Assembly (NCBI GenBank): GCA_963639245.1
Contig: CAVHVI010000001.1
Span: 7,145 to 71,144, forward strand
Source of the DNA: Bacteroidaceae bacterium
GTDB lineage: Bacteria; Pseudomonadota; Gammaproteobacteria; Enterobacterales; Succinivibrionaceae
Length of the DNA: 64,000 nucleotides
Direction: 5' to 3'
A program made the position numbers and the translations under genes. This document shows, piece by piece, positions 1 through 64,000 of the stretch (position 1 is the stretch's first letter; the number at the start of each line of letters is the position of its first letter). The notes under the pieces were generated by a model. That model was given only the letters and a program-made list of their open reading frames with translations. It made no database searches and had not been told where the DNA came from.

Positions 1-2
1 TT

Positions 3-287
3 TATGTAGCCTCATTAGATGATTCTGCAGTGACTATCAAATGCGAGCTCTATGTAGCTGAGATCGGTAAGCGCAAGCTTGCAAACGATTATCTCTGCAC
101 TACCACCTTAGCTGAGTTTGCTAAATATGGTATTGAGATCCCCTTCAACCAGATGGACGTCAATATCAAGAATTTAGAACAGGGTGAGTTTTTAGAAGCC
201 TTTAAGCAGGGACAGCAGTTTGCCAAAGATGGCTTTTCTGCAAAGGCTCAGGAGCAGATATCAACGCAAGCTGAGATCAAAGCATAA
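3..287 (+). CDS. 3' end of a small-conductance mechanosensitive channel (MscS family), 5'-truncated by the window
   Basis: Frame is open from the window start (YVASLDDSAV...). C-terminal GIEIPFNQ resembles the MscS GIEIPFPQ motif. Confidence 0.7.
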   Translation, partial: YVASLDDSAVTIKCELYVAEIGKRKLANDYLCTTTLAEFAKYGIEIPFNQMDVNIKNLEQGEFLEAFKQGQQFAKDGFSAKAQEQISTQAEIKA

Positions 288-297
288 GGCTTGCTAA

Positions 298-375
298 AAA
301 ATGCTCTCAGAGAGGATTTTCTTTGAGAGCATTTTGCTAAGAGCGATAAAAAAAGAGGCAGCGCTTTTGCTGCCT
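298..375. terminator. Two hairpins between the convergent MscS and ferredoxin genes
   Basis: AAAATGCTCTCAGAGA/TCTTTGAGAGCATTTT at 298-335, and AGGCAGC/GCTGCCT at 356-375 preceded by an A run. Confidence 0.55.
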
Positions 376-398
376 TAACTTTTTCCAAGATTTGGAAA

Positions 399-590
399 TT
401 ACACCTGCATAGAGGGGATCTCTTGCTCAGAAACAGCCCCCTGCTCACATACGTCCTGGCATGCACCGCACTCGGCACAAAGATCAGGATCGATCTCACA
501 GTAGGTGTCATGTTCAGTGATGGCATCGCAAGGGCAAGCGTCTTTACAATCGCCACAGGCAGAACACAGTTCCTTGTCAATTACAAACAT
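399..590 (-). CDS. 2x[4Fe-4S] ferredoxin (63 aa)
   Basis: Two CxxCxxCxxxC motifs (CSACGDCKDACP, CAECGACQDVCE). ATG at 590. Confidence 0.92.
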   Translation of the reverse strand: MFVIDKELCSACGDCKDACPCDAITEHDTYCEIDPDLCAECGACQDVCEQGAVSEQEIPSMQV

Positions 591-679
591 ATTTTCACCA
601 TTTAGAATCAATGTACAAGCAAGCACTGAGCTTAGCTATAATGCAATAAATTTTTGCTATTTTATATGAAGTTTTCAAA

Positions 680-2197
680 ATGTTAAGCATAACCGACAAT
701 CTATCTCAAATTCATCAAAAAATTGATGAGGCCAAGATCTGCTCTAAGCGTAATGATGAGGTCCGTCTTCTATGCGTATCTAAGACCAAGCCTTTGGAAA
801 TGATACTTGAGGCCTATAAATGCGGTGAAAGATCCTTTGGAGAATCCTATGCAGTTGAGGCCTGCGAGAAGATCCAAAAAATAAAAGAGATGGGGATTGG
901 CGATATAAGCTGGCATTTTATTGGTCCTATCCAAAAGAATAAGACTCGCCTGATTGCTGAGAATTTTGATGTGGTGGAAAGCGTTGATAGGGCTATAGTA
1001 GTTGAGAGGCTTTCTAATCAAAGACCTGATAATTTACCTCCACTTGAGATTTATATTGAAGTAAATATCTCAGATGAGGAGCAAAAATCAGGCTGTGCTC
1101 TTGCTGAGTTAGACTCTTTATTAGAAACAGTCGCGAGTAAGTCCAATTTAGTTCTAAAGGGCTTAATGGGCATTGCCAAAGATACGGCTGATTTAGATGA
1201 GATTAAAGCTGAATTTGCTCATTTACAGCAGATCTTTAATGAGAAAAAGCAAAAATATCCCACAATTACAGAGCTCTCTATGGGCATGACTCATGATCTA
1301 GCAGAGGCCATAAGCTATGGCTCAACTGAGGTTCGCATTGGTACCGCCATTTTTGGTGGACGTATTTACGCAGAGGAACGTATGAACGATAAGCAAACTA
1401 TCGCCTTTATTGGTGGCGGCAACATGGCATCCTGCATTTTTGAGAGCGTGATAAAGCATCAATCTCCCCGCAATATCACCGTCTCTGGACCTCATATTGA
1501 AAAGCTTCAAAAATTTAAGGACAAGGGAGCTGCTATCACTACCTCAAATATCGAAGCAGCTAAAAACAGTGCCATTATCTTCTTAGGGGTAAAGCCTCAG
1601 ATGTTGACTGCGGTTTTAGAGGAGCTTGCAGGATCTGGAATTGATTTTGAAGAGAAGCTTGTTATCTCTATGGCTGCAGGCTTCCGCCTTGCATCTATCG
1701 AAAAGCACTTACAATCAACTCGCCTAGTAAGAATTATGCCCAACACTCCTGCCAAGATCGGTGAGGGCGTTACCGCTGTATCCTATGGCTTAGGCTGTGC
1801 CGATCCTGATAAGGAGATCGTACGCTTGATGCTAGGAGGTATGGGCATGGTATCTGAGGGTACTGAGCAGTCTCTTAATGTTATCGGTGCGGTTGCAGGC
1901 TGTGGTCCAGCCTTTATCTATCGCTTTATGGAGGCCATGATCGCAGAGGCTCAGCGTCACGGTATTGAGGAGAAGGAAGGTCGCAGGATCATGGAGCAGC
2001 TGTTCAAGGGTACTGCTGATATGGTTATCAACAATCAAGACAGCTCTGTTGCATCTTTGCGTGAGGCGGTTACCTCCAAGGGTGGCACTACCTACGCTGG
2101 TCTTTGCAAGATGACCGAGGGCAACTTTGAGGACATGATGCAAAAAGTTGTGCAAGCAAGTCTTGATCGTACCGCTGAATTTGAGAAAATGTTCTAA
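680..2197 (+). CDS. yggS-proC: Fusion of PLP-homeostasis protein YggS and pyrroline-5-carboxylate reductase ProC
   Basis: YggS motifs VSKTKP, WHFIGPIQKNK, LSMGMT, VRIGTAIFG, followed in frame by ProC motifs FIGGGNMA, RIMPNTP, GCGPAF, VTSKGGTT. Confidence 0.9.
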   Translation: MLSITDNLSQIHQKIDEAKICSKRNDEVRLLCVSKTKPLEMILEAYKCGERSFGESYAVEACEKIQKIKEMGIGDISWHFIGPIQKNKTRLIAENFDVVESVDRAIVVERLSNQRPDNLPPLEIYIEVNISDEEQKSGCALAELDSLLETVASKSNLVLKGLMGIAKDTADLDEIKAEFAHLQQIFNEKKQKYPTITELSMGMTHDLAEAISYGSTEVRIGTAIFGGRIYAEERMNDKQTIAFIGGGNMASCIFESVIKHQSPRNITVSGPHIEKLQKFKDKGAAITTSNIEAAKNSAIIFLGVKPQMLTAVLEELAGSGIDFEEKLVISMAAGFRLASIEKHLQSTRLVRIMPNTPAKIGEGVTAVSYGLGCADPDKEIVRLMLGGMGMVSEGTEQSLNVIGAVAGCGPAFIYRFMEAMIAEAQRHGIEEKEGRRIMEQLFKGTADMVINNQDSSVASLREAVTSKGGTTYAGLCKMTEGNFEDMMQKVVQASLDRTAEFEKMF

Positions 2198-2221
2198 ATC
2201 AATTTTAGGAACACTATTCTT

Positions 2222-2770
2222 ATGTACAATCCTTACGCCATCGCCGTGCTCATCGCACAGGCGGTGATTATGCTTTTCTTACTTAGATCCTTATTGCAGT
2301 CATCATCTGTAAGTTACTATCACACCTTATCTCAAAGCGTGGCCAAGCTTACTGATCCGGTGATACGCTTTCTGCCCTTTCGCCAAAAGCACATCAAGGG
2401 CTTTTTCTATGCAGGAGCTATCGTTGCCTTATTAGTGGCAATTGTATTTTGGCTGGTGATGTCCTTGTACTTTGGATCAAGTGATCTGCTAGCTGCTACT
2501 CCCATCTTGGGACTTTTGATGACGGTAAAGACCTTTGGTTATCTGCTCATCATTTTGCTGTTGGTACAGGCCCTGACCTCTTGGCTTCCAGTTACCCGTG
2601 GCGTAAGTCAGTTGTGTGCAGAGCTTACCTATCCTATCGTAGCGCCAGTACAGCGCATAATTCCTACCATAGGTATGATTGATATCTCACTGATGGTGGT
2701 CCTAATCATTATCTATGCTTTGAATTGGCTGTTCTTAAGATTGTTTGGACAGCTGTGGCTGTTCTTCTAG
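2222..2770 (+). CDS. yggT: YggT family membrane protein
   Basis: Two YGGT repeats (LTDPVIR; PVQRIIPTIGMIDIS). Usual position after yggS-proC. Confidence 0.88.
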   Translation: MYNPYAIAVLIAQAVIMLFLLRSLLQSSSVSYYHTLSQSVAKLTDPVIRFLPFRQKHIKGFFYAGAIVALLVAIVFWLVMSLYFGSSDLLAATPILGLLMTVKTFGYLLIILLLVQALTSWLPVTRGVSQLCAELTYPIVAPVQRIIPTIGMIDISLMVVLIIIYALNWLFLRLFGQLWLFF

Positions 2771-2780
2771 CAAAACTAAA

Positions 2781-2809
2781 AAAAGCCCTTGTTTATTATT
2801 AGGGCTTTT
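2781..2809. terminator. Bidirectional intrinsic terminator
   Basis: AAAAGCCCT...AGGGCTTTT between convergent genes. Confidence 0.7.
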
Positions 2810-2819
2810 AATGGAGTTG

Positions 2820-3089
2820 TTATTTCTCTATCCTCCAATTCTTTTTTCCGCAACTTGGACATTCATAGTTTTCGCACAGCCAAGCTGCAATCTCATCTGA
2901 AAACGCAGCTAGGGCAACACCACCTGTGACAAGTGCAATACAAATAGGCAAGGCAAAACCGGTTCCAGCAAAAAAGAAGGTAACCCACGCCAAAAAACCA
3001 AAACCAGATACAGTTCCTCCCAAAACCTTTAGAAATAAATGCTTATTTACCTCTTCTTCATGACCACAATGCTTACAAATCGCCTTCAT
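2820..3089 (-). CDS. Hypothetical small membrane protein with a split zinc ribbon
   Basis: CKHC at the N-terminus and CPSC at the C-terminus flank two Gly-rich hydrophobic segments. GGGAG upstream. Confidence 0.7.
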   Translation of the reverse strand: MKAICKHCGHEEEVNKHLFLKVLGGTVSGFGFLAWVTFFFAGTGFALPICIALVTGGVALAAFSDEIAAWLCENYECPSCGKKNWRIEK

Positions 3090-3207
3090 TCCGCTACTAC
3101 TCCCTGAAGTAAAAACAAAATGTTCTGTATCTTCTATACTAAGCGAGTTGTTTTTTTTGTCGTGATCTATTTCACCATTTTATAAAAATCCCATTTATCA
3201 ACAGATA

Positions 3208-5538
3208 TTATTCCAACGTAAACTCAGGGATCTCCATTTCATCTTCAGAAGAACCATCTTCTTCATCAGTCCCCTTAGGCAAAATCACCTCAATATAATC
3301 AACCTTCTGATAACCACGAGGTAATACTTCGCCAGCACGAGTTCTTGACGAGAGCTTGTTCTCAAGATCAGCAACAGAAATCTTTAGGATCTTCTTGCCC
3401 GCATGTACAACTGCACTACCACCTTGAGGTACAGCAGCTACTGCAGCTAAGCCATCCATACCCACCTCAAGCTTAGCGCCATTGATGGCTATGAGCTTAT
3501 TGCCACGACCAGAGCTTAACAAAGGAAGCTCGGAGGCCTTATAGACTAAGATCCTGCCCTGACGTGATGCTACTACTATCTTGTCCTCATCACGGGATAC
3601 TAGCTTCACTGGTGGTAACAGAGTTGACTGCTCATCCATGCTAATAAAGGACTTGCCTGCCTTCATGCGAGTAAGCAGAGCATCGGACTTACAGATATAG
3701 CCATAATCCCCAGAGGTTGCAAATAGATAGTGCTCATCTTTACGAGGGATTAAAACATATACCACCTTCTCCTCAGGAGATAAGGTAACCTTAGAGGTAA
3801 TAGGCTCACCCTGACCACGGGCAGAAGGCAGATCGGCAATATCCACGTTATAAACACGGCCTAACGAGGTAATAAAGCAGGCTGTCTCATTGGTATAGCC
3901 TGAGATCTTAGCCATAAAGCCATCACCACTACGATAGGACATGCCCTCAGCATCAACATTAAGACCACTAGCAGCTCTGATCCAGCCCATCTTGGAGACT
4001 ATTACAGTGACCGGCTGACGAGGAATTAATTCATCACCTTGTACTGCAACTGCAGCCTCATGCTCGCAGATCTCTGACATACGCTCATCACCATAGAGCT
4101 TGCGATCGGCCTTGATCTCTTTTTTGATTAAGGACTTTAATTTCTTTTCAGATGCAAGTAGCTCTTCAAGATCCTGCTTTTCCTTAGTGAGTTCATCCTG
4201 CTCACCGCGGATCTTAATTTCCTGGAGTCTTGCTAACTGACGCAGCTTGGTATCGAGCACATAGTCTGCCTGCATCTCATCAAGACCAAAGCGCTCCATG
4301 AGCTCAGCCTTAGGCTTCTCGCTTTCACGTACTATGCGTAATACCTCATCTAAATTGAGGTATACAGTCATCAAAGCTTCTAAAACATGTAACCTAGCAT
4401 TAACCTGCTCTAGACGATAGGAAAGACGACGGCGTACCGACTGATGTCTAAACTCAAGCCACTCTTTTAAAATTACCTTTAAATCCTTAACCTGAGGCTT
4501 ACCATCTAAGCCGAGCATATTGAGATTTACACGATAGGTAGTCTCAAGATCGGTTGAGGCATAGAGAAACTCCATCAGTTCATCGACATCCACCCTCTTT
4601 GAGCGTGGCACAATGATGAGCTTACAAGGATCGCTGTGATCGGATGCATTGATAACATCATCGACCAAAGGAAGCTTCTTCTTCTCCATCAAGTCAGAGA
4701 TTTGCTTTTCAATCAAACCACCTGAAACCTGATAAGGCATTGCGCGAATTACAATACCTTCCTCTTCAACCTTATATACGGCACGCATTCTGACGCTACC
4801 ACGGCCAGTCTCATAGATCTTCAAAAGCTCCTGATGCGAGGAGGTGATCTGAGCACGGGTGGGATAATCAGGGCCTTGGATGAATTTCATGAGATCGGCA
4901 ACAGAGCAATCCTCATGATCCATAAGATAGATAGTGGCATCAGCTACCTCACATAGGTTATGCGGAGGAATATCCGTTGCCATACCCACAGCGATACCGG
5001 TAGTACCATTTAAGAGAATGGCGGGTAATCTTGCAGGCAGATCCTTAGGCTCATTGCGCTGACCATCAAAGTTCTTAATCCATTCAACGCAGCCTGTTTT
5101 TAAATCTGATAAAAGGGCGTTGGAGAATTTAGTAAGCTTAGCCTCGGTATAACGATAGGCTGCATAGGATTTAGGATCTTCCTGATCACCCCAGTTACCC
5201 TCACCATGTACTAGCGGATAACGGAAGGAGAAAGGCTGAGCCATAAGCACCATAGCTTCATAGCAGGCACTATCACCGTGAGGATGATAATGACCAATAA
5301 CGTTACCTACAGTGGTGGCTGACTTTAAGGTTTGAGAATCAGGGGAGAGACCTGCCTCAGCCATAGCATAGAGAATACGGCGCTGAACTGGTTTTAGACC
5401 ATCGGTGACGCAGGGTAGAGCACGATCACGGATCACGCTCATGGAATAGTTTAGATAAGCATCCTCGGCAAATTTTTTAAGCGGGGTGCATTCGATGCCT
5501 TCAAGGCTTAATTCTTCTGGTTTTAATTCGTCTGTCAT
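3208..5538 (-). CDS. parC: DNA topoisomerase IV subunit A
   Basis: [39 protein letters not shown] catalytic Tyr, [10 protein letters not shown]. No GyrA box. Confidence 0.95.
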
Positions 5539-5705
5539 AGGTAGTTATTATCTAGCAAATCCACACGATCTGCCATGATCATTGATGCTTTTCTTAACTC
5601 AGTAGTGCGTAGCGCAAAAAAGAACTTTGCCCTAAAAATCCTGACGCAAGTCTATATCTGGCGTAAAATACGCGTTACATAGCTTTTTACTGAGTAGGCC
5701 TAAGA

Positions 5706-6392
5706 TTGGGCCCTTTTTTAAATCTAAAATCGTTATCTAAGCATCCTTCGGAGCTTTTTGTGAGACCCTTAGTTTACAGTATTATTACCTCGATCTTCAC
5801 CCTAGCATCATCACAAGTTTTAGCCTTTGAACCTCTCCCTGCAGATTTACTATCTCAAGCCATTACCTCAGGCGTCGAATACGACGAGGAATTTGACTAT
5901 ACCAAATTAAAAAGAGTAAATAACCTTCCCTTATACGCTAACGGAATAAGTAGTGCAGTTAAACGCGGCATTGTAGATAAGGTTGTAGTTTATAAAATGC
6001 GTCATGAAATGATGCTGATGAAAAAGGATCAGGTTATTAAGAAATTCTGGATCGCGCTATCAGATAGACCTGAAGGCAAAAAGCAGTTTGAGGGTGATAA
6101 GCGTACCCCTGAGGGAACCTATACTCTAGATTACATCAAAAATCATTCACGCTACTACAAGGCCTTCCACATTTCCTATCCCAATTCAGAGGATATAAAA
6201 TTTGCCCGCTCTTATGGAAGACGCGCCGGAGGCATGATCATGGTACATGGTCAGCCTGCAACTGGTGGTGAGTATGAGGAAACCGTACAGCGTACTAACT
6301 GGACCAATGGCTGTATTGCCCTTTTAAATCCTGATCTAGATTTATTCTTCTCGATGGTAGATGTGGGAACTCCTATAACCATTCATCCGTAA
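5706..6392 (+). CDS. YkuD-family L,D-transpeptidase/peptidase (YafK-like). Start codon uncertain.
   Basis: GDKRTPEGTY, FHISYPN, IMVHG and WTNGCIAL with the catalytic His/Cys. Confidence 0.85.
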   Translation: MGPFLNLKSLSKHPSELFVRPLVYSIITSIFTLASSQVLAFEPLPADLLSQAITSGVEYDEEFDYTKLKRVNNLPLYANGISSAVKRGIVDKVVVYKMRHEMMLMKKDQVIKKFWIALSDRPEGKKQFEGDKRTPEGTYTLDYIKNHSRYYKAFHISYPNSEDIKFARSYGRRAGGMIMVHGQPATGGEYEETVQRTNWTNGCIALLNPDLDLFFSMVDVGTPITIHP

Positions 6393-6485
6393 GATCTATC
6401 TTAGCTAAGCCTATAAAATTTCTATTTCTAGCTTAACATTCAATCTAAATATGTTATGACTATGATAGAGATTAGAGGTGTAATT

Positions 6486-6530
6486 ATGAAGATTTTGAAT
6501 GATGGTTGGGATGGCTACGGCCTCAGATGA
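6486..6530 (+). CDS. Putative 14-aa small peptide MKILNDGWDGYGLR
   Basis: GAGGTG SD 5 nt before the ATG, TATGAT upstream (6461-6466) and a terminator downstream. Confidence 0.4.
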   Translation: MKILNDGWDGYGLR

Positions 6531-6567
6531 AATCAGGGAGTCTAAGGCTCCTTAGCCTTAAATAAGC

Positions 6568-6599
6568 GGATGATGAGCATTCAAGCCATCATCCTTTTT
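6568..6599 (+). terminator. Intrinsic terminator
   Basis: GGATGATG/CATCATCC stem followed by TTTTT. Confidence 0.7.
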
Positions 6600-6652
6600 C
6601 TTGCTATGTGGGAGCACAGTATAGACGCTTTGAAATATAAAGCTTGACTATA

Positions 6653-7021
6653 TTAATGCCACTGATCCTCATCTGGAAACCAGACCACAGTTCCAAGCTT
6701 TTCATCCATTCCCTCGGCAGTAAAATAAACATCTGCAAAATGCACTGACAACACATCTTCTGCACTCTTGCCCTCAGGTACAAAATACAATGAGGCGCGA
6801 ATGATATCACCTTCCCCCACCTCTTCAGGATCAAGGAACATTTCTGTGCCATCAAGTGCACATTCAATCTCTAAAGCATCATTACCAGAGAGCTTTACCA
6901 AACGCTCATACTGACGTTGGTTATTCTCATATAAAGATTCAGATGCTGCGTAGTAAAGCTCGACAGCATAGCTAGACATTGCCTCAAATACGTCATCACT
7001 TAATTCATCTGGATTAAACAT
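6653..7021 (-). CDS. Highly acidic protein, probably HI1450/YciU-type dsDNA mimic (alternative GTG start at 7030)
   Basis: About 120 aa, very Asp/Glu-rich. LDPEE motif, FA.V.F strand and terminal VVW recall HI1450. AGGTGA before the ATG at 7021. Confidence 0.55.
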   Translation of the reverse strand: MFNPDELSDDVFEAMSSYAVELYYAASESLYENNQRQYERLVKLSGNDALEIECALDGTEMFLDPEEVGEGDIIRASLYFVPEGKSAEDVLSVHFADVYFTAEGMDEKLGTVVWFPDEDQWH

Positions 7022-7063
7022 ATCTCTCACCTAATAAAACAAGCTCTATTCAAAATTTAGCGC

Positions 7064-7091
7064 AAAAAAAAGGGATGCCCTAAGACACCCC
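7064..7091 (-). terminator. Intrinsic terminator closing the alpha operon after the second rpoA
   Basis: Minus strand GGGGTGTC-TTAG-GGCATCCC followed by T8. Confidence 0.8.
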
Positions 7092-7112
7092 ATTTTATAG
7101 CAATTCTTGCGA

Positions 7113-8099
7113 CTAATTGTCGAGATCCTCAGGAGGCCAGTTCTCTAGGCGCATACCCAAAGAAAGTCCTCTCTCGGCCAAAACGTCCTTAATTTCAGTA
7201 AGAGACTTCTTACCAAGATTAGGAGTCTTAAGCAATTCAACTTCGGTACGCTGTACCAAATCACCAATGTACTTAATTCCCTCTGCCTTCAAGCAGTTAG
7301 CAGAACGTACAGTTAACTCAAGATCCTCAACAGGGCAAATTAGCTTAGGATCAATGAAGGTGGTTAATGTAGATACCTCAGCAGGAGCGACGCTGTTGCG
7401 AATATCAACAAAGCTATTGAGCTGATCTGCGAAAATAGTGCCGGCAATTGACACTGCAACCGTCGGATCAATAGTTCCGTTAGTCTCAATGTTCAGGATC
7501 AATCTCTCCATGCCACCAGCGATGGGCTCTTCATGAACTGCAACATTTAATACAGGGCAGTATGAAGGGTCGATATTCAAACGACCGATGAAACGCTCTT
7601 CAGCACCATCATAAGATGAAGGATGATACTGATTAGGGCAGTAGCCACGACCACGAGTTACATGTAAACGCATCTTAAGATGCTTAGACTCTTCGGTAAG
7701 GTGGAGCAGTACAAGCTCAGGATTACGGATTGAAACACCTGCAGGGCAAACGATGTCGCCAGCGGTAACAGGTCCGATACCCTGCTTGGAAATTTCCAAT
7801 ACAGGATCGTCGTGCAATAAGCCTTCAACAGCTACTGCAACTTCCTTGAGATTGAGCAGTACAAGAAGAATGTCTTCCTGAATGCCTTCAACTGCACTGT
7901 ACTCATGCACAACACCATCGATCTCAACTGAGGAAATTGCATATCCAGGAATTGAAGATAGCATGATGCGGCGAAGAGCGGTACCCACAATGTGGGCATA
8001 CTCGGGCTCGAAAGGCTCAAGGGTCACTCGGTAGTTGTTCTCAGAGAGAGTTTCTACGTCCTTGATGTTCGGCATTAAAGAATCAATATTCTGATCCAA
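7113..8099 (-). CDS. rpoA: RNA polymerase alpha subunit, second paralogue (downstream of rplQ)
   Basis: [25 protein letters not shown] and a full alpha-CTD ([14 protein letters not shown]...[11 protein letters not shown]). TTG start with GAGGG SD. Confidence 0.95.
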
Positions 8100-8141
8100 G
8101 GTCTTACCCTCGTCTATACAGTTGATTAGCAGAAAACTTGA

Positions 8142-8165
8142 TAAGGCGCGGCAAACCGCGCCTTA
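8142..8165. other. GC-rich hairpin between rplQ and rpoA2, without an adjacent U tract
   Basis: TAAGGCGCGG-CAAA-CCGCGCCTTA perfect 10-bp stem. Minus-strand 3' flank is TCAAG. Confidence 0.7.
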
Positions 8166-8174
8166 AGTAATGGC

Positions 8175-8564
8175 TTAAGCCTCAGTCTCTTCAGACTCAG
8201 CAGCCTGCGGTCTGTCAACCAACATGATGTAGGCAACGGGTGCCTGATCACCAGGGCGACGGCCGGCTTTAAGGATACGGGTGTAACCGCCCTTACGCTC
8301 AGCAGAAAGCTTGCCGATTACGGTGAAGAGCTTGTTAACAACAGCATCGTCACGTAAACGAGCAAAAGCTAAACGACGGTTGGCAACGGTATCAACCTTA
8401 GCCAAAGTGATTAAAGGCTCAGCAAAACGACGAAGTTCTTTAGCCTTGGGAACAGTGGTCTTAATAACTTCGTAAGTAAAGAGAGCATTAGCAAGATTGC
8501 GATACAGCGCTGCACGATGTGAAGCGGTGCGGCCTAAGTGACGGCCGGCTAAACGATGACGCAT
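8175..8564 (-). CDS. rplQ: 50S ribosomal protein L17
   Basis: [35 protein letters not shown]. Confidence 0.98.
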
Positions 8565-8594
8565 TTCCTAATTCCTTCTGTAAAAACAGTTCGT

Positions 8595-9584
8595 TTATTT
8601 GGTTGACTTCAATCCCGGAGGAGGCCAATTGGCAACTCTCATTCCGAGAGAAAGACCTCTCTGAGCCAAGACATCCTTAATTTCAGTTAAGGACTTCTTG
8701 CCCAAATTAGGGGTCTTTAGCAACTCAACCTCGGTACGCTGTACCAAATCACCAATATAAATGATGGACTCAGCCTTGAGGCAGTTGGCGCTACGAACAG
8801 TAAGTTCCAAATCATCAACACTCTGCATAAGCAAAGGATCGGGAAGAGGAGGTGCTGAGGGAGCGATTGACTGCTCAGCAACTTCATCCTGATTTACGAT
8901 GTTGACGATGGTCTTCTTGATAAGATCAGCGCCCTGCATGATAGCTTCGTCAGGGGTCACGACACCGTTGGTCTCGATATCAATAACCAAACGATCTAAA
9001 TCGGTACGCTGTTCAACACGCGCAGCTTCAGTGCCGTAAACAAAACGGCGAACTGGCGTATAGCTTGCGTCGATGAGGATGTCCCCTTCTGCTGAAGGAG
9101 GAATATGCTCATCAGATGAAGCTAGAACATAGCCACAACCAGAGGTGATGCGTACTTTAATCTTTACCGAAGCCTTTTCACCGACCAAGGTGCACACAAG
9201 TGCATCAGGATCAACAAATGAAACGCCCTCGGGGCACTTAAAGTCAGCAGCGGTAAGTTTACCTTCACCCTGCTTTTCAGCCTCACACCATTGAGGAGTT
9301 AATACTTGAGTATCACATTTAACTGCAAGATCCTTGCAGTTCATGATAACTTCAAACATTGACTCGGCAACGTCTGAGATAGAGCCATTCACGTCCTTTA
9401 CACCCTCGACACGTACGGCATCAACCGCATTGCCAGGGAAGGTCTTGAGTAAGACTCCGCTGAGAGCAGTGCCTAAGGTGTGACCGAAACCGCGTTCTAA
9501 AGGCTCAAGTACAACATGAGCCTTATTTAATCCGATCTCGGTGAAATCCACTGGCTTAGGTTTCAGCAGTTCACAAACAGACAC
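8595..9584 (-). CDS. rpoA: RNA polymerase alpha subunit, paralogue at the canonical position (rpsD-rpoA-rplQ)
   Basis: [27 protein letters not shown] and a full alpha-CTD. GTG start. Confidence 0.95.
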
Positions 9585-9629
9585 TAGATTTACCCCACAT
9601 TAAGTATAGGTGTTGGCACAGAGCCGTTA

Positions 9630-10259
9630 TTACTTCGAGTACAACTCGACGATGAGTGCTTCCTTGATGTCAGCAGGGAGCTCAGCACGCTCAGGCTTGC
9701 TCTTATAAGTACCCTTTAAGTTATCCTGATCAACTTCGATCCAGGTAGGCTTAAGAGCACGCTGACCAGCTAAGTCAAGAGCAGACTTAATACGGCTCTG
9801 CTTCTTAGCTTTTTCGCGAACTGCGATCACATCGTTAGGCTTAACTTCGTATGAAGGAATGTTTACAACGCGGTCGTTTACAGTGATAGCCTTGTGGGAT
9901 ACCAACTGACGGGCTTCCATACGGGTAGAGCCAAAACCCATGCGGTAAACAACGTTATCCAAGCGACCTTCGAGAAGCTGAAGTAGGTTCTCACCGGTGT
10001 TGCCAGGAAGACGGGTTGCCTTCTTATAATAATTGCGGAACTGACGCTCGAGCACGCCGTAAATACGACGAACCTTCTGCTTCTCGCGTAACTGAACGCC
10101 GTAGTCAGAAAGGCGGGGCTTATTAGCACCATGCTGGCCGGGAACAACAGTCAAGCGATCCTTGCACTTTGATTCAATTGCACGGACACCAGACTTTAGG
10201 AATAAGTCAACACCCTCGCGGCGGCTTAATTTCAGGGCAGGACCTGTATATTTTGCCAT
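9630..10259 (-). CDS. rpsD: 30S ribosomal protein S4
   Basis: [30 protein letters not shown]. Confidence 0.98.
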
Positions 10260-10287
10260 TTATCTTTCTCCAGAAACTTGCTGTAGG

Positions 10288-10734
10288 TTAAACACGGCGC
10301 TTTTTAGGCGGACGGCAACCGTTGTGAGGGATGGGGGTCACATCGGTGATGTTGGTGATCTTATAACCCAATGCATTCAAAGCACGGATTGAAGACTCAC
10401 GACCAGGACCAGGGCCCTTCACTAAGACTTCAAGGTTCTTAACACCGTAATCCTTGGCAGCCTCACCAGCACGCTCTGCTGCAACCTGAGCTGCATAAGG
10501 AGTGGACTTACGTGAGCCACGGAAGCCTGAACCACCAGCGGTAGCCCATGAAAGGACGTTACCCTGACGATCAGAAATTGATACGATGGTGTTGTTGAAA
10601 GATGCGTGGATGTGAGCTACACCGTCAGCAATCTGTTTTTTGGAACGCTTTCCGCGACGAACTGCAGGAGCAGCTGCAGCAGCGGGAGCGGCGGCGGGTG
10701 CCTGAGCGGCAGTCTCTTTAATTTCTTCAGCCAT
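10288..10734 (-). CDS. rpsK: 30S ribosomal protein S11 with an Ala/Pro-rich N-terminal extension
   Basis: [30 protein letters not shown]. Confidence 0.98.
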
Positions 10735-10745
10735 CTCGCTATCTC

Positions 10746-11102
10746 CTACTTCTTAACGCTCTTGCGCGGGCCCTTACGGGTACGTGCATTGGTCTTAGTA
10801 CGCTGGCCGCGAACAGGTAAGCCGCGACGATGACGTAAACCACGATAAGCACCAAGGTCAACAAGACGCTTAATGTTCATGGTGATTTCACGACGTAAAT
10901 CGCCTTCAACAGTGTACTTGCCGACTTCTGCGCGGATCTTATCTAAGGAAGCTTCATCCAAATCCTTGAATTTGGAAGTAGGTTCAATACCGGTGGCAGC
11001 GAGAATATCGCTTGCACGGGTAGGGCCGATGCCGAAAATCGACTGCAAAGCAATCACGGCGATCTTATTATCAGGCACATTAATGCCAGCTATACGGGCC
11101 AC
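10746..11102 (-). CDS. rpsM: 30S ribosomal protein S13
   Basis: [32 protein letters not shown] start. Confidence 0.98.
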
Positions 11103-11175
11103 TATCGATCTCCTAAAAGAAGGTAATTAAAAACACAGCTGTCGCAAAGCCCGTTGAGGATACACGACAGCCACT
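11090..11175 (-). promoter_or_regulatory. Alpha-operon S4-binding leader (pseudoknot)
   Basis: Outer helix GCTGTCG/CGACAGC encloses GTATCCT..AACGGGCTTT, whose GGGC can pair with GCCC in the GTGGCCCGT start of rpsM, as in the E. coli alpha leader. Confidence 0.7.
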
Positions 11176-11240
11176 ATAGTGCCTATTTGGCAATGTCAGA
11201 AAAGGCACCAGACTCTTACGTCCAGTGCCGTAACCATATA

Positions 11241-11269
11241 ATTATAACCGAGTTGATTTAATTGATCAA
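11241..11269 (-). promoter_or_regulatory. Candidate sigma70 promoter for the alpha operon
   Basis: TTGATC-17 nt-TATAAT on the minus strand. Confidence 0.55.
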
Positions 11270-11285
11270 CTCAATTTATTAAGCA

Positions 11286-11399
11286 TTAGCCCTGACGCTG
11301 CTTATGCTTAGGGTTTAAACAGATAATGCGGACCACACCGTGGCGACGAACAACTTTGCAGTTGCGGCACATCTTCTTAACGGAAGCACCAACTTTCAT
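11286..11399 (-). CDS. rpmJ: 50S ribosomal protein L36, zinc-binding form (missing from the ORF track)
   Basis: Hand translation [44 protein letters not shown]. Confidence 0.97.
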
Positions 11400-11423
11400 C
11401 TTGTTTCTCCAAAAGTTTTAACT

Positions 11424-12776
11424 CTAACGACCGTAATTTCTCAGGTTTGCTTTTTTCATTATATCGCCATACTGCTGGTTCATCATATGAGACTGCAGCT
11501 GTGCAACGAAATCCATCGTTACGACGACGATAATCAGAAGTGAAGTACCACCGAAATAGAACTGGACGTTGAACCAATTCATAAGTAACTGAGGTACCAA
11601 GCACACCAATACCATGTACAAGGAGCCTGAGAGTGTAAGTCTGGTCATGACTTTATCGATAAATCTTGCAGTCTGCTCACCAGGACGAATGCCAGGAATA
11701 AATGCGCCACTCTTCTTAAGATTCTCAGATACTTCTCTTGGATTGAATACCAAGGCAGTATAGAAGAAGGTGAAGAAGATAATTGCAGCAGCATAAAGCA
11801 GCTCATACAGAGGCTGACCGGGCTGAATGAATAAGGAAATCTCACTCAACACGTTGGCCACAGGATTATCACCCTGACCAAACCATGAGACCACAGTGCC
11901 TGGGAATAGGATGATCGATGATGCAAAAATTGCAGGGATCACACCAGACATATTGATCTTCAACGGCAAATTAGAGCGCGGCTGTGAATAAATGCGATTA
12001 CCCATCTGACGCTTGGCGTATTCAATTACTATTCTACGCTGTCCACGTTCGACGAATACCACAAAGAAGGTCACCAGGACCACCACGACGCCAATTATCA
12101 ACAAGGCAATAGTGGAGAGATCGCCCTGACGGGATTGCTCGAAGGTACGACCAAGAGCACTTGGTAGACCTGCAACAATACCGGCAAAGATGATTAATGA
12201 AATACCGTTACCGATACCTCTTTCAGTGATCTGCTCACCAAGCCACATAAGTAGCATTGTGCCAGTTACTAGAGACATGGTAGTTACAAAGTAAAAACCA
12301 AGTCCAGGATTATCCACAAGCCCTGGAACCATGTTAGGGATACCAGTGGCAATACCCATACCCTGCAATGCTGCGAGGAATAAGGTGGAAATACGGGTGT
12401 ATTGAGTGATCTTACGACGACCTGACTCACCTTCTTTACGAAGCTCAGCTAGGTTTTTGTTAATCACTGCTAGCAACTGAATGATAATTGCAGCCGAAAT
12501 GTAAGGCATGATACCTAATGCTAAGACGGAAGCTCTTGATAGAGCACCGCCTGAGAACATATTGAACATGCCTAAGATGGTTCCGCTCTGTTCATCGAAA
12601 ACGCGCTGCAGAACGTCGGCATTAACACCGGGAACTGGTACGAAAGAACCTAGTCTAAAGAGCACCAGACCGATGATCACAAAGAACAAGCGCTGACGGA
12701 TCTCTCCTTTACCGGAGTTCTTTTCAGCCTTGTCCATTGCTTCGCGGCTTCTGTCAAAAAGCGATTTTCTAGCCAT
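11424..12776 (-). CDS. secY: Preprotein translocase subunit SecY
   Basis: [41 protein letters not shown]. Confidence 0.98.
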
Positions 12777-12816
12777 GAGAACCTCTTTACACAGGCGCCT
12801 CTAAGGCGCCCTTTAA

Positions 12817-13401
12817 TTACTTAGCAGGCTTCTCGGTACGGACCTTCTTGGCAGGCTTCTGAATACCTGTTGCAAGGACCTTATCGATACGAGCCTTTGA
12901 CTTAGCGGCAGTACGCTTCTTAGAAGCATTCAAGCGCTCAGTAGCAGCAGTAACGTACTCAGCGACCTCAACGGTGCCACCAGCAGCCTCAATAGCAGCC
13001 TTAGCAGCCTTGGTAACGCCTAAGCCCTTAAGAGTTACTTTCTTGGAGAACTCAGGAATACGTGAAAGAACAACCTTCACATACTTGATCTTCTTAGTAA
13101 CCAAACGAGCCTGCTGCAATGCAGCCAAATCGATCACTTCTGCGTCGATACGGTTTAGGTCATTTAAGGAAATAGAGGCAGTCTCAGTTGCCTTCTTTGA
13201 CCAGAAACCGAACTTAGGCAGACGGATCTTCATAGGCATCTGACCGCCTTCGAAACCAGGACGCTTGTGAGCGGACTTACGTGCGCCAGCACCCTTAACA
13301 CCGCGACCGCAGGTCTTGCCAAGGCCAGAGCCAATACCACGACCGACGCGTACGTGCTTACGGTGAGAACCTTCAGCAGGCTTTAACGAATCAAGACGCA
13401 T
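12817..13401 (-). CDS. rplO: 50S ribosomal protein L15 with a roughly 50-aa basic C-terminal extension
   Basis: RVGRGIGSGLGKT, GFEGGQMP, AIEAAGG. Confidence 0.96.
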   Translation of the reverse strand: MRLDSLKPAEGSHRKHVRVGRGIGSGLGKTCGRGVKGAGARKSAHKRPGFEGGQMPMKIRLPKFGFWSKKATETASISLNDLNRIDAEVIDLAALQQARLVTKKIKYVKVVLSRIPEFSKKVTLKGLGVTKAAKAAIEAAGGTVEVAEYVTAATERLNASKKRTAAKSKARIDKVLATGIQKPAKKVRTEKPAK

Positions 13402-13404
13402 TTA

Positions 13405-13590
13405 TTACTCCTCGACCTTAACCATGTAGCTAACTTTATTGATCATGCCGCGAACAGAAGGAGTGTCCTCGAGTTCAACGGTATGATTGATGCGACGCAA
13501 ACCTAAACCACGCATGGTCTCAATGTGCTTGGGCAAACGACCGATGGTGCTCTTGGTCTGAGTGACTTTGATGGTTTTCTTCTCAGCCAT
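13405..13590 (-). CDS. rpmD: 50S ribosomal protein L30
   Basis: [23 protein letters not shown]. Confidence 0.97.
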
Positions 13591-13593
13591 TTT

Positions 13594-14100
13594 TTACTCC
13601 AGGATCTCTTTAACGGACAAACCGCGCTTAGCAGCAACAGTTTCCGGAGTACGCATAGAGGCAAGAGCTGCAACGGTAGCACGAACCACGTTGATAGGGT
13701 TAGTGGAACCATAAGCCTTAGCCAAAACGTTACGGACACCAGCAACTTCCAAAACAGCACGCATAGCGCCGCCAGCAATAATACCGGTACCTTCTGAAGC
13801 AGGCTGCATGTAAACCATAGAGCCAGAGTGCTCACCCTTAACAGCGTGGAACAAAGTGCCGTTGTTCAAGGTGATGTTGTTATTAACGTTGCGGCGTGCC
13901 TGCTCGATTGCCTTCTGGATAGCAGCAGGAACTTCACCTGCCTTGCCATAGCCAAAGCCAACCTTACCATTGCCGTCACCAACTACAGTCAAAGCGGTGA
14001 ATGAGAAGATACGACCACCCTTCACTACCTTGGCTACGCGGTTAACAGCAACCAACTTTTCCTGCAGCTCGCCTGCCTGGGATTCTTCTTTGTGTTGCAT
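13594..14100 (-). CDS. rpsE: 30S ribosomal protein S5
   Basis: [20 protein letters not shown]. Confidence 0.98.
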
Positions 14101-14113
14101 TTAATGCACTCCC

Positions 14114-14467
14114 TTAGAACTTGAGGCCGGCTTCGCGGGCTGCATCAGCTAAAGCTGCGACACGGCCGTGATACTGATAACCGGATCTATCAAAAGCGAC
14201 GGTCTCGACCTTAGCAGCCAAAGCGCGCTCACCAACAGCCTTGCCGATAACCTTAGCAGCTTCGACATTGCCAGTGTACTTAAGATCCTTCACAAGCTCT
14301 TTCTCAAGAGTGCTTGCGGTGGCTAAAACGCGATTATCAGCGGAGATAATCTGAGCGTAAATATGACGTGGAGTACGGGTGACAACCAAACGGGTAACAC
14401 CTAACTCGTGCATCTTGGCGCGGGACTTGCCGGAACGGCGTAAACGAGCCTGTTTTTTCTCGAACAT
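14114..14467 (-). CDS. rplR: 50S ribosomal protein L18
   Basis: [19 protein letters not shown]. Confidence 0.98.
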
Positions 14468-14482
14468 GTTTAACCCACCCTA

Positions 14483-15016
14483 TTATTTCTTCTTAGCTTC
14501 TTTGAGATGAATCACTTCGTCAGCATAACGAATGCCCTTGCCCTTGTAAGGCTCGGGGTGACGGATCTCGCGGAGGTTAGCAGCAACCTGACCTAAAACA
14601 GCCTTGTCATAACCCTTGAGGATAATGTCAGTCTGTGAAGGGGTCTCAGCGGTAACGCCTTCAGGAAGCTCATAGTTGACCTGATGGGAGTAGCCCACGA
14701 CTAAGTTAAGGATATTGCCCTTAGCTTGAGCACGGTAACCAACGCCGACAAGCTTCAATGCACGCTCAAAGCCTTTGTCTAAGCCAGTAACATAGTTCAT
14801 AAGAATGGCACGGGTGGTACCAGACTGCATGTTAGCTTCCTTAGAATCATTGGCAACAGCTACCTTGATAGCATTGTCTTCAACGGTAACGTTAACGCAA
14901 GGCTGAGCATTGAAAACAAGCTCACCCTTCTTTGACTTAACGGTTACCTTCTGGCCGTCGATAGCAACTTCGACGCCCTGGGGAATAGGAATAATTTCCT
15001 TAGCAATACGAGACAT
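14483..15016 (-). CDS. rplF: 50S ribosomal protein L6
   Basis: GVGYRA, PEPYKGKGIRY. Confidence 0.98.
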   Translation of the reverse strand: MSRIAKEIIPIPQGVEVAIDGQKVTVKSKKGELVFNAQPCVNVTVEDNAIKVAVANDSKEANMQSGTTRAILMNYVTGLDKGFERALKLVGVGYRAQAKGNILNLVVGYSHQVNYELPEGVTAETPSQTDIILKGYDKAVLGQVAANLREIRHPEPYKGKGIRYADEVIHLKEAKKK

Positions 15017-15026
15017 GTGTCCTCCC

Positions 15027-15416
15027 TTATGCGACGTAGCAGATAACTTCGCCGCCTAAGCCGTCCTTACGGGCAGCGCGGTCAGTCATAATGCCTTTGG
15101 AAGTGGAAATCACAGCGATACCCAAACCGTTCATAATACGGGGAAGATCGCGGCACTTCTTGTAAATACGGAGGCCAGGACGTGAAACTCTCTGAATGAG
15201 TTCAACTACAGGCTTGCCCTCGTAGTACTTAAGAGTGATTTCGAGAACCTTCTTGACATCACCGACTTCCTGAACGGAGGCAATGTAGCCTTCTTTCACG
15301 AGCAAATCAGCAATAGCGAGCTTCTGCTTAGAAGAAGGGACGGTGACTGCAACTTTGCCAGCAGCCTGGCCGTTACGAATGCGGGTTAACAAATCCGCAA
15401 TAGGATCTTGCATCAT
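15027..15416 (-). CDS. rpsH: 30S ribosomal protein S8
   Basis: [25 protein letters not shown]. Confidence 0.98.
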
Positions 15417-15430
15417 GTGTGTATTCCTCT

Positions 15431-15736
15431 TTACCAGCTTGCCTTGTGCAGACCAGGGATTTCGCCACGCATCATGTGCTCACGGAGCTTGATACGGGAG
15501 AGACCGAACTTACGCAGATAGCCGTGGGGACGACCAGTCTCAGAGCAGCGATTACGCTGACGTGAAGGGCTGGAATCACGGGGCAACTTAGCAAGTGCCA
15601 TTACAGCTGCGAAACGCTCTTCTTCAGAAGAAGACACATTAGAAATAATTTTTTTGAGCTCTGAACGCTTTGCACGATACTTATCGGCAAGAGCTTTTCT
15701 CTTCAGATCTCTGTTTATCATTGAGGTCTTAGCCAT
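15431..15736 (-). CDS. rpsN: 30S ribosomal protein S14 (long, zinc-independent type)
   Basis: [25 protein letters not shown]. Confidence 0.98.
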
Positions 15737-15755
15737 AGGTCCTTAAATCCTCGAA

Positions 15756-16307
15756 TTATTTGCCGGCCTGAGTACGGAACGGGAAGTCAAAAGCCTGCAA
15801 TAGTGCTCTGCCTTCTTCGTCGGTCTTGGCGGTGGTGGTGATGGTAATGTCTAGACCACGCACTGCGTCTACCTTGTCGTAATCGATCTCAGGGAAAATG
15901 ATCTGCTCACGTACGCCCATGGAGTAGTTGCCACGTCCGTCAAAGGACTTTGCAGACAAACCACGAAAATCGCGGATACGTGGAATAGCGATCACAATTA
16001 AGCGCTCGAGGAACTCCCACATACGCTCACCGCGTAGGGTAACCTTACAGCCGATTGGATAGCCTTCACGAATTTGGAAGCCCGCTACAGACTTGCGAAC
16101 CTTGGTGATGAGAGGCTTCTGGCCGGAGATAGCGGCCATATCACGTGCTGCATTCTCAAGAATCTTCTTGTCAGTACGTGCTTCACCAACACCCATATTA
16201 AGGGTGATCTTCACAATCCGAGGGACTTGCATGACTGTCTTGTAACCAAATTTTTCAGTTAAGGCTTTGATTACTTCCTGCTTGTATATATCATGCAGTT
16301 TCGCCAT
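15756..16307 (-). CDS. rplE: 50S ribosomal protein L5
   Basis: [24 protein letters not shown]. Confidence 0.98.
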
Positions 16308-16330
16308 CGTTATTCTCCTTTAATTAAACC

Positions 16331-16660
16331 TTACTTGGCGGAAGAGGTAATGACATTGCCGTTGGACTTGAAGAAACGGACTTTCTTGCCGTCTTCAATG
16401 CGGAAGCCAACGCGGTCAGCCTTCTTAGTATCAGGGTTGTAGATTGCAACATTGGAAACATCCAAAGGAGCTTCCTTGTCAACAATGCCACCTTCCTGGC
16501 CAATGTTAGGGTTAGCTTTCTGGTGCTTCTTGTGGACGTTGATGCCCTCAACCAGCACTTTGTGCTCCTGGGTCAAAACTTGGGTGACTTTACCGGTCTT
16601 GCCCTTGTCTTTACCAGTAATGACGATAACTTCGTCATTGGTGCGAATTTTCGCTGCCAT
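16331..16660 (-). CDS. rplX: 50S ribosomal protein L24
   Basis: [14 protein letters not shown] motif, EAPLDVSNV. Confidence 0.98.
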
Positions 16661-16677
16661 TTTGCTAGTTCCCTCTA

Positions 16678-17046
16678 TTAGAGTACTTCAGGTGCCAATG
16701 ACACGATCTTCATGAACTGCTCGGTACGTAATTCACGAGTTACGGGTCCGAAGATACGGGTGCCAATAGGCTCATGCGATGCAGTCAATAAAACTGCAGC
16801 GTTGCTGTCAAAGCGAATGAGTGAGCCATCAGGACGGCGAACACCCTTCTTGGTGCGCACAACAACAGCATCAACAACATCGCCCTTCTTAACCTTGCCG
16901 CGTGGGATCGCATCTTTGACAGACACCTTAATGATGTCGCCAATGCCTGCGTAACGACGGTGAGAGCCACCTAAGACCTTCACACACATTACTGCACGTG
17001 CGCCCGAATTATCGGCAACGTCAAGCATGCTTTGCATCTGGATCAT
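16678..17046 (-). CDS. rplN: 50S ribosomal protein L14
   Basis: MIQ...[22 protein letters not shown]. Confidence 0.98.
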
Positions 17047-17108
17047 TTTCAAATGCTCCGGTTAAAAAGATAAAACAAACTTTTGACCAAATAGTCAAAA
17101 GGCGCTAA

Positions 17109-17137
17109 AGGATACCATATATATACAAAAACCGCAA
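17109..17137 (-). promoter_or_regulatory. Candidate spc operon promoter
   Basis: TTGCGG-17 nt-TATCCT with an extended TGn and a GC-rich discriminator. Overlaps the S10 terminator. Confidence 0.6.
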
Positions 17138-17156
17138 CGATATCGTTGCGGTTTTA
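17127..17156 (-). terminator. S10 operon intrinsic terminator
   Basis: Perfect palindrome AAAAACCGCAACGATATCGTTGCGGTTTTT. Confidence 0.8.
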
Positions 17157-17187
17157 TAAATTTTTTCCTAAATTCTAGGATTATGGA

Positions 17188-17460
17188 TTAGGCCTGAGCC
17201 TTCTCGATAACCTTAGAAAGTCTCCAAGCAATAGTCTTGGAAACGGGACGACCCTCGCAGATCTCTACAAGATCGCCGACTTTAGCAGCGTTCTCAGGAT
17301 CGGCTACGTGGAACTTGGTGGTGCGGGTCACAGTCTTTCCATAAACTGGATGCTGAACACGACGCTCAACAGCTACCACACAGGCCTTCTGCATCTTGTC
17401 GCTAACAACGCGTCCGCGGAGGGAGCGTGAAGCTTTGACAGTATTCTGTTCTTCAGACAT
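17188..17460 (-). CDS. rpsQ: 30S ribosomal protein S17
   Basis: [22 protein letters not shown]. Confidence 0.97.
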
Positions 17461-17472
17461 TTACTCTTCCTC

Positions 17473-17667
17473 TTACTTAGCGTTCTGCTTCTCAGCGAGA
17501 ATGGTCTTGACGCGTGCAATATCGCGACGTACTTTTCTGACGTTGTCAGTCTGCTGCAACTGGGCAGTCTTTAACTGGAAACGCAGATTGAACTGCTCGC
17601 GGTTAAGGTTGGCAAGCTCAGTCTTGAGCTCTTCAACTGACTTATTACGTAACTCGTTGCTCTGCAT
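17473..17667 (-). CDS. rpmC: 50S ribosomal protein L29
   Basis: [18 protein letters not shown]. Confidence 0.97.
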
Positions 17668-18080
17668 TAGATCACCTGCTTACGAACGAAGGTGGTAGTT
17701 ACGGAAAGCTTTGCTGAAGCAAGGCGGAAAGCCTCACGAGCAACTTCCTCGGAAATACCGCCGATTTCAAAGAGAACACGGCCGGGCTGAATAGGAGCGA
17801 CCCAGTACTCAACGGTACCCTTGCCTTTACCCATACGAACGCCCAGAGCTTTCTGAGTGATCGGCTTATCAGGGAAGACGCGGATCCATACTTTACCAGC
17901 ACGCTTCATCTCACGGGTGAATGCACGACGGGCAGCTTCGATCTCACGAGAGGTGATCTGGCCACGAGAGGTAGCCTTCAAACCAAACTCGCCGAAGTCG
18001 ACCTTGGAGCCTGCATAGCACAAGCCCTCATTACGGCCCTTCTGAGTCTTACGATATTTAGTACGTTTCGGCTGTAACAT
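17667..18080 (-). CDS. rplP: 50S ribosomal protein L16
   Basis: [18 protein letters not shown]. Confidence 0.98.
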
Positions 18081-18093
18081 TTACTTTCCTCCG

Positions 18094-18894
18094 TTACTCA
18101 GCCTTTTCATCGGCTGAAGCGGCATCAGCCTTCTTGGCAGCAGACTTGTCTGCGCCACGGCGGCCGCGGCCGTTACGGGCCTGATTGTCATCGCGACGGT
18201 GACGACGTCCGGCAGGAGCGACGGTACCATTGCGATCATCAGTCTCTTCCTGAGCTAAGGGAAGCTCACCAAGGATTTCACCCTTGAAGATCCAGACCTT
18301 AATGCCGATAACACCATAGGTGGTAACAGCCTCAGATACTGCGTAGTCGATGTCGGCACGCAAGGTGTGCAAAGGTACGCGACCTTCACGTAACCACTCG
18401 GTACGAGCGATTTCAGCACCACCCAAACGGCCAGAGCACTCAATCTTAATGCCCTTAGCACCACCGCGCATAGCGTTCTGGATTGCCTTCTTCATAGCAC
18501 GGCGGAACATTACGCGACGCTCGAGCTGTGAAGCGATGCTGTCAGCAACAATCTTAGCATCGAGATCAGGCTTACGGATCTCGGAGATGTTGACCTGAGC
18601 AGGAACACCAGCAATCTTGGAGATCTGCTTACGAAGCTTCTCAACGTCTTCGCCCTTACGGCCGATGACGATACCAGGACGTGCGGTGCAGATGGTCACA
18701 CGAACGCTCTTTGCAGGACGATCGATGACGATCTTAGATACGGAAGCATTCTTAAGCTCAGCGGTTAAGAACTTACGGATCTCGTTATCGCTCTTAACAT
18801 TAGCAGGGAATACCTTGCTGGATGCATACCAAGTAGAAACATAGTTCTTGGTGATGCCCAGACGAATTCCGTTAGGATTAATCTTCTGGCCCAT
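18094..18894 (-). CDS. rpsC: 30S ribosomal protein S3 with an extended C-terminal tail
   Basis: [27 protein letters not shown]. Confidence 0.98.
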
Positions 18895-18896
18895 AA

Positions 18897-19232
18897 TTAC
18901 TCCTGATCTGCAACGATAACGGTGATGTGAGAAGTACGCTTCACGATGCGATCAGCACGACCCTTAGCACGGGGCATGATGCGCTTTAATGAAGGGCCTT
19001 CGTCAACCATGATCTTGGAGATGACTAAAGAATCAACGTCCAAGCCATTGTTGCTCTCTGCGTTAGCAACTGCAGAGAGGACAACCTTGCGGATCAAAGC
19101 AGCAGCCTTACGGGGGCTGAACTGCAACAGATCAAGTGCCTTCTGAACAGGCAAGCCGCGAACCTGGTCAGCGACCAAGCGTGCCTTCTGAGCAGAAGAA
19201 CGAGCATACTTGTGAACTGCTTTAACTTCCAT
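18897..19232 (-). CDS. rplV: 50S ribosomal protein L22
   Basis: [24 protein letters not shown]. Confidence 0.98.
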
Positions 19233-19242
19233 GACTCAACTC

Positions 19243-19518
19243 CTATTTAGATGCCTTTGCATCGGCAGCGTGACCATGGAAAGTACGGGTCGGAGCAAAT
19301 TCACCGAGCTTGTGACCGATCATATCCTCGGTTACAAACACAGGAACGTGCTGACGACCGTTATGAACGGCAATAGTCATACCGATCATGGTCGGAATAA
19401 TGACGGAACGGCGGGACCAGGTCTTGATGGGCTTCTTATCGCCGGATTCCTGGCTCTGCAGAACCTTCTTCAGTAAGGACTCGTCAATGAAAGGTCCTTT
19501 CTTCAGAGAACGTGGCAT
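19243..19518 (-). CDS. rpsS: 30S ribosomal protein S19
   Basis: [21 protein letters not shown]. Confidence 0.98.
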
Positions 19519-19538
19519 TTTAAATCCTCGCTATACGA

Positions 19539-20354
19539 TTAACGGTGATGAACAATGTACTTCTCAGTACGCTTGTTCTTGCGGGTCTTGAAGCCCTTGC
19601 AAGGAGTACCCCACGGTGAACGTGGCTGAATACCCTTGTTACGGCCCTCACCACCGCCATGCGGGTGGTCAATAGGGTTCATTGACATACCGCGAACGGT
19701 AGGACGAATGCCGCGCCAACGCTTAGCACCGGCCTTGCCTAACTGAGCTAGCATGTGCTCGCCGTTACCGATTTCACCGATGGTTGCACGACCAGCAGCT
19801 AAAACGCGACGCATTTCACCAGAACGCATACGTAAGGTTACGTACTGACCTTCTTTGGCGAGGAGTTCGCAGTAGCAGCCAGCGGAACGGGCAAAGGTAG
19901 CACCGTTACCAGGGATGAGCTCAACAGCGTGGATGACAGTACCGAGAGGAATATTCTGCATAGGCAGAGTATTACCAACAGCGATAGGAGCATCAGCACC
20001 AGAAACGATGGTATCACCAACCTTCAAACCCTTAGGAGCAAGGATATAAGAACGAACGCCGTCCTTATAGAGCACCAAAGCGATGTGAGCAGAACGGTTA
20101 GGATCGTACTCAATACGCTCAACGCGTGCCTCAATGCCGTCCTTCTGACGCTTGAAGTCTACCAAACGATAACGCTGCTTGTGACCACCGCCAATGTGAC
20201 GAGTGGAAATGTGACCGTAGTTGTCACGACCACCGGTCTTGCGCTTCTCAACAACGAGTGAAGCCAAGGGGCCGCCTTTCCAGAGGCCAGGGGTCTTGAT
20301 CTGGACAACGTGACGGCGAGCCGGGGAGGTAGGCTTTGCTTTAATGATAGCCAT
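19539..20354 (-). CDS. rplB: 50S ribosomal protein L2
   Basis: [21 protein letters not shown]. Confidence 0.98.
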
Positions 20355-20671
20355 TATTTGCTCTCCTTTTCAGCCTGCTGGGCAGCAGCAACATCAATGT
20401 TAGTGCCCTCAGGAAGAGTTACATATGCCTTCTTCCAGTCAGAGCGCTTGCCCATGCCGTGAACGGTGCGACGGGTCTTACCCATCACATTCAAGGTGCG
20501 AACGTTAATTACGGAGACGTTGAACAACATCTGTACAGCAGCCTTGATCTCTTCCTTGGTTGCATCTTTAGCAACCTTGAACACGAAGGTGCTATTCTGA
20601 GCAGCTTCAGTGCTCTTCTCGGTAACAACCGGAGCGATAAGGATCTTTAATAAACGTGCTTCAGAAATCAT
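20354..20671 (-). CDS. rplW: 50S ribosomal protein L23
   Basis: [15 protein letters not shown]. Confidence 0.97.
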
Positions 20672-21279
20672 TTCAGGATCTCCTCTACCTTCTTGACAGC
20701 GGCGGAAGTCATCACAACCTTGTCGTAATCAATCAGGCTGACAGGATTGAACTCGGAGGTTCCAGGCTGGCAGACGTCAACTTTGTAAAGGTTACGGGAA
20801 GCTAGCATGAGGTTCTCATCAAAAGCTTCGGTAACAATTAAGGCCTCTTTGAGGTCCATGCTCTTAAGCTTGGCAACTAAGGTCTTGGTCTTGCAATCTT
20901 CAACCTTGAAGTCGTCAACTACGACTAAACGGTCCTGACGAGCCAACTCAGAAAGAATGCTGCACATAGCAACACGATACATCTTACGGTTGACCTTCTG
21001 GGTCCAGTCCTGGGGCTTAGCAGCGAAGATCTTGCCACCAGCTCTCCAAAGAGGAGAACGAGTAGAACCTGCACGAGCGCGGCCGGTGCCCTTCTGACGG
21101 AACGGCTTCTTGCCGCCGCCGGAGACTTCGGAACGGGTCTTCTGAGCCTTGGTGCCAGCACGGGCAGTGCTCAAATATGAAACTACTACCTGATGTACTA
21201 AGGGCTCGTTGAACTCACGACCGAAGGTGGTGTCTGACACTTCTAGAGCCTTGTCAGCGCCAATCATCTTTAATTCCAT
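20668..21279 (-). CDS. rplD: 50S ribosomal protein L4
   Basis: [14 protein letters not shown]. Confidence 0.98.
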
Positions 21280-21297
21280 GATTTTCTATACCTCGGG

Positions 21298-21936
21298 TTA
21301 AGCTTTGACACTCGGCCTTACGATTACGTCGCCGTTATTGGCACCAGGAACAGCACCCTTAACGAGGAGTAAATTACGCTCGGAGTCGATACGTACAAGC
21401 TCGAGATCCATTACGGTTACTTTCTCAGAGCCCATGTGGCCGACCATCTTCTTGCCCTTGAACACACGACCAGGGGTCTGGTTCTGACCGGTAGAACCGG
21501 GAACACGGTGTGAACGGGAATTACCGTGGGTATAATCTTGGTGCAGGAAGTGATAACGCTTAATAGTACCAGCAGTGCCCTTACCTTTTGAGGTGCCGGT
21601 GACGTCTACTTTCTTAACGTCCTGGAAAGCGTCGACCTTGATCTCAGAGCCGACCTGATAGGCCTCAAGCTCAGAAGGCTCAAGACGGAACTCCCACAAG
21701 CCACGACCAGCAGCAACGCCAGCCTTAGCAAAGTGGCCGATCTCAGCCTTGGTCATGCGGCTAGCCTTACGCTCGCCGGTGGTTACCTGAATGGCAGTAT
21801 AGCCATCAGTTTCTGCGTTCTTAATCTGAGTAACGCGGTTTGCCTCAACCTGGATGACGGTGACAGGAACAGATTTGCCGTTCTCGTTGAAAACACGGGT
21901 CATACCAAGCTTGCGGCCGATTAAACCGATTGACAT
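21298..21936 (-). CDS. rplC: 50S ribosomal protein L3
   Basis: [28 protein letters not shown]. Confidence 0.98.
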
Positions 21937-21955
21937 TGTATTTATCCCCTATCTC

Positions 21956-22309
<354 letters not shown>

Positions 22310-22454
22310 CTAGCTAACTGCATAAGAGGAGGTGACGCTATTTCTACTATTCCCTCACAATTAGAGGGAGTTTCCTCAGCCGCATCTTATTGACGTAGGG
22401 CTGGCTTTTGATTCGTTCCATGAACTTTTGGGGGAACGTTCAAAATGTGCAAGC

Positions 22455-22482
22455 ATTGTACCCTTTTTTTTTAACATTGCAA
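22455..22482 (-). promoter_or_regulatory. Candidate S10 operon promoter, giving a structured leader of about 180 nt
   Basis: TTGCAA-16 nt-TACAAT on the minus strand. Leader hairpins such as TCCCTC/GAGGGA. Confidence 0.65.
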
Positions 22483-22539
22483 GGGTATATTACGATTTTT
22501 TTGCGCTTTTTCGCTAGGACCTAACTAATCTCTTAAAAA

Positions 22540-24336
22540 TCAATGGGCATAGTGAGGATCCTCAATAAGCTTGCGCTCGCCATGCATAGTTACGGCCTTT
22601 TTATCCCCTAATTTATAAGATGCTGAGGAGAGATCGTAACGGGCCTCATATTGCGGCATACCCGATAATCCCATTAAGCCACACATCAGATCAAAGACTA
22701 AATCATTAGTCCAAGCCTTAGCCTTATGTGCACGCAGGGCTTGGGTTATACCTTTATGCTTCTGTGCATACTCCTGCGATACAGAGATAACCAAGGGAAT
22801 TCGCACCATAGGGAAGGTAAAATCGGCAGGATTGTGGTCAAATTGAGTATCTAGATCCTCGCCATGATCAGATACATAGACCATAGCTTTAAATCTTGGA
22901 TGCTCCTTAATTTTTTCGTAAATCTTTCTAAGATTATCATCGGTATAGAGAATGGATGAATCGTAATCATCAATACGCTTATCCCAAGATCCTGAATATA
23001 CCTTTCTATCATCAGGGGTACGCTCAGCATAACGCGCATGGCTGCCCATTAGATGAATGATGATTAGAGCATTTTCCTTATCCTTTAAATCAGGAAAATA
23101 ATCGATAAGCTCCTCATCGTGGAAGAGGCTATACATCTTGGCAGTATTGTTTAAAAAGATCTCGTGATCAGCTGCTGAGGAGATAACCGAGATCGGGGTT
23201 TCATAGACACCAATCTTTCTTTGATTAGATAGCCAATAAATCTCAAAGCCCGCCTTACGCGCAACCTCTAATATAGAGAAGGAATCAACCAAATCCGCCC
23301 CGTTATACTGATTCTTACCAGTTAACGCATAGGTAATAGCAGGAACAGTCTGCGGGAAGGAGGCATAGGGCTTATCAAAGATAAAGGTAGTCTTATCCTT
23401 AGCAAGCTCTTCCATAAAGGGTGTATCCTGACGCTCATAGCCGTAGATCTGCATATGATCGCGATTGACGCTCTCGCCAATTACCAATACATAAATACCA
23501 GCATGATCCTTTTTACACCAAATGCCTCCGATATCGGCAAGACGTTTGGCACGATCGGCGGTGGATTTTGAATAACGCTCGTATTGCTTTAGCTGATTGC
23601 CGGTAATTTTCAAAACCGAAGTTGCAAGATAAGGCACTGCTGGAATAACGTTCACAAGCTCATATAAGGACAAAACTGCTAATAAAATGCCACACTCAAA
23701 GCGTCCTCTAAAATGACGACACTGCCCTACCCCCGTACGTCTTAAGATAAAGATAAAAAATCCCACCAAAGCAAAGGCAAAAAGCCAGGCATAGAGCCAA
23801 TAGATATTGGCATGGGCGTTAAAGTACTCCATGCTTTCATCGCCGTTAGTCTGGGCAAAAGCTAAAATGATATCGGAGGTTAGAAGCTGCTTCATTGCAA
23901 TAAAATATGCCCAAAGCGAGCCTGGGAAGAGCACTAACACTGCGGTTAATAAATAAACACAGCTCTTGCTGAAAATACGCAAGAACTTACGCTTAGTCTG
24001 AGCAGCTACAAACCAAAAGAAGGTCATCGGCACGAAGGCGGCGCAGGTAGCCTCCAAGGCTATGAAAAATTCCTCATATCTAAGCTCTGAGCCAATTGCC
24101 ACACGAATTAAAGGCACTGAGACATAGAGCACACTCAGCAATAAGAAGAAGATAAATACCCTACGATTGAGCTCTAAGAAGTTCCAAACTAACAAGGCGC
24201 CGGCGCAGGCCACAATTCCTGATAACTGCGGAATGAGCACTCTTGGGGTTGCATCATTTATATAGGCAAATACTCCTAAAACTACTGCCGCAAGGATCAC
24301 TACTAAGGTTAAAAGAACTCTTATAAAATGTTTCAT
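22540..24336 (-). CDS. Phosphoethanolamine transferase (EptA/CptA/YbiP-like sulfatase family)
   Basis: N-terminal TM helices, VIGES, putative Thr nucleophile in PQTVP, WLSNQ, HLMGSH, YVSDHGE. Confidence 0.85.
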   Translation of the reverse strand: MKHFIRVLLTLVVILAAVVLGVFAYINDATPRVLIPQLSGIVACAGALLVWNFLELNRRVFIFFLLLSVLYVSVPLIRVAIGSELRYEEFFIALEATCAAFVPMTFFWFVAAQTKRKFLRIFSKSCVYLLTAVLVLFPGSLWAYFIAMKQLLTSDIILAFAQTNGDESMEYFNAHANIYWLYAWLFAFALVGFFIFILRRTGVGQCRHFRGRFECGILLAVLSLYELVNVIPAVPYLATSVLKITGNQLKQYERYSKSTADRAKRLADIGGIWCKKDHAGIYVLVIGESVNRDHMQIYGYERQDTPFMEELAKDKTTFIFDKPYASFPQTVPAITYALTGKNQYNGADLVDSFSILEVARKAGFEIYWLSNQRKIGVYETPISVISSAADHEIFLNNTAKMYSLFHDEELIDYFPDLKDKENALIIIHLMGSHARYAERTPDDRKVYSGSWDKRIDDYDSSILYTDDNLRKIYEKIKEHPRFKAMVYVSDHGEDLDTQFDHNPADFTFPMVRIPLVISVSQEYAQKHKGITQALRAHKAKAWTNDLVFDLMCGLMGLSGMPQYEARYDLSSASYKLGDKKAVTMHGERKLIEDPHYAH

Positions 24337-24451
24337 CTAAGCTTCCAATAACTGAAACTTACCCATAACTACGCACAAGCGCTTTACACTGTTATACTGT
24401 GCGCCAACTAGAATTTTTGTTAAGCGGCGGCATTATACGGCATTTTGAGAA

Positions 24452-25138
24452 ATGGAATTTGATTTTACCCTTCCTGATAATTACGGTCTTACCACTCCTA
24501 AAAAAGAATTAGTCGTTCCTAATGAGGCAAAGTCAGTAATTCTTCATTGCTGCTGTGCTCCCTGCTCTACTGCCGTACTTGAGTGTCTTTTGGCTTATAA
24601 GATAAAGCCCATACTCTTCTTTTTTAATCCCAACATTCATCCGCGCGATGAATATGAAAAGCGTCGTGATGAATGGCTAAGACTTGCCAAGCTTAATGAT
24701 GTCGAGGCCGTGATCGGGGATTACGATACTAAATCTTGGTTTGAGAAGGTAAAAGGGCTTGAGCACTGCCCCGAGCGTGCCGAGCGCTGTGATGAATGCT
24801 TTTATATGCGCCTTAAAGCAACCGCTATTTTAGCTAAAGAACGAGAAATCAATCTCTTTACCACCACTCTTGCCACCTCGCGTTGGAAGAGCAAGCCTCA
24901 GGTAGATAAAGCAGGTTTCAGAGCTCAGAATGAGATCGCTGGCAGTATTTACTGGGATATGGATTGGCGTAAGGGTGGACTTGTTGAAAGGCGCTATAAG
25001 CTAGTTAAGGAAATTGGTTTTTATAACCAGCGCTATTGTGGCTGTGTCTACAGCATGCAGTCTGCCTTAGAGCAAAAGAAAGCTTCAAACAAGGAGGAGC
25101 TCATGCGCTCCTCACTTGAAAAGCATTATGAGAAATAA
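24452..25138 (+). CDS. queH: Epoxyqueuosine reductase QueH (DUF208)
   Basis: LHCCCAPCS, NPNIHP, RCxxC, YCGCVYS. Confidence 0.92.
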   Translation: MEFDFTLPDNYGLTTPKKELVVPNEAKSVILHCCCAPCSTAVLECLLAYKIKPILFFFNPNIHPRDEYEKRRDEWLRLAKLNDVEAVIGDYDTKSWFEKVKGLEHCPERAERCDECFYMRLKATAILAKEREINLFTTTLATSRWKSKPQVDKAGFRAQNEIAGSIYWDMDWRKGGLVERRYKLVKEIGFYNQRYCGCVYSMQSALEQKKASNKEELMRSSLEKHYEK

Positions 25139-25144
25139 GCCTCT

Positions 25145-25786
25145 TTAAACACCATATTGCTTGCGATACTCAAGCATGGCATCTAGGTGCTCGGAAAGTT
25201 TCTCATCCTTTTTGACATATTCAATGAGATCGTCAAAGGAGACAATGGAGATAACCTTAATGCCAAGTTCCTCCTGAGCCTCATCGATAGCGCTCTTATC
25301 GCCACGACCCTTTTCCTTACGGTTTAAGGCAATCAAGGCTGCGGTAAAGTCAGCACCAGCGGCCTTGATGATGTCAGCTGATTCACGAATTGCAGTACCA
25401 GCAGTGATCACATCATCAATTAACAGCACACGTCCTTGAAGAGGTGCACCAACTAAATTACCGCCCTCTCCGTGATCCTTCTTTTCTTTACGGTTAAATA
25501 CCCAAGGAACATTCTTACCATGCTCAGTTGCCAAGGCCATAGCTGTAGCGCAGGCCAAAGGGATGCCCTTATAAGCAGGTCCAAAGAGTACATCAAACTC
25601 CAAACCAGAGTCCTGCAAGGCATGAGCATAGCAGGAGCCTAAATCGGCAAGATCCTTACCTGTTGAAAAACCACCTGCGTTGAAGAAATAAGGACTAATA
25701 CGACCTGACTTTAGGGTGAAGCTGCCAAATTTCAACACACCTCTTTCAAGAGCCAGCTCAATGAATTTACGCTGATATTCCTGCAT
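25145..25786 (-). CDS. pyrE: Orotate phosphoribosyltransferase
   Basis: [33 protein letters not shown]. Confidence 0.97.
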
Positions 25787-25858
25787 GCGTAAGATCTCCG
25801 TTAGAATTGTTATCAAATTTTTTCTATTTTAGCGCATGCAGTATTTTTGGAGTAGTTA

Positions 25859-26731
25859 ATGGCCAACATTTGTAGCATGACTGGATCAGGACATGGAAAT
25901 GCCATTTCTGATAACTTTGCTGTTTCCCTTGATCTAAGAGGAGTTAACAATCGCTTTATGGATTTCTCCTTGCGCACGGAGGAAGTAGCTCTGCTTAGCA
26001 TGATCCCTGTGTTAAAGGAAAGGCTAATAAATAAGATAGCGCGTGGTAAGGTTGAATGTACCCTCACCATCAAGCGCTCAGCAACTGGTGATTTGCTTAT
26101 AAATGAAGAGCGCTTAGATGCCATAGCTAAGGCTGCGGAGAAGATTAAAGCTCGCATGCCTTATATCAATACCGATCTTACCGCGTTACTTGCCTTCCCA
26201 GGAGTTTTAAGCTCAGGAGATGGCTCTGATAAAGAGCTAAACGATCTCATCATCAAAGCCTTTGATGAGGCGGTAGAGGCCTTATTGCAATCCCGTATAC
26301 GTGAGGGTGAGAGCTTAAAGACGGCAATTATTAATAGGCTAGAGTCTATTTCTGAGGGCTTAGCAAAAATTGGTGAGCTGTTGCCCAAGCTCTCTGAGCT
26401 TGAACGTCAACGCTTGCTCAAGCACATAAGCGATCTTAAAAGTGCGGATAGCTTTGATCCTGCCCGTCTTGAGCAGGAGGTAGTGATCATGGCCGAGCGT
26501 GATGATATTCAGGAGGAATACGATCGCCTCAAATCACACGTAGCTGAGGTTCAGCGAATTTTGGCAAAGGGTGGAGTCTGTGGCAAACGCTTAGATTTTA
26601 TGATGCAGGAGTTTAACCGTGAGGCTAATACCATGGCCTCGAAAACCTCATCCCTTGAGCTTACCCACCTTGCAGTAGACTTTAAGGTCTTAATTGAGCA
26701 GATGCGTGAGCAGGTACAAAACATCGAATAG
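25859..26731 (+). CDS. yicC: YicC/YloC family endoribonuclease
   Basis: SMTG, VNNRF, RGKVE, GKRLDFMMQEFNREANT, IEQMREQVQNIE. Confidence 0.95.
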   Translation: MANICSMTGSGHGNAISDNFAVSLDLRGVNNRFMDFSLRTEEVALLSMIPVLKERLINKIARGKVECTLTIKRSATGDLLINEERLDAIAKAAEKIKARMPYINTDLTALLAFPGVLSSGDGSDKELNDLIIKAFDEAVEALLQSRIREGESLKTAIINRLESISEGLAKIGELLPKLSELERQRLLKHISDLKSADSFDPARLEQEVVIMAERDDIQEEYDRLKSHVAEVQRILAKGGVCGKRLDFMMQEFNREANTMASKTSSLELTHLAVDFKVLIEQMREQVQNIE

Positions 26732-26765
26732 CATCCATGCTTTCAATCAGACGCCCATAGAATTT

Positions 26766-26795
26766 AGGATGTCCCTTTAAAAAGAGGCATCCTTT
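26766..26795 (+). terminator. Hairpin after yicC
   Basis: AGGATGTC...GGCATCCT followed by TTAT. Confidence 0.5.
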
Positions 26796-26898
26796 ATATT
26801 GGCTGAGTTTTGATTGCAACAGCGGTATTTCTAAATACTCTCTCTACAGCTTAGCTACCTCCAGCATTTATTTCTTCTTTATCTTTTTGAACCTGTAA

Positions 26899-26945
26899 TG
26901 CAAAAACTTTTAGTTTTATTAAGTTTTTGCACTTGAGTGCAAAAA
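26899..26945. promoter_or_regulatory. Overlapping inverted repeats, candidate operator upstream of the AAA ATPase
   Basis: TGCAAAAACTT-N11-AAGTTTTTGCA and TTTTTGCACT-TG-AGTGCAAAAA. Confidence 0.5.
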
Positions 26946-26983
26946 TCAATTTATGCTATGCGTATAGATGATGAGATAAAAGG

Positions 26984-28312
26984 ATGCAAAAGATGTTAGT
27001 TCATAGAGCTCTCAAGCCCCGCGATAGCTATTTAAATAAGCTCATTGCCTTTCAGGATACCGATCTAATCAAAGTGATCACTGGCATTCGTCGTTGCGGT
27101 AAATCGAGTCTGTTAAAGCTAATGTCGCATCATTTACTAAATTCAGGCATAGATGGAAATCAAATCCTAGAGATGAATTTTGAATCATTCGATTTTCTTC
27201 ATATGAACGCTGATGATATCTATCACTATGTCAAAGATCGCATGTTCCCCTCAAAGCGCATTTACCTTTTATTTGATGAAATACAGCGCATCGACAAATG
27301 GGAGGACGCCATAAACGCCTTGCGGGTAGCTCTTGACTGCGACATTTATGTCCTTAGTTCTAACGCATCTCTCTTGTCCTCAGAAAATTCGACCTACCTC
27401 TCAGGACGCTTTATAGAGATCAAAATGCTCCCGCTATCCTTTAAGGAGTTTATTGAATTTCACGGCTTTAAATTGAGCCAAAGCAAAAGCTTATTTGGGA
27501 ACTTGCGCAAGAGAATAGTAGATAGTAACGAAGATCCCTACGAGCTACGCGATCTTTTCGAGGCCTATTTGCGCTTTGGAGGTATGCCCAGTACCGCAGA
27601 AATCAGCCTAGATCAGGATAAAGCGTTAACGCTTCTTGATGGGATTTATGCAACTATCGTCATGCGTGATATCCTCGAGCGCAATAGAGGTCGCGACCAA
27701 AAGCAAATAACCGATCCCAATTTACTGCGTAAGATCATCACGCATCTGGCTAAAAGCATAGGCACTCATATTTCTCCTACTACTATTGGGTCTAGCTTAT
27801 TAAATGAAGGCCATTTAAATGAGGACAAGCGTCAAAGTTCTCCTAGTGCGCACACGCTAAAAAGCTATGTCAATGCTCTTTTGGAGAGCTACTTTTTCTA
27901 TGAGATAAAACGCTTTGATATCAAGAGAAAAAGCTATCTGCGCACCCTTTCAAAATACTATATTGCCGATCTTGGTCTGCGTAATTACCTTTTGGGCATG
28001 CCCAATAGCGATCGCGGTCACGTCATTGAAAACGTCGTCTACCTTGAGCTACTACGCCGTGGCTTTGATGTTGCAATCGGCAAGATTGGAAATTCTGAGA
28101 TAGACTTTATTGCCACTACTGCCGAGCAGAAGCTCTACATTCAAGTTACAGAATCGATGATAAGTGAGGATGTGCACAAGCGTGAGCTAGCCCCCTTGCA
28201 AACAATCTCCGATAACTACGAGAAGATCGTTTTATCTCTAGAGCCAGGCCTTGATAGCTCCTATGAGGGGATCAAATCTTTTAATCTCATAGATTGGCTA
28301 CTTGAGGAGTAA
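26984..28312 (+). CDS. AAA_14 ATPase with DUF4143 / PD-(D/E)XK-like C-terminus
   Basis: Walker A GIRRCGKS, Walker B LLFDEIQ, FGGMP, KYY.ADLGL, ENVV..EL, EIDFI, YIQV. Confidence 0.88.
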   Translation: MQKMLVHRALKPRDSYLNKLIAFQDTDLIKVITGIRRCGKSSLLKLMSHHLLNSGIDGNQILEMNFESFDFLHMNADDIYHYVKDRMFPSKRIYLLFDEIQRIDKWEDAINALRVALDCDIYVLSSNASLLSSENSTYLSGRFIEIKMLPLSFKEFIEFHGFKLSQSKSLFGNLRKRIVDSNEDPYELRDLFEAYLRFGGMPSTAEISLDQDKALTLLDGIYATIVMRDILERNRGRDQKQITDPNLLRKIITHLAKSIGTHISPTTIGSSLLNEGHLNEDKRQSSPSAHTLKSYVNALLESYFFYEIKRFDIKRKSYLRTLSKYYIADLGLRNYLLGMPNSDRGHVIENVVYLELLRRGFDVAIGKIGNSEIDFIATTAEQKLYIQVTESMISEDVHKRELAPLQTISDNYEKIVLSLEPGLDSSYEGIKSFNLIDWLLEE

Positions 28313-28443
28313 GCAAGCTTTTTGCAGTTCCTCATAAGGCCTGCTGTTTGTGTAGAGAGCTAGAAAACTTTCACACCTAGCAAATGGCTTAGAAATGCGC
28401 TCTAAGCCTTTTTTGTTGCAAGTTTTGCTATAAAACTTAAGCC

Positions 28444-30297
28444 CTATAGAAAATCACCACGGCTTAAGGCAGTGATCTTCCTTACCATATCCTTTAATAA
28501 ATCAGGGATCCCGCGCTCGCCACGACGACGCATTTCCTCAATAACCGCAATTGCAAGGCCGGGCTTGGTATGCTTGCGAATGGCAAGATCGATAACCTTA
28601 CTCTCAGTAGTACCAGGTCTTAAGGCGCCCTTGATGCCGGCGCACTTTAGATATACCCCAGAATAGCCATTTTCATATAAGAAATGCTCAGTATCTAAGG
28701 CAGGAAGCTTAGTAAGATGCGACTTTACCTGCTTTCCTGGAACATAAGTTCTAACCGTATTGCAGTATTTCTCTCCGGCCTCATCGCCATCAGTTAGCAC
28801 ATAAAAGGCAATACCGAGCTGACGGGCAAGCTTAATGATTGGTGATAAACCACATTGAGCAAATTCAACTAAGCGAATGCCTTCACATTGCAGGCCAATT
28901 CCCATAATAGCGGCCACCTGCGACATCACCCAAATCTCAGTCTCGCCCTCAACCAACAGCCAAGTTCTGGCAAATAAGGTCATAGGTCTATTAAGACGTA
29001 AATGGAAGGCAATACGGCGCTGATCGTCTTGAGATAACTCATGCGGATTAAACTTATAGCTACAGGTATCGTAATAGGCACGATAAAGTCGCCTTATGGC
29101 ATGCAAAGGAATGGCAGAAAGCAGATCGCCTGAATTGGTGGTAACAATCTTTTGCACCGATACCGAATCGATAATTGACCAAAAGGATAAAAGCAGTGAA
29201 GGATGGAAACGGGCCTCAATATCCTCAAAGATGATAATGGGAGAGGCTTTATCTGATAGCTCGCGATCGCCCTTGGAGGATAACACCACACCTGCAAGCA
29301 ACATGGTTAAAACCTTAACCTTATTAATACCAGGCTTTTCCATGGTCTGTTTTAAGGTGGCTAGGGTTTCAATTGAAATAGGTCTTCCTAAAACATCAGT
29401 ATTACGCCCCTTGCTCTTAGTAGTAAGTAGCTTAGGACCTGAATAGTTTCCTAGATAACGTCGTGAAAGTTCCTCAATATTTTCAAGCTGTAGCTTCATC
29501 TCCGAAGCAGGGATCGCAATATGCCTAGTGAAAGTGTCACTGATTGCATCAAAGATCCCGTCAACATTATTTTCATTACGGGCTGTGTCAGTAGGCGAGG
29601 AAGCTCCCATACGTTGATCACGAATACGCAATACCGGATTTAATCTAATGATGGTCAAAATACCACGCTGTTGCTCATCAAAGCTAGCACCACCACGCGA
29701 TAAAAGCTCATGCTCGGTCTTAAAATTGCCATTGCATTCACTTGCGCTAATTCGCCAATGTATACGATAGACACCATCGTCGCCATAGGTCCAAAACTTA
29801 CGCAGCTGTTTTAATGCAAGTAAATCAGAACTTGCAGTTCCCTCTGCAAAGATAAGATCAAACTGAATTTTTTCTGCTTTTTCGCGAAAGGTATCAGCCC
29901 TACGAAACTCAAACTCACGCTGGTAATAATCGTTATTATTCCCAAGCTCCAGTAAGGCATCTTGAGCATCCTGCAATCTACGCTCGCGACGATCTCGGTA
30001 CTCCTTATAAAAGTCGATTAGGGGATCTTTAGAGTCTTTTATCTCAGATGATGGCGGCAAGGCAACATTATTATTAGCTGAAGCCGTCTCATCTAATAGC
30101 GGAATGGGAATATAAAGATCCTCGCGGGCAAACTCACACAGCTTTTCACCACAGCCTAATGCCATCCACAGGGCTCTTAAGAGTGATGACTTACCCCAAG
30201 AGTTTTCACCTATAAGTACGGTGCTGTCCTCTTCAAAATCTACCTTAAGTTCACGTATGCCTCTAAAATTACGGATTTCCGCCTGCTCTAAAAACAT
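28444..30297 (-). CDS. ybjD: OLD-family ATP-dependent endonuclease, YbjD-like (ABC ATPase plus TOPRIM)
   Basis: FRGI, LIGENSWGKSSLL, EDIEARFHP, TTNS, TOPRIM LVEGETE and TDGD. Confidence 0.85.
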   Translation of the reverse strand: MFLEQAEIRNFRGIRELKVDFEEDSTVLIGENSWGKSSLLRALWMALGCGEKLCEFAREDLYIPIPLLDETASANNNVALPPSSEIKDSKDPLIDFYKEYRDRRERRLQDAQDALLELGNNNDYYQREFEFRRADTFREKAEKIQFDLIFAEGTASSDLLALKQLRKFWTYGDDGVYRIHWRISASECNGNFKTEHELLSRGGASFDEQQRGILTIIRLNPVLRIRDQRMGASSPTDTARNENNVDGIFDAISDTFTRHIAIPASEMKLQLENIEELSRRYLGNYSGPKLLTTKSKGRNTDVLGRPISIETLATLKQTMEKPGINKVKVLTMLLAGVVLSSKGDRELSDKASPIIIFEDIEARFHPSLLLSFWSIIDSVSVQKIVTTNSGDLLSAIPLHAIRRLYRAYYDTCSYKFNPHELSQDDQRRIAFHLRLNRPMTLFARTWLLVEGETEIWVMSQVAAIMGIGLQCEGIRLVEFAQCGLSPIIKLARQLGIAFYVLTDGDEAGEKYCNTVRTYVPGKQVKSHLTKLPALDTEHFLYENGYSGVYLKCAGIKGALRPGTTESKVIDLAIRKHTKPGLAIAVIEEMRRRGERGIPDLLKDMVRKITALSRGDFL

Positions 30298-30321
30298 TGG
30301 GCCTTCCTCTTATTTTGGGGT

Positions 30322-30354
30322 AAAAAAAACCGGACCTTTTGAAGATCCGGCTTT
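30322..30354 (-). terminator. Intrinsic terminator after cysS
   Basis: CCGGATC...GGTCCGG followed by T8 on the minus strand. Confidence 0.7.
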
Positions 30355-30376
30355 AAGAATCAATTAAATGCGGGCA

Positions 30377-31762
30377 TTAAACGCGACGCCAAGTAGTACC
30401 ATTAGGACCGTCTTCAAGCTCGATCTTCATAGCCTTTAGCTTATCACGAGCGGCATCAGCACGGGCCCAATCTTTAGCTTTTCGTGCGTCATTTCGCTCT
30501 TTTATTAATGCTTCGATTTCAGCAACATCATCAGATGAGCCATCAGAAACGCTAGCACCACTCTTTAAAAAGGCCTCAGGCTCTTGCTCTAAGATACCTA
30601 ATACAGAGGCAAGCTCCTTTAAACGGCCGGCTAACTTCTGAGCCTTTTCACCACTTTCCTTATTTACCTGCTTGGCCAAATCAAAGAGCACAGCAATGGC
30701 ACCTGGGGTATTGAAATCATCATCCATATACTCCTTAAACTTTAAGGTGTACTCATCATCTGCAATATCAGGCTTAATAGCATCAACTCCTTTCAGAGAA
30801 GTATAGAGACGAGTTAAAGCAGCACGGGCCTTATCAAGATTTTCCTGAGAGTAATTTAAGGCACTGCGATACTGACCTGACATAAGGAAGAAGCGTACAG
30901 TTTCAGCATCATATTCCTTTAAGACATCACGGATGGTAAAGAAGTTGTGCAAAGATTTAGACATCTTCTGCTCATTGATCATCACCATGCCTGAATGCAT
31001 CCAGTAATTTACATAGGAAGTATCAAAGGCACAGCAGGACTGAGCAATTTCATTTTCATGATGAGGGAAGAGCAGATCAGAGCCGCCGCCATGGATATCA
31101 AAGGTGGTACCGAGGAAACGACTGTTCATAGCCGAGCATTCAATATGCCAACCAGGACGGCCCTCGCCCCAAGGTGATTGCCAAGCAGGCTCACCAGGCT
31201 TACTCATCTTCCAGAGTACAAAATCCAAAGGGCTGTGCTTGCCTTGAGCAATTTCAACTCGGGCACCAGCCTGCAGCTCATCAAGCTTTTGGCCAGAGAG
31301 ACGACCATACTCAGGGAAGGTCTCAATCTTGAAGCAGACATCGCCGTTCTCTGAAATATAAGCATGGCCTGCATCAATTAGGCGCTGTACGATATCAATA
31401 ATGGCATCGATATTTTCAGTAGCCTTAGGCTCAATATCAGGACGCTTGATCCCCAAGGCATCAAAATCCTGATGCATTTCATCGATGAACTGCTCAGATA
31501 GCTCTTTAGTAGTCATGCCACGTTCATTGGCACGACGAATGATCTTGTCATCGATATCAGTGATATTGCGTACATAGGTGACATCATAGCCGCTATAACG
31601 CAAATATCTTACGATCACATCGAAGTTTACAAAGGTACGAGCATGACCAATATGACAGAGATCATAGACGGTTACACCGCACACATACATACCGATCTTG
31701 CCGGGGTTAATGGGAGTGAAGGTCTCTTTGGTCTTGGTAAGGGAGTTATGGATCCTAAGCAT
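30377..31762 (-). CDS. cysS: Cysteine--tRNA ligase
   Basis: [23 protein letters not shown]. Confidence 0.98.
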
Positions 31763-31999
31763 TTGCCGTACCTAATAATTAAACAAAATAATGAAACCAA
31801 TAGTATAGCTTTAAACCTCAAAAGTTGAAAACGCTATCTTTCATTAGCCCCGCTAAAGCGCCCTTTTTCCTTTATATTTTCACCTCAAGTCCTGTTTTTA
31901 CCGCATTTACACGCTAACGTTTGGTAGAATGCGCAAAGACCTTTCAAGGACTTTTCCTTGAATACAAACTTTTTATTAAGAATTTCTAGGAATTTTTAG

Positions 32000-32494
32000 A
32001 TGATCCTTCTTAAAACCACTTTGGGCAACATCAAGATTGAGCTTGATCATGAGCATGCTCCCGTAACCTCCGCCAACTTTGAAAACTATGTCAAAAAGGG
32101 CTTCTACAACGGCACTATTTTCCACCGCGTTATCAAGGGTTTTATGATCCAAGGTGGCGGTATGACTGCTGATCTTACTCAGAAGCCTACTGATGATCCT
32201 ATTGTTAATGAAGCTGATAACGGCCTTAAGAACAACGTTGGTACTATTGCTATGGCTCGTACCATGGAGCCCCATTCTGCTACTGCACAGTTCTTTATCA
32301 ACACTGTAGACAACGGCTTCCTAAACTTCCGCTCTAAGGATGTTGACGGCTGGGGTTATGCTGTATTTGGTAAGGTTGTCGAGGGCATGGACGTAGTTAA
32401 GAAGATTGAAGGCGTCCGCACTGAAACTCGCTTCCCTCACAGCGATGTACCTCGTGAGACCATCGAAATCATCGAGGCCACCATCGAGGACTAA
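32000..32494 (+). CDS. ppiB: Cyclophilin-type peptidyl-prolyl isomerase B
   Basis: [24 protein letters not shown]. Divergent from cysS. Confidence 0.95.
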
Positions 32495-32499
32495 TCCCC

Positions 32500-33237
32500 T
32501 TGTCAAAGTGTCTTATCATCTCTGATCTGCACTTATCCTTAAAAAGGCCTGAGCTCATTCAGGCCTTTGAAAGCTTCATTTTTAAAATTGAAGCAGGCTC
32601 AGCTCTTATTATCGCCGGAGACTTCTTCGATTTCTTCGTGGGGGTTGATAAGGATGATCCCCTCCTAAAAAGACTACAGCACGACTTTGCAACTCTTAAG
32701 AAAAGAGGAGTAGAGGTATCCTTCCAATGTGGAAATCGCGACTATCTCGTAAATAAGAAGGCCGCTAGCTTCTTTGGCATGAAGCTTTTGCCTCATAGCT
32801 TTATTTTTAATACACCTGAAGGTCAGGCGCTATTAATCCACGGCGATATACTCTGTGCTGATGACAAAACCTTTATGCGTTTTCGCGCCCTATGCCTAAA
32901 TCCTATCGCCAGAGCAATTTTCTTTATGCTCCCTCTATCTCTTAGAAAAAGGATTGGGCAAAAGGTAAGAAGTGATAGTGCGCAACTTGAGGCCTCCCGC
33001 AAGGCTGATGACAGCATCTTTGATTTAAAAAATGGACCTGCTGGCAAATTACTGCAGGAGCATCACTGCGACCTCCTCATTCATGGACACTTCCATATTT
33101 TTGGACGTCATCAGGATGAAAATACCCCAAGCCTTCAGCGTTTGGCGCTTGGTGCATGGGGCAATAATTATAGCTTTGTAAAAATTGATGAAAATTCAAT
33201 AGAGCTTATTGAAAAGCCTTTACAAGATCTGCTCTAA
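32500..33237 (+). CDS. lpxH: UDP-2,3-diacylglucosamine diphosphatase
   Basis: SDLHL, GDFFD, GNRD, HGD, HGH.H. Follows ppiB. Confidence 0.9.
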   Translation: MSKCLIISDLHLSLKRPELIQAFESFIFKIEAGSALIIAGDFFDFFVGVDKDDPLLKRLQHDFATLKKRGVEVSFQCGNRDYLVNKKAASFFGMKLLPHSFIFNTPEGQALLIHGDILCADDKTFMRFRALCLNPIARAIFFMLPLSLRKRIGQKVRSDSAQLEASRKADDSIFDLKNGPAGKLLQEHHCDLLIHGHFHIFGRHQDENTPSLQRLALGAWGNNYSFVKIDENSIELIEKPLQDLL

Positions 33238-36047
33238 TGCGCATCTCCCCAGTTAGAGGCAGCCTCAATACCTACCTCAAGGGGCACTGAGAGCTTAAAC
33301 ACGCCCTCCATCATCTCCTTAATTTTGGCTTTTGCCTCATCGACAAAATCATCCCTAACCTCAAATAACAATTCATCATGCACCTGTACCGTCATGAGCA
33401 CAGTATCCTTAGCTAAGGTATCAATCCAATTTTGGATCTTAATCATCGCAAGCTTAATAATATCAGCAGCACTACCCTGCATAGGCGCATTGATCGCCGC
33501 GCGTTCCGCACCACGCTGTGCCATCTGATTTATTGAGGCGATATTGGGGATGGCAATTTCACGACCAGTAATAGTAGTTACATAGCCATGCTCACGGGCA
33601 AAGGCCTTAGTCTTTTCCATATACTCATGAATACGCGGATAGCGTGAGAAATAGATGTCAATATAATGCTTAGCCTCCTCCATACTCATGCCTGTTTGAC
33701 GCTTAAGACCAAAGGCACCCATGCCATACATCAAGCCAAAGTTAGTAGCCTTAGCGCGAGATCGCTCCTCAGGAGTTACCTCATCAATGCTCTTACCTAA
33801 AACCTCGGCAGCCGTGGCACGGTGAATATCGTGACCTGCATTAAAGGCACTGATAAGTCCCTCATCCTTGGCAATATGCGCAATAAGACGCAGCTCAATT
33901 TGAGAGTAGTCAGCAGAGATCAGCTTATAGCCAGGAGCTGCGATAAAGGCCTTACGAATAAGCTTGCCCTCGTGAGTACGTGCCGGAATATTCTGCAAAT
34001 TAGGATCAGAGGATGATAGACGGCCGGTAACAGTTCCTGCAGGATTAAAGGAGGTATAGATACGCGAATTGCTAGGATCAATTAAGGTCTGAAGTTTCTC
34101 GGTATAAGTTGAGATAAGCTTTGAGAGCTCACGGTATCTTAATACCAAATTCGCAATGTCATAATCCCCTGCTATGGCCTCTAAAATTTCCTCAGCAGTT
34201 GAATAGGAGGCACCTTCCTTATGTTTTTTAGGATAAGGGATAGCCAGCTTTTTAAAGAGGACCTCTCCTAGCTGCTTAGGTGAGGAGATATTAAATGTCT
34301 CCCCTGCAGAGGTATAGACATCCTGTTGCATCTGCGCCTTCTCAGCAGATAGGATCTTATTTTGCTCAGCGAGCACATTTTTATCTACACAAACGCCCAA
34401 ACGCTCCATCTTAAAGAGCACCTTAACTATGGGCATCTCCATTTCATCAAATGTTTTTTTAAGAGTAGTTACTGCATTAATCATGGGCGCGAAGGTGTTA
34501 TATAGATGAAGCGTAACCTCCGCATCCTCACCTGAGTACTCACAAGCCCTCTCGCAGGTAACCTCACTAAAGCTAATACGCTTACGGCCCTTACCGGTTA
34601 CATCATCATAGCTGATAGCTTTATAGTTTAAAAAGCGCAAGGCAAGCTCATCCATAGATAATCCCTGCGAGGAATCTAAAAGATGAGCCATTACCATAGT
34701 ATCAGCTACTACATTATCTAAATTGATGCTAAGTCCATGGCGGCTTAAAACCAGCATGTCGTATTTAATATTCTGGCCAATAAGCTTCACGTTTCCTGAG
34801 TTTAAAGCCTCATCAAGACGCTTTAGCACGAGATCCTCAGGCAACTGCGCAGGAACTCCTATATAGCTGTGACCTAATGGGATATACCAAGCAGTTTTCT
34901 CCTTAGAGCTTATGGAAATACCCACAAGCTTAGCCTCCTCCGTACGCAAAGAGGTAGTCTCAGTATCAAGTGCAATAAGCCCGGCTGCTAAGATTTCTTT
35001 TATCAGCTCCTCAAGATCAGCTTCCGTTAATACCAAACGGGCATTGGTGCCATAAGATTTAAAATCGACAGGTGCGGTATTAAATACCGGTGCCAATATT
35101 TGAGATCTAGGGGCTGCATCGGCAACTTCAGGCTTTACAACAGGATTATTTATAGCTTCTAGCAATGAATACTGCATGAGCTCATCATGGAGGCGCTTAA
35201 ATTCCAACTCTTCTGTAAGATCGAGCAAGGCCTTAACATCCATCACCGGAGGTTTTACATCCTCGATGGCAAGAGGCAGAGGTACATCAAGCTTAATTGA
35301 GGCTAAGGCATAGGAGAGTCTAATTGTCTCAATAGCAGCTTCATACTTTGCTTTGAAGGTCTTACATCCATGAAAATCTAAGGTAATAATCTTATCGCGG
35401 TTATTATAAATATCCTCAACGCCACCTAAGCCATTAACAAGAATTACTGCAGTTTTATCGCCACAGCCTTTCATACCCGGAATATTATCGGCTACATCAC
35501 CCTTTAAGGCTAAGTAATCAACTATATGCTCAGGTCCTACGCCAAATTTGGCTTTAACAGCAGCCACATCGAAGGACTTGTTATTCATGGTATCTAAAAG
35601 AGTTACCTTATCAGTTACCAATTGCGCCAAATCCTTATCACCGGTGCAAATAACTGTCTGCAGTCCCCTTTTATTAGCGATGACAGCATAGCTACCTAAG
35701 ACATCATCAGCCTCAACCCCAGCAACGCTAACTAAGGGTAAACCCAAGCCCTTGACCAATTTTTTTACAGACTCAAGCTGGATCTTAAGCTCATCAGGCA
35801 TAGGTTTGCGGGTGGCTTTATACTTAGGATAGAGATCGAAACGAAAGTTCTTACCCTTGTGATCGAAGACGATGATCATGGGAGTATTTTCATAGCTTGC
35901 GATAATACGACGTAGCATGTTCGTCATCAGCAAGGTGACACCTGTAGGGATCCCGCTTTTAGTTGTAAAACCGCCCTTAGCTGCATAGTAGGCACGATAG
36001 AGAAGGGATGAACCATCAATTAAGACGAGATCTGCTTTTGCGCTCAT
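33234..36047 (-). CDS. polA: DNA polymerase I
   Basis: 5' nuclease (EADD, DKD), 3'-5' exo (DTET, NIKYD), polymerase (DYSQIELR, NFG..YG, VHDEL). Confidence 0.98.
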   Translation of the reverse strand: MSAKADLVLIDGSSLLYRAYYAAKGGFTTKSGIPTGVTLLMTNMLRRIIASYENTPMIIVFDHKGKNFRFDLYPKYKATRKPMPDELKIQLESVKKLVKGLGLPLVSVAGVEADDVLGSYAVIANKRGLQTVICTGDKDLAQLVTDKVTLLDTMNNKSFDVAAVKAKFGVGPEHIVDYLALKGDVADNIPGMKGCGDKTAVILVNGLGGVEDIYNNRDKIITLDFHGCKTFKAKYEAAIETIRLSYALASIKLDVPLPLAIEDVKPPVMDVKALLDLTEELEFKRLHDELMQYSLLEAINNPVVKPEVADAAPRSQILAPVFNTAPVDFKSYGTNARLVLTEADLEELIKEILAAGLIALDTETTSLRTEEAKLVGISISSKEKTAWYIPLGHSYIGVPAQLPEDLVLKRLDEALNSGNVKLIGQNIKYDMLVLSRHGLSINLDNVVADTMVMAHLLDSSQGLSMDELALRFLNYKAISYDDVTGKGRKRISFSEVTCERACEYSGEDAEVTLHLYNTFAPMINAVTTLKKTFDEMEMPIVKVLFKMERLGVCVDKNVLAEQNKILSAEKAQMQQDVYTSAGETFNISSPKQLGEVLFKKLAIPYPKKHKEGASYSTAEEILEAIAGDYDIANLVLRYRELSKLISTYTEKLQTLIDPSNSRIYTSFNPAGTVTGRLSSSDPNLQNIPARTHEGKLIRKAFIAAPGYKLISADYSQIELRLIAHIAKDEGLISAFNAGHDIHRATAAEVLGKSIDEVTPEERSRAKATNFGLMYGMGAFGLKRQTGMSMEEAKHYIDIYFSRYPRIHEYMEKTKAFAREHGYVTTITGREIAIPNIASINQMAQRGAERAAINAPMQGSAADIIKLAMIKIQNWIDTLAKDTVLMTVQVHDELLFEVRDDFVDEAKAKIKEMMEGVFKLSVPLEVGIEAASNWGDAH

Positions 36048-36184
36048 GAGTAATTATCCAAAATCTAAATTCACTTTAAGATACGATTTTACGCTATCTT
36101 GCAATAAATCAGAGTAGAATGACGCCGTCTGCTCGTCAGATAGGTTCTTTTTTTACAATTTGTTAATTTCCTGAAACGAAAATC

Positions 36185-36838
36185 ATGATCGATATTTCTT
36201 TCCCTTTTAAAAAGCTTTGGTTTTTCCATATTTTCATCATAGTGTTAAGTAACTATGCTGTGCAGATCCCGTTCACCATCTTTGGCTTGAATACTACTGT
36301 CGGTACCTTTACTTATCCCTTCATCTTCCTTGCAACCGATCTCACCACGAGAATTTACGGACAGCATCGCGCCCGTCGCATTGTCTTCTATGCAATGCTC
36401 CCGGCCTTGATACTCTCCTATATCGTCGGTACCATCTTTGAGCAAGGTGATTATCAGGGACTATCTGCACTTAATACCTTCTCCATGTTTGTCTTCCGCA
36501 TTGCCTTGGCATCCTTCTCTGCCTATGTGCTCGGACAGCTTGCTGATATCCTGGTATTCCAACGCTTAAGAAGATTGCCTAAGTGGTGGCCAGCTCCGGT
36601 TGCCTCAAGCATTTTTGGTAACCTCTTAGATACCTATGTATTCTTTGCTGTAGCCTTTGTGGCCTGCCCGGTGCCCTTTATGGCTGAGCACTGGTTTGAG
36701 CTTGCGACCTTTGATTACGCGGTTAAGGTTGCGGCAAACCTTACTATCTTTGTACCTATCTATGGAGCCGTACTCAATTGGCTCTCAAAGCACATCTTCA
36801 AACGTCCCCTAACTGGTGACTTTGTCATCTCTAAATAA
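36185..36838 (+). CDS. yhhQ: Queuosine precursor (preQ0/preQ1) transporter, VUT family
   Basis: SNYAVQ, FLATDLT.RIYG, RIALAS, GQLAD, GNLLDT. Confidence 0.88.
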   Translation: MIDISFPFKKLWFFHIFIIVLSNYAVQIPFTIFGLNTTVGTFTYPFIFLATDLTTRIYGQHRARRIVFYAMLPALILSYIVGTIFEQGDYQGLSALNTFSMFVFRIALASFSAYVLGQLADILVFQRLRRLPKWWPAPVASSIFGNLLDTYVFFAVAFVACPVPFMAEHWFELATFDYAVKVAANLTIFVPIYGAVLNWLSKHIFKRPLTGDFVISK

Positions 36839-36942
36839 GAGCTCCAATAGCAGTAGTTAGGAATTTATATCATATAATGCGGCAGACTTAGGTCTGCCGT
36901 GTTAGTATCTGAACATTAAAAACAACTGGAGTTTAATTTTCT

Positions 36943-37263
36943 ATGAGTAAAGTTCTACACATCAGCGACGATGATTTTGAGCAGGAAGTCATCAAGTCAG
37001 AGATCCCTGTACTTGTTGATTTTTGGGCCACTTGGTGCGGTCCCTGCAAAATGATTGCCCCTAGCCTTGATGAGCTTTCCGAGGAAATGAGCAACGTTAA
37101 ATTCGTCAAGATCGATATCGATCAGAACAGCGGCTATGCAGGAAAGCTAGGCGTTATGTCAATTCCTACCTTGCTTGTTTACAAGAACGGTGAGGTGGTT
37201 GGCAAGCAGGTTGGTGCTATGCCCAAGGACGCTATCAAGAGCTTTATTGAAGGCTTTATTTAA
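36943..37263 (+). CDS. trxA: Thioredoxin
   Basis: DFWATWCGPCKMIAP, SIPTL. Confidence 0.96.
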   Translation: MSKVLHISDDDFEQEVIKSEIPVLVDFWATWCGPCKMIAPSLDELSEEMSNVKFVKIDIDQNSGYAGKLGVMSIPTLLVYKNGEVVGKQVGAMPKDAIKSFIEGFI

Positions 37264-37278
37264 CAGCGAATTGCTTTG

Positions 37279-37306
37279 AAAAAGCGGGGAATAGCCCCGC
37301 TTTTTT
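37279..37306. terminator. Bidirectional terminator between trxA and ddl
   Basis: AAAAAGCGGGG-AATAG-CCCCGCTTTTTT. Confidence 0.85.
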
Positions 37307-37331
37307 GTTTTTGGTTAAAGATTTGAGAGGA

Positions 37332-38327
37332 TTATTGCTTACGATTTCTAATTGCGCGTCTTACTGCCTGCGCTAGGAAATCAACCATGTTATCCCCATG
37401 ATGCTCAAGAAGCTTTGGGAACATGGAAATAGGAGTCTCACCTGGGAAGGTATTGATCTCATTAATAAGCACGCCATCTTCTTTTGAGTAGAAGAAATCG
37501 ATGCGGGAGAGATCGCGAAGCTTCAAGCCAATGAAGGCACGACGAGCCATTTCCTGAATCTCTGCAACTACCTTTTCATCAAGATCTTGTGGCTCAACAG
37601 TAGTAACAGTGCCACTATCCTTAGAGTATTTTTCTTCATAAGTATAGAACACGTTCTCAGGCATAATGATCTCGCCAGGTCTTGTGACTACTAGGCCTTC
37701 ATCGGTTTCATAGGTTGCACACTCAAGCTCACGATGAACGATGTTCTTCTCTAAAATTACCTCAGAGCTATAAGTAAAAGCTTCTGCTACCTTCTCTAAA
37801 AGCTCATTTTTAGCGGTTACATGATAGCAGCCAACAGATGAACCCTGAGATGCGGCTTTTACATAGACATCCTGATATTTATCAAAGAACTCTAAGGCCT
37901 TTTGCTGATACTCTTCATTATTAAGAGGAAGCATCACGAAAGGAGAGTTAGGAATACCCAAGGCATCTAAATATAGCTTAGTGGTGATCTTGTTAAAGCA
38001 ATTACGGGAGGCCTCAGATCCACAGCCAATGAAGGGAATGTTTAAGATATCAAGGAAGGACTGAATATCACCAGTCTCGCCAGGAATGCCATGAATGCAG
38101 GGCACTACACAATCTACATGGAATTTTTCATTGTTGTAGCAGAAATTGCCCTCAGCATCAAAAGAGCCACAAGTGCCCTGAAGCTGGAACTGATGATTAT
38201 GGATCTCAGCACGCAATACGTTGAAATCAGCAGTTTCCTTAAGCTTAGTCTCTAAAAAGTCAGCAGATACTAAGGATACGGAGTGCTCGGCACCGTCGCC
38301 ACCGCATAAAAGCAGAATATTAGTCAT
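37332..38327 (-). CDS. ddl: D-alanine--D-alanine ligase
   Basis: EHSVSLVSA, HG.PGE.G, GSSVG, FYTYEEKY, RIDFF, NEINTFPG. Confidence 0.93.
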   Translation of the reverse strand: MTNILLLCGGDGAEHSVSLVSADFLETKLKETADFNVLRAEIHNHQFQLQGTCGSFDAEGNFCYNNEKFHVDCVVPCIHGIPGETGDIQSFLDILNIPFIGCGSEASRNCFNKITTKLYLDALGIPNSPFVMLPLNNEEYQQKALEFFDKYQDVYVKAASQGSSVGCYHVTAKNELLEKVAEAFTYSSEVILEKNIVHRELECATYETDEGLVVTRPGEIIMPENVFYTYEEKYSKDSGTVTTVEPQDLDEKVVAEIQEMARRAFIGLKLRDLSRIDFFYSKEDGVLINEINTFPGETPISMFPKLLEHHGDNMVDFLAQAVRRAIRNRKQ

Positions 38328-38342
38328 GATAAAAAACTACTT

Positions 38343-38370
38343 AAAAAAAGCGGCCCCCTTGAGGACCGCC
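38343..38370 (-). terminator. Intrinsic terminator after rho
   Basis: GCGGTCCTC-AAG-GGGGCCGC followed by a T run on the minus strand. Confidence 0.7.
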
Positions 38371-38376
38371 ATTTAG

Positions 38377-39636
38377 TTAAACGCGCTTCATTGCCTCGAA
38401 GAACTCGGCGTTAGTCTTAGTCATCGAAAGCTTGTCGATTAAGAACTCCATAGCCTCGATCTCACCCATAGGATGTAAGAACTTACGCAGTACCCACATC
38501 TTAGAGAGCTCATCAGGAGTAGTAAGCAATTCCTCACGACGAGTACCAGAGCGGGTAACGTCAATTGCAGGATAGACACGCTTTTCAGAGATCTTGCGGC
38601 TTAACTGCAATTCCATATTACCAGTACCCTTGAACTCTTCGTAGATAACCTCATCCATCTTAGAACCGGTATCAACCAAGGCAGTAGCGATAATAGTAAG
38701 TGAGCCACCCTCTTCAACATTACGAGCAGCACCGAACAAACGCTTAGGACGCTGCAAGGCATTGGCATCAACACCACCGGTTAAGACCTTACCAGATGAA
38801 GGGATCACGGTATTATAGGCACGGGCAAGACGAGTGATGGAATCCATTAGGATCACGACATCACGCTTGTGCTCAACCAAACGCTTAGCCTTCTCGATGA
38901 CCATCTCTGCTACCTGAACGTGACGAGTTGCAGGCTCATCGAAGGTGGAGGCTACAACCTCACCCTTAACCATGCGCTTCATCTCGGTAACTTCTTCAGG
39001 ACGCTCATCGATTAAGAGCACGATCAAAATGCACTCAGGATATAAGGAGGTAATGGAGTGAGCCATGTTCTGGAGGAGCATGGTTTTACCAGCCTTAGGA
39101 GGAGCGACGATCAGACCACGGTTGCCCTTACCAATAGGAGCGACTAGATCGATAACACGAGCAGTTAAGTCTTCCTTGGAACCATTACCTAACTCAAGGC
39201 GCATTCTGGAGGTAGCAAATAGAGGGGTGAGGTTTTCAAAGAGGATCTTGTTGCGGGAGTTTTCAGGCTTGTCGAAATTGACGGAATCAACCTTTAAGAG
39301 AGCAAAGTAGCGTTCACCGTCTTTAGGAGGACGAATCTTGCCAGAGATAGAATCGCCGGTGCGTAAGTTGAAGCGGCGAACCTGGCTTGGAGAAACATAG
39401 ATATCATCCGGGCCTGCTAAATAGGAGCTGTCAGCGCTACGCAGGAAACCAAAACCATCAGGAAGGATCTCAATAACACCTTCACCATATATATCTTCAC
39501 CGGCTTTGGCACATGCCTTTAAGATCTGGAAGATAATCTCTTTTCTGCCCATACGAGCAGTGTTCTCGATGCCATTTTGCTCACACATGGCCACCAGTTC
39601 AGGGACTGGCATAATCTTGAGGTCGTTTAGATTCAT
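38377..39636 (-). CDS. rho: Transcription termination factor Rho
   Basis: [38 protein letters not shown]. Confidence 0.98.
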
Positions 39637-39802
39637 AAGTTGGTCAAAATACAACTATCAAAAGTCGCAGGCCGTACAACACCGTACCAGCCTAATATAA
39701 TCTTGGGAAATTTAGATTAATTCCGGGATTTATCTGAAAGCCGGACCGTGAAAAAAGCTCCGGCAGGAAGAGCCCCTGTGGGGATCGGGCGCTATGATAT
39801 CA
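39637..39802 (-). promoter_or_regulatory. rho promoter (extended -10) and long untranslated leader
   Basis: TG-A-TATCAT at 39802-39794 with a GC-rich discriminator, about 150 nt upstream of the ATG. Long rho leaders mediate autoregulation in enterics. Confidence 0.45.
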
Positions 39803-39847
39803 CAATCTTATGGCTCATTCATGGATTTTCTGCCCTTTTTGGCCTAA

Positions 39848-41941
39848 TTACCGACAAATCTCAAAGGGTCGTTCATCAGCACTACGCCCCTGAAACTCAT
39901 TGACTAGCTCACGCAAAAATACGCTAGGACCAGCGTACTCCATCTGTCCATACATCAAGCGCTCTTTAGCATAGGAAATATAAAGCTTTTCAATTGCACG
40001 AGTAACTCCTACATAAGCCAAGCGCCTTTCCTCAGAGATATTGCCATCACGCTCCGATCGGGCAGAAGGCAAGGTTCCATTCTCAAAGGCAATTAAGAAT
40101 ACATATTTAAACTCAAGGCCTTTAGCTGAGTGAATAGTCATGAGGTTAACTGCATTAGGTACGCTCTCGTCACTGCCATTACCAGTAATTTCAGTTCCAG
40201 CAGCTAAAGATACGGTAGATAAGAAATCAAGCAGGCGATCACTCTCCTGCAAAGCATCTGCACTATCTACTGGGAGATCAAGATAGTCATCGAGATCGGA
40301 CTCTCTATTTAATGCTCTTTCCTCAAAAGTTACGGCATTAGATACTAGCTGCTCCAAGTTTAAATGACGCTGATTGTCATACTTGCCACGCTCTTCCTTC
40401 TCATCCTTAAGTCGGTACATTTCATAGAGTCCAGACTTATTAATTACTTCCTTGATAAACTCAGCCAAGGTCTCGGCGCTACGACGATATTCCGTAAGCT
40501 CCTCATAAAGCGTTGAGAAGGCGCGTAATTTTTTGGCAAGGGAGCTTAATTCCTTAGGTGCGCCCTTCTCCTCACCATATTGTCTAATAAGACGTACGGC
40601 CTGCATGATAGAGCACTGGCGATCGGTGGCTATCTTCCTAAGACTCTCTACTACCTTAGGACCGATCTTACGTGAAGGCACATTGATAATGCGCAATAAA
40701 GCAGTGTCATCAGCTTCATTTAAAAGAACTCTCAAATAGGCTAAGGCATCTTGCACCTCAGCACGATCAAAGAATTTCAAGCCTCCATACACGGCATAGC
40801 TAATACCTCTGGTAGAAAGCTCGGCTTCAATAGGAGCTGATAGGGAGTTATTACGATAAAGCACCGCAATATCTCGTGCATTTACTCCATCATCAATAAG
40901 ATCGGCGATGAGTTTTACTACGTTGTAGCTTTCATAATAGCCACTAACGCAATTTATGATCTGCACAGGAGAGCCAGATCCCTTAACTCCCTCCAAAGAC
41001 TTGTTCACCATGCGCTCATCATTCTTTGAAATGATAGCGTTAGCCACATCCAAGATATTCTGTCTTGAGCGGTAGTTACGCATCAGCGCATAGACCTTTA
41101 CGTCCTTAAACTCCTCAGAAAAATGCTTCATATTGGTAATTTCAGCGCCACGCCAGCCATAAATTGACTGATCATCATCACCAACTACCAAGATATGCGT
41201 ATCAGGTCCTGCAATAAGCTTTAAGAGCTCGTATTGCAAGGAGCTAGTATCCTGAAACTCATCAACCAGAATTTCCTTAAAACGTCGATGCTGTAGCTCG
41301 CGCAGATCCTGATTATTTTGCAATAGCTCCTTAACTCGCAACAAGAGCTCAGAGAAATCAACCAAGCCTTCCTTATTACAGCTTTGCTCATAGGCGGGAT
41401 AAACTCTAGCAATCACTCTTTGCAAGGCACTTGAGCCGTCGTGTTTTTTTACAAAGTCACTAGCGCGAAGTCCGCGCTCTTTAAGCTTTGAAATAATTCC
41501 AACTATCTGCGCAGGCTTATATTCCTTAACATCGATATCCATCTCAACCTCGATGCGCTTAGCAAGTAGCTTTTGCCCTTCACCATCTAGAATAGAGAAA
41601 TTATTTGGAAGATTAGCTCTTGAGGAATAGGCACGCAAAATTCTTAAGCACATGGAGTGAAAGGTGGAGCACCAAATTGAATGCAAGCCCTCGTTTCCAA
41701 CAAGCATGTTAATACGTGATTCCATTTCCGCAGCGGCCTTGTTGGTAAAGGTCACGGCCATAATGGAGCGTGCAGGAATATTCTCAACCTTCAAAAGCCA
41801 AGCGATGCGCGATACCAGCACTCTAGTCTTGCCAGTACCAGCACCAGCCACGATCAACATATTCTGCAAGGGAGCACTTACTACATCACATTGCTGTTCG
41901 TTTAGTCCCTTAAGTAAAAATTCAGAATTCTTATTAGCCAT
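39848..41941 (-). CDS. uvrD: DNA helicase II, lacking the C-terminal Tudor-like domain
   Basis: AGAGTGKT, FTNKAA, DEFQDT, GDDDQSIYGWRGA, HSAKGLEF, EERRLAYVGVTRA. Follows xerC-yigB. Confidence 0.93.
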   Translation of the reverse strand: MANKNSEFLLKGLNEQQCDVVSAPLQNMLIVAGAGTGKTRVLVSRIAWLLKVENIPARSIMAVTFTNKAAAEMESRINMLVGNEGLHSIWCSTFHSMCLRILRAYSSRANLPNNFSILDGEGQKLLAKRIEVEMDIDVKEYKPAQIVGIISKLKERGLRASDFVKKHDGSSALQRVIARVYPAYEQSCNKEGLVDFSELLLRVKELLQNNQDLRELQHRRFKEILVDEFQDTSSLQYELLKLIAGPDTHILVVGDDDQSIYGWRGAEITNMKHFSEEFKDVKVYALMRNYRSRQNILDVANAIISKNDERMVNKSLEGVKGSGSPVQIINCVSGYYESYNVVKLIADLIDDGVNARDIAVLYRNNSLSAPIEAELSTRGISYAVYGGLKFFDRAEVQDALAYLRVLLNEADDTALLRIINVPSRKIGPKVVESLRKIATDRQCSIMQAVRLIRQYGEEKGAPKELSSLAKKLRAFSTLYEELTEYRRSAETLAEFIKEVINKSGLYEMYRLKDEKEERGKYDNQRHLNLEQLVSNAVTFEERALNRESDLDDYLDLPVDSADALQESDRLLDFLSTVSLAAGTEITGNGSDESVPNAVNLMTIHSAKGLEFKYVFLIAFENGTLPSARSERDGNISEERRLAYVGVTRAIEKLYISYAKERLMYGQMEYAGPSVFLRELVNEFQGRSADERPFEICR

Positions 41942-41948
41942 AACTCAC

Positions 41949-42674
41949 CTAAAGGAGCAAAGTACGTAATTCTTCAAGATCATTTAAAACAAGGTGCGGT
42001 AAGACTCTAATAGCCTCAAAGCCTGCATTCTTACCAGCAATTCCATTTACAAGCCAAGCAGCATTTAATCCTGCATCAACTGCACCCTTGATATCCGTTA
42101 TAGGATCATCTCCTATATGCAGCATTTCACAAGGTTTTACCCCAAGCTTTTGCGCTGCTAATAAAAAGAGATCAGGCTTAGGCTTACACAATGGGCCATT
42201 AAAGCAAGGGCGCAAATCTATATCAAAATAGCACTCTAAGCCATCCTGCTTTAAATCAGAATTGCCATTGGATAGGGCCGCGATGGGATAGCGTTGCCTC
42301 AGATCTGCTAATAATGTTAAAGAGGCTTGTGGCACCGTAAGCTCCGAGCGAATACGGATAAAGTGTAAGGCCTGCTCATGCGCATCAGCCTCACTAATTG
42401 CAATTCCCAAGGATTTTAAGCCATGCATGATGGAGTGAGTACGCCATAGCGTCATATCACTTTCATAGCGACTATCCTTTTTTAGCAAAGCCTTACGCAT
42501 AGCTGACCAAAAGGCAGGATCGGAGGCTTCCTCTTTTAAAGCATATTTCTCGCATAGATACTTAGAAAAAAGCCTTTCAGCTCGAGATATCACCGGCACA
42601 TTGTCATAGAGAGTATCGTCAAGATCGAAGGACAAAGCTTTAATTGGGCCTGCTAAGCCTTTGAAAAATATCAT
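41949..42674 (-). CDS. yigB: HAD-family phosphatase YigB
   Basis: SFDLDDTLYDN, SNGN, KP, HIGD...D. Synteny. Confidence 0.88.
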   Translation of the reverse strand: MIFFKGLAGPIKALSFDLDDTLYDNVPVISRAERLFSKYLCEKYALKEEASDPAFWSAMRKALLKKDSRYESDMTLWRTHSIMHGLKSLGIAISEADAHEQALHFIRIRSELTVPQASLTLLADLRQRYPIAALSNGNSDLKQDGLECYFDIDLRPCFNGPLCKPKPDLFLLAAQKLGVKPCEMLHIGDDPITDIKGAVDAGLNAAWLVNGIAGKNAGFEAIRVLPHLVLNDLEELRTLLL

Positions 42675-43609
42675 TTAGGATCCTTGGGATCTTTCTGCCC
42701 TTTCTTCATTAATGCACGAGGGTGCGCGGCATTGTATACCTTGCGCAGATGAGCAAAATCAAGATTAGTATAAATTTGCGTAGCCGCTAGCGATGAATGT
42801 CCTAGCATCTCCTGCACTGATCTTAGATCAGCCCCATGCTCAACTAAGGTAGTGGCAAAGGAGTGTCGAAGCTTATGTGGAAAAAGCTCAATATTAAGTC
42901 CTGCGCTATACGCTAGCTTCTGCAGATTTTGCTCAACAGCCCGCGTGGTCATGCCACGGCCTAGGCGACTTAAAAAAAGCGCATCATCCTGAGGCTCAAA
43001 TTCATCACGTATTTTAAGATAAGCACCGATTTTTGTTATTGCCTGAGTGCCTACTGGAACAACTCTCGTTTTATTGCCCTTACCTGTAACTCTCACCTCA
43101 GAAATTGCGGCATTGTAATCTGTAAGCTGTAAAGAAGTAAGCTCAGATACGCGCAGGCCTGAAGAGAATAAAAGCTCTGCTATTGCCAGATCTCTTATTT
43201 GGAATTTATTTTGAGGCGCAAAGCTTAAAAGAGTATTGAGCTCGTTTAAAGTCAAGATCTTAGGTAACGGACGTTTTACCTTGGGGGCTTTGATATAGCT
43301 AAAAGGAGAGCTCTCAAGTCTCCCCTTAGCTAGCATGAATTTAAAAAAAGAGCTCAACGCATAGAGATCGTGCGCAACCGAGGTCGAGCTTAAGGTATTG
43401 GCATCCACACCAAAATTAAACTCGCGCGCTAAAATGCGCATCTCCCGCTGTCCTACCTTATCCCATGAGCTAACATCGGGTGCCTCAGATGAGAGTGCGG
43501 CAATTGCTTTATGCATCACTCTCTCATAGGCATCTGCTGTCTTAGCGCTATAGCGCTTCTCATGCAAAAGGTAGGAAATAAAATCCTGTGCGTCCTCAAC
43601 TAGCGCCAT
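42671..43609 (-). CDS. xerC: Tyrosine recombinase XerC
   Basis: SGLRVSEL, GKGNK, HKLRHSFAT, LGH, TQIYT. Lies between dapF and yigB. Confidence 0.92.
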   Translation of the reverse strand: MALVEDAQDFISYLLHEKRYSAKTADAYERVMHKAIAALSSEAPDVSSWDKVGQREMRILAREFNFGVDANTLSSTSVAHDLYALSSFFKFMLAKGRLESSPFSYIKAPKVKRPLPKILTLNELNTLLSFAPQNKFQIRDLAIAELLFSSGLRVSELTSLQLTDYNAAISEVRVTGKGNKTRVVPVGTQAITKIGAYLKIRDEFEPQDDALFLSRLGRGMTTRAVEQNLQKLAYSAGLNIELFPHKLRHSFATTLVEHGADLRSVQEMLGHSSLAATQIYTNLDFAHLRKVYNAAHPRALMKKGQKDPKDPK

Positions 43610-44442
43610 TAGATAATGATGCTTCCTTCATAGACACGCACGGCATCTCCGGACATCATTACAGGACCTTGCTTGCCATCCCAAGAAAGCTTTAAGGTGC
43701 CACCCTTTAAATTTACGGTTACTGGAGATTTAACTCTACCCTGCTTGATGGCCACACTCACCGCCGCGCAGGCACCTGAGCCACAAGCTAGAGTTTCACC
43801 ACAGCCACGCTCAAATACACGCAAATTTAAGGAATGCTCAGAGGTTACCTGAGCAAAGCCAACATTTACGCGCTCAGGGAAATCCTTATGACTTTCAAGC
43901 TGAGGGCCTAGGCTTTCCACAGGAGCAGTCTTCACATCATCCCAGAAGGTTACGAAATGAGGATTACCCATAGAAACGGCGCCACCTGCAACTACAGTGC
44001 CGTCATCTAAGCTTAGATCATAGCTATCCTTTTCCTCTTTTGCATTAAAGGGCAAGGCAGAGGGGGCAAAGTTTGGCGCGCCCATATTTACGGTGACCGT
44101 ACCGTCATCATTGGCAATAAGCTTAAGACGTCCTGATACCGTGGTAACGTTGATCTCTTTTTTATTGATTAATCCATGATCAAGCACAAAGCGGGCAAAG
44201 CAACGGGCGCCATTGCCACACATCTGTACCTCAGAGCCATCGGCATTGAAAATGCGATAGTGGAAATCAACCTCAGGATCATAAGGAGGCTCAACTACTA
44301 ACAACTGATCAAAGCCAATACCAAAATGGCGATCGGCTAGCTTTTTAATAAGCTCTGGACTAAAGAAAAACTTTTGGGTTACGGCATTGACCACCATGAA
44401 GTCATTGCCAAGTCCCTGCATCTTGGTAAATTTCAATAGCAT
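43609..44442 (-). CDS. dapF: Diaminopimelate epimerase
   Basis: [32 protein letters not shown]. Confidence 0.97.
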
Positions 44443-44452
44443 CTTTCTATCC

Positions 44453-45697
44453 TTAGTCAACGATCTGCTCAAGTTCCATCATCTGCTCAAAGCTCTGACG
44501 CTTGCGTACTACATGAGATTTAGTGCCATCTACCAAGATCTCGGTTGCAAGGCGGCGTGAATTATAGTTTGATGACATGGAGCTACCATAAGCACCAGCG
44601 CCACGTACGGCTAAGACATCACCCACATTAGCTGCAAGCATTCTATCCTTGCCTAAGAAATCATCAGACTCACAGATAGGACCAACTACATCATATTTGA
44701 TGGGATCTTCTGCATGCTCGGTGGCATTTACGATAGTCATATGAGCGTTATATAGTGCAGGACGGATAAGATCGTTCATGGCTCCATCAGTTACTAAGAA
44801 CTGCTTATCACCATTGTGCTTCTTATAAACTACCTTACAAGCCAAAATACCAGCATTGGCTACCATAGCACGGCCAGGCTCAATATAAAGTGCGCAATCT
44901 AAGCTCTTAAAGCGCTCACAAATACCATCAAAGAAATCATCAGGTGAAGGAGGGAGCTCATCATCATAGGTAACACCTAAGCCACCGCCTAAATCGATAT
45001 GATCAACATAGATACCAGCAGCCTGCAAACGCTTATAGAAGGCAATTATTTTATCTGCAGCCTCTAAAATAGGTACACAGGAGGTCATTTGGGAGCCAAT
45101 ATGACAATCAATACCGGCAACATGTAAATTAGGATCCTGCGCCATCTTTAAATAAAGCTCATAGGCCTCATCGGTGCAGATACCAAACTTATTATTCTTA
45201 AGACCGGTGGAAATTGCAGGAAGGGTTCTAGCATCCACATCAGGATTGATACGAAGTGCGACCGGGGCCTTTACACCAAGACGTGCGGCTACGGCAGATA
45301 CTGCTTGGAGCTCTTCTGCAGACTCCACATTTAAGCAGCGAATACCAGACTTTAGCGCAAACTCAAGCTCAGCCTCAGTTTTGCCAACACCTGAGAACAC
45401 AGTCTTTGATGGATCACCACCTGCAGCGATCACACGACGAAGTTCACCTTCGGAGACAATATCAAAACCAGATCCAAGCTTAGCCATCAAATGAATTAGA
45501 GCTAAATTGGAGTTTGACTTAACACTATAGCAGACCAAGTGAGGAATACGGGACAGGGCGCGCTCGAAGGAGTTGTAATGACGCTCTAAGGTAGCCTTAG
45601 AATAGATGTAGAGGGGAGTACCATATTGCTCTGCTAGAGCTTTTACCTCTAGATCCTCTGCAAACAGGCTGCCATTTTTAAAATTAAAGAAATCCAT
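44453..45697 (-). CDS. lysA: Diaminopimelate decarboxylase
   Basis: [32 protein letters not shown]. Confidence 0.96.
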
Positions 45698-45717
45698 TTT
45701 TATCTCCGAGCTTTTGA

Positions 45718-46002
45718 TTATCTGGTGGTAGCAGAGGCCTTATCGCCTACATTGGTGCTGTTAAGAGCAGAGCTTACCTTATCTGCATCAGATAGGGCTT
45801 CGTCATTAGCACTGACATTAGCACTCTCTTGAGCATCAGCATCGGTAGTTGCTGTCTCATTTGAAGGAGCTACCTGAGCTACAGGCTCCTCATCAGCAAC
45901 CACGGCGCTATCATCCTCAGGTGGCATATATAAGGGTCCCTTAATACCACAGCCTGCAATAAAGGATGAAAGCATAAGCACTGCAAATAACTTAAAATTC
46001 AT
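45718..46002 (-). CDS. lptM: Small lipoprotein LptM/YifL (LppL)
   Basis: Lipobox IAGC followed by GIKGPLYMP. Upstream of lysA-dapF. Confidence 0.85.
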   Translation of the reverse strand: MNFKLFAVLMLSSFIAGCGIKGPLYMPPEDDSAVVADEEPVAQVAPSNETATTDADAQESANVSANDEALSDADKVSSALNSTNVGDKASATTR

Positions 46003-46162
46003 AAAATTTTCTCCAAAGCTTAAGCTTTGAGCTATCGTCGGCAGAAGCTTTAACTTACCCCTGACGAATATAAATTCACAATCTGTAAACTATAACACGA
46101 ACATAGCTGTTACTTAATTTTACCAATCAAGCGCACATTCACGACGCAATTATAAATACTGT

Positions 46163-48616
46163 CTACAGCCTAATTGAGAAGGGATGAATGGAGCGAAAAT
46201 CATGCGAAAGCACAAAATACTGCGGCAAATTAAAGTTCACTGCATAATTCGTATGATCCTCAGTCTGGCGTGTGACAAAGCGATTCACCGCATTCACGAG
46301 CTCTGAGCGGGATCCTATGTAATCTCTATACACCATCACCTTATTTTGCTCATCAGCAACATATATATCCCAATGCCCTTTCTCTCTAAGCGGGGCAAAG
46401 AAATACTGCGTAATACCAATTGAAGCACTAGATTCAACCGCCATTGGCACTTGTAGCGCATACTCAGGACGCATGCCATAACGGGTAAGCACCGTAATAT
46501 CCACCGTGCCAAAGGGAGAGTGACGGGTAATGGAAATACCACGCGAGCCTGAGTTTTTAGCAGTATAGGTCTCAGTGCCCACCTCAAAGCTATAGCTTGA
46601 GTCACTATCAAGCGCACACCAGGCAAGCTCACGCAATAGCTCCTCTAAGTCATAGCGAATAAGCTCACCGCAGTTTATAGAGCAGGAGTAAAAGGTGGTG
46701 CGCTTAACTAAAGAGCTATCAATTTCATCCTTAGCGTTTTGGCGCATCACATAAGTCATAAGCTCCACCACTCCCTGCGCGCCGTTGGCAAAATGATGAC
46801 AATTAACCTCGCCCCAGGAATTAACCGTAACCGCCGCCACCGAGCCAATCAAGCAACGCTTATCATGGCCACAGCTTAAGGATGTGCCCTCGGCAGCACC
46901 CACAGAAATAGTCGCATCTGCGGTTTCATCCTGCTCAAAATTAATTAAGGCCAAACACTCTCTTAAACGACGCGTACGCGAGAGATCCTGCTGCACTACA
47001 TTTAAATCAGCCTTTTCAAAGAAATCTAAAAGCTGATCGACAAGGCGATTTACCTTAGCTTGCAAGGATGAATTCTCAGGCCCCTTGCAGATTATCCTAG
47101 TTTCATGATCGCAGATACCGTTATATACGCACCAAACGACTGCTTCAGTAAGAGTTTTGCAAGAATAGATTTCACCAGTTTCAAGGAGGGCAAAGGGATC
47201 GGCTGATGCATATACGTGCCAGCCCTTAAAGCACAGTCTATTATCGCCGGTATAAATGAAATAAAGCTTTTTTTGAGTTATCGAGCCTAAGAGCGAGCGA
47301 CTTAAATGCAAAATTTTTCCTGCATAACAGTCATAGGCAGCATAGAGCTTTCTTGATAACACTCCAGCATCATCGGAGGTAATTGCATACTCAATACCAT
47401 GGGATACTGAAAAGCCTAAAAGCGCCTTATAGCTTTTCATGAAGGAATCAAAGAGCTGCTGCTCTGTCTTTAAAACATCTTCCACACTGCGCTTTTTTAA
47501 AATATCGCGCGCATCCTGCGATCTAAAATTCCATTTCCACAGCATGCACAGACGACGTAGTAATCTTATGCGTACCTGCTTTTGCTTGCATTCGGGCATA
47601 CCCTCTAAGGCATTGCTTATCTTTAAATAAAAGCAACGGCGCACGAGCTCCAAGCGCTCAAAATCTGCAATAGCTTTTAAATAAATCGCCACATTGCGAT
47701 ACATCAAAAAATAAGCATCAACCCCAAGGCCACTACGAATATTTTTAAAAAGCTGACGCTTAAACTGCAGAGATACCAATTCCACACTTGGATAATTGGC
47801 AGCATAGGCCTCCATCAAAAGACTTTTTAAAACGGCCTTAAAGGGAGAGTCGATACCCTTATACAAAAGCCACAAGCCTGAGCCAAAGTATTCAGAGGGG
47901 GAGCTTTTGGTAATTGAGCCAAAATCAAACCAGAGATCAGCACGCCCAAAGCCACTTTGTTGCAAAGCCTCTACCGCTTTTCGATAATCCTTAAGCTCTT
48001 CATCTGGAGAGATCAAATACCAGATAATACAGCGTCCACAGATCCTCAAGGAGCTTCGATAAAACTCATCTAATAAAAAGAGTGACTGCGCACTACCACA
48101 ATCCTCAGTGTCCATCTCACCAGACATTCCGCGCGTAAAGCGATCCTCGGGAGTAATAAATAAATTTACCTCCACTCCTAACGATGCGGCATAAGAGGTA
48201 ATAAAGGAGCATTTATCGCGCAGTGTGGCGGTTTCGTCATCAGAGAGATCAGATCCCACACATACCCACAGATCCAAATCTGAAGCCTTGCCCTGGCCAA
48301 TGGATGCCGTCGATCCCATGCAATAAAGGGCCTTAATACTGTGTTTACCTGAGGAGGGCTTTGTAGGATCGACCCCTAACCTTGAAAGCCAAGCGCTTTG
48401 ATAAGCATTTGGCTTAAAGCCATCGATGCCATAGGGAATGTCTTTTGCTCTAAAGCCTGGGATATGCGGATCGTTGTAATGCAGTATCACCGGTACCTGC
48501 TCAAAAATATTGCGCGTACGCCTATCCATGACCTCCTTGGCCGCAGACAGACGTTCTTCATTGAAGGCTATATAGCGCTCGTATCTTAAAGAGGCTTCTT
48601 CTTTGGTGATTTGCAT
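46163..48616 (-). CDS. cyaA: Class I adenylate cyclase (start uncertain; frame is open to 48787)
   Basis: LYCMGSTASIGQ..SDLDLWVC, CGSAQ..LLDEFYRS, LYKGIDSPFKAVLK, FNLPQYF. Confidence 0.93.
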   Translation of the reverse strand: MQITKEEASLRYERYIAFNEERLSAAKEVMDRRTRNIFEQVPVILHYNDPHIPGFRAKDIPYGIDGFKPNAYQSAWLSRLGVDPTKPSSGKHSIKALYCMGSTASIGQGKASDLDLWVCVGSDLSDDETATLRDKCSFITSYAASLGVEVNLFITPEDRFTRGMSGEMDTEDCGSAQSLFLLDEFYRSSLRICGRCIIWYLISPDEELKDYRKAVEALQQSGFGRADLWFDFGSITKSSPSEYFGSGLWLLYKGIDSPFKAVLKSLLMEAYAANYPSVELVSLQFKRQLFKNIRSGLGVDAYFLMYRNVAIYLKAIADFERLELVRRCFYLKISNALEGMPECKQKQVRIRLLRRLCMLWKWNFRSQDARDILKKRSVEDVLKTEQQLFDSFMKSYKALLGFSVSHGIEYAITSDDAGVLSRKLYAAYDCYAGKILHLSRSLLGSITQKKLYFIYTGDNRLCFKGWHVYASADPFALLETGEIYSCKTLTEAVVWCVYNGICDHETRIICKGPENSSLQAKVNRLVDQLLDFFEKADLNVVQQDLSRTRRLRECLALINFEQDETADATISVGAAEGTSLSCGHDKRCLIGSVAAVTVNSWGEVNCHHFANGAQGVVELMTYVMRQNAKDEIDSSLVKRTTFYSCSINCGELIRYDLEELLRELAWCALDSDSSYSFEVGTETYTAKNSGSRGISITRHSPFGTVDITVLTRYGMRPEYALQVPMAVESSASIGITQYFFAPLREKGHWDIYVADEQNKVMVYRDYIGSRSELVNAVNRFVTRQTEDHTNYAVNFNLPQYFVLSHDFRSIHPFSIRL

Positions 48617-48801
48617 GTGAGTTTTATTTAGCTTGAACGTTCCTATTATACTCATCTGTGCTTTAGCTTGCTTTTGCAAGCGCATCGAAACTTTGTAACT
48701 TTTGGCTGTGCTAAAATCAGTAGTGGCATGATGTAAGCTATTATTCTTACAAGCAGATAAAAGGATCTCATTGCCCCGAATTTTCAATTTTGAGGTGTCA
48801 C

Positions 48802-50106
48802 ATGCAGGACAACACCAGTAACGATAAGCAAGAAGCGCTGAGTGCTAAATTAGAGGCTGAGGCTCAGGTAATTGAAGAGCAGGCTGAAGCCTTAAAAAAG
48901 GAAGAGCAGGCACAACGCTCTCAAGCTGTTACCACTACTAATAATACTAAGGTTGCACCAAAAGATCTCCCGCAGCAGCTACAGCAGGTCAAAGGACGCG
49001 TAAGCATACTTACGGCTTTGACGGTTTTAGTAATTGCCGGAGCAGCCGCCGGTGGCTTCTTCTTATCAGAGCAGTTAAACAAGGCTGTAGTTGAGTCAAA
49101 CGCAGTTAAGGCTTCTTCTCAGGATGCAGCCGATCGTGCTGATAAAATTCTTGCAACCTTCTCAGAGCAAAACGCTCGCATCTCTACCCTGCTTGAAACT
49201 AATGATAAGCTTAAGGATGAGAATCAAAGCTTAAAGGCTGATATGGCAGCCTTATCCTCACGCCTTGATGTAACCGATCAAAAGCTTGCAGATGCCAGCC
49301 TCAAGCTCTCGCAATACGAGCAACGCAATCCTAATGATTGGATGCTTGCGCAGGCCTACTTCCTCGTAAATTCAGCCTATCAAGCAGCCGTTTTCCAAGC
49401 TGATACCACCTCTGCGCTCTGGTGTCTTAAGGATGCCGATGCCCTGCTTTTAAATATGGAGGATCAAGAGGTTGTCGCCATTCGCAAGGCTATAGCATCA
49501 GATTTAATTAAGCTTGCTAATGTGCCTTCGGTGGATAAGCGCGGGATCCTCTTTAAGCTAGATAGCGTCTGTGAAAACCTAAGTGCCATGACCTTAAATG
49601 GCATGGATGATAGCTTTGGTGCTAAAAATAAGCTTAAGCAAGAGGATAGCGGCTTAGTATCAGATATTAGCAACTGGCAGAGCAATTTGTGGCGTGCGGT
49701 CAAGGACTTCTCCTCACGCTTTATTGAGATCCGTCGCCGTGATGATCACGCGCTCTCAGAGTTTTTATCCTCAGCTCAGGAAGAAACTCTGCGTGAGAAC
49801 ATTCGTGCCCTACTGCTACTTGCCAAGCAAAGCCTCACTCAAAGCGATGCTGCCTCCTATAAGAGCAATATCAATCAAGCCATAGAGCTAATCCAAGGAT
49901 ACTATGATGCCTCCTCTGAGGCTACCAAAGCTAATCTTGCAACCTTGGACTCTATAAAAGACCTACAAGTAGTAGTTGATGTCCCCTCCGTGCTATCAAG
50001 CTACAGTACCTTCAGAGAGCTAGCATCCTCTCGTCTTAAGGTTATCTCACCTTCAGTAAATAGCGCCGATAACGCTGAACAGGCTGAAAATGGGAGCGAC
50101 AAATGA
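48802..50106 (+). CDS. hemX: HemX-family membrane-anchored coiled-coil protein
   Basis: One TM helix, coiled coil, DWMLAQAYFLV, L.DAD..L, FIEIRRRD. Paired with hemY and divergent from cyaA. GAGGT SD. Confidence 0.85.
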   Translation: MQDNTSNDKQEALSAKLEAEAQVIEEQAEALKKEEQAQRSQAVTTTNNTKVAPKDLPQQLQQVKGRVSILTALTVLVIAGAAAGGFFLSEQLNKAVVESNAVKASSQDAADRADKILATFSEQNARISTLLETNDKLKDENQSLKADMAALSSRLDVTDQKLADASLKLSQYEQRNPNDWMLAQAYFLVNSAYQAAVFQADTTSALWCLKDADALLLNMEDQEVVAIRKAIASDLIKLANVPSVDKRGILFKLDSVCENLSAMTLNGMDDSFGAKNKLKQEDSGLVSDISNWQSNLWRAVKDFSSRFIEIRRRDDHALSEFLSSAQEETLRENIRALLLLAKQSLTQSDAASYKSNINQAIELIQGYYDASSEATKANLATLDSIKDLQVVVDVPSVLSSYSTFRELASSRLKVISPSVNSADNAEQAENGSDK

Positions 50107-51308
50107 TTAAATTAGTGCTCTTAATTGCAGTTTTATGCATTGCAATTATTGCAGGCCCGATGACAGCTGAATCTCAGGGCTTTGTGCATATCGCAGCTGG
50201 CAACTATATTATTGAGACCTCACTTGTAAGTGCAGTGGTAATTGCGGTTATTGCAATTGCGGTACTTTGCTTAGTATTAGGTCTTTTAAAGCGCTTTATC
50301 CATATTCCTAAGGGTACGGCCAAATGGTTTAGGCTTCGTAGCAAGCAAAAGGCCTTAACTCTTCAGGATAATGCCTATCTTGCCTATGAAGAGGGTGATT
50401 ACGGTCAGACCCTTCATTTATTAGATAAAAGCGGTGCTATTGAGGATTTGCCCCTACATGCCTTATTTGTAGGCGCAAAATCTGCCTTTAACTATGGTGA
50501 ATACGACAAGTGCCGAGCCTATCTTGATCAGGCTGCTGCCATCAATGATGATGCTAAGGCTGCATCAAAGATTGTAAGAGCTAAGCTTAATCTTCGCATC
50601 AATAACTCCAAAGCCGCGCTTGAGGATCTCTCCGCCTTGCGTCCTAATCAGCGCAATAAGCTTATCTATCGCTTGTATCTTTTGTGCTATCAGCATGAAA
50701 ATGATGTCACCAAGCTTGCTGAGATCTCATCTGAGCTTGTAAAGCATAAGCTCATAACTCAAGATGAGGCTGCAGCAATTGAGGCCCGCTCCTTTGATCT
50801 AAGACTTAGCAAGGCGCAAAACGCCGCCGAACTCTCGCAAATCTGGAAGGGCTTATCCAAGCAAACAAGAAAAGATCCTGGCTCTATAGGATTATATGCC
50901 AAGCGTCTTATTCAGACAGGTGACATTGCTACAGCTCGTACCATGTCAATGTCAGTATTGAAAAATGGGCTTGATCCTGAGTTTTTAGAAGCGGTTTCCC
51001 AATGGGATGCCTGCATTCCTGATGTCTTAAAATACATCACTAATAAAAGTGATGCTATTTCAGGTGGTGTAAATCTACCTTTGCTTAAGGCTAAGGCTAA
51101 TTTGGAGCTTAGAGAGGGACTTTTACAGGAGGCACTTGATGATTATCGTGCCGCCTTGGAATTCTCCCCTACAGCTGAAATCTATAACAAGATAGGTCAG
51201 GTGCTCGCCCGTCAGCAAAATTATGCTGAGGCTGCTGACTACTTTATTAAAGCCAACTCTGCTAAGGATGTTGAGCCCAATTTAGGCAAGATCCTAGAGA
51301 AGAAGTAG
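50103..51308 (+). CDS. hemY: HemY-family (enterobacterial, TPR) membrane protein
   Basis: QGFVHIAAGNYIIETS, two TM helices, EGDY, TPR-like repeats. ATGA overlap with hemX. Confidence 0.85.
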   Translation: MIKLVLLIAVLCIAIIAGPMTAESQGFVHIAAGNYIIETSLVSAVVIAVIAIAVLCLVLGLLKRFIHIPKGTAKWFRLRSKQKALTLQDNAYLAYEEGDYGQTLHLLDKSGAIEDLPLHALFVGAKSAFNYGEYDKCRAYLDQAAAINDDAKAASKIVRAKLNLRINNSKAALEDLSALRPNQRNKLIYRLYLLCYQHENDVTKLAEISSELVKHKLITQDEAAAIEARSFDLRLSKAQNAAELSQIWKGLSKQTRKDPGSIGLYAKRLIQTGDIATARTMSMSVLKNGLDPEFLEAVSQWDACIPDVLKYITNKSDAISGGVNLPLLKAKANLELREGLLQEALDDYRAALEFSPTAEIYNKIGQVLARQQNYAEAADYFIKANSAKDVEPNLGKILEKK

Positions 51309-51322
51309 CAGGATAAACAATC

Positions 51323-51679
51323 ATGTCTTATAACGTAAAACGCATGTTGCAGACTGCTGTTTGTCTATTTCTCTCAACAGTTTCATTTTCAGCTTTCAGC
51401 CAAGTGCAAGGATGTATAAAGTATCAAAGAGCGGATTACTCTTGGTCACATCCCTACAAAGTCAGAGGAGAAGTATTATCTGGCTCAGACTTAAATTCCG
51501 CAACCAATTCTCACAACTACAGTGCGTCTAGCTATTATTTCTATGTTCCTTTTAAGAAAGGTGGTTATGTCACTTTAGAAATACCTATTGGTTCTTCTCT
51601 GCCATTGAGTGATTCGACAACTAAGGATCAGAGAGGCAAAAGATGGAGTATGAAATCAGGATGGGGTTTGTGTAATTGA
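51323..51679 (+). CDS. Hypothetical small secreted protein
   Basis: Signal peptide (..SFSAFS), aromatic-rich mature part, one Cys near each end of the mature region, AGGA SD. Confidence 0.7.
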   Translation: MSYNVKRMLQTAVCLFLSTVSFSAFSQVQGCIKYQRADYSWSHPYKVRGEVLSGSDLNSATNSHNYSASSYYFYVPFKKGGYVTLEIPIGSSLPLSDSTTKDQRGKRWSMKSGWGLCN

Positions 51680-51721
51680 TTCGCTTCTAATTTGCATTTA
51701 CACGCAACATTAGCTCTCAAA

Positions 51722-51752
51722 AAAGGCAGCTCCTATGATCTGCCTTCTTTTT
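51722..51752. terminator. Bidirectional terminator
   Basis: AAAGGCAG...CTGCCTT followed by CTTTTT. Confidence 0.6.
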
Positions 51753-51764
51753 AAAGAGAACGAG

Positions 51765-52214
51765 CTAATAGAAATTAGCCCTACTCTCACGCTTTAATTT
51801 TTCAGAAATTCTAAGTTCCTTATCCGCCTTTGAATAGAGCTCCTGCAAGGTCTTAACCTCTATCTTTCCACAGCTAGTAAAGAGCAGAAAGGAGCGACCA
51901 TCAAAATAGGTAAGCAGTCCTGCACAGGGTGCATTATCCACATACCTAAAAGAAAAACCACGCAGATCTAGCACTGGAGTTAGCCCCCAGCCGCTATACC
52001 TATCCATCACGTATTGAGCATAGCTTTTGGTAGTACTTAGGGTATTAACCGGCATTAAAATGCGTAAGGATGCTTGAGCTGAGCCATCTCCTTTGACAAA
52101 GGTAACCTCATTATTACCACTTTGCATCTCAAAGCCTAACTCCGCCGCCTCGGCATTGGCGTTAAAAAGCATTGAGCACAAGATAAAGCCAAAAGCTTGC
52201 GCAAGCTTACGCAT
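51765..52214 (-). CDS. Hypothetical exported protein
   Basis: Signal peptide ending ANA/AEA, AGGA SD. No family recognised. Confidence 0.7.
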   Translation of the reverse strand: MRKLAQAFGFILCSMLFNANAEAAELGFEMQSGNNEVTFVKGDGSAQASLRILMPVNTLSTTKSYAQYVMDRYSGWGLTPVLDLRGFSFRYVDNAPCAGLLTYFDGRSFLLFTSCGKIEVKTLQELYSKADKELRISEKLKRESRANFY

Positions 52215-52260
52215 ATTTTCTATCCTAAGTTATGTCCTAAGTCCTAATCTATTCCCTAAG

Positions 52261-53787
52261 CTATCTTAAGAACTGCTGATAGGTGCTATTGGAGGTGACT
52301 TCAGTTACGGGGTAACCTATCTTCTTAATAAACTCCATCACACCCTCTTCCTTATCGGTGACATCAAAACCACAGAGCACGCTACAGAATTCCAAGCCGG
52401 TAATACGGAAGTGGAATAGTGAGATGCTATAGGAATCACCTAATGTCTCAAGGAAGCGTAGCAAGGCATTTGAGGTAGCCGGGAACTCAAAGAGGAATAG
52501 CTTCTCTGAGATCTTTGGATTCAAATGACCACCAACTAGATAGCGTACATGATCCTTAGCAATTGAATCATCGGTAAGATCGGATACGAGATAGCCCTTC
52601 TTCTTTAAGGATTTAGAGATCTCGCCAAGCTCCTTCTTACCACCGGTGAGCTCAATTGAGGCAAACACGCGCGCTCTTTGAGAATCAGCATGACGATAGC
52701 TAAACTCGGTTACGGTACGAGAGCCAATAGTCTTGCAGAACTCAAGGAAGGATCCTTGGGTTTCAGGGATCTCAACTGAGAGAATACCCTCAGTCATTTC
52801 ACCGACGTCACAACGCTCAGCCACCATACGCAGAGTATGGAACTTAACGTTGGCACCTGACAGGATAGCTACGAAATTGCCACTCTTGCAGTTATGCTCA
52901 CGTACATATTTCTTTAATCCTGCCAAGGATAAGGCACCAGAAGGCTCGGCAATTGCACGAGTATCATCAAAGATATCCTTCATGGCAGCACAGATCTCAT
53001 CGTTTGAGCAGGTAACGATATCATCAAGATACTTGCTCAATACTCTGAAGGTCTCAGAGCCTGCCTTAGATACAGCCACGCCGTCGGCAAAGTGTGAGAC
53101 ATAACCGATATCCACCGGCTTGCCAGCCTTCAGGGCAGCCTTCATAGAAGCACTGCCTTCAGCCTCAACACCAACTACCTTAATATCAGGTAGCAAGGCC
53201 TTGATATACACGGCAATACCAGATGCCATACCGCCGCCACCAATCTGCACGAAGATAGTATCGATGTCATCACACTGACCTACTATCTCATGAGCGATGG
53301 TGCCTTGACCAGTGATCACCTCCGGATCATCATAAGGAGGGATCATGGTAAAGCCCTTCTTGCGGGCTAATTGCTGGGCATAATCATAGGACTGATTAAA
53401 GCTATCACCATAGAGCACTACCTCCGCGCCGTAATGACGTACGGCATCAACCTTCAGATCAGGAGTAGTGGTAGGCATAACGATCACTGCACGTACGCCA
53501 AGCTTTTGCGTGGACAAGGCCACACCCTGAGCATGGTTACCTGCAGATGCAGTAATAACACCAGCCTTAAGCTGTGAAGGGGTTAACCCCTTGATCATGT
53601 TATAGGCACCACGTAGCTTAAAGGAGTGGATCTTCTGCAGATCTTCACGCTTTAAGAGTACATTGACACCTAATCTTGAGGAAAGTGACTCTAGCTTTTG
53701 TAGCGGAGTGACCTTCACCAAATCATAGATACGCGCAAGCAGGATCTTATGCAGATATTCCTGTGCATCATATTGCTTGTCTGCCAT
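52261..53787 (-). CDS. ilvA: Biosynthetic threonine ammonia-lyase
   Basis: KREDLQ..SFKLRGA, SAGNHAQG, GGGG, two ACT-like domains. Confidence 0.96.
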   Translation of the reverse strand: MADKQYDAQEYLHKILLARIYDLVKVTPLQKLESLSSRLGVNVLLKREDLQKIHSFKLRGAYNMIKGLTPSQLKAGVITASAGNHAQGVALSTQKLGVRAVIVMPTTTPDLKVDAVRHYGAEVVLYGDSFNQSYDYAQQLARKKGFTMIPPYDDPEVITGQGTIAHEIVGQCDDIDTIFVQIGGGGMASGIAVYIKALLPDIKVVGVEAEGSASMKAALKAGKPVDIGYVSHFADGVAVSKAGSETFRVLSKYLDDIVTCSNDEICAAMKDIFDDTRAIAEPSGALSLAGLKKYVREHNCKSGNFVAILSGANVKFHTLRMVAERCDVGEMTEGILSVEIPETQGSFLEFCKTIGSRTVTEFSYRHADSQRARVFASIELTGGKKELGEISKSLKKKGYLVSDLTDDSIAKDHVRYLVGGHLNPKISEKLFLFEFPATSNALLRFLETLGDSYSISLFHFRITGLEFCSVLCGFDVTDKEEGVMEFIKKIGYPVTEVTSNSTYQQFLR

Positions 53788-55637
53788 TACAGTCCCTCAA
53801 GCTTTGAACGATCACGGACACCACCCTTGTCAGCACTTGATGCCATCTTGGCATAAGCACGTAGTGCAAAGGATACGTTACGATCGCGATTTTCTGGCTG
53901 CCATGCCTTTTTGCCCTTAGCCTCCATCGCAGCACGACGCTTTGCAAGCTCTTCATCAGATACTGCCATATGAATAGAGCGATTAGGAATATCGATCTCA
54001 ACGATATCGTTTTCCTCAAGCAAGCCGATGTTACCGCCATTAGCTGCCTCAGGGGAGACGTGGCCAATTGAAAGACCAGAGGAGCCACCAGAGAAACGAC
54101 CATCAGTGATCAAAGCACACTGCTTGCCCAAGCCTACAGACTTAATATAGGAGGTAGGATAGAGCATCTCCTGCATACCAGGACCGCCACGAGGGCCTTC
54201 ATAGCGTACGATCACAACATCGCCAGCCTTAACCTTGCCACCTAAGATGCCATCAACAGCGTCTTCCTGAGACTCGAAGATACGAGCAGGACCAACAAAC
54301 TTAAGAATAGAGGAGTCCACACCTGCAGTCTTAACGATACAGCCGTTTTCTGCAAGATTGCCATGAAGCACAGCTAAGCCGCCGTCTTTTGAATAGGCAT
54401 GCTCGATGTCATGGATACAGCCAGATTCACGATTAGTATCAAGCTCATCTACATAGGTCTCCTGAGAGAAGGCCTCAATGCTCTGACGTCCGGCACCTAC
54501 TGACTTATAGAACTTTAAGATCTCAGGATCAGTGGTCTTTTCAATATCATACTTATCGATCTGCTCACCTAAGGTCATGCCAGATACAGTCAAGGCATCC
54601 TCATGGAGCAAGTGATGCTTCTTAAGCTGAGCAAGAATATTCATAATGCCACCGGCATTGTGAACCTCTTCCATATGGTACTCATGAGTTGAAGGAGAAA
54701 CCTTGCAGATATGAGGAACCTTACGAGATAAGGCATCGATATCCTTCATGGTGAAATCAACACCAGCTTCCTGAGCAACTGCTAACAAGTGCAATACGGT
54801 ATTAGTAGAGCCACCCATAGCGATATCTAAGGACATAGCATTTTCAAAGGTGTTGCGGGTAGCAATGGAGCGAGGCAGTACGGACTTATCGCCATTTTCA
54901 TAGTAAGCCTTAGCCATCTCTACAATACGGTGAGCAGCCTTTTCAAATAGCTTCTTACGATTGGCATGGGTTGCAACTAAGGAGCCATTGCCAGGTAAGG
55001 ACAAACCAAGAGCCTCAGTTAAGGAGTTCATGGAATTGGCAGTGAACATACCAGAGCAGGAGCCACAGGTAGGGCAGGCAGCGTATTCAACTTCAGAGAC
55101 GCGCTCATCAGATACGCCAGGCTCTGCTGATACAATCATGGCATCGATAAGATCGACCTTATAGTCACAGCCCTTCATACGACCTGCTTCCATAGGACCA
55201 CCAGATACAAAGATTGCCGGGATGTTAAGACGCATAGCAGCCATCAACATACCTGGAGTTACCTTGTCGCAGTTTGAAATGCAGACCATAGCATCAGCCT
55301 TGTGAGCATTGATCATGTACTCACAGGAGTCAGCGATGATGTCACGAGAGGGCAAGGAGTAGAGCATGCCGTCATGGCCCATGGCGATACCATCATCAAC
55401 TGCGATGGTGTTAAATTCCTTAGCAATACCGCCGGCCTTCTCAATTTCCTTAACTACGAGCTGACCGATATCATGCAAATGCACGTGGCCTGGTACAAAC
55501 TGAGTAAAGGAGTTGCAAACAGCAATAATGGGCTTACCAAAGTCCTCATCCTTCATGCCAGTTGCCTTCCACAAGGCACGCGCGCCGGCCATCTTCTTTT
55601 CTTTATAAGTAATACTAGAGCGATAGTTGTTAGCCAT
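53787..55637 (-). CDS. ilvD: Dihydroxy-acid dehydratase
   Basis: [37 protein letters not shown]. Confidence 0.97.
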
Positions 55638-55655
55638 TTTTAAATTCCATTAATA

Positions 55656-55690
55656 AAAACCCCGCATTCACTCACTTAGCGTTTGCGGGG
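55656..55690 (-). terminator. Terminator-like hairpin between ilvE and ilvD
   Basis: CCCGCA...TGCGGG followed by TTTTT on the minus strand. Confidence 0.6.
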
Positions 55691-55711
55691 TCTAAAGTTA
55701 TTAAATTTTAA

Positions 55712-56638
55712 TTAGTCGTTGCAGGGGGTTAACCAGCCGTACTTATCTTCGATCTTGCCCTGGACATAGTCGAAGAAGTGCTGCTGTAGAGCCTCAGTGA
55801 TAGGACCACGGTGACCAGGACCAACATCTAAGCCATCAACAGAGGCAATAGGAGTGATCTCAGCTGCAGTACCAGTGAAGAAGGCCTCATCAGCGCCATA
55901 AACAGCCTCACGAGCCAATCTCTTCTCCACAACCTCATAGCCTAGATCGTGAGCAAAGTGGATAACTGCATCACGGGTAATACCAGGGAGCAAGCCGCAG
56001 GTGAAAGGAGCGGTGTAGAGTACATTGTCCTTAACAATGAAGACGTTCTCGCCTGAGCCTTCAGAGATGTAGCCGTTAACGTCCAAAGCGATAGCCTCAT
56101 CATAGCCATTGCCGGTTACTTCGTTAGCAATGAGGATGGAGGAGAGGTAGTTACCTGCAGCCTTAGCCTCAGTAGGGATGGTATCAGGAGCCAAACGTCT
56201 CCAAGAGGAAACAGCAACTCTAATGCCCTTCTTTAAGCCTTCCTCGCCCAAATATGCGCCCCAAGGAAGAGAGCAAACCATAGCATCAGCATTAAGGCCC
56301 TTCTTGAACTTAACGCCCAAGCCAACCTCGCCCATGAAGATCAAAGGACGAATATAACCAAACTCCATATTGTTAGCGGAGATGGACTTTCTGCAAGCCT
56401 CGCAGATATCTTCCTTGGTATAGCTCACAGGGAAGCGATAAATTCTGGCGGAGTTGAAGAGGCGGTTGATGTGATCCTTCAAACGGAAGATCTGAGGGCC
56501 CTTTTCGGTCTTGTAAGCACGGATACCTTCAAACACAGCAGAGCCGTAGTGGAGAGCGTGAGCAGTAACGTGAACCTTAGCGCTGTCCCAAGGAACCATT
56601 TTGCCGTTATACCACAGGGACTCAGGATGATCTGCCAT
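55712..56638 (-). CDS. ilvE: Branched-chain amino acid aminotransferase
   Basis: HALHYG.AVFEG, AKAAGNY, EGSGENVF, LPGITR, GTAAEI. Confidence 0.96.
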   Translation of the reverse strand: MADHPESLWYNGKMVPWDSAKVHVTAHALHYGSAVFEGIRAYKTEKGPQIFRLKDHINRLFNSARIYRFPVSYTKEDICEACRKSISANNMEFGYIRPLIFMGEVGLGVKFKKGLNADAMVCSLPWGAYLGEEGLKKGIRVAVSSWRRLAPDTIPTEAKAAGNYLSSILIANEVTGNGYDEAIALDVNGYISEGSGENVFIVKDNVLYTAPFTCGLLPGITRDAVIHFAHDLGYEVVEKRLAREAVYGADEAFFTGTAAEITPIASVDGLDVGPGHRGPITEALQQHFFDYVQGKIEDKYGWLTPCND

Positions 56639-56719
56639 TTCTAATACCTCTTTTTGCATATTCAGCATTCTCACAAAGCCGTGAGCATGCCTCTAAAAAA
56701 TTATCTTGGCTTGTTACAC

Positions 56720-56788
56720 CTAATTTATGAGTGTAGCACAGCCATAAGTTTGTGTTCTGATGAGTATAGATAGACGTGAGCTGCTCAT
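56720..56788 (-). CDS. Candidate ilv leader peptide MSSSRLSILIRTQTYGCATLIN
   Basis: 22-codon ORF with Leu/Ile codons (CTA, ATA, CTC, ATC) inside a structured leader upstream of ilvE. Confidence 0.35.
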   Translation of the reverse strand: MSSSRLSILIRTQTYGCATLIN

Positions 56789-56907
56789 CAAAAATTAAAA
56801 TAGATTATATACCACTTTGCGGAACATAACAGATCATATATTCCCTTTTTTGCAAAAATTATTAACTTCACTAAATTTGCTAAAATAGCGCAAATTTTCT
56901 ACATAGG

Positions 56908-57834
56908 ATGAAACACATGCTCTCCTTCCTCCCAAGTCCCATTTTGTTGATCATTAACTGCTTGCTATTAGCGTTAAACGGGATAATCATTTCAACTCCC
57001 ATCATGATCTTAGGAATATTTAGATTCCTACTCCCTATTCATGCCATAGTGTCCTTAATTGATCGCGTAAATTACTATCTCTATCGCTTGTGGGTAATTA
57101 ACGTAGCTTTAATCATGTCTCTTACCAACAAGATAGATTGGAAGATAACTGGCGATCAAATTCCTGAGATCAAAAGATCCTGCGTGGTAATTTCAAATCA
57201 TCAAAGCTGGGTAGATATCATCGTGCTCTGTCATATCTATCGTGGCAAGATCCCTACCACCAAGTTCTTTATGAAGCACTCACTTATCTATATCCCCTTC
57301 ATCGGCCTTGCCTGCTATGCCTTAGGCATGCCCTTTTTACGCCGCTACTCTCGCGAAAAGCTCTTAAAGAATCCTAAGCTTCGTCAAAAGGATATGGAAA
57401 CTACTAAGAAAGCCTGTAAGCGTTTGGCTATCCATCCATCATCCCTTATCAATTTTGTGGAGGGAACTCGCTATACTCCGGTGAAGGCCAAGGCTCAGCG
57501 CTCAAGCTATAAACATCTCATGCCGCCAAAGGCCCCATCGGTAGCCGTAGCCTTAGGTGAGATCGGTAATGATATCGATTGTGTTTTAAATACTACTCTG
57601 GTTTATCCTGAAAACAGCTATCCTCATAAGGGCTTTATCGATCTGCTGCTAGGTCGCTTTAAGGCCGTACGCGCTCACATTGAGGTCATGCAGGTTACCG
57701 AGGATATGACGGGTGACTATCTTGGAAATAAGGAATACAAGCGTGCCTTTACCAATAATTTAAAGGCCTTGTGGGCTAGAAAGGATGAGCTAATTGAGAA
57801 TATGCTTAATGAATATAAAGAGGAGCACAAATAG
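56908..57834 (+). CDS. yihG: YihG-like acyltransferase (PlsC family)
   Basis: NHQSWVD, KFFMK, MPFLRRYS, FVEGTR. Confidence 0.88.
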   Translation: MKHMLSFLPSPILLIINCLLLALNGIIISTPIMILGIFRFLLPIHAIVSLIDRVNYYLYRLWVINVALIMSLTNKIDWKITGDQIPEIKRSCVVISNHQSWVDIIVLCHIYRGKIPTTKFFMKHSLIYIPFIGLACYALGMPFLRRYSREKLLKNPKLRQKDMETTKKACKRLAIHPSSLINFVEGTRYTPVKAKAQRSSYKHLMPPKAPSVAVALGEIGNDIDCVLNTTLVYPENSYPHKGFIDLLLGRFKAVRAHIEVMQVTEDMTGDYLGNKEYKRAFTNNLKALWARKDELIENMLNEYKEEHK

Positions 57835-57867
57835 CTAGAGCATAAATAGCTAGAGCATAAATAGCTG
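57823..57867 (+). repeat. 15-nt tandem repeat, three copies, spanning the yihG stop codon
   Basis: GAGCACAAATAGCTA GAGCATAAATAGCTA GAGCATAAATAGCTG. Confidence 0.9.
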
Positions 57868-57873
57868 ATTTAA

Positions 57874-57905
57874 TTACAGGGTCCAAGCTGACCCTGTAAG
57901 TTTTT
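57874..57905. terminator. Terminator between the convergent yihG and dsbA
   Basis: TTACAGGGTC-N6-GACCCTGTAA followed by GTTTTT. Confidence 0.75.
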
Positions 57906-57927
57906 AGTTCTCTTGATCGAGAGTTAA

Positions 57928-58545
57928 TTAATCAAGAGTTAAGAGATAAGCTACAACGTTATCAAGATCCTCAACAGAATTTATATCATCCATCTTGACC
58001 ATATACTTACCGTTCACCATCAGCTCAGGAACTGCTTCAATCTTGGCATAATCAACCATCTTATCCCAAGCTGCCACCATACCCTTAACTACAAAGGAGT
58101 TATAGGACTGACGAGCCTTAGCTCCAGGCACACCAACCTTTTCTAGCTTTTCAAAGAAATAGTCAAGGCTTTGGGGATCCTCATTATCTACATGAATGGC
58201 ATTAAAAAGCTCTTGTGCAAACTCATCACCTACTCCTGCAACCTTAGCTACCGCATAAGCAGTCTCAGAATAGACGCCAAAATCTCCACCTAGCACGAAG
58301 ACAGGATTTAGCACAAACTCGGCCTTATCCTTAAAATGCTCCTTAACCTGCTCAAACTGATCTCGCATCATGAAGCAGTGGCCACAATAGAAGGAGAAGA
58401 ATTCACGGATCTCAGGTGATGCCGATTTCACATTACCTCTTATCTCGTAATCTACCCCTTCCTTATAATCCTTAGCATAGCTTGATGCCGATGTTGCTAA
58501 AAGCAAGGCGGCGGATAAGGCTGTAATAACAAGTTTCTTAAGCAT
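57928..58545 (-). CDS. dsbA: Thiol:disulfide interchange protein DsbA
   Basis: Signal peptide, EFFSFYCGHC, cis-Pro AVP, VNGKY. Confidence 0.9.
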   Translation of the reverse strand: MLKKLVITALSAALLLATSASSYAKDYKEGVDYEIRGNVKSASPEIREFFSFYCGHCFMMRDQFEQVKEHFKDKAEFVLNPVFVLGGDFGVYSETAYAVAKVAGVGDEFAQELFNAIHVDNEDPQSLDYFFEKLEKVGVPGAKARQSYNSFVVKGMVAAWDKMVDYAKIEAVPELMVNGKYMVKMDDINSVEDLDNVVAYLLTLD

Positions 58546-59575
58546 CTTTTTGATCCTCAATCAAAATATCAATGGACTCTCTGTCCCATCTTGAAACATT
58601 TTTACGCAGAAGCGCTGCATCGCGTCTTTCGCTTTTAAGCCCCATGCCCACTATGGCATACAGAGCCTTGGTTAAAAAGTTAAAGTGAGCACATATAGAT
58701 GTTGCTGCATATAAAGCTTTAACGGCTCGGCGTGTAATTTTAAGCACGCCCTTAGGATCGGCATGCATTAGCTTTACCGTAGCCTCAGCCATTAAAATAT
58801 TTAAAAGACAGAATTTCCTTATCCCAAGCTCACTTGTGGGAATAGTGAGGATAAAATCGCGTGCATCATCAAGATGGCCCTTAGTTATTGCCACATAATG
58901 CTGCACACCAGCCTCAGTTTTAGCGTCCATAGGCAAGAAAGACACGCCACGAGCTGCATCCTCAAGCCTATCCTTTAATATATTAGTAAGCTGCAAGCCC
59001 TCACCAAAGCTTACGCTTAATGAAAGTAGCTTATCTTTATCTATGCCCTGAGAATTTAATGCAAAGATATAAGCAAGAAGCTCACCTACAACACCTGCGA
59101 CGCTATAGCAATACTCATCTACATCAGAGAGCGTCTCAATGCTTACTCCATTTAAACTCTTAGCCATGCCTGATGAAAGTATAGCCACACCGCGGGCAAG
59201 CACCCGTCTTATGGCAAGAGGGAAGGTACGCGTGAGCTTTACTACTCCGACAAAATCCTGCATGAGCGCAAGCTCTGAGTCCTTAGCTCCAGCTTTTACT
59301 AAGCTATAGCCTCTATCTGCAAGCTCAAAGAGGTCCTGCTCATCCTCATATAAATTTAAGGAAAACCTCGCAAAATCTCTAAGCCACTGAATTTTGTCAG
59401 CAATCTTTGCCTTAGGATCATCCTCTATAGTATCTGCTATGCGGCACAGCAGATAGGCATTGGAAACCTCAATGGCAACATCCTTGGGCAACAAGGGAAT
59501 AGTCAACGCAAAGGTACGTGATACCTTGAGTAAATGCTCGTGCTGGCACTCTAATGATATTGCCTGATCCTGCAT
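58538..59575 (-). CDS. Squalene/phytoene synthase family protein (single-enzyme squalene-synthase-like)
   Basis: VSRTFALTI, YLLCRIADTIEDD, YCYSVAGVVG, GLQLTNILKD. Confidence 0.85.
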   Translation of the reverse strand: MQDQAISLECQHEHLLKVSRTFALTIPLLPKDVAIEVSNAYLLCRIADTIEDDPKAKIADKIQWLRDFARFSLNLYEDEQDLFELADRGYSLVKAGAKDSELALMQDFVGVVKLTRTFPLAIRRVLARGVAILSSGMAKSLNGVSIETLSDVDEYCYSVAGVVGELLAYIFALNSQGIDKDKLLSLSVSFGEGLQLTNILKDRLEDAARGVSFLPMDAKTEAGVQHYVAITKGHLDDARDFILTIPTSELGIRKFCLLNILMAEATVKLMHADPKGVLKITRRAVKALYAATSICAHFNFLTKALYAIVGMGLKSERRDAALLRKNVSRWDRESIDILIEDQKDA

Positions 59576-59709
59576 GAATAACCTCGTTTTTATTGTGGCA
59601 ATATTCTAACAGGCTAACACTATTTTGAATGCGCTTTGAGCTAAACTAAATGCTACTTTCTCATGAAAATAATCTGAAATGAGCTCAGATCATAAAAAAG
59701 GAGTCTTAG

Positions 59710-60225
59710 ATGAGCCTTGAAAACACAAATAATATCCCCGAGCCTCCTGCTGGCAATTTACTCTTAAGAACTCTTGCTATGCCAGGAGACACCAATCCTG
59801 CAGGGGACATCTTTGGTGGCTGGATCATGTCACAGATGGATATTGCAGGATCCCTTTTGGCAAGAGAAATTGCCTGTGGTCGCGTGGTAACCGTCGCCGT
59901 TGATGGGATGTCCTTTTTAAAGCCTGTGAAGGTTGGCAATGTTGTTTGTTGCTATGGACACTGCTCAAGGCTTGGCAGAACCTCAATTACCATAGAGCTT
60001 GAGCTTTGGGTAAAGCAAATAGTGTCAGATGGTGATGGGGTCAATGAGCATATAGAAAGACATATGGTTACCAAGGCGCACTATACCTACGTTAAGGTAA
60101 ACGCTCAAGGGCGCCCAGTAAACTTGCCTGCATCGGCATCAAAGGTGGCATCGGAGGGTATTGATGCAGGCTCTGTGGGACTTAACGCTGATGGGACCCC
60201 GCGTCGCCGTGAAGCATGCTGTTAA
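59710..60225 (+). CDS. yciA: Acyl-CoA thioesterase, YciA family
   Basis: LRTLAMPGDTNPAGDIFGGWIMSQMD, FLKPVKVG. Confidence 0.9.
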   Translation: MSLENTNNIPEPPAGNLLLRTLAMPGDTNPAGDIFGGWIMSQMDIAGSLLAREIACGRVVTVAVDGMSFLKPVKVGNVVCCYGHCSRLGRTSITIELELWVKQIVSDGDGVNEHIERHMVTKAHYTYVKVNAQGRPVNLPASASKVASEGIDAGSVGLNADGTPRRREACC

Positions 60226-60829
60226 AGATAATATCCACAACCTGTCTAAAGTTGTTCTGAATATTCTTAGCATTGCCATCACGTATAAAGGTGATGTATC
60301 CACAGAAGAATACCCCAAGCATCTCAGCTGCCAGCGCTACATTTAAATCAGCAGGTAGCTGTTTCTTTTGCACCGCATTCTCCAAGGCCTGCTGTACAAA
60401 GGCCTCCTGCTTATTAAAAAGCTCAGTTAGACGCTCACGTACATTATCTGAGCCACAGGCTCCTGACATGATCTTGCCCACCAAACCAAAAAGAGCTGAG
60501 GAGAAGAACTGAACGCGATCATCATCATTACAGCGCAAAAGCCACATCTTAAGCTTGCCTAAGGGATCCATCTCCTGAGGATCGGCAGCCTGCCTAATGA
60601 AATCAAGATCAGACATATTGTTATTGCTGCAGAAATTCTCACAGATTTCAACGAGGATGTCGCCCTTATCTTTAAAGTGCCAGTAAATAGCTCCACGGGT
60701 TACGTCAGCAAATCTTGCGATATCAGATAAAGAGGTGCTCTCATATCCTCTTCTTGAAAAAAGACGATAGGCAGACTCCAAAATAGCCTGTCTGGTACGC
60801 TCAGCTTCCTCGTGAGTTCTCTTGGCCAT
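60182..60829 (-). CDS. acrR: TetR-family repressor AcrR
   Basis: MAKRT..EAE.TRQ.IL, VTRGAIYWHFKDK. Divergent from acrAB. Confidence 0.9.
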   Translation of the reverse strand: MAKRTHEEAERTRQAILESAYRLFSRRGYESTSLSDIARFADVTRGAIYWHFKDKGDILVEICENFCSNNNMSDLDFIRQAADPQEMDPLGKLKMWLLRCNDDDRVQFFSSALFGLVGKIMSGACGSDNVRERLTELFNKQEAFVQQALENAVQKKQLPADLNVALAAEMLGVFFCGYITFIRDGNAKNIQNNFRQVVDIIFNSMLHGDAGSHQR

Positions 60830-60834
60830 GTTTT

Positions 60835-60975
60835 ACATACCTCCGTGTATGTATGTTTAAGTTGGCTGAATTCTAACATAAATTTTACACATACAGACGG
60901 AAATGTATGTTTATTGCACTTTTACAGACATAAATGTATGTTTGTATAGTCAAACATACATTTATGAATGTATGT
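60835..60975. promoter_or_regulatory. Four AcrR-type operators ACAKAC-N10-GTWTGT
   Basis: Copies at 60835-60856, 60889-60910, 60924-60945 and 60954-60975. The last, ACATACATTTATGAATGTATGT, closely matches the E. coli AcrR inverted repeat. Confidence 0.8.
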
Positions 60976-61071
60976 CTGTGATATACTGCACAGGCTAAGT
61001 TTGATATGTGTTTGATTTAGTACAATATTTACGGACATTTGTGCGTTTTTTGTAAAGCAAAAGCTATTAGG

Positions 61072-61119
61072 TTGTACAGTTAAATGAACTTGTACAGTTA
61101 AAAAAACGTCAACTGTATA
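61072..61119. repeat. Direct repeat TTGTACAGTTAAA x2 plus an inverted partial copy upstream of acrA
   Basis: Copies at 61072-61084 and 61090-61102, and AACTGTATA at 61111-61119. Confidence 0.65.
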
Positions 61120-61225
61120 TAGAATTACGCATTCAGATTTAAAAAGCTTAAGATTTTTTCTGTATATGATCTGCGACAAAAATATGCGCCGATCATCGCA
61201 GCCACCCTCAAGACTAGGATCAACT

Positions 61226-62410
61226 ATGAATGTTTCATTAAGATCGCTCACCCTTATTTCTGCATCCTTAGCGCTAGCCCTTACTATGCAAGGTTGCTCA
61301 AAGGAAGTTCAACAGGGAGAAATACCTGCTACGCCTGTTGATGTCAGCATTGTTAGCACTCAAGACATGCCGGTGATCTCACATCTAACCGGTAGAGCCA
61401 ATTCCACTCGCAAAGCCGAGGTACGTCCTCAGGTTTCAGGAATTATTCAAGAGCGTCTTTTTGAAGAAGGAACAATAGTTAAAAAGGGTACTCAGCTCTA
61501 TCAGATCGATCCTTCAGTATATGAGGCTCAGGTAGCATCTGCAGAGGCTGCCTTGGCATCTGCTAAGGCCACACTGCACAGCTCACAGCTTAGAGCCGAG
61601 CGCTTTGCCTCCTTGCTAAATCAAAAGGCTGTGTCTAAGCAGGACTATGACGACGCTCAGGCAACCTATTTATCTAATAAAGCTGCAGTTCAATCTGCAG
61701 AAGCTGCTCTTAAGACAGCTAACATCAATTTAGCTTATACCAAGGTCTATGCTCCTATCACCGGAACTATCAGCCGCTCTAATATTACCGAGGGTGCCTT
61801 AGTATCTAATGCACAAGCCACTCCTCTTGCCACCATTCAGCAGCTTGATCCTATTTATGTCGACTTAGGTCAGACCGTTGAGGATAACATTGCTATGCGT
61901 AAGGCCATCGCCAATGGTCAGCTCAAGACTGAAAATGGCAAGGCCACTGTTGATATCTATTATTCAAACGGTGATAAATATCCATATCAGGGAACCTTGG
62001 AATTTGCTGAAGTGTCCGTTGATGAAACCACTGGCATGGTAAATTTACGCGCACTAATCCCCAATCCTGATAACTCCATCCTGCCTTCAATGTTCTTACG
62101 TGGAGATATCAATGAGGGCGTAACCCCCAATGCAGTAGTCGTAACTGCCGCCGGTGTTCAGCGTGAGGCTAACGGTACCACCTATGTACTCTTAGCTAAC
62201 GATCAGAACTTAGTTGAGCGCCGTAATGTGGTATTAGGTACATCCTACAATAATATGTACCTAGTAAAAGATGGATTAAAGGGTGGTGAAAAGGTCATCA
62301 TCAGCAATACCCAGAAGATCCGTGAGGGTGCTCCAGTAACTCCACTTACCCAAGAGCAAGCTCAAGCAATGGATAAGGCTCAGGCAGAAAAAGCCCAGGC
62401 TGCACAGTAA
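61226..62410 (+). CDS. acrA: RND efflux periplasmic adaptor lipoprotein
   Basis: Lipobox MQGC, AEVRPQVSGII, LYQIDP, APITG, QQLDPIYVD. Confidence 0.93.
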   Translation: MNVSLRSLTLISASLALALTMQGCSKEVQQGEIPATPVDVSIVSTQDMPVISHLTGRANSTRKAEVRPQVSGIIQERLFEEGTIVKKGTQLYQIDPSVYEAQVASAEAALASAKATLHSSQLRAERFASLLNQKAVSKQDYDDAQATYLSNKAAVQSAEAALKTANINLAYTKVYAPITGTISRSNITEGALVSNAQATPLATIQQLDPIYVDLGQTVEDNIAMRKAIANGQLKTENGKATVDIYYSNGDKYPYQGTLEFAEVSVDETTGMVNLRALIPNPDNSILPSMFLRGDINEGVTPNAVVVTAAGVQREANGTTYVLLANDQNLVERRNVVLGTSYNNMYLVKDGLKGGEKVIISNTQKIREGAPVTPLTQEQAQAMDKAQAEKAQAAQ

Positions 62411-62436
62411 AACGGTTAAGAGGTTAATCAAAACTC

Positions 62437-64000
62437 ATGGCACGTTTCTTTATTAATAGACCAGTATTTGCATGGGTGATCGCAATCATGATCATGCTTG
62501 CAGGTATTTTGTCCATCAAAACATTACCGGTATCTCAATACCCTACTATTGCACCTCCCTCAGTATCTATTCGTGCATCCTACCCTGGTGCTGATGCCAC
62601 TACCACTGAGCGTGCGGTAACGCAGATCATTGAGCAGAACATGGTGGGTCTTGATGGCTACATGTATATGAGTGCATCTTCAGACTCCTATGGTAATTCC
62701 TCAATTCAAATTACCTTTGAGCCTGGTACCAACGCCGATATTGCACAGGTGCAGGTACAAAATAAGATGCAACAGACTCAGTCACAGTTGCCATCTACAG
62801 TACAGCAAAACGGTGTTGACGTATCCAAATCAACCGATGCCTTCTTGATGGTTATCGGCCTTGTTTCTAAGGATGATGCGCACTCTAATTCCGATCTGTC
62901 AGATTATCTAGTTGCCAACATTAAAGAGCCACTATCACGTATTGATGGCGTAGGCTCAGTACAGGTGTTTGGTGGCCAATATGCTATGCGTGTCTGGCTT
63001 GATCCTAATAAGCTCAATGATCTTAAGATCGCCCCCTCTGAGGTTGCATCTGCCATTAAGGTACAAAATGCTCAGGTTACCTATGGCTCCTTAGGTGGAA
63101 CACCTGCAGTTGAGGGCACTCTTTATAACTACTCCATCACCGGTCAGTCAAATCTTGAGACAGTACAGCAATTTGAGAACGTATTATTACGTGTAAATAC
63201 CGATGGTACTAAGGTCTATCTTAAGGATGTAGCCCGTATCGAGCTTGGTGAGGAATCCTATAACTACGATTCAAAATATAACGGTAAGGTAAGCTCGGGT
63301 ATTGCAGTTCGTCTATCAGCTGGTGCTAACGCTCTTGATACTGCCAATCGTATCAAGGAGCTTATGAATAACCTCTCTCCCTACTTCCCTGAATGGATGG
63401 AGGTCAACTATCCTTACGATACCACCGAGTTCATTAATGAGTCCATTAACGAAGTAGTACATACTCTATTTGAGGCTATCGTTCTAGTTATTCTCATTAT
63501 GTACCTCTTCATGCAGAACTTCCGTGCAACCTTGATCCCGTCAATCACCGTGCCGGTAGTATTGCTTGGAGCCTTCGCTATCATGAAGGCCTGCGATTTC
63601 TCCATTAATACCCTCACCATGTTCGGTCTAGTGCTGGCCATTGGTCTGTTGGTTGACGATGCCATTATCGTGGTTGAAAACGTAGAGCGTATTTTGTCTG
63701 AGGATCCTGATATCACGCCTAAGCAGGCGGCAATGAAATCCATGGATGAGTTAACCGGCGCTCTAGTTGGTATCGCCATGGTGCTATCTGCCGTGTTTAT
63801 TCCTATGGCCTTCTTTGGTGGATCAACTGGTGTTATTTATCGTCAGTTCTCAATTACCATAGTATCGGCCATGGTGCTGTCGGTATTAATTGCACTTATT
63901 CTAACCCCTGCACTTTGCGCAACCATGCTTAAGTCAAAAGCAGAGCGTGACGCTGCTCCTAAGAATAAGTTAGTTCGTTTTGCAGAAAGAAACCTCGAGC
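62437..64000 (+). CDS. acrB: RND efflux transporter (HAE1), 3'-truncated by the window
   Basis: Hand translation [17 protein letters not shown]..., [25 protein letters not shown] with the proton-relay Asp pair. Confidence 0.95.

What the first reader, a model, noticed from the sequence alone, without database searches (positions are those of the whole stretch)
7113..9584. Two RNA polymerase alpha subunits in one operon with complementary motif loss: probable obligate alpha heterodimer
Seen in the sequence: the order is rpsD-rpoA1(329 aa)-rplQ-rpoA2(328 aa), both intact with SD sites. Compared with E. coli alpha (recalled from memory), rpoA1 keeps [13 protein letters not shown] and [10 protein letters not shown] (R191 loop). 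It has lost R44/R45 (ALRRILLSS becomes ALSGVLLKT) and HEYS (becomes DVNG). rpoA2 is the mirror image. It keeps [22 protein letters not shown] and RGRGY, but ERGFG becomes EPEYA and the RVEQRTD loop is shortened to PIAGG. Established: alpha R45 is needed for beta binding, R191 is the site of a classic ts allele, bacterial alpha is normally a homodimer, and Francisella has a two-paralogue alpha heterodimer. Inference: rpoA2 has become the beta-contacting alphaI and rpoA1 the beta'-side alphaII. This would be subfunctionalisation paralleling archaeal/eukaryotic Rpo3/Rpo11, probably independent of Francisella. I do not know of a description in this lineage.
Basis: partly seen in the sequence, partly recalled or inferred. 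Interest (0 to 1): 0.95.

Follow-up and report, generated by a model that had tools for sequence, protein, structure and literature searches.

The report
Two-alpha RNA polymerase in Succinivibrionaceae
This gut/rumen bacterium and most of its family carry two different genes for the RNA polymerase alpha subunit, each missing what the other keeps, so the enzyme is probably built on a fixed pair of unlike alphas, as was known before only in Francisella.

Summary
On the minus strand the order is rpsD, rpoA (329 aa, 'op'), rplQ, rpoA (328 aa, 'dn'). Both are full-length alphas, 42% identical to each other. Their N-terminal domains have diverged and their C-terminal domains are conserved.

The pair is not a local oddity. 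80 of 98 genomes of the family (Succinivibrionaceae) have two copies. Three genera, and 15 of 16 sister families, have one.

Of 73 N-terminal sites nearly invariant in single-copy alphas:
- 14 are lost only in op, including R44, R45 and H66-Y68 (beta contact).
- 14 are lost only in dn, including R33, G34, G36, T38 and the R191 loop (R191 bridges beta' D410/D413).
- 2 are lost in both.

The same partition occurs in Francisella alpha2 and alpha1. Both copies are under purifying selection, and a heterodimer model passes its controls.

Best reading: an oriented heterodimer with dn as alphaI (beta side) and op as alphaII (beta' side).

- The ERGFG change lies at the predicted alpha-alpha interface, not at a shown beta' contact.
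- Independence from Francisella is likely but not resolved by trees.

A Ruminobacter-type clade shows an intermediate stage. There is no biochemical evidence. I found no description in print.

The parts
9630..10259 (-). rpsD (ribosomal protein S4), the gene before alpha in the alpha operon
   Evidence: ORF. It is 70-100% identical to the S4 encoded next to rpoA in all related loci. The E. coli rpsD-rpoA-rplQ annotation was seen.
8595..9584 (-). rpoA 'op' copy (329 aa) in the canonical position. It keeps R33-G36, T38 and the [10 protein letters not shown] loop with R191. It has lost R44, R45, S49, S50, H66-Y68, D77 and Q227. It is the proposed alphaII (beta'-side) subunit.
   Evidence: three alpha Pfam families; E. 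coli alpha 321 bits; Francisella alpha2 184 bits, above alpha1 164 bits; N-terminal domain dN/dS 0.08-0.19.
8175..8564 (-). rplQ (ribosomal protein L17), normally the last gene of the alpha operon
   Evidence: ORF. L17 homologues sit in the same position in all loci.
8143..8164 (-). GC-rich hairpin (9 bp stem, UUUG loop) just after rplQ, without a U-run. It is probably the weakened relic of the operon terminator, allowing read-through into the second rpoA.
   Evidence: fold; 81-nt spacer -23.8 kcal/mol, z -1.97. One search did not call it a terminator. A hairpin at this place is seen in all 19 related spacers folded. Four of the five Ruminobacter-type spacers folded (L081, L082, L083, L086) show a hairpin followed by a T-run, and the scan called two of them (L081, L083) terminator-like. 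Its function is inferred.
7113..8099 (-). rpoA 'dn' copy (328 aa, TTG start). It keeps R44/R45, S49/S50, HEYS, D77 and Q227. It has lost R33, G34, G36 and T38, and the 190-197 loop is degenerate and 4-5 residues shorter. It is the proposed alphaI (beta-side) subunit.
   Evidence: E. coli alpha 355 bits; Francisella alpha1 207 bits, above alpha2 139 bits; N-terminal domain dN/dS 0.05-0.10.
7062..7091 (-). Strong intrinsic-terminator-like hairpin plus T8 run after the second rpoA, the likely present end of the operon
   Evidence: 8-pair stem, 5 GC pairs, tail TTTTTTTTGC. No promoter-like site lies in the rplQ-rpoA spacer.

Best explanation
The two genes encode the two halves of an oriented alpha heterodimer on which this organism's single beta and beta' assemble.

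The downstream copy (dn) keeps the beta determinants (R45, H66-E67-Y68, S49/S50, D77) but lacks the R191 loop. It takes the alphaI position. The operon copy (op) keeps the R191 loop that salt-bridges beta' D410/D413 but lacks R44/R45 and HEYS. It takes the alphaII position.

One half of the dimer interface is ancestral: op F35/T38/L39 against dn R45/I46/S50/Q227. The other half is remodelled on both sides: dn Y35/I38/V39 against op G45/V46/T50/H227. This should favour the heterodimer over either homodimer.

The pair arose by a tandem duplication in an ancestor of most Succinivibrionaceae, followed by stepwise complementary decay:
1. dn lost the beta'-side loop first, in all two-copy genera.
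2. op lost the beta determinants later, only in the Succinivibrio/Succinatimonas/Anaerobiospirillum clade, to which this window belongs.
3. In that clade dn also lost its own promoter and the terminator before it weakened, so both alphas are made from one operon.

Both C-terminal domains stay E. coli-like, so the split concerns assembly and not promoter or activator contacts.

Shown: gene order, motif states, distribution, selection, and the parallel with Francisella. Inferred: heterodimer formation, its orientation, obligateness and co-transcription.
For: Structure and distribution:
- Both are intact three-domain alphas.
- There are exactly two in the genome and one rpoC.
- 80 of 98 family genomes have two matches, 11 have one and 7 have none.
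- All 14 two-copy genera have a representative with the same synteny, except one genome where dn moved about 47 kb.

Complementarity:
- Of 73 N-terminal-domain sites at least 95% conserved in 41 single-copy sequences, 14 are lost only in op, 14 only in dn, 2 in both, 27 are kept in both and 16 are variable.
- op loses 10 of 26 conserved sites in the published beta footprint and 1 of 9 in the beta' footprint. dn loses 5 of 9 in the beta' footprint (footprints as quoted in PMC3294249).

Function of the key residues:
- R45A abolishes beta binding (PMC3294249, text read).
- R191 salt-bridges beta' D410/D413 (PMC9177976, passages).
- R191C is rpoA101, which gives an unstable RNAP (PMC8092217, passages).
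- D410 and D413 are conserved here.

Parallel with Francisella, where the alpha1/alpha2 heterodimer and alpha1-beta binding were shown biochemically (PMC3294249):
- 13 of 17 op-lost sites are also lost in alpha2 (odds ratio 8.1).
- 14 of 18 dn-lost sites are also lost in alpha1 (odds ratio 9.3).
- The crossed comparisons give odds ratios of about 0.5.
- The Francisella copies were identified by 566 and 563 bits to 6WMP chains A and B.

Selection:
- dN/dS is 0.05-0.19 in the N-terminal domains and at most 0.09 in the C-terminal domains, over 10 species pairs.
- dS between the two C-terminal domains is 1.3, so their likeness is due to selection, not recent gene conversion.

Heterodimer model of the two N-terminal domains:
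- Score 0.78 in three runs, best control 0.38.
- That mark was reached by 116 of 157 solved complexes and 2 of 215 mismatched pairs.
- The runs share at least 87% of contacts, and the partner's pLDDT is at least 82.
- A like complex is solved, so the pass may be from memory.

Operon: the only strong terminator lies after dn, and no promoter-like site lies before it.
Against: - There is no protein-level evidence. Expression, 1:1 presence in RNAP and failure of homodimers are all untested. No RNA run could be listed.
- The complex model says nothing about homodimers, which were not folded (one job only).
- The dn changes at 33-38 lie inside the published 'beta footprint' (30-55). The simple rule 'each copy decays only at the interface it does not use' therefore does not cover them. 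I explain them as dimer-interface remodelling on the basis of a predicted model only.
- E. coli R191C is viable at low temperature (PMC8092217, PMC9177976). Francisella alpha1 alone gave weak activity (PMC3294249). A dn homodimer enzyme could therefore exist as a minor form, and 'obligate' may be too strong.
- K200 and N41 are lost in both copies.
- The site-association p-values overstate the case, because neighbouring sites (one loop) are not independent.
Confidence: 0.72

Rival explanations
1. Facultative rather than obligate. The op-dn heterodimer is the main form, but a dn-dn homodimer also supports a minor, functional RNAP, as reported for Francisella alpha1.
For: dn keeps R45, HEYS and K86. 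Loss of the R191 contact is tolerated at low temperature in E. coli (PMC8092217 and PMC9177976, passages). Francisella alpha1 alone gave low activity (PMC3294249, text read).
Against: dn has changed F35, G36, T38 and L39, while its own 46/50/227 stay ancestral. A dn-dn interface would therefore pair changed with unchanged surfaces twice. The whole 190-197 loop is lost or deleted, not just R191. op remains under purifying selection.
Confidence: 0.15
2. Two alternative polymerases. Each alpha forms its own homodimer, giving two core enzymes with different regulatory properties.
For: Two complete alphas with intact C-terminal domains and different linkers. In the Ruminobacter-type clade the dn copy has its own promoter-like site, which would allow separate regulation.
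Against: op in this clade lacks R44/R45, and R45A alone abolishes beta binding in E. coli (PMC3294249). An op homodimer should therefore not assemble with beta. The losses are complementary, with 2 of 30 shared, which is not expected for two self-sufficient subunits. The C-terminal domains are almost the same (87% identity to E. coli each), leaving little basis for different regulation. In this window the two genes share one operon.
Confidence: 0.05
3. One copy has left RNA polymerase and acts as something else, such as a decoy for alpha-CTD-binding regulators or an assembly chaperone.
For: Both copies have evolved faster than single-copy alphas: PF01000 scores 58.8 and 88.4 bits against 106-135 bits, and long stems in the tree.
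Against: Each copy retains exactly the determinants the other lacks. Both N-terminal domains have dN/dS of 0.19 or less. The same pattern belongs to two bona fide RNAP subunits in Francisella (PDB 6WMP).
Confidence: 0.04
4. The origin is not independent. The two Succinivibrionaceae alphas are orthologues of Francisella alpha2 and alpha1, through an old shared duplication or transfer of one or both genes. The motif pattern would then be inherited, not convergent.
For: With Francisella included, the 91-row tree puts alpha1 next to the dn clade (SH-aLRT 84) and alpha2 inside a starred clade with op (99). A tree constrained to alpha1+dn had a log-likelihood 24 units higher than the quick free tree (p-AU 0.94). 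In my own AU test none of four topologies was rejected (p 0.26-0.57).
Against: - The Francisella stems are 2.1 and 2.4 changes per site, and their place shifts with taxon sampling. That is typical of long-branch attraction aided by convergent sites.
- Without Francisella, op and dn are sister clades nested in the family next to its single-copy genera.
- In the 400 Gammaproteobacteria genomes scored, two divergent copies occur only in this genome (the one member of its family in that sample) and in Francisella.
- 15 of 16 sister families have one copy and one has no match.
- The beta-binding type sits in the operon in Francisella but downstream of rplQ here.
- op of the Ruminobacter-type clade still has R44/R45 in 6 of 6 sequences and E67/Y68 in 5 of 6. 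That half of the pattern therefore arose inside the family.
- The loop deletions differ: E. coli positions 193-196 here, 188-192 in Francisella.
- C-terminal-domain identity to E. coli is 87% here and 62-64% in Francisella.
Confidence: 0.2

Closest known systems
Francisella RNA polymerase alpha1/alpha2 heterodimer (Charity 2007, abstract seen; Mukhamedyarov 2011, PMC3294249, text read; PDB 6WMP/6WMR/6WMT)
   Same: Two divergent full-length alphas are conserved across a lineage. One keeps R45 and HEYS but lacks the R191 loop and has G36A, T38I and D199E. The other has lost R44/R45 and HEYS but keeps R33-G36 and the ARVxxRTDLD loop. The lost sites overlap strongly. Both copies evolved faster after duplication.
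   Different: - A different family of Gammaproteobacteria.
- Here the genes are tandem in the alpha operon, and the extra downstream copy is the beta-binding type. In Francisella the beta-binding alpha1 is the operon copy and alpha2 lies elsewhere.
- Here both C-terminal domains remain about 87% identical to E. coli, against 62-64% in Francisella.
- Extant genera preserve an intermediate stage.
- There is no biochemistry here.
- Orthology with the Francisella genes was tested and is unresolved.
Archaeal/eukaryotic Rpo3-Rpo11 (RPB3-RPB11, AC40-AC19) heterodimer
   Same: A fixed, oriented pair of alpha-like subunits in which only the larger one carries the R45-equivalent contact to the beta-like subunit (as discussed in PMC3294249).
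   Different: Both proteins here are typical bacterial alphas of equal size, each with the bacterial C-terminal domain (PF03118). The duplication is recent and family-level. No Rpo10/Rpo12-like partners are implied.
Engineered oriented E. coli alpha heterodimers (wild type plus R45A), as cited in PMC3294249
   Same: One alpha that cannot bind beta is forced into the alphaII position, giving an RNAP with defined alphaI and alphaII.
   Different: That asymmetry is made in the laboratory with a single substitution. Here it is natural and reciprocal: the other copy has lost the beta'-side loop. It also comes with a remodelled half of the dimer interface.
Other rpoA duplications listed in PMC3294249 (three Chloroflexus species, Streptomyces avermitilis, Psychromonas ingrahamii, Leptospira borgpetersenii)
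   Same: More than one rpoA gene in a bacterial genome.
   Different: The Psychromonas and Leptospira copies are reported there as identical recent segment duplications. No complementary motif loss is reported for any of them. I did not examine these genomes.

Membership tests
Bacterial RNA polymerase alpha subunit (RpoA) | N-terminal dimerisation domain plus insert domain (PF01193, PF01000) | tested here: met
   Both copies are above the curated cut-offs. PF01193 scores 53.9 bits in each. PF01000 scores 56.9 bits (op) and 86.6 bits (dn).
Bacterial RNA polymerase alpha subunit (RpoA) | Bacterial alpha C-terminal domain (PF03118) | tested here: met
   81.8 and 85.9 bits. Median 87% identity to the E. 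coli C-terminal domain in both copies.
Bacterial RNA polymerase alpha subunit (RpoA) | Encoded between rpsD and rplQ in the alpha operon | tested here: met
   Met for the op copy. The dn copy lies directly after rplQ.
Francisella-type heterodimeric alpha pair | Two divergent paralogues kept throughout a lineage | tested here: met
   80 of 98 family genomes have two matches. 14 of 17 genera have two-copy members.
Francisella-type heterodimeric alpha pair | Only one paralogue keeps the R45 beta determinant | tested here: met
   dn has R44/R45 in 16 of 16 Succinivibrio-type sequences. op has S/N/C at 44 and G/D/T at 45 in 16 of 16. This is not met in the Ruminobacter-type clade, where op keeps R44/R45 in 6 of 6.
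Francisella-type heterodimeric alpha pair | The beta-binding paralogue has lost the R191 loop, which the other keeps | tested here: met
   The dn loop is degenerate in 22 of 22 sequences and shortened in 16 of 16 Succinivibrio-type sequences. op keeps A190, R191, E193, Q194 and T196 in 22 of 22.
Francisella-type heterodimeric alpha pair | Both subunits are present in purified RNAP, and both are needed for efficient assembly and activity | not testable with these tools
   Needs purification, mass spectrometry and reconstitution. No RNA run was listed.
Francisella-type heterodimeric alpha pair | The N-terminal domains heterodimerise and homodimers are weak or absent | tested here: inconclusive
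   The heterodimer model passes (0.78 against best control 0.38), but a like complex is solved. Homodimers were not folded.
Francisella-type heterodimeric alpha pair | Common descent with the Francisella alpha1/alpha2 genes (orthology) | tested here: inconclusive
   Trees conflict with taxon sampling. AU tests reject neither arrangement.
Archaeal/eukaryotic Rpo3/Rpo11 pair | Unequal subunits lacking the bacterial C-terminal domain | tested here: not met
   Both proteins are about 328 aa and carry PF03118.

The most novel reading that the evidence does not exclude
Succinivibrionaceae are a second, independent origin of a heterodimeric alpha platform in bacteria, and they preserve the pathway in living genera.

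The proposed series:
1. Single-copy genera carry the ancestral alpha.
2. In a Ruminobacter-type stage a separately transcribed extra alpha has already lost the beta'-side loop, while the operon copy can still do everything (facultative heterodimer).
3. In a Succinivibrio-type stage the operon copy has lost the beta contact, one half of the dimer interface has co-changed on both partners, and the extra gene has been absorbed into the operon (obligate heterodimer).

The same residues decay in the same partner as in Francisella. This would mean that the built-in asymmetry of the core enzyme makes the route from homodimer to obligate heterodimer repeatable. With the C-terminal domains unchanged, the route would also look largely neutral, a complexity ratchet rather than a regulatory innovation.
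Probability: 0.5. Interest if true: 0.85.

Novelty: new member of a known kind. Interest (0 to 1): 0.72.

Why it matters
Bacterial RNA polymerase is taught as alpha2-beta-beta'-omega with two identical alphas. Francisella has been the one studied exception. A second lineage, common in rumen and gut communities and with cultivable members, would show that the exception recurs.

The residue-level parallel gives a natural map of which alpha residues matter only in the alphaI position and which only in the alphaII position. The staged states across genera make the evolution of an obligate heteromer from a homomer directly testable with a handful of recombinant proteins.

There is also a practical consequence. 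rpoA is used as a single-copy marker, and two divergent copies per genome can mislead marker-based phylogeny and completeness or contamination estimates for this family.

Tried and rejected
- Expression: no RNA holder was listed for window 7000-9700.
- Phylogeny to prove independence from Francisella: inconclusive. The 91-row tree groups the Francisella copies with dn and op. The 75-row tree does not. The one test carried on, alpha1+dn, was not rejected, and its tree was in fact better than the quick free tree. My own constrained -fast searches under LG+F+G4 rejected nothing. Site-wise likelihood differences were scattered and not concentrated in the motif regions. A full (non -fast) search timed out and printed nothing.
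- The Francisella RNAP structure paper (Travis et al. 2021) is not in the library. I saw it only as cited in PMC9304144 (passages). Which Francisella alpha sits next to beta in the structure is therefore not taken from that paper.
- Recent gene conversion as the reason for the near-identical C-terminal domains: rejected, since dS between them is 1.3.
- Assembly or binning artefact: rejected, since the same tandem arrangement occurs in complete genomes and isolates.
- G379, the only other two-match genome in the class sample, has two canonical rpsD-rpoA contexts on different contigs and 4% contamination. I take it as a mixed bin, not a paralogue pair.
- Literature: 0 papers hold Succinivibrionaceae+rpoA, Succinivibrio+rpoA or Anaerobiospirillum+rpoA. 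The phrase search for rpoA paralogues or duplications listed 20 of 668 hits, and among those only the Francisella papers and a plastid paper were relevant. Subscription journals are not covered.
- Not done: homodimer folds, folds with beta and beta', a survey outside Gammaproteobacteria, and a check of the Chloroflexus and Streptomyces duplicates.
Full report
WHAT IS THERE

On the minus strand the window carries the end of the ribosomal-protein cluster: secY, rpsM, rpsK, rpsD (9630-10259), an rpoA of 329 aa (8595-9584, GTG start; 'op' below), rplQ (8175-8564) and a second rpoA of 328 aa (7113-8099, TTG start; 'dn' below).
- Both proteins match all three alpha Pfam families above the curated cut-offs.
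- Both match E. coli alpha over their full length, at 321 and 355 bits.
- They are 42% identical to each other. The C-terminal domains are almost the same and the N-terminal domains have diverged.
I re-derived them against an E. coli rpoA fetched for numbering.
- The genome, a 2.3-Mb assembly of 260 contigs that is 91% complete, has exactly two alpha genes and one rpoC.

WHOSE GENOME, AND HOW WIDESPREAD

Close relatives of the dn protein come from records named Succinivibrio, Succinatimonas, Anaerobiospirillum, Ruminobacter and Succinivibrionaceae.

In 98 genomes of the family, 80 have two PF01000 matches about 1.5 kb apart, 11 have one and 7 have none.
- Nine of the eleven single-copy genomes belong to three genera (g31 with 7 of 7, g26, g32). 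Their only alpha scores like a normal one.
- The other two have the match at a contig end.
- The seven with no match are 76-97% complete.

Of 16 genomes from 16 other families of the same order, 15 have one match and one has none.

In a sample of 400 scored Gammaproteobacteria genomes, 386 have one match, 9 have none and 5 have two. One further genome could not be scored. Four of the single-copy genomes are flagged unpublished: G372, G382, G228 and G150. The five with two matches are:
- this genome;
- three genomes of one genus, whose copies are the Francisella alpha1 and alpha2 of PDB 6WMP (566 and 563 bits);
- one 4%-contaminated bin with two ordinary operon copies on separate contigs.

The order rpsD-op-rplQ-dn holds in representatives of all 14 two-copy genera. 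The exception is one genome where the dn-type gene lies about 47 kb away on the same contig.

THE COMPLEMENTARY PATTERN

I aligned 91 alphas:
- 35 single-copy Gammaproteobacteria, E. coli among them;
- 6 single-copy family members;
- 22 op and 22 dn sequences;
- 3+3 Francisella sequences.

I then examined the 73 N-terminal-domain sites that are at least 95% conserved in the 41 single-copy sequences. In the clade to which the window belongs (16 species pairs):
- 14 sites are lost only in op: R44, R45, S49, S50, H66, E67, Y68, G73, D77, L82, L83, L171, Q227, F231.
- 14 sites are lost only in dn: R33, G34, G36, T38, L47, V187, A190, R191, V192, Q194, R195, T196, L198, D199.
- 2 are lost in both (N41, K200), 27 are kept in both and 16 are variable.

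In dn the loop is also four to five residues shorter.

According to the literature quoted in PMC3294249 (text read), R45A abolishes beta binding, and beta protects residues 30-55 and 65-75. PMC9177976 (passages) states that alpha R191 salt-bridges beta' D410 and D413. PMC8092217 (passages) identifies R191C as the ts allele rpoA101, which gives an unstable enzyme. This genome's RpoC keeps both aspartates.

So op has lost what alphaI needs, and dn has lost what alphaII needs.

THE SAME PARTITION AS IN FRANCISELLA

Francisella alpha1 was shown to bind beta and to have weak activity alone (PMC3294249). It keeps RR and HEYS, has A36, I38 and E199, and lacks the loop. Alpha2 has KQ for RR and TSLE for HEYS, and keeps ERGVG and ARVGRRTDLD.

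Site by site:
- 13 of 17 op-lost sites are also lost in alpha2 (odds ratio 8.1, one-sided Fisher p 6e-4).
- 14 of 18 dn-lost sites are also lost in alpha1 (odds ratio 9.3, p 2e-4).
- The crossed comparisons give odds ratios of about 0.5.

These p-values overstate the case, because neighbouring loop sites are not independent. The PDB searches had already shown the cross-likeness. op scores higher with alpha2 (184 against 164 bits), and dn scores higher with alpha1 (207 against 139 bits).

THE DIMER INTERFACE AND THE ERGFG MOTIF

A model of the two N-terminal domains as a heterodimer scored 0.78 in three runs, against 0.38 for the best of three controls.
- That mark was reached by 116 of 157 solved complexes and 2 of 215 mismatched pairs.
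- The runs share at least 87% of contacts, and the partner's pLDDT is at least 82.
- Alpha dimers are solved, so the pass may be from memory.

The model's use here is its contact list. E. coli positions 31-35, 38-39, 45-46, 49-50 and about 216-233 of both chains are in the interface.
- op T38 touches dn R45/I46, an ancestral pair.
- op G45 touches dn I38. Both sides of this pair have changed.

This fits the published interface cluster of F35/T38/L39 of one monomer against I46/S50/Q227 of the other (PMC3294249). One half-interface, op 35/38/39 against dn 46/50/227, is ancestral. The other, dn Y35/I38/V39 against op V46/T50/H227, is changed on both partners.

The EPEYA change in dn is therefore better read as interface remodelling opposite op's freed 44-50 segment than as a loss of a beta' contact. 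Whether R33/G34 also touch beta' in the alphaII position I could not test.

BOTH GENES ARE MAINTAINED

Over ten species pairs, dN/dS of the N-terminal domain is 0.08-0.19 for op and 0.05-0.10 for dn, wherever dS could be estimated. For the C-terminal domains it is at most 0.09.

Between the two C-terminal domains of this genome dS is 1.3. Their likeness is therefore due to constraint and not to recent conversion.

Median identity to E. coli:
- C-terminal domain: 87% in op and in dn, 85% in the family's single-copy alphas, 62-64% in Francisella.
- N-terminal domain: 42.5% in op, 49.5% in dn, 65.5% in the single-copy alphas.

The divergence is confined to the assembly domain.

ORIGIN AND ORDER OF EVENTS

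Without Francisella, op and dn are each one clade (SH-aLRT 99). Together they form a clade that sits next to the family's single-copy genera and inside the order. That is the picture of one tandem duplication within the family.

Each paralogue clade splits into a Ruminobacter-type group (6 genera sampled, including records named Ruminobacter and WG-1) and a Succinivibrio-type group.

In the Ruminobacter-type group:
- op still has R44/R45 (6 of 6), E67 and Y68 (5 of 6), H66 (3 of 6), ERGFG and the full loop. It has already changed S49, E72-V74 and D77.
- dn has already lost R33, G34 and the loop residues, with D199E fixed. It keeps the loop length, F35, G36 and T38, and has a 15-residue insertion in the insert domain.

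So dn gave up the beta' side first. op gave up R45 and HEYS later, on the stem of the Succinivibrio-type group. That stem is long in both paralogues, 0.83 and 0.50 changes per site.

Gene expression signals changed in step:
- Four of the five Ruminobacter-type spacers folded (L081, L082, L083, L086) show a hairpin with a T-run after rplQ, followed by a 115-180 nt AT-rich spacer.
- In the two loci scanned there is a terminator-like site after rplQ and a promoter-like site matching 12 of 12 or 11 of 12 consensus positions before dn.
- In the window the spacer is 75 nt.
- The hairpin (8143-8164) has no U-run and was not called a terminator.
- No promoter-like site is present, and the only strong terminator follows dn.

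Co-transcription is inferred from this, not shown.

INDEPENDENT OF FRANCISELLA?

Trees do not settle this.
- With all 91 rows, alpha1 joins dn (SH-aLRT 84) and alpha2 falls in a starred clade with op (99). The Francisella stems are 2.1 and 2.4 changes per site.
- With 75 rows, both Francisella copies move to the outgroups and op+dn is one clade (support 82).
- A tree constrained to alpha1+dn was 24 log-likelihood units better than that quick tree (p-AU 0.94).
- Under LG+F+G4, four topologies were all retained (p-AU 0.26-0.57). The site-wise differences were scattered.

For an independent origin speak:
- the distribution;
- the swapped gene positions;
- the fact that the R45/HEYS loss happened inside the family;
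- the different loop deletions, E. coli positions 193-196 here and 188-192 in Francisella;
- the conserved C-terminal domains.

I put independence at about 0.8.

WHAT IS KNOWN, AND NOVELTY

The kind of system is known from Francisella: Charity 2007 (abstract seen), Mukhamedyarov 2011 (text read) and the 6WMP structures. Mukhamedyarov et al. listed other rpoA duplications in 1055 genomes, and none was in this family.

Searches for Succinivibrionaceae, Succinivibrio or Anaerobiospirillum together with rpoA found 0 papers. A phrase search for rpoA paralogues or duplications gave nothing relevant among the 20 listed of 668 hits. Subscription journals are not covered.

I file this as a new member of a known kind. 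It has features of its own: the tandem operon arrangement, the reversed assignment of the operon copy, unchanged C-terminal domains and living intermediates.

VERDICT

I give 0.72 to an oriented op(alphaII)-dn(alphaI) heterodimer as the main or only platform of this organism's RNA polymerase. The chief remaining doubts are whether a dn homodimer enzyme also exists, and whether the likeness to Francisella is convergent.

Noticed in passing
L015 and L016 (whole loci; match at 4001-4984): Two records titled 'Firmicutes bacterium CAG:534' and 'Akkermansia muciniphila' carry the same rpsD-rpoA-rplQ-rpoA stretch. Their proteins are about 97-100% identical to the window's (rpoA 97%, S4 100%, L17 99-100%). 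The titles look like mislabelled metagenome bins of a Succinivibrionaceae genome.
   Followed up: partly
L067 and L071 (G379, contigs C218 and C164): This was the only other two-match genome in the class sample. It has two ordinary rpsD-rpoA contexts on different contigs, with different sequences, and 4% contamination. It is probably a mixed bin and not a paralogue pair.
   Followed up: partly
L084 (1686-2696) and L085 (1385-2461), both G071 contig C140: In one Ruminobacter-type genome the dn-type alpha is not behind rplQ. It lies about 47 kb away on the same contig, so the pair need not stay tandem.
   Followed up: partly
L081 1392-2486, L082 3273-4322, L083 3291-4355, L086 1468-2553, L087 1143-2183: Ruminobacter-type dn copies are 346-364 aa. 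They carry an insertion of about 15 residues in the insert domain after E. coli position ~108 (NDP...DY.G). Its role is unknown.
   Followed up: no
L050 3858-3997, L055 3705-3997, L088 2500-2894: In some Anaerobiospirillum-labelled and related genomes the rplQ-dn spacer is 140-395 nt and folds into long hairpins (-50 to -120 kcal/mol). These could be inserted repeats or a structured leader. They were not examined further.
   Followed up: no
window 6653-7030 (-) and 5706-6392 (+): A 125-aa acidic ORF lies directly after the terminator of the second rpoA. On the other strand is a 228-aa ORF whose C-terminus resembles an L,D-transpeptidase catalytic motif (H..G...C). That motif is recalled from memory, and neither ORF was searched.
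   Followed up: no
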